The notes under the pieces: model-generated
Databases searched by the model: none
What the model was told of the DNA's origin: nothing
What the model saw: only the letters and a program-made list of their open reading frames with translations
Assembly (NCBI GenBank): GCA_041690135.1
Contig: JAWLHY010000002.1
Coordinates: 1,136,342-1,200,341, forward strand
Origin: Armatimonadota bacterium
GTDB taxonomy: Bacteria; Armatimonadota; SYMT01
Direction of reading: 5' to 3'
DNA: 64,000 nucleotides
Made by a program: the position numbers and the translations under genes
Shown: positions 1-64,000 of the stretch, piece by piece
Position numbering within the stretch: position 1 is the stretch's first letter
Layout: each line of letters begins with the position of its first letter

Positions 1-111
1 GGCGCCGAAGTGGCGCGGCTGCTGGGATGTAAGGAAAGCACCGTCTGGTCGCGGATCTACACCGCTCGCAAGGTGCTCCAGGCGCAATTGAAGGCGTGGG
101 ACGATGAGTAG
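1..111 (+). CDS. ECF sigma-70 factor, C-terminal end (partial, runs off window start)
   Basis: Frame 1 reads GAEVARLLGCKESTVWSRIYTARKVLQAQL-stop, a typical region 4.2 HTH; lies directly upstream of a zf-HC2 anti-sigma gene. Confidence 0.8.
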   Translation, partial: GAEVARLLGCKESTVWSRIYTARKVLQAQLKAWDDE

Positions 112-162
112 CCAGCTGGTACGTGCTTCCAGTTCGGCGGCAAATGGTGGGGAGATACTGCG

Positions 163-2829
163 ATGTTTTGCTCACGGGTACGAATCCTGTTGACGCGCCG
201 CGTGCGAGAAGAACTCGCACCGGCACAACAGGAAGCTCTGGAAGAGCACCTGGAGCGTTGTCCCCGGTGCCGTGCGGAGGCTACCGAGTTGCGTGAGTTT
301 GCAGTCCGGATGGAGAACGCGCGCCAGGCCTACCGGGCGCGGCCCGGCGGCGCCCCACCCGCTCTGCGCAGCCTTTTCCCAGCAGGTTCGGCGGCCGAAC
401 AGCGCCGGCGATACCGCCGGATTCCGTTGTGGGCTATTGCGGGCGCCGGTGCGGCGGTAGGGCTGATCGTACTGGTCCGGCCGCCGCAGCCCCCGGCGAG
501 CCAGGCGGGCCTCAGCAAGAGTGTTCACGCTGTTCCTGGTGGCGGGGGGAGCGCACGCGCCGAAGGTGAACCGGCGGAAAGGTTGGCCCAGCCAGCGCGC
601 CAACCTTTCCGGTCGCCTCGGAACCGCCCCGTGACGGCGTCCACTCCCATGCCGGGTTTCCCGTCGCAGCCTGTGCCTCCAGGCACTTCCGCGGCACCGG
701 AGCCTCCGGACGGCTCACGCCCGCTCGCCATGGACGACGCGGAATTCCTGGACGGGCATGATCCGCAACTGGGCTCCTGGCGCCTGACGGGAGACAGTAA
801 GGACGAAGCGGCGTTGGATTGGCTCCGCCGCCAACTGCCCCCGATGCAGGATGATTTCGTGCGACTCCGGCTTCCCCGCCTCGTGGATGCCAGACCGGGC
901 GATCCGGCTGTGCGGTCCGCCCTTCGGGAAGCGGACCGAGAGGCCAAGGTGGTGGACGCGCGACTCTTCGCGAAGGTCACCCTCCAGCTCAAGGGCGCAT
1001 CCCTTGACGAGCTCTGCATCGAGCTGGAGAAGCAGACTCGCGTGCGGCTCCGGTCCTCTCGCGGAGTGCAAGACGAAAAGGTCACGGTGTTCGTGAAGGA
1101 GAAGCCCGCCCGGGAGGTGATGCGGGCGGTCGCGCGCCTTTTCGGATATCTGTGGGACCGCCAGGGGGAAGAAGGCCGGTACCGTTACACCCTCACCCAG
1201 GACCTCCGCTCCCAATTGGCCGAGGGAGAAATGCGGGACCGGGACCTCAACGCCGCGCTGGTGGCTCTCGATCAGGCCATGCAGGCTTATGCTCCTTATA
1301 CCGAGCTCTCTCTTGAACAACTTCAGGCGAAGTATGCCCAGGCGCAAGGGCGGCAGCGCGAGCGTCTGTCGAGGATTGTGGGTTCCGGTTGGGGTGCACT
1401 CCAGCTCTATCGGAACCTTTCCCCCGGCGATTTTGCGGAGTTGCGAAAGGGCGGGGACCTGGTCTATGGCGAGCATTCGGGGGCAAACCGGCCGCTGCCG
1501 GAGGCGCTGAAACGGTCCATTCTTCAGTCCACCGGGATGCGCGTGGAGACTGTCGAAGGGCTGCACCGCCTGAACCGGACACAGGGCACGCCGGTGTGGG
1601 ATGTTCCCGGTTACAGCCCGCAGGTCACCCTGCGGATCAACCGCGCGGAATTGGGTCAACTGGCGCTGGAAGCCGAAGTCGGCATCCGCGATCCCCACGG
1701 GAACGTCGGTTCCTCCCGTACCATCCTGGCAACGGGGAAGAGCCCGTCTACCGAGAAGCCGGACAATGCGAGGGCGAATGCCGGCCTGCGAGAAAGGCCC
1801 CACTTCCGGCGCGAAGTGCTCTTGAGACCGCAGCCATCCTGCCCGCGTTTCAGCGAAGGGACCCGCACGCCACCTTCGGTGTTTTCGCCGCCTGCGTCGT
1901 CTCCGCCTCGCGATCTCCGGTTGGATGCAGTGGCGCGTCGCGCCCACGTGACCAGTGCGGACACCTGGGAGGCGGTCCACCGGGCGACGGGCTTCCCCAT
2001 CGTGGCCGACTTCTATACCCGTCTCCACCCCGTGGAAGCTACCACGCTCTCCAGGAGCAGTGTCTTCAGTACGTTGTGCCACGTCGGGGACCAGTTGGAC
2101 GCACGGTGGCGGTTGGATGGCGAGTTCCTCCTGGCACGCGGGACGGGTTACTACTGGGACAAGCTCAAAGAGGTTCCCAACCGCCACCTCCGCCGCTGGC
2201 ACGAGACACGAGCGAAGGAAGGGGCGCTTCCCCTGGAGCAGGTCCTCGAACTGGCGACGCTCACGGACGCACAACTCGACTCGGAGCGGGTCGGCCAGGC
2301 CGTTCAACACTGCTGGGGGATCCACGAGTGGGAGATTCTCGGCGGCGGCCAGGCGGTAACCGCAAGACAGCGGCAGCGGGACCGTGCCCATTACCGTCTC
2401 CTCGCCGCACTCACGCCGCCACAGTTGCGGCAGGCGCTGAGTGCCCAGGGGCTCCCCGTAAAGGCGCTGCTTCCGGCCCAACAGCAAGAAATGGCACGTG
2501 TCGAAACGGCGCTGCTTCCTACCACGCTGCGCGCGGCCTATGTGCCGGACGGCTGGTTCTCGTGGGTAAGCCAGCTACCGCCGGGAGAGACCCAGACGAC
2601 TTTCCGGTTCTGGCATGAAGTTCCGGTTATCGCCGCCCGTACCCAGGAGCAAGCCCTGGCCGCCGCGCGTGCGATTTATCCTGGAGTCCATCCGAGCCAG
2701 GTCGACCGCCGGGAAGCGACCCTGGCCGTGTGGTACATCGATCCGCAGGGCCGGCGGATCCTGGAAATCAACAAACCCATGGTGTTTGTTCCCCGGGGGC
2801 AGCAGACCGGTAAGCCTCCGGGGCGCTAA
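163..2829 (+). CDS. zf-HC2 anti-sigma factor with TM helix, Pro-rich linker and large extracytoplasmic secretin-N/STN-like region
   Basis: HLERCPRC (HxxxCxxC) near N-terminus, hydrophobic segment IPLWAIAGAGAAVGLIVLV, segment KVTLQLKGASLDELC...DEKVTVFVKEKPAREVM. Confidence 0.7.
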   Translation: MFCSRVRILLTRRVREELAPAQQEALEEHLERCPRCRAEATELREFAVRMENARQAYRARPGGAPPALRSLFPAGSAAEQRRRYRRIPLWAIAGAGAAVGLIVLVRPPQPPASQAGLSKSVHAVPGGGGSARAEGEPAERLAQPARQPFRSPRNRPVTASTPMPGFPSQPVPPGTSAAPEPPDGSRPLAMDDAEFLDGHDPQLGSWRLTGDSKDEAALDWLRRQLPPMQDDFVRLRLPRLVDARPGDPAVRSALREADREAKVVDARLFAKVTLQLKGASLDELCIELEKQTRVRLRSSRGVQDEKVTVFVKEKPAREVMRAVARLFGYLWDRQGEEGRYRYTLTQDLRSQLAEGEMRDRDLNAALVALDQAMQAYAPYTELSLEQLQAKYAQAQGRQRERLSRIVGSGWGALQLYRNLSPGDFAELRKGGDLVYGEHSGANRPLPEALKRSILQSTGMRVETVEGLHRLNRTQGTPVWDVPGYSPQVTLRINRAELGQLALEAEVGIRDPHGNVGSSRTILATGKSPSTEKPDNARANAGLRERPHFRREVLLRPQPSCPRFSEGTRTPPSVFSPPASSPPRDLRLDAVARRAHVTSADTWEAVHRATGFPIVADFYTRLHPVEATTLSRSSVFSTLCHVGDQLDARWRLDGEFLLARGTGYYWDKLKEVPNRHLRRWHETRAKEGALPLEQVLELATLTDAQLDSERVGQAVQHCWGIHEWEILGGGQAVTARQRQRDRAHYRLLAALTPPQLRQALSAQGLPVKALLPAQQQEMARVETALLPTTLRAAYVPDGWFSWVSQLPPGETQTTFRFWHEVPVIAARTQEQALAAARAIYPGVHPSQVDRREATLAVWYIDPQGRRILEINKPMVFVPRGQQTGKPPGR

Positions 2830-3218
2830 GGTGTTTCGCTCGTCTCCCAATCCCATTCCTCGCCATTACGCCGGCCAAAGGCCAGGCCCAGCGAAAGCCA
2901 CCGGGACCAGAACCGCTCCAGCATCTCAGGGTCCGTGGTCCGCACGTGGACCTGGTCGTGGTGGCAGAACTCGAATTCCAGGTCGCGGCCCGGGACGACG
3001 AAAGTGCGGTCGATGGTGATGAGCGTTCCTTCCCAGGGATCCCACGCTTGCTGTGGAAGTCCCTCGCGGAGGGCGGTGACCATGCGGAAGACGGGAAGAC
3101 GCGCCCGGCCTTCCTGGCATTCGAAGAGCACTTCGGCCACGCCCATTTCGGCCAGGAGCGCGGCGATGACTTCGGCCTCGGCTTCCAATTGCGCCTCATC
3201 AAGGTCACAGTTGGTCAT
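2826..3218 (-). CDS. hypothetical protein
   Basis: GGAGG ahead of ATG at 3218, globular composition, stop overlaps the convergent gene. Confidence 0.5.
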   Translation of the reverse strand: MTNCDLDEAQLEAEAEVIAALLAEMGVAEVLFECQEGRARLPVFRMVTALREGLPQQAWDPWEGTLITIDRTFVVPGRDLEFEFCHHDQVHVRTTDPEMLERFWSRWLSLGLAFGRRNGEEWDWETSETP

Positions 3219-3634
3219 GGCCTCCAGGGGGAGGTTGGAATGCGTGGGTCTGATAGCCATTGCTGGTGATGTACCTCGCAGGTTCACCTGCTATCGGCGC
3301 AGGTGAACCCCCAGCGGCGTGATGGGCACAGGTGCAAGCCCAAGTCCTGCCGTAATGCATTCCGAGTGCGGGTGCAGGATCCTGGTCGGGGACAGCGACA
3401 CCGACCCTGCAGTCCAGGTGCGGGTGCAGTAACTGCTCCGCACAGCAGGAGCCACGTCCTGCGCGCCCACTGGTATGGAGCGAGCTCCGGTAAGTCGAAG
3501 TTGTGGTGCAAATGACCCGGTAGATGCTACCTTGCGTGAGCCGCACGCCATACCGGCAATACGGCGAGCGCGGGTGTCCGGTTACTTCGCCTCTTCGATC
3601 CAGTTGAGATACTCGAGCCCGGAGCGAGGAGAGC

Positions 3635-4102
3635 TCACACGCGGGCTCCAATGGCTGCCTCTGACTGTTCCTCCAGGATTTCCTTGAGCCGGGCCAAATC
3701 CTTCCGGTTGGCGCTGCGCATCGCTCCGGCCATCAATGGCGCCATGAGCCGGTTGAACCCCCTGGGCGTGCCGCGGTTCCGCAGCGTCATCCGGGTGCCG
3801 CCATCCGGGGTGGAGGCCCAGGTGTAAATCGTCTCCATCGGGAAGGGGCCTTCCGAGGTCCGCATCATCAGGCGTTCACCCGGGATCCACTCTGCAATCT
3901 CGTAGGTATAAGCCAGGCGTCGGCCCAGGAAGTGGACAACGAAGGCGACTTGCGAGCCCAGGGTGAGCGGCCGAACCGAACACCATTCGACGGACTTGAT
4001 GTTCACATGCCAGTCGGGCGCGTGGTCCGGATCGGCAACAAATGCAGCCACCTCGTTGCGCGGGCGATTGATGGTGATCTCGATCTCCACATCGACATCC
4101 AT
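3635..4102 (-). CDS. SRPBCC (polyketide cyclase/START-like) family protein
   Basis: MDVDVEIEITINRPRNEVAAFVADPDHAPDW...DLARLKEILE pattern; start reassigned to ATG 4102. Confidence 0.85.
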   Translation of the reverse strand: MDVDVEIEITINRPRNEVAAFVADPDHAPDWHVNIKSVEWCSVRPLTLGSQVAFVVHFLGRRLAYTYEIAEWIPGERLMMRTSEGPFPMETIYTWASTPDGGTRMTLRNRGTPRGFNRLMAPLMAGAMRSANRKDLARLKEILEEQSEAAIGARV

Positions 4103-4240
4103 AACAGCCTCTGGGGTCGGCCGTGCCCCAAGCAATGTTGCACTTTCCGGGCAAAGGTTCCTCTCCCCGCAACATCCGCCGCGAGGAACCGTACTCCCCG
4201 ATGACCAACTGTTCTCCGTTTCCATTTCTTCTTTAAGCCT

Positions 4241-7200
4241 TTGCACTTCCCACCATCCGTTCTCGAATCTGTGGAACGCGAGGCGCTGCCTCGCCTCCTG
4301 GTGGTCGCTCCCGATGCTCGCCTTACGCAGCGCCTGCGCGCCCTGGTCGGCGCCGGATGCATCCTTGACACGGTCTCGGACGCGGAAGCGGCGCTCGAAG
4401 CCATTACCGGCGTAGCCCCGGGCGAGTCGCCGGCTCTGCTCATACGAACGACAGCGGTCACCGGAGTGGAGTTGGAGTTTCTCCGCCGGCTGCGGCTTCT
4501 GGCGGGACGCCCGGGGACTTCCGTTCTACTCGTGGTGGACACCCTGGACGAGGAGGGTCGCCTTTGCGCTCTGGAGACGGGGGCGGACGACTGTCTGCCT
4601 TACGGGTGCAGCGATCGTGAGTTGCGCGCCAGAGTGGAAAGGATGCTGGATCAACAGATCGCCAATTACGGAGCGTGGGAGGAAAGCCGCAGGGCACGAC
4701 ACTGGTTCGAAAGCATTGTGGAAAACGTCGACGATCACCTGGTCGTCTACGACCGGGAGTGGCGCTACCTCTACGTGAATGAGGGCGCTGCCCGCGTGCT
4801 CGGCAAGCGTCGGGAAGAACTGCTCGGACAATGTATCTGGGAGTTGTTCCCGGAAGCCGTGGGGAACCAGTACTACCGGGAACTCCACCAGGCGGTTGCG
4901 GAACAGCGGGTCATCCGTTCCGAGCACTTCTACGCGCCCTGGGGCAACTGGTACGTGAACCAGATCTATCCCTCCCCGTTCGGCGTGATCGTATTCAGCT
5001 CAGTAATCAACTATCGGAAGGAAGTAGAAGAGAAGATCCGGCGGAGTGAAGCCCGCTACCGCGCCCTGGTAGAAGCCAGTTCGCAAGTGGTGTGGACCTG
5101 GGATGCCGGGTCACTTGGCGGGCAATACGCCGCTGTTCAGGATTGGTGGGAGCAACTTACCGGTCAGTCGCCGAATGAACAGGCCGGAGACGGATGGCTG
5201 CGTTTGGTGCACCCGGAAGATCGCGAGACTACCCGCTCCGCCTGGGCCGAGGCGATGGAGAGGGGGACGAAATTCGAGATCGAGTACCGGGTCCGCGCGA
5301 GGGACGGAAGCTATAGCCACCTCTTGAGCCGGGCGGTTCCGGTCTCGGCAGGTACCGACCCAGTCCTGGAATGGGTTGGAATGCTGGTGGATGTCACGGA
5401 GCAACGCCGCGCAGAGGCCGCCTTGCGGCACCACGAAGCCTGGCTGCGCACGATCACCGACGCAGTTCCTTCCATGATCAGCTATGTGGACCGAGAACAC
5501 CGGTACCGGTTCAACAATGCTCCCTACGAGGCATGGTTCGGACAGAACCCACGGGAGATTTGCGGGAGACACTTGCGTGAAGTGCTGGGGGAAGAGGTGT
5601 ACCGGGAACGCCTCCCCTTCGTCGAAGCCGCGCTGGATGGGAAACCCCTGCGGTTCGAGGGCGTGACCCCGCATCGGGATGGAAGGCTGCGCATCACGGA
5701 GGTGAGTTACGTTCCGGACGTGCAGAATGGTGAGGTGGAGGGCTTCTTTGTTCTGGTGCACGACATTACCGAACGGAAACAGGCGGAAACAGCGCTGCAG
5801 GAGAGCAACCGTACCCTGCAGGCCCTGGTAGACGCTACGCCGCTCGCGCTGATGATTCTGGACCCGGACGGCACCGTTCGTCTCTGGAACCCGGCCGCGG
5901 AACGCCTGTACGGCTGGACGGCGGCAGAGGTGCTGGGGAATACTCTTCCCGCCATACCCGCGGATCGGCAGGACGAATTCCACGAACACCTGGAAAAGAT
6001 CGCCTGCGGAGCCGAGATCCTTAGCAAGACGATCCGAAGACACAAACGGGGTGGCGTTCCTTTCGAGGCGCGTCTATGGGCCGTGCCGCTGCAGTACCCG
6101 AACGGGCGGGTGCAGTGCCTGTCCATTATCGAAGACCTTACCGACCGCCAAAGGCTGGAAGCGGAACTGGAGCAGCGAGTGGAGGAACTGGCTGAAGCCG
6201 ACCGCCGAAAAGATGAATTCCTCGCGATGCTGGCGCACGAACTGCGCAATCCCCTGGGGCCTATCCTCAATGCAGTGCAGGTGCTGGGGATGCGCGAAGG
6301 GGGAGAAGCGGGCAGTAAACGTTTGCGCGAGATTATTGCCCGGCAGGCCCGGCAGATGGCCCGCCTACTGGACGACCTGCTGGATGTTTCCCGGATCACG
6401 CGTGGCAAGATCGAACTGCGATTGGAGCAGCAGGATCTGGTGGGACAGGTCGTACAGGCGGTGGAAACTTGCCGGAGTGTGGCGGAGCAGCGCGGACACC
6501 AACTGGTGATATCCGTGCCCGAGGAGCCGGCGCCCGCAGAAGTGGATGCGGCGCGCCTGCAACAAATCCTCGGCAATCTGCTGGGCAATGCCGTCAAGTA
6601 CACCCCGCCTGGGGGGCGCATCGCGATCACACTGAAGTTGGATGGTGCGTCGGCGGTGATCGCCGTGCGGGACAATGGGATCGGCATCCCGCCCGAACTC
6701 CTTCCTCGGGTGTTCGATCTCTTCACCCAGGGTAACCGGTCGCTGGCTCGGGCCGAAGGCGGGCTGGGGATCGGGCTCACCATGGTCAAGAGCCTGGTCG
6801 GTATGCACGGGGGCAGAGTCGAAGTCCGGAGCGATGGTCCGGGCCGAGGGAGTGAGTTCCTGGTATGGCTCCCCCTCACCGAGACATTCCCGCAGTTGCC
6901 TACCGCAGTCCTCCCGGAGGCGGACCAACGGGACGCGCGGCACCGCCGGGTGCTGGTGGTCGATGACTTGCAGGACGGCGCAGACTCCCTGGGCGATCTG
7001 CTGGAAGCGTGGGGATACGAAGTGTGCGTAGTCTATCGGGCGGAAGACGCGTTGCATCTCGTGCAGACCTTTGCGCCGGATATCTTGTTGCTGGACATCG
7101 GACTGCCGGACCTCGACGGTTATACGGTGGCTCGCCGGCTCCGAACATTGCCTGCAAATCGTGGTGCCGTTCTGGTGGCTCTCACGGGGTACGGAAGGCC

Positions 7201-7330
7201 GGAAGATATCAGCCGTGCCCGAGAGGCCGGGTTCGATCATCACCTGACCAAGCCGGTGGACCCGGAGCGATTGCGCAGGCTGCTGGCGGAGCTTGTCGCC
7301 GGGCCAACCGGCGAAACGGGAAGCGCCTGA
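4241..7330 (+). CDS. Hybrid multi-PAS sensor histidine kinase/response regulator
   Basis: Degenerate N-terminal receiver, four PAS/PAC repeats, H-box LAHELRNPL, N-box NAVKYT, G boxes DNGIGI and GLGIGL, C-terminal receiver LLLDIGLP. Confidence 0.92.
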   Translation: MHFPPSVLESVEREALPRLLVVAPDARLTQRLRALVGAGCILDTVSDAEAALEAITGVAPGESPALLIRTTAVTGVELEFLRRLRLLAGRPGTSVLLVVDTLDEEGRLCALETGADDCLPYGCSDRELRARVERMLDQQIANYGAWEESRRARHWFESIVENVDDHLVVYDREWRYLYVNEGAARVLGKRREELLGQCIWELFPEAVGNQYYRELHQAVAEQRVIRSEHFYAPWGNWYVNQIYPSPFGVIVFSSVINYRKEVEEKIRRSEARYRALVEASSQVVWTWDAGSLGGQYAAVQDWWEQLTGQSPNEQAGDGWLRLVHPEDRETTRSAWAEAMERGTKFEIEYRVRARDGSYSHLLSRAVPVSAGTDPVLEWVGMLVDVTEQRRAEAALRHHEAWLRTITDAVPSMISYVDREHRYRFNNAPYEAWFGQNPREICGRHLREVLGEEVYRERLPFVEAALDGKPLRFEGVTPHRDGRLRITEVSYVPDVQNGEVEGFFVLVHDITERKQAETALQESNRTLQALVDATPLALMILDPDGTVRLWNPAAERLYGWTAAEVLGNTLPAIPADRQDEFHEHLEKIACGAEILSKTIRRHKRGGVPFEARLWAVPLQYPNGRVQCLSIIEDLTDRQRLEAELEQRVEELAEADRRKDEFLAMLAHELRNPLGPILNAVQVLGMREGGEAGSKRLREIIARQARQMARLLDDLLDVSRITRGKIELRLEQQDLVGQVVQAVETCRSVAEQRGHQLVISVPEEPAPAEVDAARLQQILGNLLGNAVKYTPPGGRIAITLKLDGASAVIAVRDNGIGIPPELLPRVFDLFTQGNRSLARAEGGLGIGLTMVKSLVGMHGGRVEVRSDGPGRGSEFLVWLPLTETFPQLPTAVLPEADQRDARHRRVLVVDDLQDGADSLGDLLEAWGYEVCVVYRAEDALHLVQTFAPDILLLDIGLPDLDGYTVARRLRTLPANRGAVLVALTGYGRPEDISRAREAGFDHHLTKPVDPERLRRLLAELVAGPTGETGSA

Positions 7331-7392
7331 ACTTGCGCCCCGGTTCCCGATCCCGAAACCACTCCAAAGCAAGGAAGTCTGGAGATCTCACT

Positions 7393-8214
7393 ATGGTTCG
7401 CAAGTCCCTGCTCCCATTACTCTTCGCGGTCGCCGCGGTGCTGGCGCTGCGACCGGCCGCCGGTGCCGGAGAGGGCGCTACCCTCCGCAAAGCGCAAGCC
7501 GGCAAGACGCTCCGCGCACTGCTGGTGATCGGTGGTTGCTGCCACGACTATGCCCGCCAGAAGGAACTGACCCACGGGATATCGGAGCGGGCGAACGTGG
7601 AATGGACCGTCGCCTACGACACCGACACCTCCACAAAGCACCTGAACCCCGTGTACGAAAACGCGGATTGGGCCAAAGGGTTCGACGTGGTGGTCCACAA
7701 CGAGTGCTCCGCCGACGTGAAGGATCTCGCCACCATCGACCGGATCCTCAAGCCGCACCGAGAAGGAATGCCGGCCGTGCTGCTGCACTGCGCCATGCAC
7801 TCCTACCGCAGTGAGGGCTGGCCCCAGGCCGTGACGCCCTGGTTCGAGTTCTCGGGGTTGCAGACCACCGGTCATGGGCCGCAGGAGCCGATCGCCATCA
7901 CCTTCACGGATCGAAAGAACTCCATCACGAAGGGGATGTCCGATTGGACCACCGGCAAGGAAGAGCTGTACAACAACTCCGCCGGAAAGCTCCTGGAGAC
8001 CGCTACCCCCCTGGCCAGCGGCCGTCAGACCTACACGGATAAGCAGGGCCGGAAAGTAACCGCTGAGAGCGTAGTGGTGTGGACCAACAACTACCGCAAC
8101 AAGACGAGGGTCTTCGCCACCACGCTGGGCCACAACAACGAGACGGTCGGCGACCCGCGCTACATCGACCTCGTCACCCGCGGCCTGCTGTGGTCGGTCG
8201 GTAGGTCGAAGTAG
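7393..8214 (+). CDS. ThuA-like (class I glutamine amidotransferase-like) secreted protein
   Basis: Signal peptide MVRKSLLPLLFAVAAV, GGCCHDY, EELY, RVFATTLGHN, RGLLW motifs. Confidence 0.8.
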   Translation: MVRKSLLPLLFAVAAVLALRPAAGAGEGATLRKAQAGKTLRALLVIGGCCHDYARQKELTHGISERANVEWTVAYDTDTSTKHLNPVYENADWAKGFDVVVHNECSADVKDLATIDRILKPHREGMPAVLLHCAMHSYRSEGWPQAVTPWFEFSGLQTTGHGPQEPIAITFTDRKNSITKGMSDWTTGKEELYNNSAGKLLETATPLASGRQTYTDKQGRKVTAESVVVWTNNYRNKTRVFATTLGHNNETVGDPRYIDLVTRGLLWSVGRSK

Positions 8215-8322
8215 CCGACGACGCATGGGAAAAGTGGCAGCCGGCAACGTGGAAGCAGCCGCCAAGCTCGAACGATCCTACCGTTCGCGCTGGGACCGCG
8301 AACTGAAAGCGCTGGGCGTCCG

Positions 8323-9363
8323 ATGAACCGGCGCCGGTTTCTTCATACCGCTGTGGCGCTGGGTGTCGCTCGGGAAGTCTCCAGTGCGCCGTCTGTCTCG
8401 GCGTTCGGGATGGCGGCCTTTTCCTACGCGGGGCGACTGAACCAGCAGCGGGAGTTGCGAGATCCCCTGGCGTTCTTGAAGTTCTGCCGGGAGCGGGGCG
8501 CGGGCGGTGTGCAGATCGGCATCCCCCGCCGGGACGCTGCCGATTACCGAGAGTTGCGCCGTTACCTGGAGGAGAGCGGCGCGTGGCTGGAGGGGCAGGT
8601 CCGGCTGCCCCGCGATGCCGCCGACGGGGAGCGGTTCGAGGCGGAAGTCCGGAGCGCGCGGGACGCGGGCGCCACGGTGGTGCGGACCGTGATGCTTTCC
8701 GGCCGCCGGTACGAGACCTTTCCCACGGCCGCGGAGTACCGGGAGTTCCAGCGGACGTCCGCGCGCTCTGTGCAACTGGCCCAGCCGATCGTCGCGCGGC
8801 TTCGCATGCGGCTGGCGGTCGAGAACCACAAGGACTACCGCACCGACGAGCAATTGGATCTTCTCCGGCGGATCGGCAGCGAGTGGGTGGGTGTAACGGT
8901 GGACACCGGTAACAACCTGGCCCTGCTGGAGGAGCCCCTGGCGACCGTGGAAGCGCTGGCGCCTTATGCATTCACCGTCCACCTGAAGGATATGGCGGTG
9001 GAGGAGTGCGCGGAGGGTTTCCTGCTCTCCGAGGTGCCTTTCGGCAGAGGCTTCCTGGACCTCCCCCGGATCGTCGCAACTCTACAGAAGCACCGCCCGG
9101 AGATCCGCTTCAACGTGGAGATGGCCACGCGAGACCCGCTGCGCGTTCCCTGCCTGACCGAGCGGTATTGGGCCACCATGAACGGGGTTCCGGCCCCGGC
9201 TCTGGCGCGGATGCTGTCCCTGGTCCGCGAGCGGAAGGAAGGCCGGCCCCTCCCGCGAGTGACCGAGATCCCGTTGGACCGCCGGTTGGAGTTGGAGGAC
9301 GCCAACGCGCGGGAGTGCCAGGCATACACCCGTAATCTCCGGGAATCGAAGGATGCGGGGTGA
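8323..9363 (+). CDS. Tat-exported sugar phosphate isomerase/epimerase (xylose isomerase-like TIM barrel)
   Basis: MNRRRFL Tat motif; AVENHKD, DTGN, VHLKD metal ligands. Confidence 0.85.
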   Translation: MNRRRFLHTAVALGVAREVSSAPSVSAFGMAAFSYAGRLNQQRELRDPLAFLKFCRERGAGGVQIGIPRRDAADYRELRRYLEESGAWLEGQVRLPRDAADGERFEAEVRSARDAGATVVRTVMLSGRRYETFPTAAEYREFQRTSARSVQLAQPIVARLRMRLAVENHKDYRTDEQLDLLRRIGSEWVGVTVDTGNNLALLEEPLATVEALAPYAFTVHLKDMAVEECAEGFLLSEVPFGRGFLDLPRIVATLQKHRPEIRFNVEMATRDPLRVPCLTERYWATMNGVPAPALARMLSLVRERKEGRPLPRVTEIPLDRRLELEDANARECQAYTRNLRESKDAG

Positions 9364-9429
9364 AGGGACGGCGAAAATTGAGTTCGCCGGAGTGACCGGG
9401 TTCCAGCGACCGCGTTCCAATTTGCGTCG

Positions 9430-9554
9430 CCGGAATGAGATTTGGGGCTGACCGGCCGAAATCCGAGGCCGTACCCGTTTGCGCCACCGGCTCGCGGGCC
9501 GCCTCCCCGGATTGAAATCCGGGGCTGACCGACCGAAGTCCGCCTTCGCGGACT
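9430..9554. repeat. REP-like palindromic elements (ccccggattgaaatccgggg and agtccgccttcgcggact hairpins, plus a degenerate second copy)
   Basis: Short GC-rich inverted repeats seen directly; ggggctgaccg occurs twice. Confidence 0.45.
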
Positions 9555-9717
9555 TTCATAAGCACGCGCACCAGTATTCAGTTGGAGGAGAGATGGTAGG
9601 GTGAGTGTAATTGAAGCCAAGGTAGTGCTCGCGTCCCGCAACTGTTCAGTGATTTCGCGAGCGTCCCGTTCATCATCTCCCCTGTAGGGCGCAGGCTCCT
9701 CGATTACACTCTTTCTT

Positions 9718-10998
9718 ATGAACGTCACAAGAACTACCCATATCCATCAACCGATCACTCGCCGGGGGTTGGGAATCCTGGTTCTGGGGATTGCCGCGCT
9801 GCCGATGGTGAGAGCGCGGGCCGATCTGACGGTGGAAAGGCCGGAGAAGGTCGGGATGTCCGCGGAGCGGCTGGGGCGGATCGAGCCGGTGGTCCGGCGG
9901 GCCATCGACGAACGGCAGGTGACGGGGGCGGTGGCGCTGGTCGCGCGGAAGGGGAAGGTGGTCCACTTCCAGCCCTATGGGGTCATGGACCTGGAGACCC
10001 GGGCGCCGATGCGCCGGGATACCGTGTTCCGGATGGCCTCTTCCACGAAGCCGGTCACTGCCGTGGCCGTGATGATCCTGGTAGAGGAGGGGAAGGTCCG
10101 TCTCTCCGACCCGGTTTCCCGGTTCCTGCCGGAGTTCAAGCGGATGCAGGTCGCGGAGGCGGGCCCGAACGAAGGGGAGTTCCGGAACGTTCCGGCGAAG
10201 CGAGAGATGACGGTCCTGGACCTGTTGACCCATACCTCCGGGCTGGCCGGCAACCGCCCCGGTCCTTCCGAGGCGCAGAAGATCATCGCGGCGAAGCGGC
10301 CGGAGGAGACGCTGGCCCAGTTCATCCCCCGCTTCGCTGGAGCTCCGCTCGATTTCCAGCCGGGCTCGCTCTGGCGCTACAGTGGTCTGATCGGGTTCGA
10401 CGTGCTGGCGCGGATCGTGGAAGTGGCGTCGGGCTCGACCTTAAATCGATTCCTGGAGGAGCGGATCTTCGTGCCGCTCGGGATGCGCAACACCTTTTTC
10501 GTGGTGCCGGAAGCGCGCCGGAACCAACAGGCGACCCTCTACCGCAAACACTCGAAGGGTTTGGAGAGGATCGACCCGCCGGCGGTGCTGGCCGGGTCCG
10601 TCTACTTCTCCGGAGCAGGAGGTCTGCTCTCTACCGCCGAGGATTTCTTCTGCTTCGCCCAGATGCTGGCGAACGGGGGAGAGCTGAATGGGAAGCGCAT
10701 CCTTTCGCCGCGGACGGTGGACCTGCTGACGAGCAATCACGTGGGGGAGATGTTCGTGGGGCAACTCGGCCGGCCCGCGGGCATGGGTTTCGGCCTGGGT
10801 GGGGAGGTGGTTTTGGACCCAATCCGGGCCGGCACGCGGCGCTCCGCGGGCAGCTATGGGTGGGACGGCGCCTACGGGACCCATTTCTGGGTGGACCGGA
10901 AAGAGGGCCTCGTCGGGGTGCTGATGATCCAGACCGGCGGCAACAAGCAACTGCACCGCGACTTTGAGAACGCGGTGATGCAGGCGGTTATCGAGTAG
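9718..10998 (+). CDS. Serine hydrolase, beta-lactamase class C-like family
   Basis: SxxK (ASSTK), LLTHTSGL, WRYS, WDGAYGT motifs; signal peptide. Confidence 0.9.
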   Translation: MNVTRTTHIHQPITRRGLGILVLGIAALPMVRARADLTVERPEKVGMSAERLGRIEPVVRRAIDERQVTGAVALVARKGKVVHFQPYGVMDLETRAPMRRDTVFRMASSTKPVTAVAVMILVEEGKVRLSDPVSRFLPEFKRMQVAEAGPNEGEFRNVPAKREMTVLDLLTHTSGLAGNRPGPSEAQKIIAAKRPEETLAQFIPRFAGAPLDFQPGSLWRYSGLIGFDVLARIVEVASGSTLNRFLEERIFVPLGMRNTFFVVPEARRNQQATLYRKHSKGLERIDPPAVLAGSVYFSGAGGLLSTAEDFFCFAQMLANGGELNGKRILSPRTVDLLTSNHVGEMFVGQLGRPAGMGFGLGGEVVLDPIRAGTRRSAGSYGWDGAYGTHFWVDRKEGLVGVLMIQTGGNKQLHRDFENAVMQAVIE

Positions 10999-11009
10999 GG
11001 GCTTTCAGG

Positions 11010-12434
11010 TCATGCGAGGAGACCCTGGACTACCTCGCCGTGGACGTCCGTGAGGCGGTAGTCGCGCCCGGCGTGCCGGTAGGTGAGCCGGGTGTGGTCG
11101 AAGCCGAGCAGGTGGAGCAGGGTGGCGTGGAAGTCGTACATCCGCACCGGATTCTCCACCACCTTCTGCCCGTAATCGTCCGTGCGGCCCCAGACCATGC
11201 CGCCCCGGATCCCGCCGCCGGCTAGCCACGAGGAATAGCACGCGCTGTGGTGCCCGCGACCCGTGGGCCCATCGTTGTCCGGCGTGCGCCCGAATTCCGT
11301 GGTCCAGACGATCAGCGTCTCATCCAGCATCCCGCGTTGCTTCAGGTCGCGGATCAGCCCGGCGATGGGGCGGTCGACGTTCCGGGCAAGGGGTTCATGC
11401 GCCTTCATGTCGCCGTGGGAGTCCCAGTTGTTGGAAGAGCCGGTGTCGATCAGCTCGATGAACCGGACGCCCCGCTCCGCCAGCCGACGGGCCACCAGGC
11501 ACTGCCAGGCGAAGCTCTTCGTGTTGCCGCGCTGCAGCCCGTAAAGGGCGTGGGTCGCTTCGCTCTCCCGGGACAGGTCTAGCGCTTCCGGCATCTCGCT
11601 CTGCATCCCGAATGCCGTTTCGAACGCTCGGATGCGTCCCGCCAGGTAGGGGTCCTGGGGCATGCGCTGCTGGTGCCTGCGGTTGAAGCGGTCCAGCAGG
11701 CTCAGCTCGAGCTGCTGGAGTTCCGGGGTTTCCGTGCGACGCTTGAGGTTGGGGATCGGCTCCTCGCCCGGCACGACCCGCGTGCCCTGGTGACTGGCAG
11801 GGAGGAAGTCCGAGCTCCAGACCTGGGTGCCCGTGTACGGCAGGTTGGGCGCAATTACCATGAACGACGGCAGGTTCCGGTTCAGCGTCCCCAGGCCGTA
11901 GCTCACCCATGAACCGAAACTGGGCCGGACGACGCTGACGGAGCCGGTGTGGATGCCGAGGGTGCACTGGGCGTGGTCGATATGCTCGGAGGTCATCGAG
12001 CGGATGACGCAGATCTCGTCCATCACCTCGCGCAGGTGGGGGAAGAGGTCACTCACCTCCGTCCCGCACTTGCCGCCCGGCCGGAACTCCCAGAAGGGGC
12101 GCAGGAGCGTGCCCTTCCCGCTTCCCGGTATCCCGGTGGTCGGGATCTTCTTACCGTGGTCCGCCATCAGTCTCGGCTTCGGGTCGAACGTGTCCACGTG
12201 GGACACCCCACCCGTCATGAAGAGGAAGATCACCCGCTTCGCCTTCGGGGCGAAGTGCGGCGCGCGCGGCGCCAGGGGGTCCGCGCTCCCGGCAGCGGCC
12301 GCGGCCTCGGAGCCCAGGAGGTCCGCCAGGATGCCCGGCAGGAGCAGCGACCCGGCGACGGCCGAGCGGAGCAACTGGCGGCGGGAGGGATTGTGGTTCA
12401 TTTCGTTCATCGCGGGCTCATCCCCGGCACTCAT
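11010..12434 (-). CDS. DUF1501 family Tat-exported protein (planctomycete sulfatase-like)
   Basis: SRRQLL, AKRVIFLFMTGGVSHVDTFDPKP, WDSH, TEFGRTP; start may be 12410. Confidence 0.9.
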   Translation of the reverse strand: MSAGDEPAMNEMNHNPSRRQLLRSAVAGSLLLPGILADLLGSEAAAAAGSADPLAPRAPHFAPKAKRVIFLFMTGGVSHVDTFDPKPRLMADHGKKIPTTGIPGSGKGTLLRPFWEFRPGGKCGTEVSDLFPHLREVMDEICVIRSMTSEHIDHAQCTLGIHTGSVSVVRPSFGSWVSYGLGTLNRNLPSFMVIAPNLPYTGTQVWSSDFLPASHQGTRVVPGEEPIPNLKRRTETPELQQLELSLLDRFNRRHQQRMPQDPYLAGRIRAFETAFGMQSEMPEALDLSRESEATHALYGLQRGNTKSFAWQCLVARRLAERGVRFIELIDTGSSNNWDSHGDMKAHEPLARNVDRPIAGLIRDLKQRGMLDETLIVWTTEFGRTPDNDGPTGRGHHSACYSSWLAGGGIRGGMVWGRTDDYGQKVVENPVRMYDFHATLLHLLGFDHTRLTYRHAGRDYRLTDVHGEVVQGLLA

Positions 12435-12447
12435 TCAAGGAAAAACT

Positions 12448-12504
12448 GCTACGGCTGGCGAGTGAACTCACGCCTACAGAAGGCGAAGCCTGCCTCCGCA
12501 GGCT
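12448..12504 (+). repeat. Dispersed REP-like element, copy 1
   Basis: gctacggctggcgagtgaactcacgcctacagaaggcgaagcctgcctccgcaggct matches the reverse complement of 39277-39330. Confidence 0.65.
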
Positions 12505-12538
12505 AACCCGAACGGATCTGGAGTATGCTGACAGATCC

Positions 12539-15064
12539 TCATTCAAGAAACAGGAACTCGCTGCTGGTCAGGAGCACGCGCAGGTAACTGGCCCAGGCCT
12601 TTCGCTCCTGCTGGTCCGCCGTCAGGTTCATCGTTTGCAGTGCCCGGCGGCCGGCCGCAAGGTGCTCCTGGCCGAGGGCTATCTCTTCCGCCTCCGGGGA
12701 ACGTCCAAATGCCAGGCGGTAGGCGATCCGGATGCGGGCGTCCGTTTCCGGCGCGGCGGCCAGCACTCGCTCCGCGAACCGCTGGCCCTGCTCGTGCACG
12801 AACGGGTCGTTCAGCATGTAGAGGGCCTGGATGGAGGTGTTGCTGATGGGCCGTTCGGCCGTCGGTGCGTTGGGATCGGCGCCGTCGAACAATTCCAGGT
12901 ACGGTTGCTTGCGGATGCGCTGCTGCATCAGGTAGATACTGCGGCGGTTGGTCGGGTAGTCCGCGTAGAACGGACGGTGCTGGGTGTACTTGAATGGCTG
13001 CGGCGGGAAGGGGTGCTCGCCGCCCATCGTCCGGTCGAGCGCGCCGCTTACCGCCAGCATTCCATCCCGGATCGCCTCGGCGGGGAGCCGCCGCCGGTTG
13101 TAGCGCCAGAGCCACTCGTTGTTCGGATCACGCGCGGCGTTCTGCGGAACGTCGACGGACGCAAGCCGGTACGTGCGGGAGAGGAGTATCTCCCGGTGCA
13201 TCGCCTTGATCGACCACCCGCTCCGCACGAACTTTACGGCCAGATAGTCGAGCAACTCGGGGTGGGTGGGGGCTTTCCCGCGGGTGCCGAAGTCGTTCGG
13301 GGTCTGGACGATCCCGCGGCCGAAGTGTCCCTGCCAGATCCGGTTCACCATCACACGGGCGGTGAGTGGGTTGGCCGGATCGGTGATCCAGCGGGCCAGC
13401 TCCAGGCGCCCGCTGCCGGTCGCGCCCGGCGGCAGGGTCTGTCCGCCCAGGACCTTCAGGAACCCGCGGGGGACCTCGTCGCCCGGGTTCTTCGGATCCC
13501 CCTTGCGCTGCAGGCGGGCATTTCCCGGCTTCCCTTCCTGCACCGCGTAGGCCAGGTCGATCCGCACGGGCTGGGCTTCCAGCTCGCGGACGCGGTTCTT
13601 CGCGGCGGCCAGGCCGGCCCGTGCCGTCGCCAGGGCCTCGCTCTGTTTGGGGTCCTTCTCGAGCTGCTTGACCTTACGCTCCAGCTCACCCGTCTGCTTC
13701 CGCGCGGCGGCGAACGAGCGTTCCCACTCCTCCCACGCTTTCACCTGGGTAGGAGGGGCCAGCGGGACGAAATCCTTCCGCTCCGGCGGGATTTCGGTAC
13801 CGGGGAAGGCGAACTTCGTGCTCGCGAAGATGCCGTAGAGCGCGTAGTACTCCTTCTGCGAGATCGGGTCGAACTTGTGGTCGTGGCACCGGGCGCAGCC
13901 CAGGGAAAGGCCCAGCATCGACTTGCCGGCGTTGTCCAGGATGTCCTCGATGGTGAGGTGGAACTCGTCGGCCAGCGAGCCGAAGCGGCGCGCCGTGGCC
14001 AGGTAGCCGGTCGCTATGATCTGCTCGTACCGCTCCCCGTCACTGGCGGCGGGCAGGAGATCCCCGGCAAGCTGCTCCTGCAGGAACCGGTCGTACGGCT
14101 TGTCCTGGTTGAAGCTGCGGATGACCCAGTTGCGGTACCGGTACGCCTCCGGAACCGGGAAGTCGGAGTTGCAACCGGAGGTGTCCGCGTACCGGGCGAG
14201 ATCGAGCCAGTGCCGGCCCCACGCTTCGCCGTAGTGCGGAGAGGCCAGGAGGCGATCGACGACCTTTTCCCAGGCCTGCGGCGAGCGGTCCACGAGGAAG
14301 GCATCTACCTCTTCCGGCGTGGGGGGCAGACCGGTCAGGTCGAAGGTCACCCGCCGGATCAGCGTCCGCCGGTCCGCCTCCGGCCCCGGTTTCAGGCCCT
14401 GCTTCTCCAGCCCCGCCAGCACAAACGCATCGATCGGCGTCTTCGCCCAATTGCGGTCCTTGACCTGGGGAACCGCGGGCATCTGGAGAGGGCGGAAGGA
14501 CCAGTGGGTACGGACCGAATTGACAATTGACAATTGAGAATTGTCAATTGTCAATTGTCCCTTCTCCCTTTCCCCTGGCCCCTTACCCCCACCTTCAGGC
14601 CACGGAGCGCCCATCTTCACCCAGGCTTCCAGGTCCCGGATCTGCGCATCGGGGAGCTTGCCGCCGGGAGGCATCTTCGCGGTGCCTTCCTGGTGGCGGA
14701 CGGCGTGCAGCAAGAGGCTTTTACCGGGGTCGCCGGGGAGGAGCGCCGGGCCGGAGTTGCCACCCTTGAGGAGAGCCGCGCGCGTGTCGAGGCGCAACCC
14801 GCCGGCTTCCTTGCCGGACCGCTCGCTGTGGCAGGCGAAGCACTTCGTTGCCAGGAGCGGCCGGACCCGCTTCTCGAAGAACTCGATGCCTTCGGGTGAA
14901 AGGGCCGGTCCGGGCGGTTCGGCGGCCTTGCCGACCAATGCGCCGGCGGGTGCCGCGAGCAGGGCCGCCAGCACCGTCGCAGCCGAGAGGTGGGGCCGGT
15001 AGGCCTTTGTTCCGCTCCCGGTAAATGCCGGGGTCTTGTCCTTACGGGGGGTTACAGGAAACAT
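12539..15064 (-). CDS. Planctomycete cytochrome c / DUF1549 (PSCyt2) / DUF1553 (PSD1) protein
   Basis: CFACH and CARCHDHKFDP haem motifs, YGEAWGRHWLDLARYADT, NPLTARVMVNRIW, HPELLDYLA; paired with DUF1501. Confidence 0.92.
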   Translation of the reverse strand: MFPVTPRKDKTPAFTGSGTKAYRPHLSAATVLAALLAAPAGALVGKAAEPPGPALSPEGIEFFEKRVRPLLATKCFACHSERSGKEAGGLRLDTRAALLKGGNSGPALLPGDPGKSLLLHAVRHQEGTAKMPPGGKLPDAQIRDLEAWVKMGAPWPEGGGKGPGEREKGQLTIDNSQLSIVNSVRTHWSFRPLQMPAVPQVKDRNWAKTPIDAFVLAGLEKQGLKPGPEADRRTLIRRVTFDLTGLPPTPEEVDAFLVDRSPQAWEKVVDRLLASPHYGEAWGRHWLDLARYADTSGCNSDFPVPEAYRYRNWVIRSFNQDKPYDRFLQEQLAGDLLPAASDGERYEQIIATGYLATARRFGSLADEFHLTIEDILDNAGKSMLGLSLGCARCHDHKFDPISQKEYYALYGIFASTKFAFPGTEIPPERKDFVPLAPPTQVKAWEEWERSFAAARKQTGELERKVKQLEKDPKQSEALATARAGLAAAKNRVRELEAQPVRIDLAYAVQEGKPGNARLQRKGDPKNPGDEVPRGFLKVLGGQTLPPGATGSGRLELARWITDPANPLTARVMVNRIWQGHFGRGIVQTPNDFGTRGKAPTHPELLDYLAVKFVRSGWSIKAMHREILLSRTYRLASVDVPQNAARDPNNEWLWRYNRRRLPAEAIRDGMLAVSGALDRTMGGEHPFPPQPFKYTQHRPFYADYPTNRRSIYLMQQRIRKQPYLELFDGADPNAPTAERPISNTSIQALYMLNDPFVHEQGQRFAERVLAAAPETDARIRIAYRLAFGRSPEAEEIALGQEHLAAGRRALQTMNLTADQQERKAWASYLRVLLTSSEFLFLE
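14518..14559. repeat. Six tandem AATTG(A/T)(C/G) heptamers forming a hairpin, in frame inside the CDS
   Basis: aattgac x2, aattgag, aattgtc x3; encodes QLTIDNSQLSIVN. Confidence 0.85.
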
Positions 15065-15711
15065 CGTTTTCCCGACTCCAGATGGGCTACCACCGCTTCC
15101 GCAGCCCGACCCGCGTCTCCCGCAATGACAGCCTGGGCGATCTCCAGGTGTTCCGGGTAGCTGTGGGCAATCCGTTCTGGCACCTGCCTGGCGATCCGCA
15201 GGATGATCCGGTGGATCTTGTCGCGGAGTTGGAGCAGGGTGCGGGTGATCTCATCATTCCCCAGAAACTCGCAGAACAGCAGGTGGAACTCGCTATCCAG
15301 CTCGATCAGCCTCGGGATGTCGCCCGCGGCCACGCTCTCCTGCTGCGCCGCCAGATTGGCGTGCAGGCGCTCCACGTTCTCCCCGGAGAGCTTCCCGGCC
15401 AGGCGACCCAGCACGTACGGCTCCAGCGCGGCCCGCAGATCGTAGTGGTCCCCGATTTCCTGTGCGGTCAGCTCCCGCACCACGATCCCCTGGTTGGGGG
15501 AGATGGTGATGAACCCTTCCGCCTCCAGCCGCTCGATGGCGGACCGGACAGGCGTGTTGCTCATGCCCAGGTGCTTCGCCAGCTTCCGCTCCGAAAGAAA
15601 CGGCTCCAGCGGCCGCGGGCTGATGATGAGCAACTGCTTCAACTCGTGGTAGGCGCGCTCCCGCAGCAGGGAGCGGCCGGTATCCGGGGAGAGGGCCAGG
15701 GTTTCGCTCAT
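15052..15711 (-). CDS. GntR/FadR family transcriptional regulator
   Basis: LSERKLAKHLGMSNTPVRSAIERLEAEG HTH; FCD motif DSEFH...GN, EHLEI. Confidence 0.92.
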   Translation of the reverse strand: MSETLALSPDTGRSLLRERAYHELKQLLIISPRPLEPFLSERKLAKHLGMSNTPVRSAIERLEAEGFITISPNQGIVVRELTAQEIGDHYDLRAALEPYVLGRLAGKLSGENVERLHANLAAQQESVAAGDIPRLIELDSEFHLLFCEFLGNDEITRTLLQLRDKIHRIILRIARQVPERIAHSYPEHLEIAQAVIAGDAGRAAEAVVAHLESGKRCFL

Positions 15712-16204
15712 GGGGTTTGGGTTACGTGTGTTCAGCCGGCTCTTGCAGCGGATGCGAGCTTGTCCTGCTAGTGCTATCTTAACCGATATCTCACGTGAGA
15801 TCCGGATGAAGATAAGGACTTGGATGAGGATAAGGATAGGGAGCCCCGGATCAATACGGCTTCCCTGGCCAGGAGACGGGATCGATGAGGATTAGGACGA
15901 TGACTAGGATGAGGATCCCGCGCAGGACAGGTGAAGTGACCAGGGGTGAGTGGATAAGGATAAAGGAGCTCGGGTAAGGACGGGTACCCTGATCAGGGAG
16001 CGGAGTGACGACCGGGGGCATGGTCGGTGGGTAGGCAGAACGGGTGCAAGAGGTGCGCGTCTGTTACGGCTGCCCTGACCATGGGGCTTGCCGCGTCGCT
16101 GATGAGTTCAGATACACGAGGTCGGGTGCTTCGTCAAAAGGCTCATCGAGGCTGAGAAGTTGCTTCCGATCCACCGCTCCTCGCAATGACCATCTTTGAC
16201 TTTG

Positions 16205-16356
16205 CCCGAACACCTGACCACCCGAACACCTGACCACCCAAACACCTGACCACCCGACCACCCAAACACCTGACCACCCGAACACCTGACCACCCGAACA
16301 CCTGACCACCCGAACACCTGACCACCCGAACACCTGAACACCTGAACACCCGAACA
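16205..16356. repeat. Tandem octamer array CC(C/T)(G/A)A(A/C)CA, 19 units
   Basis: Mostly alternating cccgaaca/cctgacca units counted directly; no unique spacers. Confidence 0.92.
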
Positions 16357-16533
16357 TTTACGCCCCACAGGGGTGCCTGAACACCCCGTTCCCTCATTCG
16401 CTTCATTCGCCCTATTCGCGGATCGCCCGCCCGAATGCCTGAAAGCCCGCATGCCTGACCCGAACTGGTCGCGTTGGGAACCGGGGCGATACAACCATCC
16501 CGAACTGTTGGCGCGTAGATTTGGACCGATCTT

Positions 16534-18252
<1,719 letters not shown>

Positions 18253-18372
18253 GTCCAGGCTCTCACCACAAACAAAGCGACGGCCGAGGTGGTTTTTGTG
18301 GGGTTCCATGAAGGGTACTGGGGGGACATACTCCAAATAGTTACCAGAGTTGAGGAGCCCTCCTGGGGCTAC

Positions 18373-18420
18373 CTACCGGGCGAGTGACCGGCTTCCCGTT
18401 GTCGGTCACTCGCCCGGTAG
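18373..18420. terminator. 18-bp stem hairpin downstream of ilvD, probable terminator
   Basis: ctaccgggcgagtgaccg ... cggtcactcgcccggtag. Confidence 0.55.
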
Positions 18421-18733
18421 TATTCTCGTCCGGTGCGAAACGCCCCCAGCGCGGGGAGCTTCGCCATCCCAATCAGAAAAGCCGGCTCCGCCGGGGACGG
18501 TGTTCGGGACGCGGGATCCCGGCTTCGGCCCGGCGCAAAGGGGCCAAAAACGTGTTGCGCATTAGGGTTTAAGTACGCCCAGGTGGTGCCCTGAATATTT
18601 GGGAACGGCTGGGAATTCAATCCGGCAGCAGGGCAAACGGCCTCATCCGTGCGGATAGGCCGGCGGACCACTTTGGAACCGCAGCCAGCGTCGACCGCGG
18701 CCGTCGTCAGTACAGACGGCTGGAGATACCTTC

Positions 18734-19447
18734 ATGCGTCCGAACACCCGCCGAGCCTTTACGTTGATCGAGCTTCTTGTGGTGATAGCGATCATCGCCA
18801 TCCTGGCCGCTATCCTCTTCCCCGTTTTCGCTCAGGCCCGAGATGCCGCGCGAAAGACCTCGTGCCTTAGCAATCAGAAGCAGGTCGGCACCGGAATTCT
18901 CATGTACCTGCAGGACTATGAAGAGGTGTACCCCACGATCGACGTGGGTGCGTACCTCGTGCTCATCCAACCCTACGTGAAGAACCTGGATGTCTGGCGG
19001 TGTCCGTCCGGCTCCGGCAATTACACGGTCGGTAACCGGGCTATCACCGGCGCATCGGGCTCGTGGGGCGTGGTGCGTACCGGGATGGTGGCCAACGCGG
19101 ATGTGTTCGGCGGGTGGGGCGGTACCCCGGGGCGCTCTTCCGTGGTGGTGGACTCCCCCGCCACGACGGTGCTGCTGGTGGACGCAGATTACAACCCTTC
19201 CACCCTGAACGGCCAGATTGCGGTCACCTCATCGAACACGGGCATGGTCCGGGGATGGTACACCCGCTGGACTGGCGCCAGTCCGCTGTCGGGCAATTCC
19301 CGGTTGGGCGCGAAGCACGCGCACGGCGGTAACTTCCTCTTCGCCGACGGGCATTCCAAGTGGCAGAAGCAACCCCCGAGCGATTGCGCCAACTGGTTGC
19401 CGGGCAGCACCCGCGGCAGCCTGTTCTCGAATACCACCTGTTACTGA
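18734..19447 (+). CDS. Prepilin-type N-terminal cleavage/methylation domain protein (DUF1559, H-X9-DG motif)
   Basis: [51 protein letters not shown]. Confidence 0.93.
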
Positions 19448-19572
19448 TTTGCCGCTCCTACCAACCTGGATAGGAGCCGGTACTCCACCTACAGGCCGAG
19501 CGCTGTCTCGGCCTGTCTCTCCCCTTGGGGTCCCCCAGCAAGCCCGCGCTCCTACCTTCTCCCGCCGATCGC

Positions 19573-20280
19573 TTATGGGGCGGTAACCAGGACTTTGCTC
19601 TGAACGGAGGCGTGGCGGAGGTGGGGGAGCTGGGCCACGACGTGCGGGCCGTCGCTGACGCGGGGGCAGGTGGTAACCACGAGGTGCTCCAGGTTGGGAG
19701 CGATCCGCGGCAGTTCTCCGAGTGTGGTGAGATTTCGGCAGCGATGGATACCCACCCGCTTGAGGCGTGGCAGTTCCGGAAGGCCGGCCAGGGTCGCGGG
19801 TTTCGCCCAGAAGATCTCCAGATCTTCAAGACCGGTGGGGATCTCCAGTCCCTCGTAGGTCCCGTGTTTCGGTTGGTAGCGCCAGACGTGGAGCAGGCGG
19901 AGATTCTCTAAACGGCCCATCCCCTTATCCCGGGGGTTGAATTCCCACACCACCTCTTCCAGCGTCGCGAGGCGGCTGAAATCGACCGGAGGCCGCTTGG
20001 GGTGCACGCCAAAGTGCCGAAGGTCTTCAAGCGCGTAGACGCCGTCGATGTTCTTGAGATCGATGTCCCAGAACCAGATGCTACCCAGGTGCGGAAGCTC
20101 CCGCAGGAAGTCCAGGTTGTCCTCCCGGAAGTTGAAATAGGGGTTGCCGAAGACGCCGTAGACCGCTTGCCGTTTCGCCTCGGCGACGCAGTCCGCCAGC
20201 CGGCCGGTTTCGATGCCCAGCAGGCGGCGACCTTCCAGGTCGTTGCCGACGAAATACTCACCTTCGCGATGGATGTTCAT
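19573..20280 (-). CDS. Leucine-rich repeat protein
   Basis: Repeated LxxLxxL units (LRELPHLGSI, LENLRLLHV, LPELPRLKRV, APNLEHLVV); start reassigned to ATG 20280. Confidence 0.7.
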   Translation of the reverse strand: MNIHREGEYFVGNDLEGRRLLGIETGRLADCVAEAKRQAVYGVFGNPYFNFREDNLDFLRELPHLGSIWFWDIDLKNIDGVYALEDLRHFGVHPKRPPVDFSRLATLEEVVWEFNPRDKGMGRLENLRLLHVWRYQPKHGTYEGLEIPTGLEDLEIFWAKPATLAGLPELPRLKRVGIHRCRNLTTLGELPRIAPNLEHLVVTTCPRVSDGPHVVAQLPHLRHASVQSKVLVTAP

Positions 20281-20374
20281 GGCAGTCCTGTGTGGAGTTC
20301 GCTCGACCGGGGAAGTACTATCCGGGTGCCGGGTCCTTGGCGGTGCCCCATAGTGCCATTCTCGGTGCGGGCGA

Positions 20375-21389
20375 ATGGACGAGTTCAGCCTGATTCTCGC
20401 GGTTCTGGGGGGTCTCATCCTCGGTCTGGGGCTCTGGTCCCGCTGGCTACAGGAGCACCCGGTCCCGGCGACCCTGCTCGCCCTGTGGGCGGGGATGGTG
20501 ATCGGCCCTCGGGCACTGGGCCTGCTCGATCCGGCGGCGCTCATCGGGGCCATCATTACCGCGACCGACCCGATTGCGGCGAGCCCAATCGTTACCGGAC
20601 CGGTGGCGGAGAAAAACCTGCCGGAGCGACTCCGTCATGCCATCTCGTTCGAATCGGGCGCCAACGACGGCCTGAGTTACCTGTTCGTGTTCCTCCCGTT
20701 CCTGCTGCTCACCCGACCTCCGCATGAGGCGTTCTCGCACTGGCTGCTGGAAACGCTGCTGTGGGAGGTCGGCGTGGCCACCCTGTTCGGCGTGGGTCTC
20801 GGCGTTGCGGCAGGCAAGCTGCTCCAGGTTTCGGAGCGGCGCGAGTGGATCTCGCCTCACTGGCGCCTTGTTTATACCGTCGCCCTCTCACTGCTTGGCC
20901 GTGGGTGGGGGGAGACTGCTCCGGAGCGATGAGGTGCTGGTGGTCTTCGCCGCGGGTGCGTCCTTCGTGCAGGTGGTCTCCGGAGACGACCGCGCCAACG
21001 AAGAACAGGGCCAGGAAGCGGTCAATCGCTTCTTTGCCACTCCCATTTTTCTCCTGCTCGGCACGGCCATCCCCTGGGACGGCTGGTTCCGCCTGGGCTG
21101 GAAGGGCCTGCTCCTGGCTATCGCCGTTCTGCTTCTACGGCGCCCGCCTGTGCTGCTGCTGCTCCACCCTTTCCTGGCCATACTGCACCGCCCTGCCGAT
21201 GCGCTCTTCCTGGGCTGGTTCGGCCCGATCGCCGTCGCCGCGATCTACTACGCATCTCTGATGCACCACCGGCTCGGCAACGCGCTGGTGTGGGAGGTGG
21301 TGAGCCTGATCGTGTGCGCCTCGGTGCTGGTTCATGGCCTCACCGCTACGCCGATTACCCGCCTCTACGGCCGCAAAGCAGGCGGATAG
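20375..21389 (+). pseudogene. CPA1/NhaP-type cation:proton antiporter, frameshifted and apparently internally deleted
   Basis: TDP and ESGANDG in ORF 20375-20932; RRPP and GWFGPI in another frame (20724-21389); frames switch near 20897. Confidence 0.75.
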
Positions 21390-21433
21390 TTCTCCGGTTT
21401 CCGCTCCTTCGAGTAATATCCGGTCATTGCAAT

Positions 21434-21469
21434 CTACGATTGACGCTCGTAGGAATGCGTCCGTATACT
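21434..21469 (+). promoter_or_regulatory. Sigma-70 promoter TTGACG-N18-TATACT overlapped by palindrome CTACGA-N7-TCGTAG; probable leaderless transcript
   Basis: -35 at 21440-21445, -10 at 21464-21469, ATG at 21476 with no clear Shine-Dalgarno. Confidence 0.6.
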
Positions 21470-21475
21470 CTGGAT

Positions 21476-21913
21476 ATGTCCACCTTCGACCGTGCCGCCC
21501 GCCGCTTCATCCCCCGGAAGACCGGAGATGCCAGTCCCCTCGGGCAACTGGAAAGTGCCGTGATGGAGACGGTGTGGTCTCTGGAGCAGCCGGTCTGCGT
21601 TGCCGACGTGCTGGAGGCACTTCCCTCCGGGCATGCCGTGGCGTACAACACGGTGAAGACGACCATGGAGCGACTGGCGGAGAAGAGGATCCTCGCCCGC
21701 ACGAAGCAGGGAAAGGCCTACCTTTACCGCGCCGGCTTGAGCCGGGAAGAGCTCGAACGGCGGATCGTCGCGCACGCGCTCGATCAACTGGTGGAGCAGT
21801 TTCCCCACGCCGTGGCCTCCTTCTTCCTGCAGCCAGACCCCAGCGTCTCCGAGGAGAAGCTGGCGCTGCTGCAGGAAGCGATCGAACGCCGGAGGGAGGG
21901 CCAGGATGGTTGA
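21476..21913 (+). CDS. BlaI/MecI/CopY family transcriptional regulator
   Basis: LGQLESAVMETVW, AYNTVKTTMERLAEK, GKAYLY. Confidence 0.9.
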   Translation: MSTFDRAARRFIPRKTGDASPLGQLESAVMETVWSLEQPVCVADVLEALPSGHAVAYNTVKTTMERLAEKRILARTKQGKAYLYRAGLSREELERRIVAHALDQLVEQFPHAVASFFLQPDPSVSEEKLALLQEAIERRREGQDG

Positions 21914-22862
21914 GATCGGCTCCTTCGTGGCTCCGTTGGTCTTCGTCTACGGGGCAACGCTGGTGGGGACCGTGGCGGCTCACCTCTTCCGGGCCGGGAC
22001 CCGGTGCGACGGGCGGATACCGACCCTGTGGGAGGCCACGTGGTGCGCCTTCCTGCCCTGGCTCTCCGTCCTCTTCCTCTCCGCAACTGCCGTCACGCAG
22101 CCCCACTGGCTGCCGCCGTTCGCCGGGTTACACGCGCAGTGGCATCAGTGGGAAGCGACGATCCATCGCTCCGAGGCACTCCACGGTCTCCTCCACGCCG
22201 CCAACTGGCTGGTGCTGCTTCTCGCCGCCTGGCTGGCCGGTCGCGCCGTGTTTACCGGGGCGCGGATGCGCGGTTTCGAGAAGACGCTGGAGGAGACAGC
22301 CCGGCCGACCGCCGACCCGGGGGTCTATGCCTTGCCCGCAAGCCGGCCTCTCTGCTTTACCCTCGGCGTGTTCCGGCCGCGAATCTACGTGACGGGTGAG
22401 CTGCTTGCCCAGCTCGACCCGCGCGACACACAGGTGGTGCTCGCGCACGAGGCTGCCCATGTCCGCCGCCGGGATACGCTGGTCGGAGCGGTCCTCACCC
22501 TCTTCTACACGCTGCTGCCGCTGCCGGGGAGCAGCCTGCTCCTTCGAGACCGGCGCCTGGCCGTCGAACGCGCCTGCGACCGGGAAGCCGCGGGGCAGGT
22601 GGGAAGTGCGAACGACGTTGCACTGACCCTCGTACGGGTGGCACGGTTACTCGCACGGTACTCGACGGACGCGCCCAACGCCGTATGCTTTGCCGAGTGG
22701 GGCGAAGATGTGGAAGGCCGCGTGCAGGCGCTGTTGCAGATGCCCCAGCCTTCCGGCAGGGTCCGCCTCGCGACCGGTGCATTCGCCACGTTCTGCCTGG
22801 GCCTGATGATCGGGGCGGCCCTCTGGGTGCCGCACGTCGTCGACCTGTTTGCTCACCACTAA
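21906..22862 (+). CDS. M56 family (BlaR1-like) membrane metallopeptidase
   Basis: RPRIYV, VLAHEAAHVRRRD (HExxH), ERACD; overlaps the BlaI gene. Confidence 0.88.
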   Translation: MVEIGSFVAPLVFVYGATLVGTVAAHLFRAGTRCDGRIPTLWEATWCAFLPWLSVLFLSATAVTQPHWLPPFAGLHAQWHQWEATIHRSEALHGLLHAANWLVLLLAAWLAGRAVFTGARMRGFEKTLEETARPTADPGVYALPASRPLCFTLGVFRPRIYVTGELLAQLDPRDTQVVLAHEAAHVRRRDTLVGAVLTLFYTLLPLPGSSLLLRDRRLAVERACDREAAGQVGSANDVALTLVRVARLLARYSTDAPNAVCFAEWGEDVEGRVQALLQMPQPSGRVRLATGAFATFCLGLMIGAALWVPHVVDLFAHH

Positions 22863-22903
22863 CGCCCCGTTGACCCGCGGCCGGCGCGAGCGGCCTGATC
22901 TTA

Positions 22904-22920
22904 CTACTTTCAATCGTAGA
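22904..22920. promoter_or_regulatory. Candidate second BlaI operator upstream of the TolC gene
   Basis: ctactttcaatcgtaga; its reverse complement shares TCTACGATTGA with 21433-21443. Confidence 0.45.
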
Positions 22921-22934
22921 AGGAACCTGGACGG

Positions 22935-24233
22935 ATGGTCCGAAGACATGCCACGGCCTGGTCCCTGCTGGTAACGGCCCTGTGCCTCTCCACCGCGTCC
23001 ACCGCCTCCGACGCGGAAGCACAGCCGGAAGCCGGACTCAGCGCGGCGGAGGCGGTACGCCTGGCGTTGGAGCAAAGCCCCGTGGTCACCGCCGCGCGCA
23101 GCCGCGTGGAAGCCGCCGCCGCGGGCGTGCGCGGGGCCCGGGCGCCCTACAATCCGCAGGTGGAACTGGCGCCGGGGGTCGGCTTCACCAACGGCAACGC
23201 TCTGCTCTCGCAGCAGTTCGACATCAGCGGGCGGCGGTCCGCGCAGACACAGGTCGCCCAAGGCCTGCGACAGGCCGCCGAGGCGGAGCTGCGGGCCGCG
23301 CAGCTCCGGGTGGCCGCGGAAGCCCGCTCGGCCTACTTCGACCTGGCCCGGGCCGGCGCCATCCATCAGAGTGCCGCGGACACGGCGAACCTGGCCCGGC
23401 AGATCCGGGACCTGGTCCGCCGGCGCGTGGAGATCGGGGAAGCGCCGCAGGTTCAGGTCACCCGCGCCGAGATCGAGGTGGCCCGGGCCGAGCAGGAAGT
23501 CGCCCGTGCCCGGGGGGACGTGCGGGGTCGAGAAGCGGTGTTGAACCTGCTGCTGGGCCGGCCGGCCGAGGCGCCTCTCCGGGTCGCGGACCCGCTCATC
23601 CTACCCGAAGCCCCGGACGGCGCGGGAGAGCTGGCCAGACAGGCTGCGCGCGACCGCCCGGAACTGGCGGCCCTGCGCGGGCAGGTGCGGGCGCAGGAGG
23701 GCGAGGTGGCCGTGGCGCGGGCGCAGCGACGCCCGGAGCTCTTCGCGGACTTCGCCACAGACATCTGGAGCCTGGACCGCGACCCTCTCCGGACTCGCAA
23801 CCTGGGCTTGCAGGCCCGGCTCTCCTTCCCATTGTTCGACCGGGGCCGGCTCCGCGCCGAAGAGGCCCGGGCCCGGGCTGGCGTGCGGGAGCAGGAAGCG
23901 GAGCTGCAGGTTGGCGTGCAGGCCCTGCACCGGGAAGTCGAGCGGGCGGCGGCCGAGCTGACGGCCGCGCGGGAAGTCGCCCTCAACTACCGGGATGCGA
24001 TCCTGCCGCGCACACAGGAGCTACTCCGCGTTACCCAGGCCGGCTTCGCGGCGGGCCTGTCTACCTTCCTCGACGTGCTGGAAGCGCAGCGGGTCGTCCG
24101 GCAGACGCAGGTCGAGTATCAGAACGCTCTCTTTGATGCGGTGCGAGCGCGGATCGCCCTCGACCGTGCCCTCGGCGCCGCTCCCGGTCTTCCCGCCGTG
24201 CCCGCCGGTTTGGAACGGAGTCCCCAACGATGA
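22935..24233 (+). CDS. TolC/CzcC family outer membrane efflux protein
   Basis: Signal peptide, RPEL, SFPLFDRG, FLDVLEAQR motifs; first gene of RND operon. Confidence 0.9.
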   Translation: MVRRHATAWSLLVTALCLSTASTASDAEAQPEAGLSAAEAVRLALEQSPVVTAARSRVEAAAAGVRGARAPYNPQVELAPGVGFTNGNALLSQQFDISGRRSAQTQVAQGLRQAAEAELRAAQLRVAAEARSAYFDLARAGAIHQSAADTANLARQIRDLVRRRVEIGEAPQVQVTRAEIEVARAEQEVARARGDVRGREAVLNLLLGRPAEAPLRVADPLILPEAPDGAGELARQAARDRPELAALRGQVRAQEGEVAVARAQRRPELFADFATDIWSLDRDPLRTRNLGLQARLSFPLFDRGRLRAEEARARAGVREQEAELQVGVQALHREVERAAAELTAAREVALNYRDAILPRTQELLRVTQAGFAAGLSTFLDVLEAQRVVRQTQVEYQNALFDAVRARIALDRALGAAPGLPAVPAGLERSPQR

Positions 24234-26662
24234 TGGTTACCCTGGCCCGCCGGTGGCCCGTACTGGCAATGGGCGGAGCGCTGCTCCTGGCGGGAGCGGC
24301 CGGCGCCCATGAGGAAGAAGCGGGGCACATGCACGGCCCCGACGGCCGGCACATTGCCGTGGCCGAAACCTTCGGGACCTCGGCCGGAAAGAGCGTCCTT
24401 TCGCATCACGACCTGAAGATCACGGACACCAGCAAGTTCAGCATGCGGAAGGAAGGGGCGGTGGTGGAAGGCGCGGACGTGCACTCCGTGATCCACAAAA
24501 AGGGCGATCCGAAGGCGGTCATCCACCGCGAGCACAACGCCTACGAACCGGAGAACGGTGTCTACGGCTCCCACATGATGTACCGGGAGCCCGGCGAATA
24601 CGTCATTGTCGAGACCGTGAAGCTCCCGGACGGAAAACAGTACACCCTGGAGTTCCCGATCTGGGTTCCGGCCCCCGCGGGGACCGCTCCCCCGCCGGCG
24701 GCCGTCTCCCCGCTTTTCCTGGGTCTCGGCGGACTGGGTGTGGTCTTGCTGATCGGGCTTGCCTTCGCCCTCGGACGCTGGAGCGGACGGCAGGCCGCGG
24801 CCAAGATCGCTCTGCTGGCGATGGCCACCGGGTTGACGCCTCTTTCCGGCGCGAGTGCCGGGGAGGAGGGAGCGGGGCACATGCACGGCCCCGACGGCCG
24901 GCACATCACGGTGGCCGAGAGTTCCGGAGGCGGACCGGATGAGCCGCTGCGCGCCTTTCTCGGCGCCAACCGGGAGATCGAAGCGTTCCAGACGAGGGAC
25001 CAGTACCGTTTCCGCCTTTCCATCGAGAACGAGGAACTGGCGCCGCCCGACCCGGACCTGATCACCCTGCCGGCGGCAGCCGCGGAAACTATTGGCCTGG
25101 AGACGGCGGTCGCCGCGGCGCGTCCGCTGGCGGGCGGGCTCTCTACGACCGGTCAGGTCCGTCCCAACCCAAACGGTACCGTTACGGTGAATTCGCGGGT
25201 GGCCGGCCGGGTGCTGCGGATCAGCGTGACCCCCGGGCAGGAAATTTCGCGAGGTGCGGTCGTCGCCGTGATCGACAGCACGGAGGTTGCCGACGCGCAG
25301 GCGGCGCTGAAGCGGGCGCAGGGGGAACTCCGGCAGGCCGAGGCCGGGCGGGCGCACGCGCGGGCGGAGATCCGCCGCCGCGAGGCGGAAGTGGCGGAGG
25401 CGGAGGCCGGCCTGGAGCGGGTGCGGGCGCAGCGAGCTGAAGCCCAGGCGGAAGTTGAACGGGCACGCGCCGAGCTGGACGTGGCCCGCAGCAAGGCGGA
25501 GAATGCCCGGCGCGTTCTCGCTCGCCAGCAGCAGCTAGCCGCCGCGGGAGCGTTCGCGCAAGGCCCGGTGGAAGCGGCCCGTTCGGCCGTGGCGGCGGCC
25601 GAAGGCGCGCTGCGGGAGGCGCAGACGGCGCTCGGTAACCTGGAGAGCCAGTCCCGGCGACTGGAACTGGGCCTGAAAGACGGCGTGGTGGCGCGGAAGG
25701 ACGTGGAGACCGCCCAGGCCGCCGCTGCACAGGGGCGCACGCGAGTTTCCACCACAGAGCGCCAGTTGGCCCTGGCGCGGTCCGCCCTGGCCCGGGAGGA
25801 GCGCCTCTTGCGCGACAACCTGCGGGACGCCCGCGAGGTGCAGCAAGCCCAGGCCGACCTCGACACCGCACAATTGGGCATCAAGAGCGCCGAAGCCGGT
25901 GTCTTGCGACAGCAGAAGGCGGTCGCCGCGGCGGAAGCCCTGATCGCGAGCCAGCAGCGCGCGGTGCAGTCGGCGCTCGCACAGGTAGAAGCCACGCGCA
26001 GCGAAGCGCGGGAGGCGGACGCCCTGGCCGCCTCGGCCCGCCAGACGGTGACGGCGGCGCTGAACCAGCTACAGCTCCTCGGCGCGCGGCCCGGCGGCGG
26101 GAACCACGTGAGCATCACGGCCCCCATCGGCGGGCACGTTCACGAGCGCCCGGTGAACGCCGGGCAGGTGGTCGCGGCCGGCGAGCCCCTGGCGACGGTG
26201 GTGGACACCGAGTCGGTCTGGGTGGAGAGCAACGTCTTCGAAAAAGACCTGCCCCGCATCCGGGTCGGCCAGCGGGTCAGCATCGGCACGGAAGCCATTC
26301 CCGGGCGGACCTTCGACGGCACGATCAGCTACATCAGTCATGATGTCCACCCGGAGAACCGCGCCGTCCAGGTGCGCACGGTTGTCGCCAACCCGGCCGA
26401 GCTCCTCAAGCCCAACATGTTCGTGCAGGTCGTCATCGCCTCCGGCAACGGCAGCGTCGTGACGGTTCCGCTGGAGGCACTCCAGGAGCAGAGCGGAGAG
26501 CCGGTGGTCTTCGTTGTGGAGGCGGAAGGGGCGTACCGCCGGCGCGTCGTGCAGGTCGGCCCCACGCTCGGGGACCAGGTGGTGATCCAGGCGGGCGTCA
26601 AGGCGGGGGAACAGGTGGTGACGCACGGGGCTTACCAGCTGCTGGCGAAGGTGCGGAAATAA
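24230..26662 (+). CDS. RND periplasmic adaptor (CzcB/CusB-like) with His-rich duplicated N-terminal modules and very long coiled coil
   Basis: Lipoyl halves SRVAGRV and ITAPIGGHV, VWVESNVFE, LKPNMF; GHMHGPDGRHI twice. Confidence 0.88.
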   Translation: MMVTLARRWPVLAMGGALLLAGAAGAHEEEAGHMHGPDGRHIAVAETFGTSAGKSVLSHHDLKITDTSKFSMRKEGAVVEGADVHSVIHKKGDPKAVIHREHNAYEPENGVYGSHMMYREPGEYVIVETVKLPDGKQYTLEFPIWVPAPAGTAPPPAAVSPLFLGLGGLGVVLLIGLAFALGRWSGRQAAAKIALLAMATGLTPLSGASAGEEGAGHMHGPDGRHITVAESSGGGPDEPLRAFLGANREIEAFQTRDQYRFRLSIENEELAPPDPDLITLPAAAAETIGLETAVAAARPLAGGLSTTGQVRPNPNGTVTVNSRVAGRVLRISVTPGQEISRGAVVAVIDSTEVADAQAALKRAQGELRQAEAGRAHARAEIRRREAEVAEAEAGLERVRAQRAEAQAEVERARAELDVARSKAENARRVLARQQQLAAAGAFAQGPVEAARSAVAAAEGALREAQTALGNLESQSRRLELGLKDGVVARKDVETAQAAAAQGRTRVSTTERQLALARSALAREERLLRDNLRDAREVQQAQADLDTAQLGIKSAEAGVLRQQKAVAAAEALIASQQRAVQSALAQVEATRSEAREADALAASARQTVTAALNQLQLLGARPGGGNHVSITAPIGGHVHERPVNAGQVVAAGEPLATVVDTESVWVESNVFEKDLPRIRVGQRVSIGTEAIPGRTFDGTISYISHDVHPENRAVQVRTVVANPAELLKPNMFVQVVIASGNGSVVTVPLEALQEQSGEPVVFVVEAEGAYRRRVVQVGPTLGDQVVIQAGVKAGEQVVTHGAYQLLAKVRK
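24319..24906 (+). repeat. 36-bp identical direct repeat (24319-24354 and 24871-24906)
   Basis: agcggggcacatgcacggccccgacggccggcacat occurs twice, encoding AGHMHGPDGRH. Confidence 0.9.
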
Positions 26663-26666
26663 CGCC

Positions 26667-29600
26667 ATGCTGGACCGCGTCATTCAGTTCAGCGTCCGCA
26701 ACCGTCTCCTGGTGGTCTGCGTGGCCGTCATGCTCCTGGTTTACGGTGCGGGGGCAATCGCGCGGATGCCCGTGGACGTGCTTCCCGACCTGAACCGGCC
26801 GGTGGTTACCGTCCTTACGGAGGCCCACGGACTGGCGCCCGAGGAGACCGAGGCGCTGGTCACCTTCCCCATCGAGACGATGATGAACGGGGCGAGCGGC
26901 GTGGAGCGTGTGCGTTCCGCCTCCAGCGCCGGCCTCTCGATCGTCTGGGTGGAGTTCGACTGGGGCACCGATATCTTCCGCGCGCGGCAGATCGTCAACG
27001 AAAAGCTGCAGCTCGCGCAGGTTCGCCTGCCGGAGGGAACGACCTCCGCGATGGGGCCGATCTCCTCGATCATGGGGGAGATCATGCTCATCTCCCTGGC
27101 CAGCGAAAGCGGCGTCACGGACCCGATGGAGGTCCGGTCGCTGGCGGACTGGGTGGTCCGGCAGCGGCTCCTGGCGATTCCCGGCGTCTCCCAGGTGGTG
27201 CCGATCGGCGGCGGGACCAAGCAGTACCAGATCCTGACCAACCCGCAGCGGCTCCAGCAGTATGGGCTGACGCTCCAGCAGTTGACCGAGGCCGCAAAGG
27301 GCGCCAACCAGAACACGGCCGGTGGGTTCATCCAAAGCGGACCGCGGGAAGCGGTCGTCCGGATCATGGGCCGGGCGCGGACGGTGGAAGACATCCGCCA
27401 GACCGTGGTGGCGACCTACGGCGGCGTGCCCGTGACGATCGGCCAGGTAGCCGAGGTACGGCTGGGCAAGCCCCTGGCGCGCGGGGACGCCAGCGTGAAC
27501 GGGGTGCCGGCGGTCATCCTCTCCATTCAGAAGCAGCCGAATGCGAACACCCTCTCATTGACGAAGGAGATCGACCGGGCCCTGGACGAGATCCAGGTCG
27601 GTCTGCCGGCGGACGTGAAGATCAACCGTCACCTGTTCCGGCAGTCGCACTTCATCGAGACGGCGGTCCACAACGTGGAAGAGGCGCTGCGGGACGGAAG
27701 CTTCCTCGTCTTCCTCGTGCTGCTCGTTTTCCTACTGAACCTCCGCACCACGGTCATTTCCCTCACGGCTATCCCGCTCTCGTTCGTTACCGCCATGCTG
27801 GTGCTGAACGCGTTCGAGATCAGCGTCAACACCATGACCCTGGGCGGTCTGGCGGTCGCCATCGGGGAGCTGGTCGACGACAGCATCGTGGACGTCGAGA
27901 ACGTCTTCCGGCGGCTGCGAGAGAACCGGCTCAAACCCAATCCCTCCCCTCCGCTGGAGGTGATCTACCGCGCCAGCGCGGAGGTGCGCAACAGCATCGT
28001 CTTCGCCACGATCATCATCGGCCTGGTGTTCATGCCGCTGCTCTCGCTGGAAGGGATGGAAGGCCGGGTGTTCATGCCGTTGGGCCTGGCCTACATCACC
28101 GCCCTGACGGCCTCGCTGGTGGTCTCCCTCACGGTCACGCCCGCGCTCTGCGCCTTCCTGCTCGCGCGGTCGCGCCCCGGCCGGACCGCCCGGTGGGGCC
28201 TGCTGGGGCGGCTCCTGGACGCAGGGGGGCACGACGAGGACACCTGGCTGGTCCGGCGCCTCAAGCGCCTGGACGCGCCCCTGGTCCGGTGGTCGATCCG
28301 GCACTCCGGCGCCGTGATCGCGGGAGCGACGGTGATGGTCCTGGTGGCCGGATCGCTCTTCTCGTTCATGGGGCGGGAGTTCCTGCCGCCGTTCAATGAA
28401 GGCTCCCTTTCCGTGAGCGCGATCCTTCCGCCCGGAACGGGGTTAGCGGAATCGAACCGGATCGGGACCGCGATTGAAAAGGCGCTCTTGCAGGTGCCGG
28501 AGGTGGAGCATACGGGACGCCGCACCGGTCGCGCGGAGATGGACGAGCACGCCGAGGGGGTGCACTATTCCGAGATCGACGTGGGGCTGAAGCCTTCGCG
28601 GCGGTCCCTGAAGGAGATCCAGGAGGAGATCCGGAAGAAGCTCGACCCGATCCCCGGGGTGGTGATTGCGATTGGCCAGCCGATCTCGCATCGCCTCGAT
28701 CACCTCTCCTCCGGGGTGCGGGCCGCGCTCGCCGTGAAGGTGTATGGCCCGGACCTGGACGAGCTGCGCCGCCACGCGCAGGAAGTGCGGGACGTGATGG
28801 CCCAGGTGCCGGGGATCGTGGACCTGCAGGTGGAGCCGCAGGTGGAGGTCCCGGAAGTGCGCGTGAACATCGACCGTGCCGCCGCCGCCCGCTACGGGCT
28901 CGCCCCGGCGGTGCTGGCGGAGACGCTCGAGACGGCCTTCAACGCCCACACCGTATCGCAGGTGCTCCAGGGCCAGCGCACCTACGACCTGGTAGTGTGG
29001 TTCGACGCGGCCTCGCGCAACAACGTGGAGGCGATCCGCTCCACGCTCGTGGACACGCCCACCGGGGCGCGGATACCGCTCGCCCAGCTCGCCAGCGTAC
29101 GCAAGGCGACCGGTCCCAACACCATCAACCGGGAAAATGTGAGCCGGCGGATCGTGGTGCAGGCCAACGTTCAGGGCCGCGACCTGAACGGCGTGGTCAC
29201 CGATCTGCAGGCGCGGATGAAGGCGGTTCAGGCGGGATGGAGCCCCGGCTACTTCCTGGAGTACGGCGGGCAATTCGAGAGCCAGCAGGCCGCCATGAGC
29301 CGGATCCTGCTGCTGGGCGCCTTCACCATCCTGGCCATCTTCCTGGTCCTGTTCATGGCGCTCGGCTCGTGGCGGTTGGCGCTGCAGGTGATGGTCAACC
29401 TGCCGCTGGCGATGGTGGGTGGGGTCATCGCCGTGTTCCTCACGGGCGGAGTGCTCTCGGTCGCCTCGCTGGTCGGGTTCATCACCCTCTTCGGCATTGC
29501 GACCCGCAATGGGATCATGATGCTCTCGCACTATGTCCACCTGATGCGGGAAGAAGGGGAGCCGTTTGGGGAAGCGATGATCGTCCGCGGCACCCTGGAG

Positions 29601-29873
29601 CGCCTGGCCCCGGTGCTGATGACCGCCCTCACCGCCGCGCTGGGGCTGATGCCACTTGCGCTCTCGGTCGGCCAGCCGGGGAAGGAGCTGCTGCAGCCGA
29701 TCGCGGTGGTGATCCTGGGCGGCCTCATCAGCAGCACACTGCTGGACCAGGTGGTGACCCCGGCGCTGTTTTCCCGGATGGGAGTCGCCGAGTTCGGGAA
29801 GTCGATGCCGCCGGATATCCGGCGTGAACAGGTTCCGGAGCCGCCGGCAAGCCCGGCTCCGGCGTGGGAGTAA
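26667..29873 (+). CDS. CusA/CzcA family heavy-metal efflux RND permease
   Basis: PVDVLPDL, TLGGLAVAIGELVDDSIVDVEN, EFLPPFNEG, PVLMTA. Confidence 0.95.
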   Translation: MLDRVIQFSVRNRLLVVCVAVMLLVYGAGAIARMPVDVLPDLNRPVVTVLTEAHGLAPEETEALVTFPIETMMNGASGVERVRSASSAGLSIVWVEFDWGTDIFRARQIVNEKLQLAQVRLPEGTTSAMGPISSIMGEIMLISLASESGVTDPMEVRSLADWVVRQRLLAIPGVSQVVPIGGGTKQYQILTNPQRLQQYGLTLQQLTEAAKGANQNTAGGFIQSGPREAVVRIMGRARTVEDIRQTVVATYGGVPVTIGQVAEVRLGKPLARGDASVNGVPAVILSIQKQPNANTLSLTKEIDRALDEIQVGLPADVKINRHLFRQSHFIETAVHNVEEALRDGSFLVFLVLLVFLLNLRTTVISLTAIPLSFVTAMLVLNAFEISVNTMTLGGLAVAIGELVDDSIVDVENVFRRLRENRLKPNPSPPLEVIYRASAEVRNSIVFATIIIGLVFMPLLSLEGMEGRVFMPLGLAYITALTASLVVSLTVTPALCAFLLARSRPGRTARWGLLGRLLDAGGHDEDTWLVRRLKRLDAPLVRWSIRHSGAVIAGATVMVLVAGSLFSFMGREFLPPFNEGSLSVSAILPPGTGLAESNRIGTAIEKALLQVPEVEHTGRRTGRAEMDEHAEGVHYSEIDVGLKPSRRSLKEIQEEIRKKLDPIPGVVIAIGQPISHRLDHLSSGVRAALAVKVYGPDLDELRRHAQEVRDVMAQVPGIVDLQVEPQVEVPEVRVNIDRAAAARYGLAPAVLAETLETAFNAHTVSQVLQGQRTYDLVVWFDAASRNNVEAIRSTLVDTPTGARIPLAQLASVRKATGPNTINRENVSRRIVVQANVQGRDLNGVVTDLQARMKAVQAGWSPGYFLEYGGQFESQQAAMSRILLLGAFTILAIFLVLFMALGSWRLALQVMVNLPLAMVGGVIAVFLTGGVLSVASLVGFITLFGIATRNGIMMLSHYVHLMREEGEPFGEAMIVRGTLERLAPVLMTALTAALGLMPLALSVGQPGKELLQPIAVVILGGLISSTLLDQVVTPALFSRMGVAEFGKSMPPDIRREQVPEPPASPAPAWE

Positions 29874-29896
29874 GGTCCGGGAAAGAGGGGAGAAGC

Positions 29897-30964
29897 ATGC
29901 AGGAACGCGACACCCGGAGCCATACCCCGGCCGGGGCCGGTCTGGCGATGGCGGCGGCGGCCCTCTTCGGCGCCAGCACCCCCTTCGCCAAGCTCCTGTT
30001 GGGGCAGTTGCCGCCGGTGCTGCTGGCGGGCCTCCTCTACTTGGGTTCGGGAGTGGGCCTGACGCTCCTCTACCTCGTCCGCCGCAAGGCTTCGGCGGAG
30101 GCGCCCCTGGTGCGCGCCGACCTGCCCTGGCTGGCCGGCGCCACGCTCTTCGGCGGAATGCTGGGCCCGGTGCTGCTGATGCTCGGGCTCAGCACGACGC
30201 CCGCTTCGACCGCCTCGCTGCTGCTCAATCTCGAGGGAGTCTTCACCGCGCTGCTGGCGTGGTTCGCCTTCAAAGAGAACTTCGACCGGCGGATCTTTCT
30301 CGGGATGGTGGCGATCCTGGCCGGAGGAGTGATCCTGTCCTGGCAAAGTTCAGGGCCGCTGACCCTGCCGATCGGCGCCCTGGCCGTGGCGGGGGCCTGC
30401 CTCTGCTGGGGTATCGACAACAACCTCACCCAGAAGGTCTCGGCCGGAGACCCGGTGCAGGTCACGGCCATCAAGGGCGCCGTGGCCGGCAGCGTGAACC
30501 TGGCCATCGCCCTGCTGATGGGAGCGAAGCTGCCGGGGATGCCGGCCCTGGCCGGTTCACTGGTGGTCGGTTTCCTCGGGTACGGCTGCAGCCTGGTGCT
30601 GTTCGTGCTCGCCCTGCGGCATATCGGCACGGCCCGGACCGGGGCATACTTCTCCCTGGCGCCGTTCGTGGGGGCGGTGGTCTCCATCGTCCTGCTGGCG
30701 GAACCGGTGGGGGCGCGGTTTGTGGCCGCCGCGGCCTTGATGGGGGTGGGCGTGTGGCTTCACCTGACGGAGCGGCACGAACACGAGCACACTCACGAAC
30801 GCCTGGAGCACTCGCACCGGCACGTCCACGACCTCCATCACCAGCACGAGCACCCGCCCGGCGCGGACCTCCGGGAGCCGCATACCCATCCCCATGTGCA
30901 CGAGCCGCTGACGCACACCCATCCGCACTACCCGGACATTCACCACCGCCACGAGCACGGTTAA
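29897..30964 (+). CDS. DMT/EamA family transporter with His-rich C-terminal tail
   Basis: Multiple TM segments, WGIDNNLT, tail HEHEHTHERLEHSHRHVHDLHHQHEH...HYPDIHHRHEH. Confidence 0.9.
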   Translation: MQERDTRSHTPAGAGLAMAAAALFGASTPFAKLLLGQLPPVLLAGLLYLGSGVGLTLLYLVRRKASAEAPLVRADLPWLAGATLFGGMLGPVLLMLGLSTTPASTASLLLNLEGVFTALLAWFAFKENFDRRIFLGMVAILAGGVILSWQSSGPLTLPIGALAVAGACLCWGIDNNLTQKVSAGDPVQVTAIKGAVAGSVNLAIALLMGAKLPGMPALAGSLVVGFLGYGCSLVLFVLALRHIGTARTGAYFSLAPFVGAVVSIVLLAEPVGARFVAAAALMGVGVWLHLTERHEHEHTHERLEHSHRHVHDLHHQHEHPPGADLREPHTHPHVHEPLTHTHPHYPDIHHRHEHG

Positions 30965-31176
30965 CGGATGCTTCCAGCTTCTCGATGGCGAGGCGTTGAT
31001 GCTCCGCAAAGCGGTCGGCGGGCCAGAGGTCACCCAGAGCGTCCTGGTCGGCGGCTGCGAGCCGACCCTACTCGCCAGCTACCGTAGAGCACTTCGATGG
31101 GAGCTCGATCCGGCATTCTGCTTCCCGCCGTTCTCCGACTGCTCCTACGGCAAGGATCAGGCGCCGGGCCCAATTG

Positions 31177-31716
31177 TTAACGCTGCGCCGGCATGTGGAT
31201 GAGGAACTCCTTCTGGTACTTGAGCGGACGGGAGACACAGGCGTAAGTAGCCGTGAGAACCGCGAAGCGGTCGACGCTGCTCCTCCCCTGGAATCTAACG
31301 ATCCATCGGGGGTCACCGTCGCTATCGTAGTAACGCACGGAAGCCGCTCCCCCGCGGCTCCTGGGTGCACGTCGGACTTTGAGCTGCAGTGCCGGTCTCT
31401 CGGCCGAGACATTCACGTAGTTAAGCCCCTCCGCACCCGGGATTACCGCGTACACATGGAAGCTGGCTGTCCCATCCGCCGCCGCGCTTCCCGACTCTCG
31501 GAAGATCCTTTCCGCTGGTGGCACTCCGTCGTTCCTTAAATCCAGCGCCAGCCAGCGCAGGTCGCCGCAGGCTCTTGGGTTAGCTACTCCCCGCACTTGC
31601 GCTTGTGGGCCAGGTGCTGGCGTCCCATCCTGGAAACCCAACGCAGGGCTGAGGCCATTAGATAGAAGTATTGCTGTCGCGAGAGACCACGCGCACAGTT
31701 GAAGCTGCTTTCTCAT
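31177..31716 (-). CDS. Hypothetical secreted protein
   Basis: GGGAGGT ahead of ATG 31716; signal-like MRKQLQLCAWSLATAILLS; lower GC than neighbours. Confidence 0.5.
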   Translation of the reverse strand: MRKQLQLCAWSLATAILLSNGLSPALGFQDGTPAPGPQAQVRGVANPRACGDLRWLALDLRNDGVPPAERIFRESGSAAADGTASFHVYAVIPGAEGLNYVNVSAERPALQLKVRRAPRSRGGAASVRYYDSDGDPRWIVRFQGRSSVDRFAVLTATYACVSRPLKYQKEFLIHMPAQR

Positions 31717-31916
31717 ATCAACCTCCCGCTCGAGCTCGCTTCTGCCAGGAAATGCGCGGGCCGGCGGTTGGGTCGTCATCGCGGCCGCATATACGGATGT
31801 CGGTTGGTCGTTTATTGAAAGACATACGACGCTAAGGAGGCTCTGGTGGTGTCAACCCGGATCTGGTGAAACGGGTCGTTTGCTCACTGATCAACCCAGC
31901 GGCTCCCCGGCGGGCG

Positions 31917-32062
31917 GGACGCGCGCGCTCCGTACGCTCGCCTCAACGTTTGAAGCACACGTCCTCTAGGACGCCCCAGATGACGAAGATCAGCACGAAC
32001 ACGGCGAAACCGAGTGCCACGTAGAGCTTGCCGCGGGGATTCGCAGCCGCGATGCGGTAGGC
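31917..32062 (-). pseudogene. Orphan duplicate of the 3' end of the gene at 36322-37023 (direct repeat of 36296-36441)
   Basis: Translates AYRIAAANPRGKLYVALGFAVFVLIFVIWGVLEDVCFKR-stop versus AYRIAAADPRGKLYIALGFAVFVLIFVIWGVLEEVYFKR-stop. Confidence 0.9.
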
Positions 32063-32229
32063 AGAACTACTTGGCGTTCGCCCTGATTGGCTGCATATAG
32101 TTGTGGCTTTAGCACGGATTTATCGGACATGCCCTAGGGCGAGCGCGAGCGTTGTGGTGCGGATGCGGGTCGGCATGAGCCACCTCCGGAGGAACAGTCC
32201 TCGCCCGCCCGGGATTGGTTCATCTCAGA

Positions 32230-32367
32230 TCAGGACGGCGGACACCGCAACGCCTGATTACGCAGAAAGTCGTCCACGGTGTCAACGGAGCACTGGAACG
32301 ACTTCCGATCGTGATCTTCAGTTAGGGGCTCTACCCGCAGGTGTTCCGGGAGGTTCTTCCCTACCAG
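32230..32367 (-). pseudogene. Truncated GNAT toxin (TacT/AtaT-like) N-terminus
   Basis: LRVEPLTEDHDRKSFQCSVDTVDDFLRNQALR then premature stop; matches the EPL-HDR-F-C-LD-FL N-terminus of GNAT toxins. Confidence 0.7.
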
Positions 32368-32534
32368 GTGGGATGCTTACGGCAAAACTCTGCATGCTTG
32401 CGAGCGCCCTCCCGCAGCTTCTCGTTCGGTGGTGCGGCGCTATCAGCCAGGCGGCGGAGGTTCGCGAGGCGCTCGTCCGAAACGTGAACGCGCGGGAGTT
32501 GGGTTGGATTGTTCGCCTTATACTCGTTAGCCAT
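32361..32534 (-). CDS. Short DUF1778/TacA-like antitoxin
   Basis: Strong RBS; VSDERLANLRRLADSAAPPNEKLREGARKH resembles the DUF1778 C-terminus; stop overlaps the toxin frame. Confidence 0.55.
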   Translation of the reverse strand: MANEYKANNPTQLPRVHVSDERLANLRRLADSAAPPNEKLREGARKHAEFCRKHPTW

Positions 32535-32906
32535 TTCCTCGCCCTCCTCCAACGCGTCCGGAGTCTCTTCCCGAAGGGACATCCCGTTGCCCCCACAGTC
32601 GACTGGTGAGTACCAGACACTTACTCCGCTCGAACTGGATTCTCCTGCCCTGACGAGTAGGGAAACGTATCCACTGGGATGACACCCCGTGCCCGCAGGG
32701 ACCGCAGAGATGGTAGCGTACCACCACGGGCTGCGGCCTTTTCCGCCAACGCTATCTGCTGCTCGGGCGTCCTCGTGGGCTCCTCAACCCCGGCGCATCG
32801 GGTCGCAGGAGGAAGTTCACCCTCCGCCCACGGAATGATTCCGTGCAACACCGCCCTCACTCTGCCCCCGTAATAGCGAACCCGTTGACCGAGCCAGATC
32901 CCCACC

Positions 32907-34868
32907 ATGAACCCATTTCCCTTCAAAACCGCCGGAACTTTTCGCCGCGGGCTGCCGGCCCTGGCTCTCGGGGGCCTGGTTATGGCCCTTTCCACGGCGG
33001 CGGCAGTGCCGGCGGAGGAGCAGGACTTCGCGGCGCGGCAGGCGGAGGCGAAGCAGGTCTTCAAGGATCGCGTCGCGCCCTTCTTCAACACCTACTGCAC
33101 GGATTGTCACGGCGTTCGCAGAATGCTGGGCGGTATCAACTTTGCCCCGGCGCTGCGGGCTCCCGGCGCTCCTTCCTCGGTCTTGAAATGGAAGCAGGCG
33201 CTGGCCAACGTGAAGACGCACGCCATGCCGCCGGATTACGTGAAGAAGCAGCCGACCGAGGCGGAGCGGCAGATGTTCGTGGACTGGGTGGGGACGAGCA
33301 AATATCTCAGCTCGAAGGACCCGGGCGCGTTCGTGATCCGCCGGCTGACCAAGGTGGAGTACGGCAACACGCTGCGAGATCTCTTCGGAGTGGACCCGGC
33401 GGTGGCCGCGGAGCTGCCGGATGAGGTCCCGGGCGCGGGGTATCTGAACACGCTGTCGCCGCTGCAATCGGAGATGTATCTCCAGATCGCCAACGAGGTG
33501 TTGAATCGCGTGCTCGCGCCGGGGAATGCGCCCCCGACGCAGGTACAGAAGCGGCTCTTCGGCGAGAAGCCGGCGCCGGGAACGGACCTCCGCGCGGAGG
33601 CGAAGAAGGTCGCGCGCTCGCTGACTCGCCGTGCGTATCGCCGGCCGGCGTCGGAGGCGGAGCTGGAGGTGCTGCTCGGGGTCTACGACCTGGCGACGCG
33701 GAACAAGCTTCCCTACCCGGCCGCCCTGCGCCTGATGTTGAAGGCGGTGCTGGTCTCGCCGCAGTTCCTCTACATCACGCCGGCCGGGGAGCCGCCGCCG
33801 GGGCAGTCGATCGTGCCGCTGGACGACTACCAGCTCGCCTCGCGCCTCTCGTATTTCCTCTGGGCGACGATGCCGGATGCGGAGCTCTCCGCGCTGGCCG
33901 ATGCGGGGAATCTGCACGAGCCCGCGGTGCTGCGGGTGCAGGTGAAACGCATGCTCGCCGATGCGCGGTCGCGGGCGCTGTTTGATGGCTTCGGCGCGCA
34001 GTGGTTGGGACTTGCGGACCTCGGCGCCCAGACCTTCGATACGGCGAAGTTTCCCCAGATGACCGCCGAAATGCGCGCGGCCATGGTTGACGAGGCACGG
34101 CTATTCTTCGACAGCATCGTCCGCGAAAACCGCAGCGTGGTCGATTTCGTGGATAGCGATTACACTTTTCTCAATGGTAGCCTCGCCGTGCTCTATGGAA
34201 TGGAGAAGACGGTCACCGGGCCCGCAATGCGCAAAGTGAAGCTCCCGGACGCGAACCGTGGGGGGATTCTGGCGATGCCCGGAGTCCTGGCGACGACCTC
34301 GTTTCCCAACCGCACCAGCGCCGTCAAGCGCGGCGTGTGGGTGCTCGAGCAGGTGCTCGGCGAACACGTGCCGCCGGCGCCGGCGAATGTTCCCGCCCTG
34401 GAGAAGCAGGACCAGAAGACGGTGGAGAATCTCACCCTGCGCCAGCGCACGGAGCTCCATCGCACGAACCCCGCGTGCGCGAGTTGCCACAAGATTCTCG
34501 ATCCGATCGGCTTTGGTCTGGAGAACTTTGACGCCATCGGCCGCTGGCGGGTTAAGGACGATACGGGCGGAGCGATCGACGCCGCGGGAGAGCTGCCGGG
34601 CGAAAAGCGCTTCTCCTCTCCCCGGGAGTTGAAAGCCATCCTCGCCGCCCGGAAAGAGGATCTGGCACGGAACCTCACGCGGAAGCTCCTGGCCTACGCC
34701 CTGTGCCGTCAGCTCGAAGGCTACGACGAACTCGTGGTCGATCAGATCATGGGGACCCTGGCGAAGGATGATTACCGCATGCAGGCGCTGATTACCGAGA
34801 TCGTCACCAGTTATCCGTTCGTCAATCGCCGCATCCATGAACTGGAGGCATCGTCCAATGGTCGCTAA
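32907..34868 (+). CDS. DUF1592/DUF1588/DUF1587/DUF1595/DUF1585 planctomycete cytochrome c protein
   Basis: [64 protein letters not shown]. Confidence 0.92.
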
Positions 34869-36240
34869 TTCCCGCATCGATCGTCGCACCTGTTTGAAAG
34901 GGCTCGGCGTTACCCTCGCGCTGCCGCTTTTCGAAACCATGGGCTGGGCCGACACAGGCAAGGGCAAGACGGTCAAGCCGCCGGTGCGCCTGGGCTTCAT
35001 GTATATGCCGCACGGCGTCATCATGGATCAGTTCTGGCCGGCGACTGCGGAGAGCTTTCTGTCTTCGCCCCCGCCCGCGCTGGAATCGCTGCGGCCCGTG
35101 CTGGACCAGTGCCTGCTCATGAAGGGCATCTCGGGCGTGCCGATCTCACCGTTCAATGGCGCGCCGCACGCGCTGGAGCTCTCCACCTGGCTCACGGCGC
35201 AACTGCCGGATGCGGACAAGCGGGATCAGGTCAACATTTCGATCTCCGCAGACCAGATCGCGGCCAACTACGTGGGCGGTTTCACTTCCCTGCCCTCACT
35301 CGAGCTGGCCACGATGCCGCAGACGCACAAGGAGAACCAGGAAGGGCTGAACGAAGCCTATTATTCGCACTGCAGCTTCCGTTCGCCGACGCAGCCCGTC
35401 CCTGCGGAGACGAACCCTCGCAGCGTGCTCAACCGGCTGTTCGGAAAAACCGACCGATCCGGACAGCTCGCGAATGCGGACCCGCTCGATCGTCAGTTGC
35501 TCGACCTGGTGCTCGGCGGCGCCAAAGACCTGCGCCGGACACTCCCGAGGGACGACCAGCACAAGCTGGATGAATACCTCGACAGCGTGCGTTCCGTGGA
35601 GCGCCGCATCGCCGCTATCGAGTATCGCCAGAAGGAGGCCGCGCTGGAAAAAGCCGGGGTCGCTGCGAGCAAACGCCACGCCTCCGATTCCCCACCCATC
35701 GAAATCAAGATTCCCGAGGGCGACAAGCGCAGCGAATACATGCAGGTGATGTGCGACCTCACCGTGCTCGCCTTCCAGACCGACCTGACGCGCGTCAGCA
35801 CCTACATCGGCTCCACGCCGAACGGCGTTTCCTATCCCGAGCTCGGGTTCAGTGACAAGCATCACTCCCAAACCCATCACAACAACCGGCCCGATCAGGT
35901 CGCGAAAGTCGCCGCGATTACCGCCTTCAACATCGCCCAGTTCGCCTACATGGTGAAGAAGATGGCCGCCCTTCGCGAAGGCAATGGCACGCTGCTCGAC
36001 AACTGCATCATGATGTGGGGCTCCGGCCTCGAAGACGGCAACAAGCACACCCGCGAAAACCTCCCCTTTATCATCGCGGGCAAAGGCGGCGGTTCAATCA
36101 ACACGGGACGCTTCCTGCCGCACACCAAGGGCAATCAAGGCGACTTGCTCACCACGATCCTGGCCTGCGCAGGCATCCCGCTCGATCGGCCCATCGGCAT
36201 TGCGACCAAGCAGATCAAAGAGATGATGCGCACTTCCTAA
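34858..36240 (+). CDS. DUF1552 family Tat-exported protein
   Basis: [54 protein letters not shown]. Confidence 0.92.
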
Positions 36241-36321
36241 CCCTATGTGTGGACTCTTCACTACCAGGAGCTTCCGCAGACCCTCTTGCCCGAGAGGACG
36301 CCCGCGCTCCGTACGCTCGCC

Positions 36322-37023
36322 TCAACGTTTGAAGTACACTTCCTCCAGGACGCCCCAGATGACGAAGATCAGCACGAAGACAGCGAAGCCGAGAGCTATG
36401 TAAAGCTTGCCGCGGGGATCGGCCGCCGCGATGCGGTAGGCGGTGGCATAGGCCCGGCGCACCCGCTCCGCCTGGGGTTGGGCGCCGGCGGCGATGGGGA
36501 AACGGAAGAGGTGTCGATAGTCCGATCCATTCGGATTGGCGATCACCTGCCGGAACTCCATGTAGGTGGCGTTCACTACCACCGTGGCATTCTTCTCGAT
36601 CGAGTGGAACTCGCCGCCCACGTAGATCGCGTTGTCGGAAACCACCACTTCCACGCCTTTGTCGGGTGGGGCGGTCAGATCGAGACAGTTGGCCCCCCCT
36701 TTCCCTTCGCGGTCCAGGCGCTGGTTGAGCTCCAGGAACCGGTTCCACTCCGTCGCGCTGACGGTCCACGTCGCCAATACCCCCTCGCCGCGCTGCATGC
36801 GGGAGAAACGACGGGCGTCGCCGTGCCACACCAGGGCGCCGACGAGCGCGTAGACCGCCACCGTACCCACGATACCCAGCACCCACGGGAGCGGCCCGTC
36901 ACGCTTCCCATTCAACAGGGCCACGGCCAGGAAGATGGCCACGAGCGCGACCGCCAGCACGGCCAGGGCAAGGTTCCGCCGCCGGGCAGGGTTACTTCCC
37001 GTCAGTTTGGGGAAAGCGCGCAC
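36322..37023 (-). CDS. Hypothetical membrane protein (three TM segments)
   Basis: GGAGGAG ahead of GTG 37023; hydrophobic segments; its duplicated 3' end differs mostly at synonymous sites. Confidence 0.75.
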   Translation of the reverse strand: MRAFPKLTGSNPARRRNLALAVLAVALVAIFLAVALLNGKRDGPLPWVLGIVGTVAVYALVGALVWHGDARRFSRMQRGEGVLATWTVSATEWNRFLELNQRLDREGKGGANCLDLTAPPDKGVEVVVSDNAIYVGGEFHSIEKNATVVVNATYMEFRQVIANPNGSDYRHLFRFPIAAGAQPQAERVRRAYATAYRIAAADPRGKLYIALGFAVFVLIFVIWGVLEEVYFKR

Positions 37024-37105
37024 TTCTGTCTCCTCCACGGATCGCCCGCACCACGCCCCGCCCACCCCAGGGCGGCTCAGTTTTCCTCACAGCGCCGTAC
37101 TCTGC

Positions 37106-37203
37106 CGCCCCTCCGGGGCTCTTCTATATCGGTACCAGGTCCGGGGGTTTGCACCCCCCTGCCCGCATGCGGGCGCCCGATCTCTGGTCGCCCCTCCGGG
37201 GCT
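37106..37203. repeat. REP-like pair cgcccctccggggct (37106-37120, 37189-37203) around a ggggg-tttgca-ccccc hairpin
   Basis: Exact 15-bp direct repeat, each copy palindromic. Confidence 0.55.
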
Positions 37204-37769
37204 ACTGACCGGCTCCTGCCGGAAACTGAACCGCCCTGCTTTCCACCCACCGCCCACCGTAACACTCCTGTCCGGCCCGAGAAGCGTGGGGAACTCCCGG
37301 ATAGCCGGCGGGTCTTACCGGTAAGTGAAGAGGGGACTGGCTCGCTCGGACCCCGACCCTACAAAGGTTGTTCCCGCGAAGGAACGAGCCCACACGCGTC
37401 CAATGGGAGTAGAGGAGACCCCGACAACCGTAAACCTGCAACCCGGCACCCGTTTCGGCCATCGAACTCGTAGTAGCTAAGGGATTGGGGCGAGTAACTG
37501 GGCAGGTACCGTTTGCCAGAGGGAGGCCGCGCAAGCGCCGTCACTCCGGCAAGCTACGCTGAGCTGCGTGGAGAAGCAGGATCGTACCGAGTTGGCAAAA
37601 CTGCTCAGATACCTCCTCAAACCCCTTAGAGTAGCAGGGATGAATCTCGCATAGGTGTCCAGATACACTCGCTGGGTAGTTCTGGGGCCGAACAATTGAG
37701 CTCCAAGCAGTGGTCAGCCCGGCAACACGGACGCCGTCAGATCCAAACGGCACCCGCAACTGACGACCG

Positions 37770-37925
37770 GGGTTCCCAACTTTCAACTTCCCGACTTTCA
37801 AACTCTCCAACGCTGATCCTGCAACTGTCAACTCGTACCCTTAACGGCTCCAAGGGTTCCCAACTTTCAACCTTCAACCCCTGGCCCCCGAGGGGGGCTT
37901 CCAACTTGCCAACCCTGAAGCAACC
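37770..37925. repeat. Degenerate CAACTTT/CAACCTT heptamer tract with an 18-bp direct repeat
   Basis: gggttcccaactttcaac at 37770-37787 and 37854-37871. Confidence 0.65.
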
Positions 37926-37958
37926 GTTGCCAATCCGTACCTGCAAAGGACTACCCGA

Positions 37959-39242
37959 ATGAAGCTTGCTATTCTCACCGCCACTTGCGCCGTCAGCCTG
38001 GTGGCCGCTTCCGTGGCCGCGCCGAAGGCCGGTGATTGGCCCGCCTGGCGCGGCCCGGCCGCCAACGGCAGTACCGTGCAGGGCGAATACCCCACGCGCT
38101 GGACCCCGGAAGATGCCGCGTGGAAAGTTGCGCTGCCCGGTAACGGGGTCTCCACGCCGATCGTCTGGCAGGACCGGATCTATCTGACGACCCCATCGGA
38201 GGGGCAGGACGCGGTACTGGCGCTGGACAAGAATGGGAAGCAGCTCTGGCTTACCCAACTGGGGCCGGAGAGCCCCGCCCGGCACCGGACCCTGGGCTCG
38301 AGCTGCAACGCGTCGCCGGTGACGGACGGCAAGGGTCTCTTCGTGCGGTACCGCTCCGGCCGCCTGGCCGCATTGGACCTGAACGGCAAGGTCCGCTGGC
38401 AGATGAACCTGGTCGAGAAGTTCGGACCGGAAGAGCTCTACTGGGACCAGGGCAGCTCGCCGATGGTGGTGGGTAACCTGGTGGTCATCAGCCGGATGCA
38501 CCACGGCGAGTCGTTCGTCGCCGGCTTCGATAAGGAGACCGGCAAGCAGGTGTGGCTGCAGAAGCGCAACTACCAGGTGCCGCCCGAGAACGACAACGGG
38601 TATACCACGCCGGTCGTCTTCCAGCACCAGGGCAAGCCAGCGCTGCTGATCTGGGGCGCCGACCACCTGACCGCGCATTCCGTGGCGGACGGCTCGGTGC
38701 TCTGGACGTGCGGCGGCTTCAATCCCCGGCAGATGAAGAACTGGCCCGCCATCGCGACCCCCGTGATCCGGGGCGGCGTGGCGGTGGTGCCGGTGGGGCG
38801 CGACGACCGGCCGAACCAGGCGGGCCTGCACGGGATCCGCATCGACGGCCAGGGCGACGTGACCACCACCCACCGGGCCTGGCACCGGGACGACGTGGGC
38901 GTGTTCTGTTCCACGCCGGTGGAATACAAGGGGAAGATCTATCTCCAGCGCCATCGCGGCGGCGTGGTCTGCATCGATCCGGCCACCGGGAAGACGCTCT
39001 GGGAGAATGCCTTTCCTCGCGACAGGTCCAGCTTCTACTCCTCGCCCGTGGTGGCGAACGGCGTGCTTTACGCGGCCCGGGAAGACGGTACCGTCTTCGC
39101 CGCGAAGATCGAGAACGGTTTCGAGTTGCTGAGTGAAAACCCCATGGGCGAGCGCACCGTGGCCTCCCCCGTCCCGGCCCAGAACCGCCTCCTCATCCGC
39201 GGTGAGAAGCACCTGTTCTGCATCCCGGCGAAGGCTCGCTAG
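37959..39242 (+). CDS. PQQ-like beta-propeller repeat protein (BamB-like, planctomycete type)
   Basis: Signal peptide, DWPAWRGP, repeated SSP/STP-V and GK-x-W blade motifs. Confidence 0.88.
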   Translation: MKLAILTATCAVSLVAASVAAPKAGDWPAWRGPAANGSTVQGEYPTRWTPEDAAWKVALPGNGVSTPIVWQDRIYLTTPSEGQDAVLALDKNGKQLWLTQLGPESPARHRTLGSSCNASPVTDGKGLFVRYRSGRLAALDLNGKVRWQMNLVEKFGPEELYWDQGSSPMVVGNLVVISRMHHGESFVAGFDKETGKQVWLQKRNYQVPPENDNGYTTPVVFQHQGKPALLIWGADHLTAHSVADGSVLWTCGGFNPRQMKNWPAIATPVIRGGVAVVPVGRDDRPNQAGLHGIRIDGQGDVTTTHRAWHRDDVGVFCSTPVEYKGKIYLQRHRGGVVCIDPATGKTLWENAFPRDRSSFYSSPVVANGVLYAAREDGTVFAAKIENGFELLSENPMGERTVASPVPAQNRLLIRGEKHLFCIPAKAR

Positions 39243-39276
39243 GGAGTTGTCAAAGAATAACCGCTACGTCGTTCCC

Positions 39277-39330
39277 AGCCCGTACGGGCTTCGCTGTTTG
39301 TAGCCGCGAGTTCACTCGCCTGGCCGTAGC
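39277..39330 (-). repeat. Dispersed REP-like element, copy 2
   Basis: Reverse complement gctacggccaggcgagtgaactcgcggctacaaacagcgaagcccgtacgggct aligns with 12448-12504. Confidence 0.65.
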
Positions 39331-39467
39331 GGTTGTTGCTGGGCACTCCCCATGCGCCTGAAGGAAGGACGCGCGGGTCCTGGCGGCCAAGTTTATGGGA
39401 AACGGCTTATCAGCCTCCGACTTTTCACGTAGTAGTGAATGGTTTCCGATCCAAGGGAAGATGATTG

Positions 39468-40850
39468 ATGAACGCTAACGAGAACAACCCGACTTCGCGA
39501 CGGCAGTTCCTGAAAACCTCCGGCGGTGTGGCCGCGGCCACGGCGCTGGGAGGGGTCGCGATCCCCCACGTGCATGCCGCCGGCAGCGAAGAGGTCCAGG
39601 TCGCCCTGGTCGGCTGCGGCGGGCGCGGCAGCGGCGCCGCCGTCAACGCCCTCTCCACCAAGAGCGGCCCGATCAAGCTGTTCGCCATGGCCGATGCCTT
39701 TCCGGACCGGCTCAACGCCAGCTACGACGGCCTCAGCAAGGCCCACGCCAAGCAGGTAGACGTCACCCCAGAGCGTCGCTTCCTGGGCTGGGATGCCTAC
39801 AAGGGCGCGATGGATGCCCTGAAGCCGGGCGACGTGGTCATCCTCACCACCCCGCCGGCGTTCCGCTGGGTGCACTTCCAATACGCCATTCAGAAGGGCC
39901 TCAACGTCTTCATGGAGAAGCCGGTGACGGTCGACGGTCCCACCAGCAAGCGGATGCTGAAGCTGGCGGAAGACGCTTCGGCCAAGAACCTGAAGGTGGG
40001 GGTCGGGCTTATGTCGCGCCACGCCCGCCCGCTCCAGGAACTGCACAAGCGGGTGCAGAACGGCGAACTCGGCGACATCATCCTGATGCGCGGCTACCGC
40101 ATCCACCCGCCCGCGGGCTTCTTCGAGTCCACCCCCAAGCCGGCCAACATGACTGACCTGGACTACCAGATCCGGCGGTTCCACAGCTTCCTGTGGGCCA
40201 GCGGCGGTTGCTTCAGCGACTTCTACATCCACCTCATCGACCACCTCTCCTGGATGAAGGATGCGTGGCCGGTATCCGCCAAGGGCCAGGGCGGGCGCCA
40301 CTTCAAGACCGCGCCGGACGGCACCCCGTTCGTGGACCAGAACTTCGACAGCTACACCGTGGAGTACACCTTCGCGGACGGCACGAAGTTCTACTTCGAA
40401 GGGCGCCACCAGCGGGGGACGGACGGCCTGTACTCCAGTTATGTCCACGGCACCAAGGGGATTGGCATCGCCTCCCGCGCGAACGACTGCGGCGCGCCGT
40501 CGGCCATCTACAAGGGCCACAACCTGAACCCCACTAACCTGGTATGGCAGTCCAAGGACACCAGCAACCCGTACCAGAACGAGTGGGACGCGCTGATCGA
40601 TGCCATCCGCAAGGACAAGCCGCACAACGAGGTGAAGCGCGGCGTGGAAGCGAGCCTGGTCACCAGCATGGGACGCATGGCGGCGCATACCGGTCGGGAG
40701 ATCACTTTCCAGGACATGCTCAACTGCCCGCACGAGTTCGCTCCGGGCCTGGACAAGCTGACGAAGGATACCCCGTCCCCGCTCATGCCGGACGCCAGCG
40801 GCCGGTACCCCGTGCCGCAGCCGGGCACGAAGCGCGACCGGGAGTACTAG
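39468..40850 (+). CDS. Tat-exported Gfo/Idh/MocA family oxidoreductase
   Basis: SRRQFLK, LVGCGGRGSGA Rossmann motif, TTPPAFR, FMEKP. Confidence 0.92.
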   Translation: MNANENNPTSRRQFLKTSGGVAAATALGGVAIPHVHAAGSEEVQVALVGCGGRGSGAAVNALSTKSGPIKLFAMADAFPDRLNASYDGLSKAHAKQVDVTPERRFLGWDAYKGAMDALKPGDVVILTTPPAFRWVHFQYAIQKGLNVFMEKPVTVDGPTSKRMLKLAEDASAKNLKVGVGLMSRHARPLQELHKRVQNGELGDIILMRGYRIHPPAGFFESTPKPANMTDLDYQIRRFHSFLWASGGCFSDFYIHLIDHLSWMKDAWPVSAKGQGGRHFKTAPDGTPFVDQNFDSYTVEYTFADGTKFYFEGRHQRGTDGLYSSYVHGTKGIGIASRANDCGAPSAIYKGHNLNPTNLVWQSKDTSNPYQNEWDALIDAIRKDKPHNEVKRGVEASLVTSMGRMAAHTGREITFQDMLNCPHEFAPGLDKLTKDTPSPLMPDASGRYPVPQPGTKRDREY

Positions 40851-40935
40851 ACCGGATCCGGTGTGTCCGGCGGGCTCATCACAGAGTCCGCCGGGCACAC
40901 TCCGTAAGCGGTGGGCGAGAAGGAGCGCGCCGAAG

Positions 40936-41457
40936 ATGGCCTCATTTTTCCGGACCTACCGGGAGGAAAACGGCACCCGCATCGACGGCGTGTTCGCAAT
41001 GGTCTTCATCCATAATCTCCGCTATCACCTGACGCATATCAGCATCTATCAGGACGGGATGGTGGATTGCTGGGGCCTCGTGGACTTCGAAAAGTTCAAA
41101 GAAAAGGTCCGCAGCGGATGGGTGGTCACCCAGCCTCCGGAAGGAGCCGAGGTCAGCATCTCCTTCCTGGCTAGCTTCCGAGCCGTCGACGCCTACTACT
41201 GGGTCGATCCGGAAGAGCTCATCAAAGAGGTCGCGGACGAGATCGAGCAGTTAAACGGACGCCCGACCACTTCCGTTCGTTGTCGCGAGGCCTGGGACCG
41301 CTACCGGCGCGATCCGTCCGAGGACAACAAGGAGGCGCTCCGCGAGGCCTACGAAGCCATTCCCCGGCATAACCGGATGTACGTTCTCGGGGATATGGAC
41401 AGTAAGGACTGGCCGATCCGGCGCATCCTGGAGGGAGATCCACCGGAGAACGGCTGA
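40936..41457 (+). CDS. Conserved-looking hypothetical protein
   Basis: AGGAG ahead of ATG 40936; YQDGMVDCWGLVDF and LREAYEAIPRHNRMYVLGDMDSKD; coding-like codon use. Confidence 0.7.
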   Translation: MASFFRTYREENGTRIDGVFAMVFIHNLRYHLTHISIYQDGMVDCWGLVDFEKFKEKVRSGWVVTQPPEGAEVSISFLASFRAVDAYYWVDPEELIKEVADEIEQLNGRPTTSVRCREAWDRYRRDPSEDNKEALREAYEAIPRHNRMYVLGDMDSKDWPIRRILEGDPPENG

Positions 41458-41511
41458 GCCTCATGCGTAAGAGGTTCGTACCCCGTCAGGGGATTGCGTC
41501 TTCCGTGGTCC

Positions 41512-42471
41512 TCAATCCGCGGGCAGGACGCGGACATAGGTCCGGGTGCCTGGATAGGCCTTCAGCAGTGGGGCGGGGCTTGCGTCGCCGAGGACGCTCA
41601 GCGTGGTGGAGAGCGGGTCCGAAGTGAACCCATCCGGAGCCACTACGGTTACCTGGACCCGGTTCGTCAGCGCCTGACCGGTGCGCGGGTCGACCACGTG
41701 CGAGTAGCGGCGGCCGTTGATTACGGTGAACTGGATCGTGTCCCCCGACGTGGAGACGGCGCAGTTTGAGAATTGAAGATCCGCCGGGCCCTGATCCGTT
41801 CCCGCATTCGGAACGCGAACCGTCCATCCTTCCTTTCCCGGAGGCGGGCCGGTCATCACGAGATCGCCGCCCATCTCCACCAGGGCGTGGGAGATCCCGT
41901 GCTTCTTGAGGACCCGCTGCGCTTCGTCGCCCGCGTAGCCTTTCGCGATGCCGCCCAGGTCCAGCTTCATCCCCGGTACCGTGAGGTGAACGGTGCGGGC
42001 CTTAGGGTCCAGGCGCATTTTCTTCCAGCCGACCAGCCGACGCGTGCGGGCGAGCTCCTTTGCGTCCGGCAGAACGGCGCTCTTGCGGGCCTGGCGCCAG
42101 AGCCGGATGAGCGGTCCGGCGGTCACGTCGAAGGCGCCACCGCTCAAGCGGGACACCTCCTGCGCACGCTGAAGAACACGGAACAGTTCCGGCGAAACGC
42201 GCACGGGGGGACCGCCCGCCTTTTCACACAGGCGCGTCAGTTCGCTGTCGCGCCGGTAATCGCTCATAATAGTATCAAGTGCGGCGATGCGTGCGAACGC
42301 CGCCGCGCAGGCGTCTTCGGCGTTAGTCCGGTCCGGCGCATAAACCACGAGACGGGCATCGACCCCCATGTGGTATTGAGTATAGGTATAGCGAGTTAGC
42401 GCGTCGGCATTCGTCTCCGGCGAGGCCGGCGGTGCGGCATTTGACGAGGTGATTATGAGGCTTAACGCCAG
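41512..42471 (-). CDS. apbE: FAD:protein FMN transferase
   Basis: MG, SDYRRDSEL, GAFDVTAGP, LDLGGIAKGY, VSTSGD, HVVDPRTG motifs; start uncertain (CTG 42471 proposed). Confidence 0.88.
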   Translation of the reverse strand: MALSLIITSSNAAPPASPETNADALTRYTYTQYHMGVDARLVVYAPDRTNAEDACAAAFARIAALDTIMSDYRRDSELTRLCEKAGGPPVRVSPELFRVLQRAQEVSRLSGGAFDVTAGPLIRLWRQARKSAVLPDAKELARTRRLVGWKKMRLDPKARTVHLTVPGMKLDLGGIAKGYAGDEAQRVLKKHGISHALVEMGGDLVMTGPPPGKEGWTVRVPNAGTDQGPADLQFSNCAVSTSGDTIQFTVINGRRYSHVVDPRTGQALTNRVQVTVVAPDGFTSDPLSTTLSVLGDASPAPLLKAYPGTRTYVRVLPAD

Positions 42472-42487
42472 AAGACAGCTCCCTACG

Positions 42488-43360
42488 GTGAATGACGATC
42501 TACAGCAAGAGCGGCGCGGCGTGCTCTCCGGGGCCCGCGGTCCCGCGGGGGCCCTGCTCTCCCTGGGGGTTATCCTCACAGCGTTCATGCTACCCTCCGC
42601 GGCGCCCACTCCGGCCGCGTCCGACGAAAAGCTCCAACCCTTCACCCAGACCCTACCGAATTCCGTGGTCAAAGTCCAGATGGTGCCCATCCCGGGCGGC
42701 ACGATCAAGATCGGCGGCAAGACGGTCACGGTGAAGCCGTTCTACATGGCCAAGACCGAGACCCCCTGGGAGGCGTACGATGTCTTCCTGGCCAGCGGCG
42801 ACCCGTCTCCTGCTTACGACCAGACGGATTTCCCCCCGGATGCCATTGCCCGTCCGAGCAAGAGCTACATCCTGCCGGACCTGGGCTGGGGTCACAACGG
42901 CTACCCGGCCATCAACGTGAGCTTCATCTCCACGGACATGTATTGCCGCTGGTTGTCCGCCGAGACGAAGAAGAAGTACCGCCTGCCCACCGAGGCGGAG
43001 TGGGAATTCGCCTGCCGCGCCGGCGCCACCGGCGACTGGAAACCGACCAAGGCCGAGCTGGAGAAGATTGCCTGGTGGGCCGGGAACAGCGGCAAGCTGA
43101 CCCATCCCGTCGGCAAGAAGGCACCGAACAAGTACGGGCTGCACGACATGTTCGGCAATCCCGGCGAGTGGGCCACCGACATGGAAGGGAAGCCGGTCCT
43201 TTGCGGCGGCACGTTCCTGGACGGGATGCCGGGCATGATCCCCGGGATGCGCCGCCGCTGGGAGCCCCGGTGGCAGGAGACCGATCCGCAGTTCCCCAAG
43301 AGCCGCTGGTGGTTGGCGGACGGCAAATTCGTTGGCTTCCGCGTGGTCTGCGAGCCGTAA
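42488..43360 (+). CDS. Formylglycine-generating enzyme (SUMF1/EgtB/PvdO) family protein
   Basis: YRLPTEAEWEFACRAG, HPVGKKAPNKYGLHDMFGNPGEW, GFRVV; start uncertain. Confidence 0.88.
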   Translation: MNDDLQQERRGVLSGARGPAGALLSLGVILTAFMLPSAAPTPAASDEKLQPFTQTLPNSVVKVQMVPIPGGTIKIGGKTVTVKPFYMAKTETPWEAYDVFLASGDPSPAYDQTDFPPDAIARPSKSYILPDLGWGHNGYPAINVSFISTDMYCRWLSAETKKKYRLPTEAEWEFACRAGATGDWKPTKAELEKIAWWAGNSGKLTHPVGKKAPNKYGLHDMFGNPGEWATDMEGKPVLCGGTFLDGMPGMIPGMRRRWEPRWQETDPQFPKSRWWLADGKFVGFRVVCEP

Positions 43361-43396
43361 GGGTTCCGCAAAGCAGCAGATTAGTCTGAATACCAG

Positions 43397-43443
43397 ATGC
43401 GGAACAATCCGCCGGCACATGTTGCCGGCGGATTGTTCCGCAT
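43397..43443. terminator. 21-bp perfect stem between convergent genes, probable terminator
   Basis: atgcggaacaatccgccggca-catgt-tgccggcggattgttccgcat followed by ttt. Confidence 0.7.
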
Positions 43444-43495
43444 TTTGACCCGCCGCAACAACTGCGACTATCCGCCGGTTTCTGGATGCGTGTTG

Positions 43496-44152
43496 CTACT
43501 GGCTCCACGATCCGGAGATCGTCAGGGCGAACCCCAGGCTTCCCCTCCGGTTGCCGTCCGCGACCGGGCGGCGAACCGCCGCTACCCACACCCCTTTGCC
43601 CTTGTCGAGCACCTGGATGGCTGGATTTCGTTCCTCGTGGGGCCAGAGGAGCAGCACGGCGGGGTGGCGCCCCTCATTCACCTGGCTGCTGAGCTCAATG
43701 AGTCGTTTGGTTTGGATAGGAGCGGGGGAAGGATCATCCGCGGCCGGGCTGAGGAGAAAGAACTCCCGGTGCGGAGCGGTATCGGTGTGGTCACCCGTAT
43801 CCGGCTGGAGGGCGAAGCGGAGGGTGTAGACCCCACGAGGTAGGCGCTGCCGGCGGTAGTCAGTGAACGTGCCCAAAAGCTCGATTGCCCCGACCAGGGT
43901 GCCCTCCGGAATGTGGCGGTACGTGAGCCCTTTCGGGAACTGCTCAGCGGTCGCCCGGACCGGGATCTCCCGGCGGAACCACACCCGCATCCGGGTGGCG
44001 CTGCCGGACCGCACCACCAGAGCGCGAGAGTCCAGAAGCTTCCGCTGCGAACCGGCGATGGCGGCCGGCGGGGGGAGTTGCTCCAGGCGGGCGGTGAGAG
44101 CGGGCTCCGGAGTACCGGCGAGCAGCGCCAGGGCGAACGGAACAGCGCTCAT
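43496..44152 (-). CDS. Hypothetical secreted protein (planctomycete-type)
   Basis: Signal-like MSAVPFALALLA; DYRRQ, GVYTLRFALQPDTGDH; start reassigned to ATG 44152. Confidence 0.7.
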   Translation of the reverse strand: MSAVPFALALLAGTPEPALTARLEQLPPPAAIAGSQRKLLDSRALVVRSGSATRMRVWFRREIPVRATAEQFPKGLTYRHIPEGTLVGAIELLGTFTDYRRQRLPRGVYTLRFALQPDTGDHTDTAPHREFFLLSPAADDPSPAPIQTKRLIELSSQVNEGRHPAVLLLWPHEERNPAIQVLDKGKGVWVAAVRRPVADGNRRGSLGFALTISGSWSQ

Positions 44153-44196
44153 CACCGTTCGCCTTCCATGTCGCGTTCCATGCGGCGAGCAGCCCG

Positions 44197-45009
44197 TTAT
44201 CCGAACTTCCGATGGCACTCGGCCGACGAGAGTTTCTTCGCCCGGATCAGGCCACCGTTCACCCGCTCCCCTTCCGGGTCCAGGTAGAGCCGGCCCGAGG
44301 AGTCCTGGATGGTGGGGTCGTAGCCGATCACGTGGACGTTGAACACAAAGCCGATGTCCGAGGTTGCCTGGAACCAGTGGACGTTGTCCTTGTGGTCGGA
44401 AATGGTGGACAGCTCGCCCGGATTGAACATCCGGTCGATGGTGGGCTTGATGAGGTAGTGGTCGGACTGGCTCTCCAGGCGGTCGTAGTGACGGCCGTGG
44501 AAGTTCCCCTTGAGCACGATGAACCCGGTGCACATGTTGCTGTGCCCGTGCGGGACGATCGAGCGCCCCTGCTTCAGCCCGAAGATCTGCTTGCCGAACC
44601 GGAGCGTGGCCGGCACGCCTTCGATGTTCCGGAGGTCGAAACCCAGGCTGGCCGCGCCGTTATCCGGCAGGCGGGATCTCCGCTCCAGGTCCTCCAGTTT
44701 GACGGCCCGGACCAGCTCCGCCAGGTCGACGCGCCGGTAGAGGTCTTCCATCCGGGCCTGGAACTCCAGGTCCTTCAACTTGCGGCCGTGCAGGTCGGCG
44801 CTCATCTCCGCCAGCTCGGCGAACCACTTGCCGATGGTCGCGCCGTCCCCGGCGGCCAGCAGACCCCGGCCCCAGAGCGTCTCCACCACCCCGAAGGCGA
44901 TGAGCGACTTAAGCAGCCGCGCGCCAAACTCGCGCCGGGTTTCGCCGGCTCTCTGGCTTGCCGCACCCGGTACCTCGTCCGTGGACACAGTGTTCACCCG
45001 CAGATCCAT
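44197..45009 (-). CDS. Cupin-fold protein with Tat-like signal, resembles thiol dioxygenases
   Basis: TRREFG; IVPHGHSNM...VLKG and DNVHWF give a 3-His cupin pattern. Confidence 0.65.
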   Translation of the reverse strand: MDLRVNTVSTDEVPGAASQRAGETRREFGARLLKSLIAFGVVETLWGRGLLAAGDGATIGKWFAELAEMSADLHGRKLKDLEFQARMEDLYRRVDLAELVRAVKLEDLERRSRLPDNGAASLGFDLRNIEGVPATLRFGKQIFGLKQGRSIVPHGHSNMCTGFIVLKGNFHGRHYDRLESQSDHYLIKPTIDRMFNPGELSTISDHKDNVHWFQATSDIGFVFNVHVIGYDPTIQDSSGRLYLDPEGERVNGGLIRAKKLSSAECHRKFG

Positions 45010-45095
45010 AGGGGGCCGATCCTTTCCGTGCTCTTTCGTTTAGAGCGGACCATGTGCTCCAGGTTGCGGCTCTTTGGAGATTACCAGTGTACAAG

Positions 45096-45132
45096 CGACT
45101 CGCCCGCTTTCTGGAACAGAGCGGGCGAGTCG
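45096..45132. terminator. 13-bp stem hairpin
   Basis: cgactcgcccgct ... agcgggcgagtcg. Confidence 0.45.
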
Positions 45133-45186
45133 AGTGGGGGACGCTCCAGGGAATGCCGGAGCTGGGTTAAGCGGGGCGGAAAGGCG

Positions 45187-46176
45187 TTAGCGGCCCACCG
45201 CGAACTTGAGCACGCGGCCGAACTTGCTCCACTCGGCGACCACCAGGTTGCCCTTCGCGTCGAAGGCGACCGCGTGGGGCGAGTTGCAGATGCCGTCGGC
45301 CCACTGGGCCGGTTCCAGGCCGAAGTTGGCGCGGTGGCCGGCGGTGGGATTATCGCCGATCTCGGCCGCGATGCTGTTGTCCTTCCCCAGCACCGTTACC
45401 CGGCCCTGGAGCTCGGCGATGGCAATGTAGTCTCCCGCCACGTGGGCCGCCGCCGGCATCCGCAGGCCGCGCGCCAGCACTTTCACCAGGTTGCCGTCCG
45501 TATCCCAGTGCTCCACCCGGCCGCTCTCGCGGTTGCAGACCACGAGGAGCGGCTTCGGACCCCGCGTGTCGACCGCCAGGCCGTGGCAGCGGTGGAACTT
45601 GCCTTCTTCCGCCGGGTTCCCGCCCGGGCCGCCGAACGACTTCACGTACTTGCGGTCGCGGTCGAACTTGTGGATGAAGTTCTTGCCGTAGCCGTCCGCC
45701 ACGAAGATCGTGCCGTCGGCCAGCGCGACGACGTTCGTGGGGTTGAACTCATTGCCGTTGGCGTAGATGTTGGCCATTTCCGGATAGCCCAACTTCCAGG
45801 CCACCGTGCCGTCGGTCTTGATCTTCACCACTTCATGGGCGCTGGGTCGGGCGGCGTAGAGGTACTCTCCGTCGGCCTCCCGCTGCAGGTGCAGCCCGTG
45901 GATGTGCGAGGGCCCAAAGCTGCGCTGGTACTTGCCGTCGGCGCTGAACACCAGGATCCCGCGCGGGGTATCGGTGCTGACGTAGACGTTGCCGTTCCGA
46001 TCGATGGCGGCGCCGCCATGCGTCGGTCCCAGGAGCTGGTTATCCGGCTGGGCGGGGAAGTAGTTGGGCAGGTGGGCGAACTTGACGGCGGCCTGCTGAA
46101 GACTCTGGGCCGGCGAGATCAGGAACGGGGCGAGCAAACTCGCGGCTGCCAGAAGTAGAAAGCGATAGCGGCGCAT
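45187..46176 (-). CDS. NHL-repeat six-bladed beta-propeller protein
   Basis: Signal peptide; PTNVVALADGTIFVADGYG, CHGLAVD, SPHAVAFDAKGNL repeats. Confidence 0.85.
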   Translation of the reverse strand: MRRYRFLLLAAASLLAPFLISPAQSLQQAAVKFAHLPNYFPAQPDNQLLGPTHGGAAIDRNGNVYVSTDTPRGILVFSADGKYQRSFGPSHIHGLHLQREADGEYLYAARPSAHEVVKIKTDGTVAWKLGYPEMANIYANGNEFNPTNVVALADGTIFVADGYGKNFIHKFDRDRKYVKSFGGPGGNPAEEGKFHRCHGLAVDTRGPKPLLVVCNRESGRVEHWDTDGNLVKVLARGLRMPAAAHVAGDYIAIAELQGRVTVLGKDNSIAAEIGDNPTAGHRANFGLEPAQWADGICNSPHAVAFDAKGNLVVAEWSKFGRVLKFAVGR

Positions 46177-46364
46177 GGCGGTGTCACCTCGGGGTAGAGA
46201 AGAGAAACTTTCGATTCACTTCACCTCGCGGTGCGGCTTATCCTGCGCCTACGCGTCCGCTTCCGGTGGCGAACGCCCGGGTCATTTCTCGCCCCGGACC
46301 GTTCCCAGGCACGACTTGAGCCGGGGTTGGACAGCGATGGAGAACTCGATTTGCGAGCGTCGGA

Positions 46365-46568
46365 TTAGAAGGCGCCGATCAGTCCCAGCCGGTTGAGAAC
46401 CACCGCTGCCAGTGCCAGGAGCACCAATGAGGCGCCCAGGGCCACGGCGCAGCCCGGAAGGGTGCTCGCCCCCATGAACATGGCGATTCCCTCGGTCACC
46501 TCATCTCGCCGGATGATCACCACGATTCCGAAGGCAAGCAGGAAAAGCACGGATAAAACGAACCACAT
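46365..46568 (-). CDS. Small two-TM membrane protein
   Basis: Two hydrophobic helices; ATG 46568. Confidence 0.5.
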   Translation of the reverse strand: MWFVLSVLFLLAFGIVVIIRRDEVTEGIAMFMGASTLPGCAVALGASLVLLALAAVVLNRLGLIGAF

Positions 46569-46819
46569 AATCTGAGCCGTTCCTTCATCTTTGAGTTGCG
46601 TACTCGTATGCGTGAGAGGCGGTTCCCGTTCCGGCTTCCGCTCCACTGCAGGCTCACATCCAGGCGAGGGGCTTCGGACGTCCTTCCGGGTCCGGCCGGC
46701 GCGAGCCTCCGCCAGGAGTGGCTCGCGCCTTCGTTCCTTATCGTTGTACCCCGATATCGCGGCGCCTCCGGCTCAAAGCCCACGGCCCGGAGCAAGACTT
46801 GCCGGGTGTCCTCATCCTT

Positions 46820-47476
46820 TCAGGTCAGGGACCGGGTCGCGAAATACCAGTCCTTCACATCGGCGTCTGTGGCGTCCACTCGGAGGCGCTCCTCGGCGCT
46901 CTCCTGGGTAAGCGGTGCCGGAAGAATGACGGGGTCGCCGGGCTGCCAGTTGGCGGGAGTGGCGACTTGATATTGTTCGTGCGTCTGCAGGCCGTCCACC
47001 AGGCGGACGATCTCCTGCATATTCCTGCCGTTGGTAAGCGGATAGTAGATCATCGCCCGCACCACGCCCCGGTCGTCGATCAAGAATACGCAGCGCACCG
47101 TGGCGGTGCTCGCGGCTCCGGTGTGGATCATCCCGTAGGCCTGCGCCACCCGGGTGTCGAGATCCGCGATAACGGGGAAGCGGATGGAGACCCCGAAGTT
47201 CTGCTCCATGTTGCGGATCCAGGCGATGTGAGCGTAGACACTGTCCACGGAGAGGCCGATCAACTGGACATTGCGCCGGTCGAACTCCTCTTGCATCCGT
47301 GCGAACTCGACGAGTTCCGTGGTACAGACGGGGGTGAAATCCGCCGGGTGCGAGAAGAGTACGACCCACTTCCCCCGGAATTGGGAGAGGGAGATCTCAC
47401 CCTGGGTGCTCACCGCGGTGAAATCGGGAGCCGGAGCGTTCAGTCGGGGTAGGGCCGGTACCGTGGTTTCGGACAT
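46820..47476 (-). CDS. Peroxiredoxin (Prx6/AhpC-TSA family)
   Basis: FSHPADFTPVCTTE, GRNMQEIVR, TPANWQPG; AAGGA ahead of ATG 47476. Confidence 0.93.
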   Translation of the reverse strand: MSETTVPALPRLNAPAPDFTAVSTQGEISLSQFRGKWVVLFSHPADFTPVCTTELVEFARMQEEFDRRNVQLIGLSVDSVYAHIAWIRNMEQNFGVSIRFPVIADLDTRVAQAYGMIHTGAASTATVRCVFLIDDRGVVRAMIYYPLTNGRNMQEIVRLVDGLQTHEQYQVATPANWQPGDPVILPAPLTQESAEERLRVDATDADVKDWYFATRSLT

Positions 47477-47559
47477 CGTCGCTTCCTTTCGCTCATGGAG
47501 TTCGTGCGCCGGAACAGTCTCCCACACCATCGGTCCGGCGCTCCGTCCCATAGTTTAGG

Positions 47560-47660
47560 GATACAGAGGCTCCCTGCGTAGTTACAGCAGGGGGCTGGTT
47601 TCACTAGAACAGTAGGAAGGAATGAGAAACTGTTCTACCTGGAAGTGGGACAGCTGTATC
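47560..47660. promoter_or_regulatory. Candidate MocR operator region (repeated ACAG/CTGT half sites)
   Basis: gatacag 47560, ttacag, gaacag, then ctgttc and ctgtatc 47654 in inverted orientation between divergent genes. Confidence 0.45.
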
Positions 47661-47700
47661 TTGCCGCCGGGCTCCCGGGAGTTTAGGCTGGGGAGCGACG

Positions 47701-49128
47701 ATGACAGCCACGCAGACCACCGGAGCGGAGAGGCTCTACGAACAACTGGCGCAGCAGATCCTGCGTCTCATCGAGGACGGGACTTATCGGCCGGGGGACC
47801 GTCTCCCGTCCGTGCGGCACCTCAGCCGGCAGCATGGGGTGAGCCTCACGACGGTCCTGGAAGCCTACGGCCTCCTGGAGAGTGAGGGACGGATCGAGGC
47901 GCGGCCGCAGTCCGGCTATTTTGTCAGCGCTTACGTCTCGGGCCGTCCCGCCGAGCCGGAGGTATCCACGCCGCCGCTGGACCCCCGGGGGGTGAGCATC
48001 GGCGAACTGTCGATGCGGGTCCTGCGGGATACCCAGGACCCGGCACTGGTGCAACTCGGCGCGGCGATGCCGAACCTGGCCCTCTTACCGGCCGAACGGC
48101 TCAACCGCCTGCAGCACGGGCTGGCCCGCGATGTGCCGCCCCGGACATTCGCCTACGATCCACCTCCCGGCTGCAAGGAGCTCCGCGTTCAGGTCGCGCG
48201 GCGACTGCTGGACGCGGGATGCGAGCTGAAGCCTGATGAGATCGTCACCACGACCGGCTGCCAGGAGGCGCTCGTGCTCTGCCTGCGGGCGGTCTGCCGG
48301 CCCGGTGACACCGTGGTGATCGAGTCGCCGATTTACTACGGGGTGCTCCAGGCCATCGAGGCGCTGGGGCTGCGCGCCCTGGAGATGCCCACGCACCCGC
48401 GGACCGGGATGAGCCTCGAAACCCTCCGGTACGTGCTGGAACACCACCCCGTCCGGGCCTGCCTCATTTCGAACTTCAACAACCCGCTCGGAAGTTGCAT
48501 GCCCGACGAGGCACGACGGGAACTGGTGGAGCTCCTGGAGGCCCGGGAGATCCCCTTGATCGAGGACGACATCTACTCGGATCTCCACCATGGCCCCCTC
48601 CGGCCGCGGGCGGCGAAAGCCTGGGACCGGAAGGGGTTGGTGCTGCTCTGCTCTTCCGTATCCAAGACCCTGGCGCCGGGATACCGGGTGGGTTGGGTAG
48701 CCCCGGGCCGATTTTTCCGCGAGGTGGAGCACCTGAAGCTCTTCAACACCTTCTCCACGGCGACGCTGCCGCAGCTCACAGTCGCCGAGTTTCTCGGCAG
48801 CGGCGGCTATGACCGGTATCTCCGGCGGGTGCGTCGGATCTACGCACAGCAGGTTGGGCTGATGGCCCAGGCGGTAGGGGAGCATTTCCCGGCGGGCACC
48901 CGTGTGACCGCCCCGGACGGCGGGTTCCTGGTCTGGGTGGAACTGCCGTCGGGAAGCGAGGCGCTGCCGCTTTACCAACGCGCCCTGCAGGCGGGAGTGA
49001 CGTTCGCCCCGGGCCCCATCTTTTCCCCCAGCGTGGGGTACCGCAACTTCCTGCGGCTGAACGCGGCCGTGTGGTCGGAAGCGGTAGAACAGGCGATCCG
49101 GCGTCTCGGGGAATTGGCCAGGGGATGA
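47701..49128 (+). CDS. MocR/GabR family PLP-dependent transcriptional regulator
   Basis: GntR HTH RLPSVRHLS...SLTTV; aminotransferase motifs NNPLG, EDDIY, SKTLAPGYRVGW. Confidence 0.94.
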   Translation: MTATQTTGAERLYEQLAQQILRLIEDGTYRPGDRLPSVRHLSRQHGVSLTTVLEAYGLLESEGRIEARPQSGYFVSAYVSGRPAEPEVSTPPLDPRGVSIGELSMRVLRDTQDPALVQLGAAMPNLALLPAERLNRLQHGLARDVPPRTFAYDPPPGCKELRVQVARRLLDAGCELKPDEIVTTTGCQEALVLCLRAVCRPGDTVVIESPIYYGVLQAIEALGLRALEMPTHPRTGMSLETLRYVLEHHPVRACLISNFNNPLGSCMPDEARRELVELLEAREIPLIEDDIYSDLHHGPLRPRAAKAWDRKGLVLLCSSVSKTLAPGYRVGWVAPGRFFREVEHLKLFNTFSTATLPQLTVAEFLGSGGYDRYLRRVRRIYAQQVGLMAQAVGEHFPAGTRVTAPDGGFLVWVELPSGSEALPLYQRALQAGVTFAPGPIFSPSVGYRNFLRLNAAVWSEAVEQAIRRLGELARG

Positions 49129-50081
49129 GTACGGAGATATTGACGGCGGGAGTGCCGGGTGGGGGAGCGGCGCTGCGTGTCGCGGTGGCGCAGGCCGCGC
49201 CCGTGCTGTTCGACCGGGAGGCGACGGTCGAAAAGGCCTGCCGGCTGATTGGCGAGGCCGCCTCTTGCGGCGCCGAACTGGTGTTGCTTCCCGAGGCGTT
49301 CATCCCCGCTTACCCGCGCGGTTTGAGCTTCGGCGCGGTGGTGGGCAGCCGCAGCGGGGAAGGGCGTGCCCAGTGGCAGCGCCTGTGGGAACAGTCGGTC
49401 GAGGTGCCGGGCGCGCATACGGCGGTCCTCGGCGCGGCATGCCGGGACGCGGAAATCGTGGCTGCCGTGGGCGTGGTGGAGCGGGAACGGGGAACGCTCT
49501 ACTGCACGCTTCTGTTCTTCGGGCCGGATGGAACCCTGTTGGGGAGTCACCGGAAGCTCAAACCCACGGGAACCGAGCGGTTGATCTGGGGCGAGGGGGA
49601 CGGGACCAGCCTGACGGTCTATCCCACCCGCGCCGGCCGGGTCGGCGGGTTGATCTGCTGGGAAAACTATATGCCGCTCGCCCGGGCAGCGCTCTTTTCA
49701 CAGGGGGTCGAGCTCTACCTGGCGCCGACCGCCGACGCCCGGGATACGTGGCAGGCGACGCTGCGGCATATTGCGTGTGAAGGTCGCTGTTTCGTGCTGG
49801 GCTGCAACCAGTTCGTGACGCGTGAGATGTACCCGGCGGACCTCCGCGCCGCGGAGGAGGTCGCCCGGATGCCGGAAGTGGTCTGCCGGGGCGGCAGCGC
49901 GATCATCTCCCCCTTTGGAGAGGTGCTGGCGGGTCCGGTCTACGATCGCGAGGAGATGCTCTACGCGGACCTGGACCTGGGCGAGGTCGTTCGGGGCAAG
50001 TTCGATTTCGACGTCGCCGGGCACTACGCCCGGCCGGATCTCTTTGAGCTCAGAGTGAGAGGGCATTCGGCCGGGAAATAA
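49125..50081 (+). CDS. Nitrilase (carbon-nitrogen hydrolase family)
   Basis: Triad LPEAFIPAYP, HRKLKPT, LICWENYMP; DVAGHYARPD; ATGA overlap with the MocR gene. Confidence 0.93.
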   Translation: MSTEILTAGVPGGGAALRVAVAQAAPVLFDREATVEKACRLIGEAASCGAELVLLPEAFIPAYPRGLSFGAVVGSRSGEGRAQWQRLWEQSVEVPGAHTAVLGAACRDAEIVAAVGVVERERGTLYCTLLFFGPDGTLLGSHRKLKPTGTERLIWGEGDGTSLTVYPTRAGRVGGLICWENYMPLARAALFSQGVELYLAPTADARDTWQATLRHIACEGRCFVLGCNQFVTREMYPADLRAAEEVARMPEVVCRGGSAIISPFGEVLAGPVYDREEMLYADLDLGEVVRGKFDFDVAGHYARPDLFELRVRGHSAGK

Positions 50082-50253
50082 TCCGTCTCCGACCGGGTCG
50101 TCAACACTGCAAACCGTCCGTCTGAATTCCGCCGCTCTCATCAGGGGGACGGCGTAAGTGGTCGGGAGCAGCTCTGCTTCCCGCTCCGGGGGTGGTGAAC
50201 TCAGGCCGGCCCGGCAGTCCGGTAGGGACCGCACCAGGATATGCCAGAAACGT

Positions 50254-50287
50254 AAAAAGCGACCTTGCGCCGTGGCGCAAGGTCGCT
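50254..50287 (-). terminator. Rho-independent terminator for the gene at 50322-50714
   Basis: agcgaccttgcgcc-gt-ggcgcaaggtcgct with a U5 tail on the minus strand. Confidence 0.7.
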
Positions 50288-50321
50288 GACTTCTTACCGA
50301 TGGTTCGGCCCCGGTGCTCTA

Positions 50322-50714
50322 TTACCGGACGAGCGGGTTGGCCGGGCGATCATCCCGCTTGTTTCGGACGCCGTCGCCATCGATGTCCCGGTCATTCCGG
50401 TTGCGGATGCCGTCCCGATCGATATCCTGCTTCGGCGGCAGCGGGCTCGTGCGGTAGCCGTACGGGCTGGCATTGTAGCCGTAGGGTGTGCGCGTGTTCC
50501 AGCCCCACTGGCTGCGCCCGTTCTGGTACGGGGTATAGCGCGAACCGTAAGCAGGACCATACCGGTAATGGTTGCCCTGGTTCCGGTAGCCATACGCCTT
50601 CGCGTGGGCCGGCGGTGCCGCCGCGGCCGGCTGGGTGCCGGCAAAGAGGAGGCCGAAGCCAAAAACGGTTCCCACCGCGAGGGTCATCCCGAGTTTCTTG
50701 CGCTGTATCATCAA
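50322..50714 (-). CDS. Small secreted Tyr/Gly-rich protein with DxDxDG calcium-binding-like repeats
   Basis: Signal peptide; QDIDRDGIRNRNDRDIDGDGVRNKRDD; own terminator. Confidence 0.7.
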   Translation of the reverse strand: MMIQRKKLGMTLAVGTVFGFGLLFAGTQPAAAAPPAHAKAYGYRNQGNHYRYGPAYGSRYTPYQNGRSQWGWNTRTPYGYNASPYGYRTSPLPPKQDIDRDGIRNRNDRDIDGDGVRNKRDDRPANPLVR

Positions 50715-50884
50715 GTCACCTTGTCTTCAACGGTTATCGTCAAGGCCGCTCGTCCGAGTAGCCTAATCTTCAATCTGACTGATAGTCATGGTAGAAGACC
50801 CAGGCGAGAGGACCGGGTTCCCTTGAATTCAGCGATGTGAGATTCTGCAGCCCCGCAAGCTCTACACTGGGAATGGGGAAGAGG

Positions 50885-51475
50885 TTACCGGCGCTTTGCG
50901 TACGGTGCCAGAAAATCGCGCATGGAGTTCTTGGCGGCTTGCTGTACGGCCTTGGTTCGCTGGGACTCGCTTTTGCGCAAGCCGAGCCCCTGGGGTTGTG
51001 CTGTTACCGTTCTTCCCAAATCGTCCTGGAAGAGTCCAGCGGAAACGTCGAATACCTGGAACTGCACCCGTGCGGAAGGGAGCTTGACCACCACACCTCT
51101 TTCGGCGACGTCCTGGAAATCGACCTGATGAACCACACCCGTCAGCAGGTAACGCGCGTTGACTGCCTTCCCGATGCTGACCAGCTGTTCGGGCGAGAGC
51201 ACCTCTTCGTTGTCCACCGACAGGCGCAACTTCTGCATGGCAGCGCTGACCTCCTGGCGTGGCACGGTTTCGATCTTGTGCTTGGTGAGTGATTCCTCGA
51301 CTTCGTCCAGGATCACTTGCCGGTACTCGTTGCCTCCACCTCGTTCCCGGTAGGGAACCACGGCCACGCGCCCGAGTTCCTTCGGGTCCTTCGGTGTGAC
51401 CTTCTCTTTTTTCGCCAGGGTAGACGCACTCGAAGCAACCAGCAGAGCAACCGAACAGACGAGCACACGAAGCAT
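50885..51475 (-). CDS. Secreted CsgG/TolB-N-like hypothetical protein
   Basis: Signal peptide; RVAVVPY, IGKAVNARYLLTGVV pattern. Confidence 0.6.
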   Translation of the reverse strand: MLRVLVCSVALLVASSASTLAKKEKVTPKDPKELGRVAVVPYRERGGGNEYRQVILDEVEESLTKHKIETVPRQEVSAAMQKLRLSVDNEEVLSPEQLVSIGKAVNARYLLTGVVHQVDFQDVAERGVVVKLPSARVQFQVFDVSAGLFQDDLGRTVTAQPQGLGLRKSESQRTKAVQQAAKNSMRDFLAPYAKRR

Positions 51476-51742
51476 GGAATCAACCTCTCTTTCGCTGTAA
51501 AGCATTCCGCTAGAGGCCCCACAGGGAGTAGTAGAGCGGTGATGGCACTCCTTTGAGGGCAGATGTTCAGTTTCTCACGACGACCTCTTTAGAGGTTGGG
51601 TGTTAAGCAGAGAAGTCCTCCCTAGTCCGGCTGCACGTAAGCGCCGAAGATCCGGCGGCGCTGTCGAAAACCCGCCCTTTCGATCGACTAGCTTACGAGG
51701 CCTTCGAATTGCCGGGGCCGCAATCCTGAAACGGAGGAAAGA

Positions 51743-52129
51743 ATGCATTACTTACTGTTGGCTTACGGGAACGAGGAAAAGTTCAGCCGGTTGACTCCGG
51801 AAGAGTTGGACGACCTGGCGACGAAGTGTACCGCCTATGACGAGGAGTTCCGCGCCACGGGGCGGGTGATCGGCGGAGGCAGCCTTTCGTGGGCTTCCAA
51901 AGCGATGCGCCTGAAAGGGGGCACGCTTACCGTTACGGACGGACCGTACCTCGAGACCAAGGAGGTAGTTGGCGGACTGGTCATCCTGGAGGCGGACGAC
52001 TACGACGAGGCGGTGCGGCTGGCCTCCCTTCATCCCGCCGCCCGGATGGGGGAGGAGCTCGGCTGGGCCATTGAGCTGCGACCGATGGAGCAGTGTATTC
52101 TGCAGCGCAGCGCTGACATGCGGAGGTAG
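51743..52129 (+). CDS. YciI family (DGPF domain) protein
   Basis: VTDGPYLETKEVVGG, IELRP. Confidence 0.9.
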   Translation: MHYLLLAYGNEEKFSRLTPEELDDLATKCTAYDEEFRATGRVIGGGSLSWASKAMRLKGGTLTVTDGPYLETKEVVGGLVILEADDYDEAVRLASLHPAARMGEELGWAIELRPMEQCILQRSADMRR

Positions 52130-52147
52130 GGAAGTAAGACTAACAGC

Positions 52148-53107
52148 GTGACTCGCTTTCCCGATAGCCGCATTCTTGCCGCGCTTGTGACGACAGTGTT
52201 CCTCTGGGCCTCGGCCTTTCCCGCCATGCGGGCCGTGCTGCAGGTCTACTCTCCCGCGCATCTGGCGCTGCTGCGCTTTCTGGTTGCGTCGGCCGTTCTC
52301 GGTCTCTATGCCGCCGTGGTGCGCCTCCGGCTCCCGGAAAAGCGGGACCTGCCGGGGGTTCTTACCTGCGGCGTGTTGGGGGTGACGGTCTACCACCTGG
52401 CCCTGTGTGCTGGGCAGGCGCGGGTGACGGCCGGCAGCGCCAGTATCCTGGTGAACGCCAGTCCGGTGTTCACGGCGTTGCTGGCAACGCTGTTCCTGGG
52501 CGACCGGTTGGGAGCACGGGGCTGGATTGGTATCGGTGTGAGCTTCGGAGGAGTGGCACTGATCGCGCTGGGCGAGGGGAAGGGTCTTCAACTGAACGCA
52601 GGGGCGCTCCTGATTCTCCTGGCCGCGTTCTCGGTAAGCCTTTACACCGTGATTCAAAAACCGTACCTGAAGCGGTACTCCCCGCTGGAGTTCAGCGCCT
52701 ACTCCATCTGGAGTGGCACGCTGTTGATGCTGCCGATTGCGGTGGCGGGCTTTCCGGAGGCGGTCACGAGGGCGCCCCTTTCCCTCACCCTCACCGGGGT
52801 GTACCTGGGCATCTTCCCGGCTGCTCTCGCCTACATCACCTGGACCTATCTCCTCTCACGACTGCCGGCGGCCCGGGCGGCGAGCCTGCTTTACATGGTG
52901 CCCCCGTTGGTGATGTGCATGGCCTGGGTCCTGCTGCGTGAAGTGCCGCCCGCCCTCTCCATCGTGGGCGGCGCGGTGGCACTCATGGGCGTCGCACTGA
53001 CGAGTCTTCAGCGGAATCCTGGCTTCCAGGCGGGGCCGGGGAGATGCCCGACCGTAGCTGCGACCGCGCTACGGGGACCGTGCATCTCCCCGGCGGCCGA
53101 CGACTAA
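52148..53107 (+). CDS. DMT/EamA family transporter
   Basis: WASAFP, LRFLVA, SPVFTALLA, two EamA repeats. Confidence 0.9.
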   Translation: MTRFPDSRILAALVTTVFLWASAFPAMRAVLQVYSPAHLALLRFLVASAVLGLYAAVVRLRLPEKRDLPGVLTCGVLGVTVYHLALCAGQARVTAGSASILVNASPVFTALLATLFLGDRLGARGWIGIGVSFGGVALIALGEGKGLQLNAGALLILLAAFSVSLYTVIQKPYLKRYSPLEFSAYSIWSGTLLMLPIAVAGFPEAVTRAPLSLTLTGVYLGIFPAALAYITWTYLLSRLPAARAASLLYMVPPLVMCMAWVLLREVPPALSIVGGAVALMGVALTSLQRNPGFQAGPGRCPTVAATALRGPCISPAADD

Positions 53108-53575
53108 GGGGATGGCGGCAGTGACTGCTCAGTCACTCGCCCTAACCCCTTAGTCCGGTGCCACTTACGACCACCGTACCCGAATCCCGGACTGGCGTCC
53201 GGACTCCCATCCCGGGCCTGATCTGGTTCGAAACCGCGGGCGACCACCACGTTGCGTGGCGGTCGCCAGTGACTTCCCTCTCGCCCTTAGTGTCGGGGAG
53301 AACGCCATCCACGCCGAACGCTCAACCTGCAGCAGGGGCGAGGGCTTCAGCCGGCTGCCGCCCGGCGGCGAGAAGGATGAGATCCGCTACAAGGGCGTGG
53401 ATCCATCCACTGGGCACCCCCGGCGAGTGTACATTCTGTACTCCCTGCGAGCAGGGAGTACAGTCCAACCTTGCGGTCGGCTGTACCGGGAAAAAGAAGC
53501 GGCATCTGTGTCTAACCCTCCGTTGCGGCAGGCTCTAGAATGGCGGCTATGGACAAGGGTGAGGGGAAGCTACTG

Positions 53576-54904
53576 ATGGTCTCAATCCTGCGTGGAACCC
53601 ACTATGCCTGGGTGGTGGCGGCGGTAACGTTCCTCGCCCTTCTGGCGGCGGCGGGTGTCCGTTCGGCGCCGGGAGTCCTGATCGTGCCGTTCGGAAACGA
53701 GTTCGGCTGGAGCCGCTCCACGCTTTCCGCGGCGGTGTCGGTGAACCTGCTGATGTATGGTCTCGTTGGTCCGTTTGCCGCCGCGATCATGGGCCGGATG
53801 GGGATCCGCAGGACCGTTCTCCTCGCCCTGGTTGCAGTCACCGCGGGCCTGGCACTGACGATGGCGATGGCGGCGCCGTGGCAGATGACCGTCCTGTGGG
53901 GCGTGGTAATCGGCGGGAGCACCGGCATGGTCGCTATGGTGATGGCGGCCACTGTCGTGAACCGCTGGTTTGCCGCACGACGGGGTCTGGTGCTTGGGGT
54001 GCTGGCAGCTAGCACCGCCGCGGGGCAACTGGTCTTCCTGCCGCTTATGGCGGCTATCATTCAGAAGTCCGGTTGGCGACCGGCAGTCTGGCTGCTGGCT
54101 GGTATGGTGGTCCTCGTCATTCCCCTGATCATATGCTTCTTACGGGACTCGCCCGCGGACGTCGGCCAGCGTCCCTACGGTGAAGTGGAGGGAGCCACAA
54201 CGGAAGAAACGGCTGCCCATGCCCCTCTGGCAGCGGAGGCGATGCATTCCCTGGTCGTTGGGCTCCGCTCCCGTGATTTCTGGTTGCTGGCGGGGAGCTT
54301 CTTCGTGTGCGGCGCCAGCACGAACGGGCTGATGGGCACGCACCTGGTCCCGGCGTGTGCGGATTTGGGAATGCCGGAAGTCCAGGCCGCCGGTCTCCTG
54401 GCCCTGATGGGCCTGTTCAATGTGGTGGGGACCACCGGCTCCGGTTGGCTGTCGGACCGCTTCGACAACCGGGTGTTGTTGAGCTGGTATTATGGCCTGC
54501 GAGGCCTGGCGCTGATCTACTTCCCATTTGGCCTGGTGGAAGCGTCGTGGGGTCTTACGCTCGTCTCGATCTTCTTCGGGCTCGACTGGGTTGCCACCGT
54601 GCCGCCGACGGTACGCCTCACGACGGATACGTTCGGCAAGGCACGCTCGGGAATCATGTTCGGCTGGATCATGGCCGCGCACCAAGTCGGCGCGGCCGCG
54701 GCGGCCCTGGGTGCGGGCGCCATCAGCACGTGGAGTGGGAGTTACGAGCGCGCCTTTCTCACCTCCGGCGCGATCTGTCTCTTCACCGCAGCGATGGTTC
54801 TGCAGATTCGCCGGGCCGGATCGACGCCGTCCGGCGATACTCCCGATATGGAGAATACTCAGTCCGGCGTAGAGTCGGGCTGGAAGGTGGAGCCGGCGAG
54901 ATGA
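53576..54904 (+). CDS. MFS transporter
   Basis: Many TM segments; RWFAARRGLVLG, GWLSDRFD, DWVATVPPT. Confidence 0.92.
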   Translation: MVSILRGTHYAWVVAAVTFLALLAAAGVRSAPGVLIVPFGNEFGWSRSTLSAAVSVNLLMYGLVGPFAAAIMGRMGIRRTVLLALVAVTAGLALTMAMAAPWQMTVLWGVVIGGSTGMVAMVMAATVVNRWFAARRGLVLGVLAASTAAGQLVFLPLMAAIIQKSGWRPAVWLLAGMVVLVIPLIICFLRDSPADVGQRPYGEVEGATTEETAAHAPLAAEAMHSLVVGLRSRDFWLLAGSFFVCGASTNGLMGTHLVPACADLGMPEVQAAGLLALMGLFNVVGTTGSGWLSDRFDNRVLLSWYYGLRGLALIYFPFGLVEASWGLTLVSIFFGLDWVATVPPTVRLTTDTFGKARSGIMFGWIMAAHQVGAAAAALGAGAISTWSGSYERAFLTSGAICLFTAAMVLQIRRAGSTPSGDTPDMENTQSGVESGWKVEPAR

Positions 54905-55476
54905 GACGCCTCTGCTCGCGTCTGTTGATCGCGGGGGCCATTGCGGCGCTGGTCGCGGCCGTGCTGGTGCGTCCCCGCTTCGGGCATCCCGTCACCCCCT
55001 TCATGCGCGAGGCCGCCGCGGCCGCGACCGGCCGGGTCGTACCGCGTTTCCACGAGAGAGCCCGCGATCGGCCGCTGGTAGTGGTGTTCATCCGGCCGGA
55101 CTGCCCGTGCAGCGAGGCCTACGAGCCGTACACTCACGAGCTCTTCCGAGCCTACCAGTCCCGGGCGGATTTCCTGGGGGTCGTGGCCGGTGAGGTCCAG
55201 GAGGCGGAAAGCTGGCGGCAGAAGCACGGCACGCCCTTCGGTGTCGTCGCGGATGTCGATCGCTCGCTTGCGCGCGGTTACGCGGCGGAGCGCTCCGCCT
55301 ACACGGCGCTCCTGCTCGACGGGGAGACCGTCCACCACCTCTGGCCCGGCTACTCGGCCGGAATGCTCCAGGATTTAGGGAAGCGGCTGGCGGCCGCCAC
55401 GGGAACACCGGAAGCCTCGCTCCCGCTGGCCGGTGCGCCGGAGACGCTCACGTCGGGCTGCCTGCTGGAGCCGTAG
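54901..55476 (+). CDS. Redoxin/thioredoxin-fold protein
   Basis: N-terminal TM, PLVVVFIRPDCPCS; ATGA overlap with the MFS gene. Confidence 0.75.
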   Translation: MRRLCSRLLIAGAIAALVAAVLVRPRFGHPVTPFMREAAAAATGRVVPRFHERARDRPLVVVFIRPDCPCSEAYEPYTHELFRAYQSRADFLGVVAGEVQEAESWRQKHGTPFGVVADVDRSLARGYAAERSAYTALLLDGETVHHLWPGYSAGMLQDLGKRLAAATGTPEASLPLAGAPETLTSGCLLEP

Positions 55477-55503
55477 GCCTCACCGCCCTCCAAGTCTTCT
55501 GGC

Positions 55504-55974
55504 TTACAACCCCAACTCGGAGAGCCCCGGGTGGTCGTCCGGCCGTCGCCCCAGCGGCCAATGGTACTTGCGGTCCGCCTCCCGGATCGGCAGGTCATTG
55601 ATGCTCGCGATCCGGCGGCGCATCAGGCCGTTCTCCGCGAACTCCCAGTTCTCGTTGCCGTAGGAGCGGAACCAGTGTCCGGAATCGTCGTGCCACTCGT
55701 AGGCGAACCGAACGGCAATGCGGTTTTCCTGGCAGGCCCACAGCTCCTTGATGAGCCGGTAGTCCAGCTCCCTGGCCCATTTCCGCCGCAGGAACTCCAC
55801 GATAGCCTCGCGGCCGGTCAGAAACTCCGCCCGGTTGCGCCAGGTGCTGTCCGGCGTGTAGGCGAGGGCAACCCGCTCCGGGTCACGGGTGTTCCAGGCA
55901 TCTTCCGCCATGCGGACCTTCTGCGCGGCGGTTTCCGGGGTGAATGGGGGAAAGGGCGGGCGCTCTTCAGCCAT
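55504..55974 (-). CDS. DUF1348 family SnoaL/NTF2-like protein
   Basis: [33 protein letters not shown]. Confidence 0.92.
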
Positions 55975-55980
55975 CGGTCA

Positions 55981-56550
55981 TCACCCTTTCGGGGGGAGGG
56001 TAAACAGATCCGCCACACGGTAGCGGAGGTCGGGGATTAGCCCGGGAGCCGTGAGTTCATCGGTCGGCACGAGGCGCACCACCGAGCGGTCGCTGCGGTA
56101 GATGTGAACGATCCGCGTTTCCGGGTTGACCACCCAGACCAGCGGCACCCCGGCGGCGAGGTATTCCTCGATCTTGGTGTCCACTTCGTAGACCGTGTCG
56201 TTCGGCGAGACGACTTCCACGGCGAGGTCCGGGGGAATCGGAATATGGCCCGCGGGAATCTGTTCATCCGGCAGCCGGCCCCGGCAAATGAAAGAGACAT
56301 CCGGTTTCCGGACTTTCCGGGGGTCATCCGGGAAGCACTGGTAGCCGGTCTCGGAGATCGCCCAGCCGAGCCCGCGGTCTTCACCAAGGTTGCCGAGTAG
56401 CCGGAGAATTCGCCCGCTCACCCAATCGGCGAAGCCGCCCACATGTTTCTCCACCAGATTTCCGCCCACAAGTTCGTAGGCTTTGCCGTCATCGGGCAGC
56501 GACAACAGGTCTTCGGGAGTGTAGGTCGTTTCTGCGGCGATTGCGATCAT
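55981..56550 (-). CDS. Uma2 family endonuclease
   Basis: YELVGG, RKPDVSF, PDLAVEVVSPND, YLAAGVPLVWVVNP. Confidence 0.92.
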   Translation of the reverse strand: MIAIAAETTYTPEDLLSLPDDGKAYELVGGNLVEKHVGGFADWVSGRILRLLGNLGEDRGLGWAISETGYQCFPDDPRKVRKPDVSFICRGRLPDEQIPAGHIPIPPDLAVEVVSPNDTVYEVDTKIEEYLAAGVPLVWVVNPETRIVHIYRSDRSVVRLVPTDELTAPGLIPDLRYRVADLFTLPPKG

Positions 56551-56935
56551 TCTCAGTCCTTCTCCTGGCGTGAACCCCACTGCCGGGTGCCTGTTCGGCT
56601 CCAGGCAGTGATTATCCTTGTGTTTAGCCCTTCTTCCGCCGGTGGTGATGCGTCTCCGGCAGTAATGAGTTGGCCGTTGGAGAGGGGCCCTGTCTCGGAT
56701 TGTACCCGAGTTGGCGGATAGCGTACCCTCTGCAATGCCGCCCGAGCCCCAGGCCCCGCGCCAGTCACGCCGATACTCCCGCCACCGGCCAGTGGGTCCG
56801 CCGCTCGAACACGCCTTCCAACCGTCCGCCAACCGGAGCGGGCCGCCGCGCATTTGTTAGGAAAGTCCTCCCGGCTTGGGAGGTCCCCAGGCCCAGCAGG
56901 CGCGACCCGCGCCCTGCCGTCGTGGAGAACGTCGC

Positions 56936-58558
56936 ATGCGCATCCTGCTCATCAATCCACCGCATCCCTCCATCGGCAGTCGCATCCCGCGGGAGCAATT
57001 GCCGCCGCTCGGCCTGCTCGCGGTGGGTGGACCGCTCCTGGATGCCGGACACGAGGTGCGACTGCTGGACGCCGAGTTCGGGCCGCTCCCCACGGCGGAG
57101 ATCGTGAGGCAGGCGGTGGAGTTCGCTCCCCAGGCACTGCTGCTGGGACATTCCGGCTCGACCTCTGGCCATCCCGTCGTCTCGGAGTTGACGCGGGAAC
57201 TGCGGAGGGCGCTACCGGACGCCTGCATCGTCTACGGCGGGGTCTTCCCGACCTACCACTGGCGCGAGGTCCTGGAGCAGGAGCCGCAGGTGGACGTGAT
57301 CGTTCGAGGCGAAGGCGAGGCGACGGCCACGCGGTTGATGGCGGCGCTCCAGGCGGGCGCGCCACTGGGACGTATCCCGGGGCTTGCATTTCGCCGGGAC
57401 GGTCGACCCGTCGCCACGCCTTCGGCGCCGGTGATCCGGGATCTGGACGCCTACCGCATCGGCTGGGAGCTGATCGACCACTCCCGCTACAGCTATTGGG
57501 GCGGTCTCCGGGCGGTGGTGGTGCAGTTCTCGCGCGGATGCCCGCACCCGTGCAATTACTGCGGCCAGCGCGGCTTCTGGACCCGCTGGCGGCACCGGGA
57601 TCCGGTGAAGTTCGCCGCGGAGATCGCCCGGCTGTACCGGGAGCACGGCGTGGTGGTGTTCAACTTCGCGGACGAAAACCCGACGGCTTCCCCGCGAGCC
57701 TGGAAGGCTTTCCTGGAGGCGCTCATCGCCGAGAACGTGACGGTGAAGCTCGTCGGCTCGACCCGCGCCGACGACATCGTCCGCGACGCGGAGATCCTGC
57801 CGCTCTACAAGCAGGCCGGGGTGGAGCGCTGGCTGCTAGGGATGGAAAACTACGACGAGGCGACCCTCCAGAAGATCCGGAAGGGCGGCTCCCCGACCAA
57901 GGATCGACAGGCGATCCAACTCCTGCGCCGGCACGGCATCCTTTCGATGGCCACGTGGGTGGTCGGTTTCGAGGAAGAGACGGACCGCGACTATCGGCAC
58001 GGCCTGCGGCAACTCTTGGCTTACGATCCCGACCAGATCCAGCTCCTCTATGCGACTCCGCACCGCTGGACCCCCTTTTACCGGCTGGAGACGGAACGCC
58101 GGGTGATCCAGACCGATACCCGGTGCTGGGACTACAAGCACCAGGTGCTCGCCAGTCATCACATGCCGCCCTGGCGGGTGCTGCTGTGGGTGAAAACGAT
58201 CGAGGTGATCATGCAGCTCCGCCCGCGCGCCCTGGCCCGTGTGCTTTTCATGCGGGACCCGGTGATCCGGCGTGCCCACCGGTGGTACTACCGGATGGGC
58301 CGGCGCGTGTGGCCGCACGAGATCCTGGGCTTCCTTTTCCGGGAGCGGCGCACCGCAGAGGGTCCCACCCTGGCGGAGTTCTGGGGGCCGCCTCAGGATG
58401 CCGAAGAGGAGTCCATGCTTCCGCGTCCGACGGCCACCGCGGGCCTGTGTACCCTCGATCCACTCCCTCCCGTGCCAACGGGGGGCTTCGCAGCTCCACC
58501 AAGCCGTGGAGACGTCCGGGAACAAGTGCTCTCCAGGCAACTCCGAGAGGTGGCGTAG
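56936..58558 (+). CDS. B12-binding radical SAM enzyme, BchE-like (anaerobic Mg-protoporphyrin monomethyl ester cyclase family)
   Basis: N-terminal cobalamin domain (PPLGLL, GGVFPT, GEGE), SRGCPHPCNYC, ADENPT, TRADD, WDYKHQV. Confidence 0.85.
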   Translation: MRILLINPPHPSIGSRIPREQLPPLGLLAVGGPLLDAGHEVRLLDAEFGPLPTAEIVRQAVEFAPQALLLGHSGSTSGHPVVSELTRELRRALPDACIVYGGVFPTYHWREVLEQEPQVDVIVRGEGEATATRLMAALQAGAPLGRIPGLAFRRDGRPVATPSAPVIRDLDAYRIGWELIDHSRYSYWGGLRAVVVQFSRGCPHPCNYCGQRGFWTRWRHRDPVKFAAEIARLYREHGVVVFNFADENPTASPRAWKAFLEALIAENVTVKLVGSTRADDIVRDAEILPLYKQAGVERWLLGMENYDEATLQKIRKGGSPTKDRQAIQLLRRHGILSMATWVVGFEEETDRDYRHGLRQLLAYDPDQIQLLYATPHRWTPFYRLETERRVIQTDTRCWDYKHQVLASHHMPPWRVLLWVKTIEVIMQLRPRALARVLFMRDPVIRRAHRWYYRMGRRVWPHEILGFLFRERRTAEGPTLAEFWGPPQDAEEESMLPRPTATAGLCTLDPLPPVPTGGFAAPPSRGDVREQVLSRQLREVA

Positions 58559-59294
58559 GACGCTGCAAAGGCTTCACACGACTGGATTATTGCCAACTCT
58601 ACCGGATCAAAGGCAGCGACAACTTCGAAGTCTTTCCTTGAGGCAACAGTCTCTTGAAAAGAGATTTGCCCCGCGTTACCGGCGCGCTCTCTCGTAGCGG
58701 ATAGGGCGCCGGGTCTCCTACAGCACGCCATATTATGCACCGGGCGCATCCATTGCATAGCGTGCTTCCTGTGCTGAATCCCCCGAATGTGGTTCCGCTT
58801 GCGGAGTACTGCCTCATGGGGGACTGCCCGTGCCTATCCACGGACCTTTGCGTCATCTGTGGTCCAGATCCTCCGGGGTGAAGTGATATCTCGGAAAGCC
58901 ACGATGTGACTCGGGAATCAGCTTCTTTCCGGGTGTGGGTGCTTACCACTTTGAGACAATCCCGTCAACATTCAGTGACTGTATTATCGCATACTTCCAG
59001 GGGGCCTCAGGATACGATTCCGCGGCGGCAGGTGTGTACTACCGATGCGGAGTACGGCTGAAAATATATGTTAATCTCCTTCAATGGTTGTAGTAGGAGG
59101 AATTCCATTTCGGCCCGTTAAAGCTCTCCATTGAGGATTTACTGCGTGATAGTAATCGAATCGCAGTATTCGCATTCTTCCATTCCGAGCGGGTGTTGGT
59201 CGGTTGGAGTTAAACGAAGCGAACCACGATTTATGGGTGCTGCAGTGCGGCAGTATCCGCGAAAACTTCTGCCACTGAAGCTGGGAGGATTGAA

Positions 59295-59903
59295 ATGGAG
59301 AGCAGCCGTCTCTGCGACCTGGAGAGTGTCATTCCGTCGATATATCCGCCCTCTCCAGAGCTTTGTCTCAGTATTCTGCTCATCGCCCGCCGATCGGGAC
59401 GGAGCGTTGGCCTGGGAGCCGATGCGGTGGAAGACTGCGCGATGGAGTTTCTGGTGCATCTCCTGGAAGACGACGGACGCCGGCTGAAGCAGGCGCCTTC
59501 CCATCCCGCACTGTTTCCCTGGCTGCGCCGGTGTGCTCGGAATTTCGCTTGTAATGTTCTTCGCTCGCAGGTTGCCGTGGCTCGCCGTCAGGAGCCAATG
59601 GTTCCGGAAACACTGGACCGTGGCATCGGGGAGACGGTTCTCAGGGCCGTGGACCGCGATAGCCTGCGGGTAGAATTCTGGTCCCTGATGTTTAGCTCGA
59701 TTCGGGGCCTTTCGCGCACGCACCAGGAGATCCTCATCCGGTTCTATGTCTCCGGGCAGTCGGTAGAAGAACTAGCGTTGGAGATGGATCGCACGCCGCA
59801 TGCCGTGGAGCAGGCACTATTCCGCGCACGAAAGCGTCTGCGTGAAGAACTGGTTCGCCACGGCATTGATGAAACGGATCTGCTTGCTTACTTGCGGGAG
59901 TAA
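59295..59903 (+). CDS. ECF sigma-70 factor
   Basis: AVEDCAMEF, WLRRCARN (region 2); GQSVEELALEMDRTPHAVEQALFRARKRL (region 4). Confidence 0.82.
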   Translation: MESSRLCDLESVIPSIYPPSPELCLSILLIARRSGRSVGLGADAVEDCAMEFLVHLLEDDGRRLKQAPSHPALFPWLRRCARNFACNVLRSQVAVARRQEPMVPETLDRGIGETVLRAVDRDSLRVEFWSLMFSSIRGLSRTHQEILIRFYVSGQSVEELALEMDRTPHAVEQALFRARKRLREELVRHGIDETDLLAYLRE

Positions 59904-60093
59904 GCAGATCCGGAGCGAGTGAGCCGAAAGATTCTCTTGAGAAACAGCGTGAGGTTTGGTGCGTCATAGGTGTTCTTTCTATTGAGACGCAACACAGCGC
60001 CAACTTCGTTCTGAATTTCGAGTAACTCGTTCCAACCCGTATTTAAATCGCGGTTGGGTACGCGTGTTCTCTGATTAATTCCAGGAGAACGGC

Positions 60094-60729
60094 ATGCCGA
60101 TGCATCCACTCCTTCCCCTCATGGCCCGGTTTATTCTGGGATTCATGTGGATACTTGCCGCACTCGGCAAACTCGCCCGGCGTGGCAGTGGCGGAAACGA
60201 ACTCGTGCAGTCACTGGGGGTGCGGCCGGAGTGGCTGAGTTCCCTGGCGACAACGGTGCTTCCGTTGGTGGAGCTGGGTTTGGGGGTCGCGCTACTGCTT
60301 GGGATCGGAGGGGATTGGGCTGCTTACGGAAGCCTGGGATTGCTTCTGGTATTCACCACGGTCATCCTCGCGGTTCTTGTCCAGGGCCGGCGTGTCGTGT
60401 GCAACTGTTTCGGTTCGTTGGGGCGAGCGCCGCTTTCAGTTTGGTCCGTGGTTCGAAACGGAGCCTTCGTCCTGCTTACGTTGCTCGCGCTCCATCCGGG
60501 AGCGGACTTCCTTACCGTGGATGGCCTCCTTTCCGGCAGCACGAGGCCGCTGGGGGCGCCGCTCTCGGACTTGATTCCCATGCTGGCGTTGTTCTCGGTG
60601 GTCGGCATTCTGGCGGCGCTGGGGGCCGCTGCGTGGGAGGTGGGCTTGCTGGTGGCGCGAGCGAAGGAGGGTCCGGCACTGCTGGCTCCGGATCGCGACC
60701 GTTTCCGGCGGTGGTTCCGCGTGGTGTGA
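60094..60729 (+). CDS. mauE: MauE/DoxX family redox-associated membrane protein
   Basis: AALGKL, LPLVELGLG, CNCFG, VVRN motifs; AGGAG RBS. Confidence 0.85.
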   Translation: MPMHPLLPLMARFILGFMWILAALGKLARRGSGGNELVQSLGVRPEWLSSLATTVLPLVELGLGVALLLGIGGDWAAYGSLGLLLVFTTVILAVLVQGRRVVCNCFGSLGRAPLSVWSVVRNGAFVLLTLLALHPGADFLTVDGLLSGSTRPLGAPLSDLIPMLALFSVVGILAALGAAAWEVGLLVARAKEGPALLAPDRDRFRRWFRVV

Positions 60730-60781
60730 AGTAGCATGCGCCTGTTGTGAGGCGCCAAATGGGAAGCAGGAGGGATATCGC

Positions 60782-61447
60782 GTGCCACAAGGTCTCTGGC
60801 TCTATTCGTACCTGGGTCTCTGGGCTCTCTTGATCCTCACCAGTCTGCTGCTCTTTGCGGTGGTCCGGCAGTTACGCGCTCTGCACAGTTTTTGGGTGCA
60901 GAACGACCCGGAATGGGGGTTGCCGCTGGGGGCGCTGGCGCCCGCGGTAGCCGGAGGAGATGTCTTCGGCAATCCGGCCTCGTTGGCAGCTACCCGGGGT
61001 AAGAAGACGCTCATCCTGTTCCTCTCGCGCGGGTGCAAGGCGTGCCGTCAGGTGGTGTTGATGGTCCCCACGCTGGCCCGCTGGGAACAGATGGAGATCC
61101 TGCTGGTGGTGGGCGGCAGCGCCCTCGATGCCCGGCTCTACATGGCGGAACATCACAGGGAGGAGCGGTTTCCGACGGTGCCGGTGCTGTGCGATCGGGA
61201 CTATGGCCTGTTGGAGAAGTACAAGGTTTCCGCCGTGCCCTACGCAGTGGTGGTGGACGAGGATGGCCGCGTGGGGGCCAAGGGCTCCCCGCTGGCGAGT
61301 GCGGAGATCGCGATGCTGCTGCGCCAGGCGGATGAGCTCCGCCGCAAGCGCCAGGAAGCGGCGCCCCGGCCGGGCGTTGGCTTCATCCCCGCGGAGCGGC
61401 TCGTACCGCGCGACGTGGAGAGCGAAGTGGCGGTGTCCGCGCGTTGA
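60782..61447 (+). CDS. MauD-like membrane-anchored thioredoxin, copy 1
   Basis: N-terminal TM then RQL, GLPLGALAP, FLSRGCKAC, VPYAVVVDEDGRVGAKG. Confidence 0.8.
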   Translation: MPQGLWLYSYLGLWALLILTSLLLFAVVRQLRALHSFWVQNDPEWGLPLGALAPAVAGGDVFGNPASLAATRGKKTLILFLSRGCKACRQVVLMVPTLARWEQMEILLVVGGSALDARLYMAEHHREERFPTVPVLCDRDYGLLEKYKVSAVPYAVVVDEDGRVGAKGSPLASAEIAMLLRQADELRRKRQEAAPRPGVGFIPAERLVPRDVESEVAVSAR

Positions 61448-61461
61448 AGCAGGGGGTCGTG

Positions 61462-62070
61462 ATGGAGCGATTTTGGATCGTGACGCATGTTCTGGGCTGG
61501 GGCCTGGGCCTGCTCCAACTGGCGGTGCTGATCGCCCTACTCTGGGCCGTCGGGCGCATTCATCTGAAAGACACGCGGGCCTTTCACGCGTTGATCACCG
61601 ATGAGGGCCCCGACATTCACGAGCCGCTTCCGCCGTTTGCGGGACGCGACGCCACCGGGCGTTCCGTGCGAAGCCTCGACTATGCGGGGAGATCGTTCGT
61701 GCTGCTCCTGGTCAGCCCGGAGTGCGCGCCCTGCGAGCAGTTGCTGGCCGCGGTAAACCCGGCCGTACAGGCCATCCCCGGCTTTCCCGAGCCGGTGGTG
61801 GTGATGGAAGGAGACAGCAGCAATGCCGAGCTCGTTGCGCGCCGCGACCGGTTGAACTGTCCGGTCATCGTCGATCCGGATGGGGCGATCCGCGAAGGGC
61901 TGGGAGTCCAGCGCACCCCGTACGCCTTCCTGGTGGACGAGGCCGGGGTCGTGCGGATGAAGGGCATCGTCAACAGTGGCGGGCAGTTGGAAGGACTGGT
62001 GCGTCGCCGCGGCCGCCACATCGGAAATCTGGAATGGCAGACTGTCGATACGGGTCTATCGACCGCTTGA
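61462..62070 (+). CDS. MauD-like membrane-anchored thioredoxin, copy 2
   Basis: N-terminal TM, EGPDI, VSPECAPC, TPYAFLVDEAGVVRMKGIVNS. Confidence 0.82.
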   Translation: MERFWIVTHVLGWGLGLLQLAVLIALLWAVGRIHLKDTRAFHALITDEGPDIHEPLPPFAGRDATGRSVRSLDYAGRSFVLLLVSPECAPCEQLLAAVNPAVQAIPGFPEPVVVMEGDSSNAELVARRDRLNCPVIVDPDGAIREGLGVQRTPYAFLVDEAGVVRMKGIVNSGGQLEGLVRRRGRHIGNLEWQTVDTGLSTA

Positions 62071-62193
62071 GCCGGGCCGGCTCGGGCGCTTCACCGCCGA
62101 GACGCTCCGGTGGGACGGATCGCTGGGGTCCGTCGACCGAGGCTCTCATGACCGGGGCCGCCCCGGGTGGGCGACCCAGTAGGAGTTCCCTCC

Positions 62194-62625
62194 ATGGATG
62201 AATTGATCCGCAAATTCTCACTCTCCCTGGCCCGAAGTACGGGCCGGCGCGGCTTCCTGGCGGGTGTTGCCCGCGGCACCGTGGGCCTGGGCCTGCTCCT
62301 GGGCGGGGTGTTCGGTGCGCCGCCCCAGGCCTTTGCCGACTCGAACTGCAAGAACTACGACAAGACGGGTTACCCGGACAGCTGCGGCAACTCCTCCGCT
62401 AATTACTGCAACAGTGGGGATGCCAGCGGGTGCTACGACGGCGACAACAACGTGACCTACTGTTCGAACTGCCCCTCCAACGATGCGAGCGGCTGCCCGA
62501 GCGGGCACACCAAGGGAGGCCAGTGGTCCTGTTGCTGCAGCAATAAGATCAGTACCTGCCAGGACTGCTACGACAGCAGCAGCAATCTCTGTATCTGCAA
62601 GACGACCGACCGCGGCAAGTGCTAA
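62194..62625 (+). CDS. Tat-exported Cys-rich small protein, MauA (amine dehydrogenase light chain)-like
   Basis: AGGAG RBS; leader MDELIRKFSLSLARSTGRRGFL...AFA; 95-aa mature part with 15 Cys and 1 Trp; CPSG...W...C...DC. Confidence 0.8.
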   Translation: MDELIRKFSLSLARSTGRRGFLAGVARGTVGLGLLLGGVFGAPPQAFADSNCKNYDKTGYPDSCGNSSANYCNSGDASGCYDGDNNVTYCSNCPSNDASGCPSGHTKGGQWSCCCSNKISTCQDCYDSSSNLCICKTTDRGKC

Positions 62626-62875
62626 AGTCGGCGCCTGAGTGAGAACCGTCCTTTCGTTCGCCGGCACGGAGCGGCGCGATCGGACAAGACCCGGGAATCC
62701 CACCGCGAGCCGGCCGGCTGCTCCGGAGCGACCTACCCGAATGGGGAGCGTTCCGGGGCGCCGGTGGGCGCGGAGGGGATCCGAGAACACCCAGTTGCCG
62801 GTGATGGGCTCAGCCTGGGAACGGTCAGTCCGGCAATCGGTTAAGAAGGTTTCTCAACGGATGTGAGGGGAAGGT

Positions 62876-63679
62876 ATGACGGGGGAACGGCTCCAGAAGG
62901 CACCACAGCAACTGGCGCTTGGCGTGGGCGGAATTCTGGTGGGCGCCGCGCTGGCGATGGCGGGAGACGCGGGCCGGATGCTTTCACCGACGGCCGTCCT
63001 GTTGCTCCTGGCGGTGATGACCGGCGTGGCGAAGAGCGGCTCGACGTGAGGGCTCTCCATGCTGGGCCAGTTCGGCCCCATTGCCCAGCGCTCGGCCGGC
63101 ACCGGGTTGCGCGCGGCGGTGATGTATACCGTCGGGATGGCCCTCGGTGGCGGGACCGTCGGGCTCTTACTCGGTACTTTGGGATTGGGTTTGCGGTGGC
63201 TCTTCGACCTGGGGTACCAGGCCGAGGCCCGGTGGGTGCTCCTGGCGGTATCCGTGCTGGGGTTTGTAGGCGGGCTGCGAGATCTGGAGTTCATCCGCTT
63301 CGCTCTCCCGCAGCCGGCCCGGCAGGTGCCCCGTCACTACCTGGCCGTGTTCGGACCGGTGTGGACGGCTCTCTTCTGGGGCCTCGGCATCGGCCTGGCC
63401 TACAGCACGATGATCCAGTTTTCCCTGTACTGGGTGCTGGCGGTTTGGGTCACCCTGGCGGGTAGCCCGGTACTGGGCCTCGTGGCCCTGGGGCTGTATG
63501 GCCTGGTCAACGGGCTGCTGCTGATCGTCGATATCGCGGCGGTGGCGCGGGGCCGCTGGGAAAGCGGCGGGGTGCTCGGCTGGGGCCGTACCGCTCTATT
63601 CTTCAACGTGGGAGGAGTCGTGCTGCTGGCGTGCGGAGTTTTCCTGGCACTGCGGGCAGCACTACCGGTAGTTTTGTGA
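62876..63679 (+). CDS. MauF-like (CcdA/DsbD-like) membrane protein, candidate selenoprotein with in-frame UGA at 63047-63049
   Basis: Purine-rich RBS and ATG 62876 in frame with ORF 63059-63679 across a single TGA: SGST-U-GLSML; LPQPARQVP motif. Confidence 0.7.
63050..63089 (+). promoter_or_regulatory. Candidate bacterial SECIS element
   Basis: gggc..atg(ct)gggcc-AGTTC-ggccc-cat-t-gccc hairpin; apical loop begins 19 nt after the UGA and has GU at positions 2-3. Confidence 0.55.
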
Positions 63680-63728
63680 TCGCCATGCAAGTCGGCCAGA
63701 GTGCGCGGCTGGGGGAAAGGACCGCCCG

Positions 63729-64000
63729 ATGAGATGGCAAACAGCGTTCCGTCATTGGCTCTTGGGGATGGGGATAAGCCTTGCGACGGTCGGAGGGGTG
63801 GCTGCTCAAGAGTTCCCGGCTCCTCCGGGTGACCAGAACCCGCGCGCGCTCCCGGTATCCCTTCGTGCCCACGGCATCCCGGCCGGCGAGGTGGTGCAAG
63901 AGTTGCAGGAGCAGATGCGGGTGCCGTTGAAGGCCGAGGCCGGGCTGGCCGCGGACCGGCTGGTGGTCTTTTGCCGGAACCGGCCCGCGGGACAGGTGAT
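63729..64000 (+). CDS. Secreted secretin-N/STN-like domain protein (partial, runs off window end)
   Basis: MRWQTAFRHWLLGMGISLATVGGVAA signal then PVSLRAHGIPAGEVVQELQEQMRVPLKAEAGLAADRLVVFCRNRPAGQV, similar to the segment in 163-2829. Confidence 0.65.
   Translation, partial: MRWQTAFRHWLLGMGISLATVGGVAAQEFPAPPGDQNPRALPVSLRAHGIPAGEVVQELQEQMRVPLKAEAGLAADRLVVFCRNRPAGQV

Follow-up and report, generated by a model that had tools for sequence, protein, structure and literature searches.

Towards the 3′ end of the window, the 64,000-nucleotide stretch of Armatimonadota DNA that was analysed in full, a TGA triplet separates two reading frames that are in phase, which raises the question of whether it ends one gene or encodes selenocysteine (Sec) within a longer one. 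Nucleotides 62876–63679 of the + strand form one frame of 267 codons plus a stop, with the in-frame TGA as codon 58: ATG 62876 opens a 57-codon frame that reaches TGA 63047–63049, and the same frame proceeds through GGG CTC TCC to ATG 63059 and on to the stop at 63677–63679. Every one of these coordinates, as given in a preliminary description of the DNA, proved exact, and the ribosome-binding site placed there ahead of ATG 62876 corresponds to the purine-rich stretch GAGGGGAAGG. This ATG is the earliest start codon in frame downstream of the preceding stop, and GC content by codon position is similar on the two sides of the TGA (0.74/0.53/0.83 in the upstream 57 codons versus 0.72/0.48/0.82 in the downstream ORF). 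Reading through the TGA gives the junction ...SGST-U-GLSML... (motif S-T-U-G-L-S-M; predicted product ...SGST-U-GLSMLGQFGPIAQR) and a protein of 267 residues, of which the window's database entry (P0002) holds a 206-aa form beginning at Met62, in line with the earlier suggestion that gene callers shorten this protein. We conclude that 62876–63679 is very probably a single gene, with UGA 63047 read as Sec, whose product is a MauF-family selenoprotein of 267 residues that spans the membrane several times.

Table 1 Features of the Sec-MauF locus and its gene cluster, in window coordinates.
Feature	Position	Strand	Evidence or description
MauE-like membrane protein, first cluster gene	60094..60729	+	Pfam MauE 80.7 bits, cut-off 27
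MauD-like thioredoxin-fold gene 1 (CKAC)	60782..61447	+	NCBIfam MauD E 1.5e-14, below cut-off
MauD-like thioredoxin-fold gene 2 (CAPC)	61444..62070	+	NCBIfam MauD E 9.4e-16, below cut-off
Exported Cys-rich protein	62167..62625	+	152 aa as listed, 15 Cys, RRGFLAG twin-arginine-like signal
Shine-Dalgarno-like purine-rich stretch GAGGGGAAGG	62865..62874	+	Direct sequence reading
Full MauF-like gene, probable selenoprotein	62876..63679	+	One frame, continuous GC3, spanning homologues, AlphaFold2
In-frame UGA, probable Sec codon	63047..63049	+	Cys column in homologues; TGA in orthologues
Outer hairpin base GGGC/GCCC	63050-63053 and 63083-63086	+	44-nt fold
Met62 codon, probable gene-caller false start	63059..63061	+	Start of most best database homologues
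SECIS-like hairpin	63059..63081	+	Fold: AUG/CAU, bulge CU, GGGCC/GGCCC, apical loop AGUUC 63069-63073

The column occupied by the UGA was examined in homologues, where Cys had been proposed to stand. Cys is found there in 20 of 21 full-length homologues and Trp in the other (P0100), G59 adjoins the column, and similarity extends on both flanks, with alignments running from query residues 5–45 through to 200 and beyond. The upstream 57 codons likewise have homologues, both among the full-length Cys forms and in a 57-aa database protein (P0017) that is 74% identical to residues 1–57 and ends at the same residue. The closest relatives of the protein are P0003 (84% identical) and P0004–P0006 (45–55% identical). 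Among the best 150 of 405 database matches, 83 start at +4 from the column (Met62) and 1 at +2, and we take these starts 2–4 residues past the column as the mark of truncated gene calls; by this signature 84 of the best 150 are Sec-like, alongside 20 Cys forms. At the nucleotide level, TGA stands at the same column in 10/10 genome loci and in 43/43 metagenome loci (28 distinct), and of the 10 genomes with a TGA orthologue, 8 have a SelA that passes the cut-off and a ninth contains a contig-cut SelA copy. The window's own subclade probably shares the TGA, as judged from the Met62 starts, the 57-aa P0017 and public variant contigs.

Searches with P0001 revealed an orthologue in none of the 6 other genomes of the same family, and the one genuine orthologue among 400 additional genomes from the phylum lies in G323, where it is cut by a contig end. 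Profile A1 matched 31 further genomes of the phylum, but all matches except that of G323 were weak (≤52 bits) and mostly lay inside ORFs of ~600–800 aa; we took these weak matches to be DsbD-type fusions rather than orthologues. A pattern search of genome contigs with P0001 returned 160 matches, none of them a relative, an alignment search of metagenome contigs (A4) recovered no relatives, and tblastn of P0001 against plasmids gave no match.

Independent public contigs indicate that the triplet is a genuine TGA rather than TGC, TGT or TGG. From DNA/RNA libraries, one contig (X2, record 8) spans 62916–63117 with 0 differences, and another (X1, record 3) spans 63004–63195 with 10 differences and the TGA unchanged; contigs from RNA libraries serve here as sequence support for the TGA and are no proof of transcription. 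Run X6 yielded no contig. A variant contig, ~95% identical, has no listed substitution between 63044 and 63081 and several on both flanks. Within codons 1–57 the listed changes in these independent contigs are 4 synonymous and 1 nonsynonymous.

The genome is equipped to insert Sec. SelB (383.6 bits), SelA (566.6 bits) and tRNA-Sec (67.2 bits) all score above curated cut-offs, as does SelD, whose gene has an in-frame TGA in KCGG-U-ASK, and the FdhA gene contains one in-frame TGA; the selA, selB, selC and selD genes on which the preliminary reading depended are all present. Bacterial SECIS elements lie just 3′ of the UGA and display a G early in a small apical loop. The hairpin proposed for this role (GGGC/GCCC base, AUG/CAU, 2-nt bulge, GGGCC/GGCCC, loop AGUUC) was reproduced exactly in a 44-nt fold. 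It starts 9 nt 3′ of the UGA and presents its loop at +23 to +27, versus +22 to +26 for the GGUCU loop of the genome's own FdhA SECIS; both are 5-nt loops carrying GU, as G24-U25 here and G23-U24 in fdhA, a shift of 1 nt.

Folding energy was rejected as evidence for a SECIS element, since the hairpin is not extra stable relative to shuffled sequence (z = +0.80 over 54 nt, −0.35 over 44 nt); energy alone does not single it out because the sequence is GC-rich. Geometry was scored by criteria chosen post hoc, after inspection of the hairpin (a stem of at least 5 pairs, a loop of 4–6 nt, GU at loop positions 2–3 and the G 22–26 nt from the U of UGA), and by these criteria such a structure is seen after 63 of the 11,822 TGAs that close long frames and after 19 of 2,770 sampled TGA triplets of the genome, a background rate of 0.53–0.69%. 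The hairpin is beyond chance by geometry, not by folding energy. Within the Acidobacteriota-type clade of the family, covariation supports two hairpins after the UGA: paired cells make up 96.0% versus 91.7% in shuffles, with 22 double-sided changes versus 7.1 (0/500 shuffles in each case), and pair 33:43 is CG in 30 sequences, UA in 5 and broken in none.

Under conventional decoding, the locus would comprise two genes, with translation stopping at UGA 63047 to release a 57-residue membrane peptide and restarting at AUG 63059 to produce 206 residues, together a split MauF. Separate initiation is physically plausible, as a GAGGG lies 6 nt before ATG 63059, and public records agree with it to the extent that gene calls start at 63059 for the window protein and at the equivalent position in 83 of the top 150 homologues, while the 57-aa ORF is recorded as a protein (P0017). 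However, the GG of this GAGGG is part of the invariant Gly codon that follows Sec (the U-G codon pair), and a split would coincide exactly with, and remove, the family's only conserved Cys. The stop at the column is TGA in 54/54 sequences (the window, 10 genome loci and 43 metagenome loci) with the frame kept throughout, whereas true gene ends vary, being 4 TAG, 4 TGA and 1 TAA in 9 TGA-carrying genome loci; the SECIS-like hairpin after the TGA and the co-occurrence of SelA also argue against two genes, which we regard as very unlikely. Partial termination at a Sec-UGA is normal in bacterial selenoprotein genes, and by this route the 57-aa and 206-aa products may coexist with the full-length protein.

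That the TGA is a nonsense mutation which has turned a MauF-like gene into a pseudogene is scarcely credible: a single base change would convert TGC or TGT into TGA, and no curated family model matches the window protein, but the same TGA would have had to recur or persist in Armatimonadota, Acidobacteriota, Planctomycetota and Chloroflexota, all of which contain TGA-carrying loci with both halves intact. Both parts are moreover retained in relatives 84% and 74% identical, and strain-level changes are chiefly synonymous on both sides of the TGA (11 synonymous versus 4 nonsynonymous codons overall in the independent contigs). It is highly improbable that the UGA is read through with Trp, Cys or Gly, whether through near-cognate decoding or under a variant code. 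Such decoding would accommodate the one homologue with Trp at the column, TGG being one step from TGA; however, TGA ends 11,822 long frames in the genome as well as this gene and is thus a normal stop, the residue at the column is in 20 of 21 cases Cys, the usual counterpart of Sec, the hairpin resembles the fdhA SECIS, and the genome possesses a complete Sec machinery with two textbook selenoprotein genes. Taken together, the Cys column, the Sec machinery, the TGAs of orthologues and the hairpin argue, on sequence grounds, for Sec in place of the redox Cys at UGA 63047, as first proposed.

The MauF-like label given at first is backed by both profile comparison and gene context in relatives. 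MauF is the methylamine utilization protein of the mauFBEDACJG cluster, and our reference was the annotated MauF of Paracoccus yeei (WP_099650727.1), encoded on plasmid NZ_CP024426.1 in a mauF-B-E-D-A-amicyanin-J cluster. The family alignment matched it in hhalign with a probability of 99.35% (E 6.6e-21, 175 columns), placing the Cys of WSPCG on the UGA column, and the pairwise match of the window protein by BLASTP has an E of 1e-4 over 42 residues. The S-P-C-G-x-S motif first ascribed to such proteins is indeed present in annotated MauF, as WSPCGYSS. The two share a length of ~270 residues, a polytopic architecture, the WSPCGxS position ahead of a helix break and also a further motif, (L/V)PxPQxxxQVP; they differ in the Sec that takes the place of Cys and in their very low pairwise identity, the motifs reading GST-U-GLS and LPQPARQVP in the window protein and WSPCGYS and YPQRRAQVP in MauF. 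The W-S-P triplet is absent from the window protein and kept in Acidobacteriota-type Sec forms. No Pfam or NCBIfam model matched the window protein, searched whole and in halves, and no NCBIfam model matched authentic MauF.

We place MauF within the DsbD/CcdA superfamily, probably as a branch with a single cysteine. DsbD_2 (PF13386) scores above cut-off in 1 of 21 full-length homologues (P0015, 34.4 bits) and in 2 of 9 read-through proteins (L058, 30.9 bits; L064, 26.3 bits), and the window protein matched neither DsbD_TM (PF02683) nor DsbD_2 at E up to 1. The family profile weakly matched residues 170–346 of E. coli DsbD (hhalign 56%, E 1.1e-4), an alignment that, at only this probability, sets the Sec/Cys column on the TM1 'TPC' cysteine. 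The TM4 Cys of DsbD has no counterpart in the MauF family, the DsbD CSPC region aligning to Cys-free residues, and a single conserved Cys column was found among 91 family sequences; with one conserved Cys only, the two-cysteine electron shuttle of DsbD would be impossible within one MauF-family subunit. The read-through protein is predicted to fold as one domain, its AlphaFold2 model having a mean pLDDT of 91.0 and a pTM of 0.87, with blocks 41–60 at 96 and 93. Foldseek of this model against the PDB gave no match at E ≤ 0.001, nor did a sequence-profile search of the PDB; the best VIA-align Z of 6.6 lies within noise for helical bundles, as do the hits to NqrE and RnfA/E, at Z 6.3 with whole chains covered.

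Like canonical mau clusters, the window encodes a MauE-like protein and MauD-like proteins, here two of them (Table 1). The first MauD-like product scores barely above cut-offs for Pfam AhpC-TSA and Redoxin, and the second reaches 36.6 bits for AhpC-TSA. Unlike in canonical clusters, the Cys-rich neighbour is not recognisably a methylamine dehydrogenase (MADH) light chain: it matches no Pfam family and not Me-amine-dh_L, and we rejected it as a light chain on the basis of only marginal BLAST matches (E 0.003–0.007) to the light-chain-like proteins of relatives. A search of 5.8 billion proteins turned up a single relative of it, P0163 (93% identical). The gene for the Cys-rich protein occupies the slot of mauA in relatives, where the genes run MauE, thioredoxin-like, Cys-rich light-chain-like, Sec-MauF and heavy-chain-like (light-chain-like L063, 44.6 bits; heavy-chain-like L058 and L060, 49.4 and 34.9 bits), and the Cys-rich protein is presumably the client of the MauF-like selenoprotein. 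No heavy chain, amicyanin or MauG was recognised in the stretch examined.

In methylamine dehydrogenase, forming or shuffling the many disulfides of the light chain is the role usually ascribed to MauE, MauD and MauF, and we know of no biochemical activity established for MauF. In the mechanism that we propose, SelB and tRNA-Sec would decode UGA 63047 as Sec, directed by the 63059–81 hairpin, whose loop would display G24-U25 nearly as the fdhA SECIS displays G23-U24. Sec58 would substitute for the conserved Cys of WSPCGxS at the point that separates two membrane helices, a position probably corresponding to the Cys in TM1 of DsbD, and homology together with gene order suggests that Sec58 would carry out the redox chemistry of a membrane relay through its selenol. 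The MauE-like protein, the two MauD-like proteins and the Sec protein would then make disulfides in the exported 15-Cys protein or rearrange them, in parallel with the action of MauE/D/F on the MADH light chain. Since a second Cys is not conserved in the family, Sec58 would have to pair, through a selenylsulfide, with a cysteine on another protein: MauD, MauE or the client.

A 2026 list of prokaryotic selenoproteins comprises 119 families, and no MauF, CcdA-like or SPUG family is among the entries of its Table 1 (PMC13188914). That table includes TsoB (rhodanese/DsbD fusion-like, UxxxxU), a MerT-like putative mercuric transport protein and YeeE/YedE (GUxSG) (PMC13188914); as entered there, these likewise carry Sec in or beside a membrane domain in place of Cys, and they differ from Sec-MauF in family, motif and context. 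NCBIfam models, TsoB included, matched neither the window protein nor 9 read-through relatives, and we found no literature linking selenocysteine or selenoproteins to MauF, MauE, DoxX, methylamine utilization or tryptophan tryptophylquinone. The Sec-MauF family is missing from the 119-family table and from NCBIfam, and the survey supplements (deep-Sep Table S2, BSepDB) could list it. It is common in soil bacteria, with members in the soil-dominating phyla Acidobacteriota, Armatimonadota, Planctomycetota and Chloroflexota. On a tentative and somewhat doubtful extension, MauF-type proteins in general might represent an uncatalogued, mostly Sec-containing family of membrane redox relays.

Were this so, the maturation of disulfide-rich exported proteins would be selenium-dependent in many soil phyla, with clients that include the light chains of tryptophylquinone-type amine dehydrogenases and, in this window, the 15-Cys orphan. 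A single Sec that forms a selenylsulfide between MauF and MauD, MauE or the client would offer the first mechanistic handle on MauF. As a corollary of this extension, the conserved Acidobacteriota-type peptide after Sec, M-V-G-T-I-x-P-(I/M)-V, would be set mainly by the two SECIS hairpins that it encodes and not by protein function. Independently of the extension, the very probable Sec reading of this gene adds to the bacterial selenoproteome a membrane-embedded, DsbD-related family with one Sec. By the truncation signature most public relatives are miscalled like the window's gene, so that databases probably hold hundreds of N-terminally truncated proteins devoid of their sole redox residue. 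The use of Sec at this site strongly points to a catalytic, redox-active role for the conserved Cys of MauF, making the unexplained requirement for MauF in methylamine-dehydrogenase biogenesis a testable hypothesis of thiol/selenol exchange. For GC-rich genomes, in which folding energy is uninformative, the genome's own fdhA SECIS may serve as a template for judging candidates.

Downstream of the MauF-like gene, no heavy-chain gene was found within 5 kb. The 578-aa protein encoded from 63729 onward was rejected as a member of the system, as it belongs to no Pfam family and is unlike the heavy-chain-like neighbours of relatives. In the Atlas this 578-aa protein falls among hypothetical proteins of Armatimonadota, and a faint lead points to STN/FecR.

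All the elements that the preliminary description had placed at the start of the MauF-like gene are present in the sequence: an ATG at 62876, a hydrophobic frame of 57 codons and its end at TGA 63047-63049. Past this TGA the same frame continues through GGG CTC TCC ATG (63059) to a stop at 63677-63679, and reading through yields a product of 267 residues containing ...AKSGST-U-GLSMLGQFGP.... GC content by codon position is 0.74/0.53/0.83 upstream of the TGA versus 0.72/0.48/0.82 downstream, and the 57 upstream codons thus resemble coding sequence in that frame. Both the decoding of UGA as selenocysteine (Sec) and the position of Sec in this gene are supported by our analysis.

Searched in full with HMMER, 1.84 billion representative sequences yielded 405 matches to the read-through protein (E <= 1e-3), 26 at <= 1e-10 and 3 at <= 1e-30, and we placed the best 150 of the 405 on a profile of 21 full-length matches and the query. 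Sec had been proposed to replace a redox Cys, and the UGA column is indeed occupied by Cys in 20 of the 21 full-length homologues and by Trp in one (P0100), followed by a nearly invariant Gly within the motif x-C-G-x-S-(H/M) (21 homologues and query). Among the best 150 of 405 matches, 20 span this column with Cys and one with Trp, 83 start exactly four residues past it, at the Met also called in the window gene, one starts two residues past it (P0007, 'MSM...'), four start farther downstream, and 41 are fragments or have unplaceable N-termini. That dozens of unrelated gene calls begin at one conserved internal Met betrays a stop codon that the callers read immediately before it. Each side of the TGA has its own database counterpart: P0017, an entry of 57 residues, matches the upstream ORF at 74% identity and has the same terminal residue, and P0003 shares 84% identity with the downstream part. 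In a 91-sequence alignment the Sec/Cys column is the only one with a conserved Cys, present in all 29 sequences that cover it. The Trp of P0100 (252 aa; GGVWGMA), the sole one at this column among the full-length homologues, may be a real variant or an error; the Trp codon TGG is one step from TGA.

The genome was also expected to encode Sec machinery, and all four components were recovered above their curated cut-offs in the 9.1-Mb assembly of this bacterium (G000): SelB (383.6 bits), SelA (566.6 bits), SelD (369.6 bits) and tRNA-Sec (67.2 bits). SelD carries one in-frame TGA, read as KCGG-U-ASK, as does FdhA (993.8 bits; ...QARV-U-HSS), so that at least two textbook selenoprotein genes of the organism use UGA for Sec.

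No relative's DNA emerged when genome and metagenome contigs were searched with sequences of the window's own subclade. A search with the subclade starting 'MVGTIxP(I/M)V', a pattern that carries no information on upstream sequence, yielded 10 loci in species-representative genomes (eight Acidobacteriota, one Planctomycetota and one Chloroflexota) and 44 in metagenome contigs. All ten genome loci have an in-frame TGA exactly four codons ahead of the called Met, with an open hydrophobic frame upstream and the motif ...LWSP-TGA-G-x-(S/N/A)-M. The same TGA and upstream frame occur in 43 of 43 metagenome loci (28 distinct 60-nt stretches), a count that leaves out L116, for which no anchoring is possible as its match begins at query residue 62, and that partly duplicates the genome loci (L108 and L063, for example, share one contig). 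At the internal site the codon is TGA throughout, whilst the true stops of nine genome-locus genes are TAG in four, TGA in four and TAA in one. SelA scores above its cut-off in eight of the ten genomes; in a ninth, G407, a contig end interrupts the copy (226 bits), and the Planctomycetota MAG G404, of unstated completeness, yielded none.

The hairpin described after the UGA was reproduced by folding 44 nt after the TGA, giving a GGGC/GCCC base, AUG/CAU, a 2-nt bulge, GGGCC/GGCCC and the loop AGUUC. By folding energy the hairpin does not stand out against shuffles (z +0.80 over 54 nt, -0.35 over 44 nt); geometry is what sets it apart. Numbered from the U of UGA, the fdhA SECIS of the same genome has a 7-bp stem (15-21 and 27-33) with loop GGUCU at 22-26 (G23, U24), and the MauF-like element has 3 + 5 bp (13-15/18-22 and 28-35), a bulge of C16 U17 and loop AGUUC at 23-27 (G24, U25). 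A bulged U17 and a loop G23-U24 likewise characterize the fdhF element of E. coli. By geometric criteria chosen once both the fdhA and MauF-like elements had been seen (stem of at least 5 pairs, 4-6-nt loop, GU at loop positions 2-3, G at +22 to +26), a fitting hairpin follows 0.53% of the TGAs that close long frames (63 of 11,822) and 0.69% of the TGA triplets sampled (19 of 2,770).

The 'MVGTIxP(I/M)V' subclade, represented by 35 distinct sequences, provides support for a pair of neighbouring hairpins, at columns 12-27 and 29-47, the second with loop N-G-U-N-N and invariant G37 U38. Paired cells reach 96.0% versus 91.7% in shuffles (reached by 0 of 500) and double-sided changes occur in 22 cells versus 7.1 (0 of 500), numbers that are supportive and do not amount to probabilities, the sequences being related and hence not independent. 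At pair 33:43, 30 sequences have C-G and five have U-A, with none broken, pair 30:46 shows five pair types, and shifting partners by 1-3 columns lowers pairing to 36-59%. In these Acidobacteriota-type Sec forms the two hairpins, ATGGTnGGAACCAT and CCCATnGTnnATGGG, encode the peptide M-V-G-T-I-x-P-(I/M)-V-(Y/H/N)-G (45 nt after the TGA; ten genome loci, L058-L067, and metagenome loci L075-L118). All 53 evaluated loci found by this pattern are TGA forms and none is a Cys form; five sequences replace Gly by Arg (GGG to AGG) and also carry a synonymous CCC-to-CCT change that preserves the stem, which suggests that RNA structure constrains protein sequence here. The best hairpin of SelD has its loop about 14 nt farther from the UGA (G37 U38) than that of FdhA, the spacing of the second hairpin in Acidobacteriota-type MauF genes.

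Independent data came from Logan contigs of three public runs, in which about 15% of the sampled words occurred. A 202-nt contig from RNA-library run X2 spans 62916-63117 with zero differences; the TGA, checked here in contigs, is therefore no private assembly error unless X2 is the source sample. A 192-nt variant contig from a second such run, X1, spans 63004-63195 and retains the TGA amid 10 differences, with no listed change across 63044-63081 (TGA and hairpin), two in the 10 nt before and six in the 26 nt after. Listed changes in codons 1-57 are four synonymous and one nonsynonymous, and over the whole gene and all contigs 11 synonymous versus four nonsynonymous codons. Contigs from RNA libraries are not in themselves proof of transcription.

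An AUG at 63059 lies behind GAGGG, and a naturally split gene, stopping at the UGA and re-initiating there, would produce the same arrangement. We consider this very unlikely, as it would cost the family its only conserved Cys and leave the invariant TGA, the retained frame, the SECIS and the co-occurrence with SelA unexplained, although some termination product may be made. Read-through of the UGA as a residue other than Sec is very unlikely given that TGA is an ordinary stop of this genome. An interrupted frame could also mark a pseudogene, which this gene is almost certainly not: conservation over four phyla and synonymous-biased variation both contradict it. Decoding as Sec is thus the reading that we retain.

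The window protein, whole or in halves, matched no Pfam or NCBIfam model. P0015 alone among the 21 full-length homologues exceeded the DsbD_2 cut-off of 24.9 (34.4 bits), as did two of nine read-through proteins scanned (L058, 30.9 bits; L064, 26.3 bits), and a further three of the nine fell slightly below the DsbD_TM cut-off. Annotated methylamine dehydrogenase light chains match 98% of the light-chain-like neighbour of L063 at E 1e-16, and a search with this neighbour led to an authentic MauF. On Paracoccus yeei plasmid NZ_CP024426.1 the order is LysR, MauF, mauB, MauE, mauD, mauA, amicyanin, mauJ, and this MauF contains ...LLSTWSPCGYSS... and ...PYPQRRAQVPH.... Aligned with it by hhalign, the 22-sequence family alignment scored 99.35% (E 6.6e-21, 175 columns), with the MauF Cys on the UGA column, and the label 'MauF-like' is thereby justified. 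E. coli DsbD aligned with the family profile at 56% probability (E 1.1e-4), placing Sec/Cys on the 'TPC' cysteine of DsbD TM1; the second DsbD cysteine, 'CSPC', has no counterpart. AlphaFold2 (91-sequence alignment) predicted one compact helical bundle (mean pLDDT 91.0, pTM 0.87) with residue 58 in a break between helices 38-54 and 57-72; pLDDT values of 96 and 93 for residues 41-60 indicate that the N-terminal part belongs to the fold. Structure searches gave no informative match.

Table 1 of a May 2026 review (PMC13188914), comprising 119 prokaryotic selenoprotein families, has no MauF, CcdA-like or SPUG entry, its nearest entries being TsoB (rhodanese/DsbD fusion, UxxxxU), MerT-like protein and YeeE/YedE. 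A term search found neither MauF nor DsbD in the main texts of the BSepDB (PMC13326102) and deep-Sep (PMC12013277) papers, whose supplements might list the family, and full-text literature searches returned nothing relevant to a MauF-like selenoprotein. None of the models in NCBIfam release 20 matches the window protein, and the same holds for nine read-through relatives and for authentic MauF. We regard the MauF-like family as a new family of selenoproteins that relies on the usual bacterial mechanism of Sec decoding.

Features of the MauF-like locus and of the Sec machinery (window coordinates unless a contig is named)
Feature	Position	Strand	Remarks
Uma2-family putative restriction endonuclease	55981-56853	-	112.9 bits; few kb upstream, unrelated to the selenoprotein finding
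ECF-type sigma factor	59295-59903		
MauE-like	60094-60729	+	
MauD-like, thioredoxin-fold	60782-61447	+	CKAC
MauD-like, thioredoxin-fold	61444-62070	+	CAPC
152-residue, 15-Cys protein	62167-62625	+	twin-arginine-like signal (STGRRGFLAG); directly ahead of Sec gene
Purine-rich stretch GAGGGGAAGG	62865-62874	+	precedes ATG 62876
MauF-like (Sec) gene	62876-63679	+	
578-residue protein	63729-64000, on to L068 (continuation of the window sequence):5071-6807	+	signal-peptide-like start
selA, Sec-containing selD, tRNA-Sec	G000 contig C1:1149453-1152359		adjoining
selB	C8:51343-53220		away from selA/selD/tRNA-Sec

Neighbours of the relatives were scanned for 49 of 77 picked ORFs at the ten genome loci, omitting the target and most short or minus-strand ORFs. 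MauE occurs in eight loci (not found in L060; L062 lacks upstream sequence) and a thioredoxin-like gene in nine, L062 being the tenth. A protein of 164-188 residues with 15-22 Cys lies immediately upstream in seven loci inspected; Me-amine-dh_L matched at L063 (44.6 bits) and, below cut-off, at L065 (22.5 bits), and Me-amine-dh_H matched a downstream protein of 370-460 residues at L058 (49.4 bits) and L060 (34.9 bits). This context identifies the family as the MauF of mau-like clusters. L065 (genome G405) is unpublished and supplies one of the ten TGA loci, one SelA match, the weak light-chain match and one of the five U-A pairs; no conclusion rests on it. A MauF gene is not near every amine-dehydrogenase cluster, since no MauF is annotated in the 12.5 kb examined around that of Paracoccus sp. 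plasmid NZ_CP102356.1 (L069; large subunit, MauE, redoxin, light chain, cytochromes c).

The window contains a variant mau-like cluster, with a different Cys-rich protein as putative client. This exported 15-Cys protein belongs to no Pfam family, and a search of 5.8 billion sequences gave it a single relative, at 93% identity. It occupies the place of the relatives' methylamine-dehydrogenase light-chain-like gene, and its GQWSCCC (W-x-C-C-like) resembles their W-x-x-CC, whereas its mature part has one Trp only. The two MauD-like genes overlap by 4 nt, and one such gene was seen at nine of the ten relatives' loci, the tenth (L062) lacking upstream sequence. With MauD, MauE and the client, the protein would form a membrane thiol/selenol-disulfide relay whose nucleophile would be Sec58, presumably acting through an intermolecular selenylsulfide, which we propose because there is no second conserved Cys.

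The downstream 578-residue protein matches no Pfam family; the Atlas clusters closest to it are of hypothetical proteins from Armatimonadota and give a faint STN/FecR_C lead. This protein and the ECF-type sigma factor may make up a signalling pair of their own, bracketing the mau-like genes.
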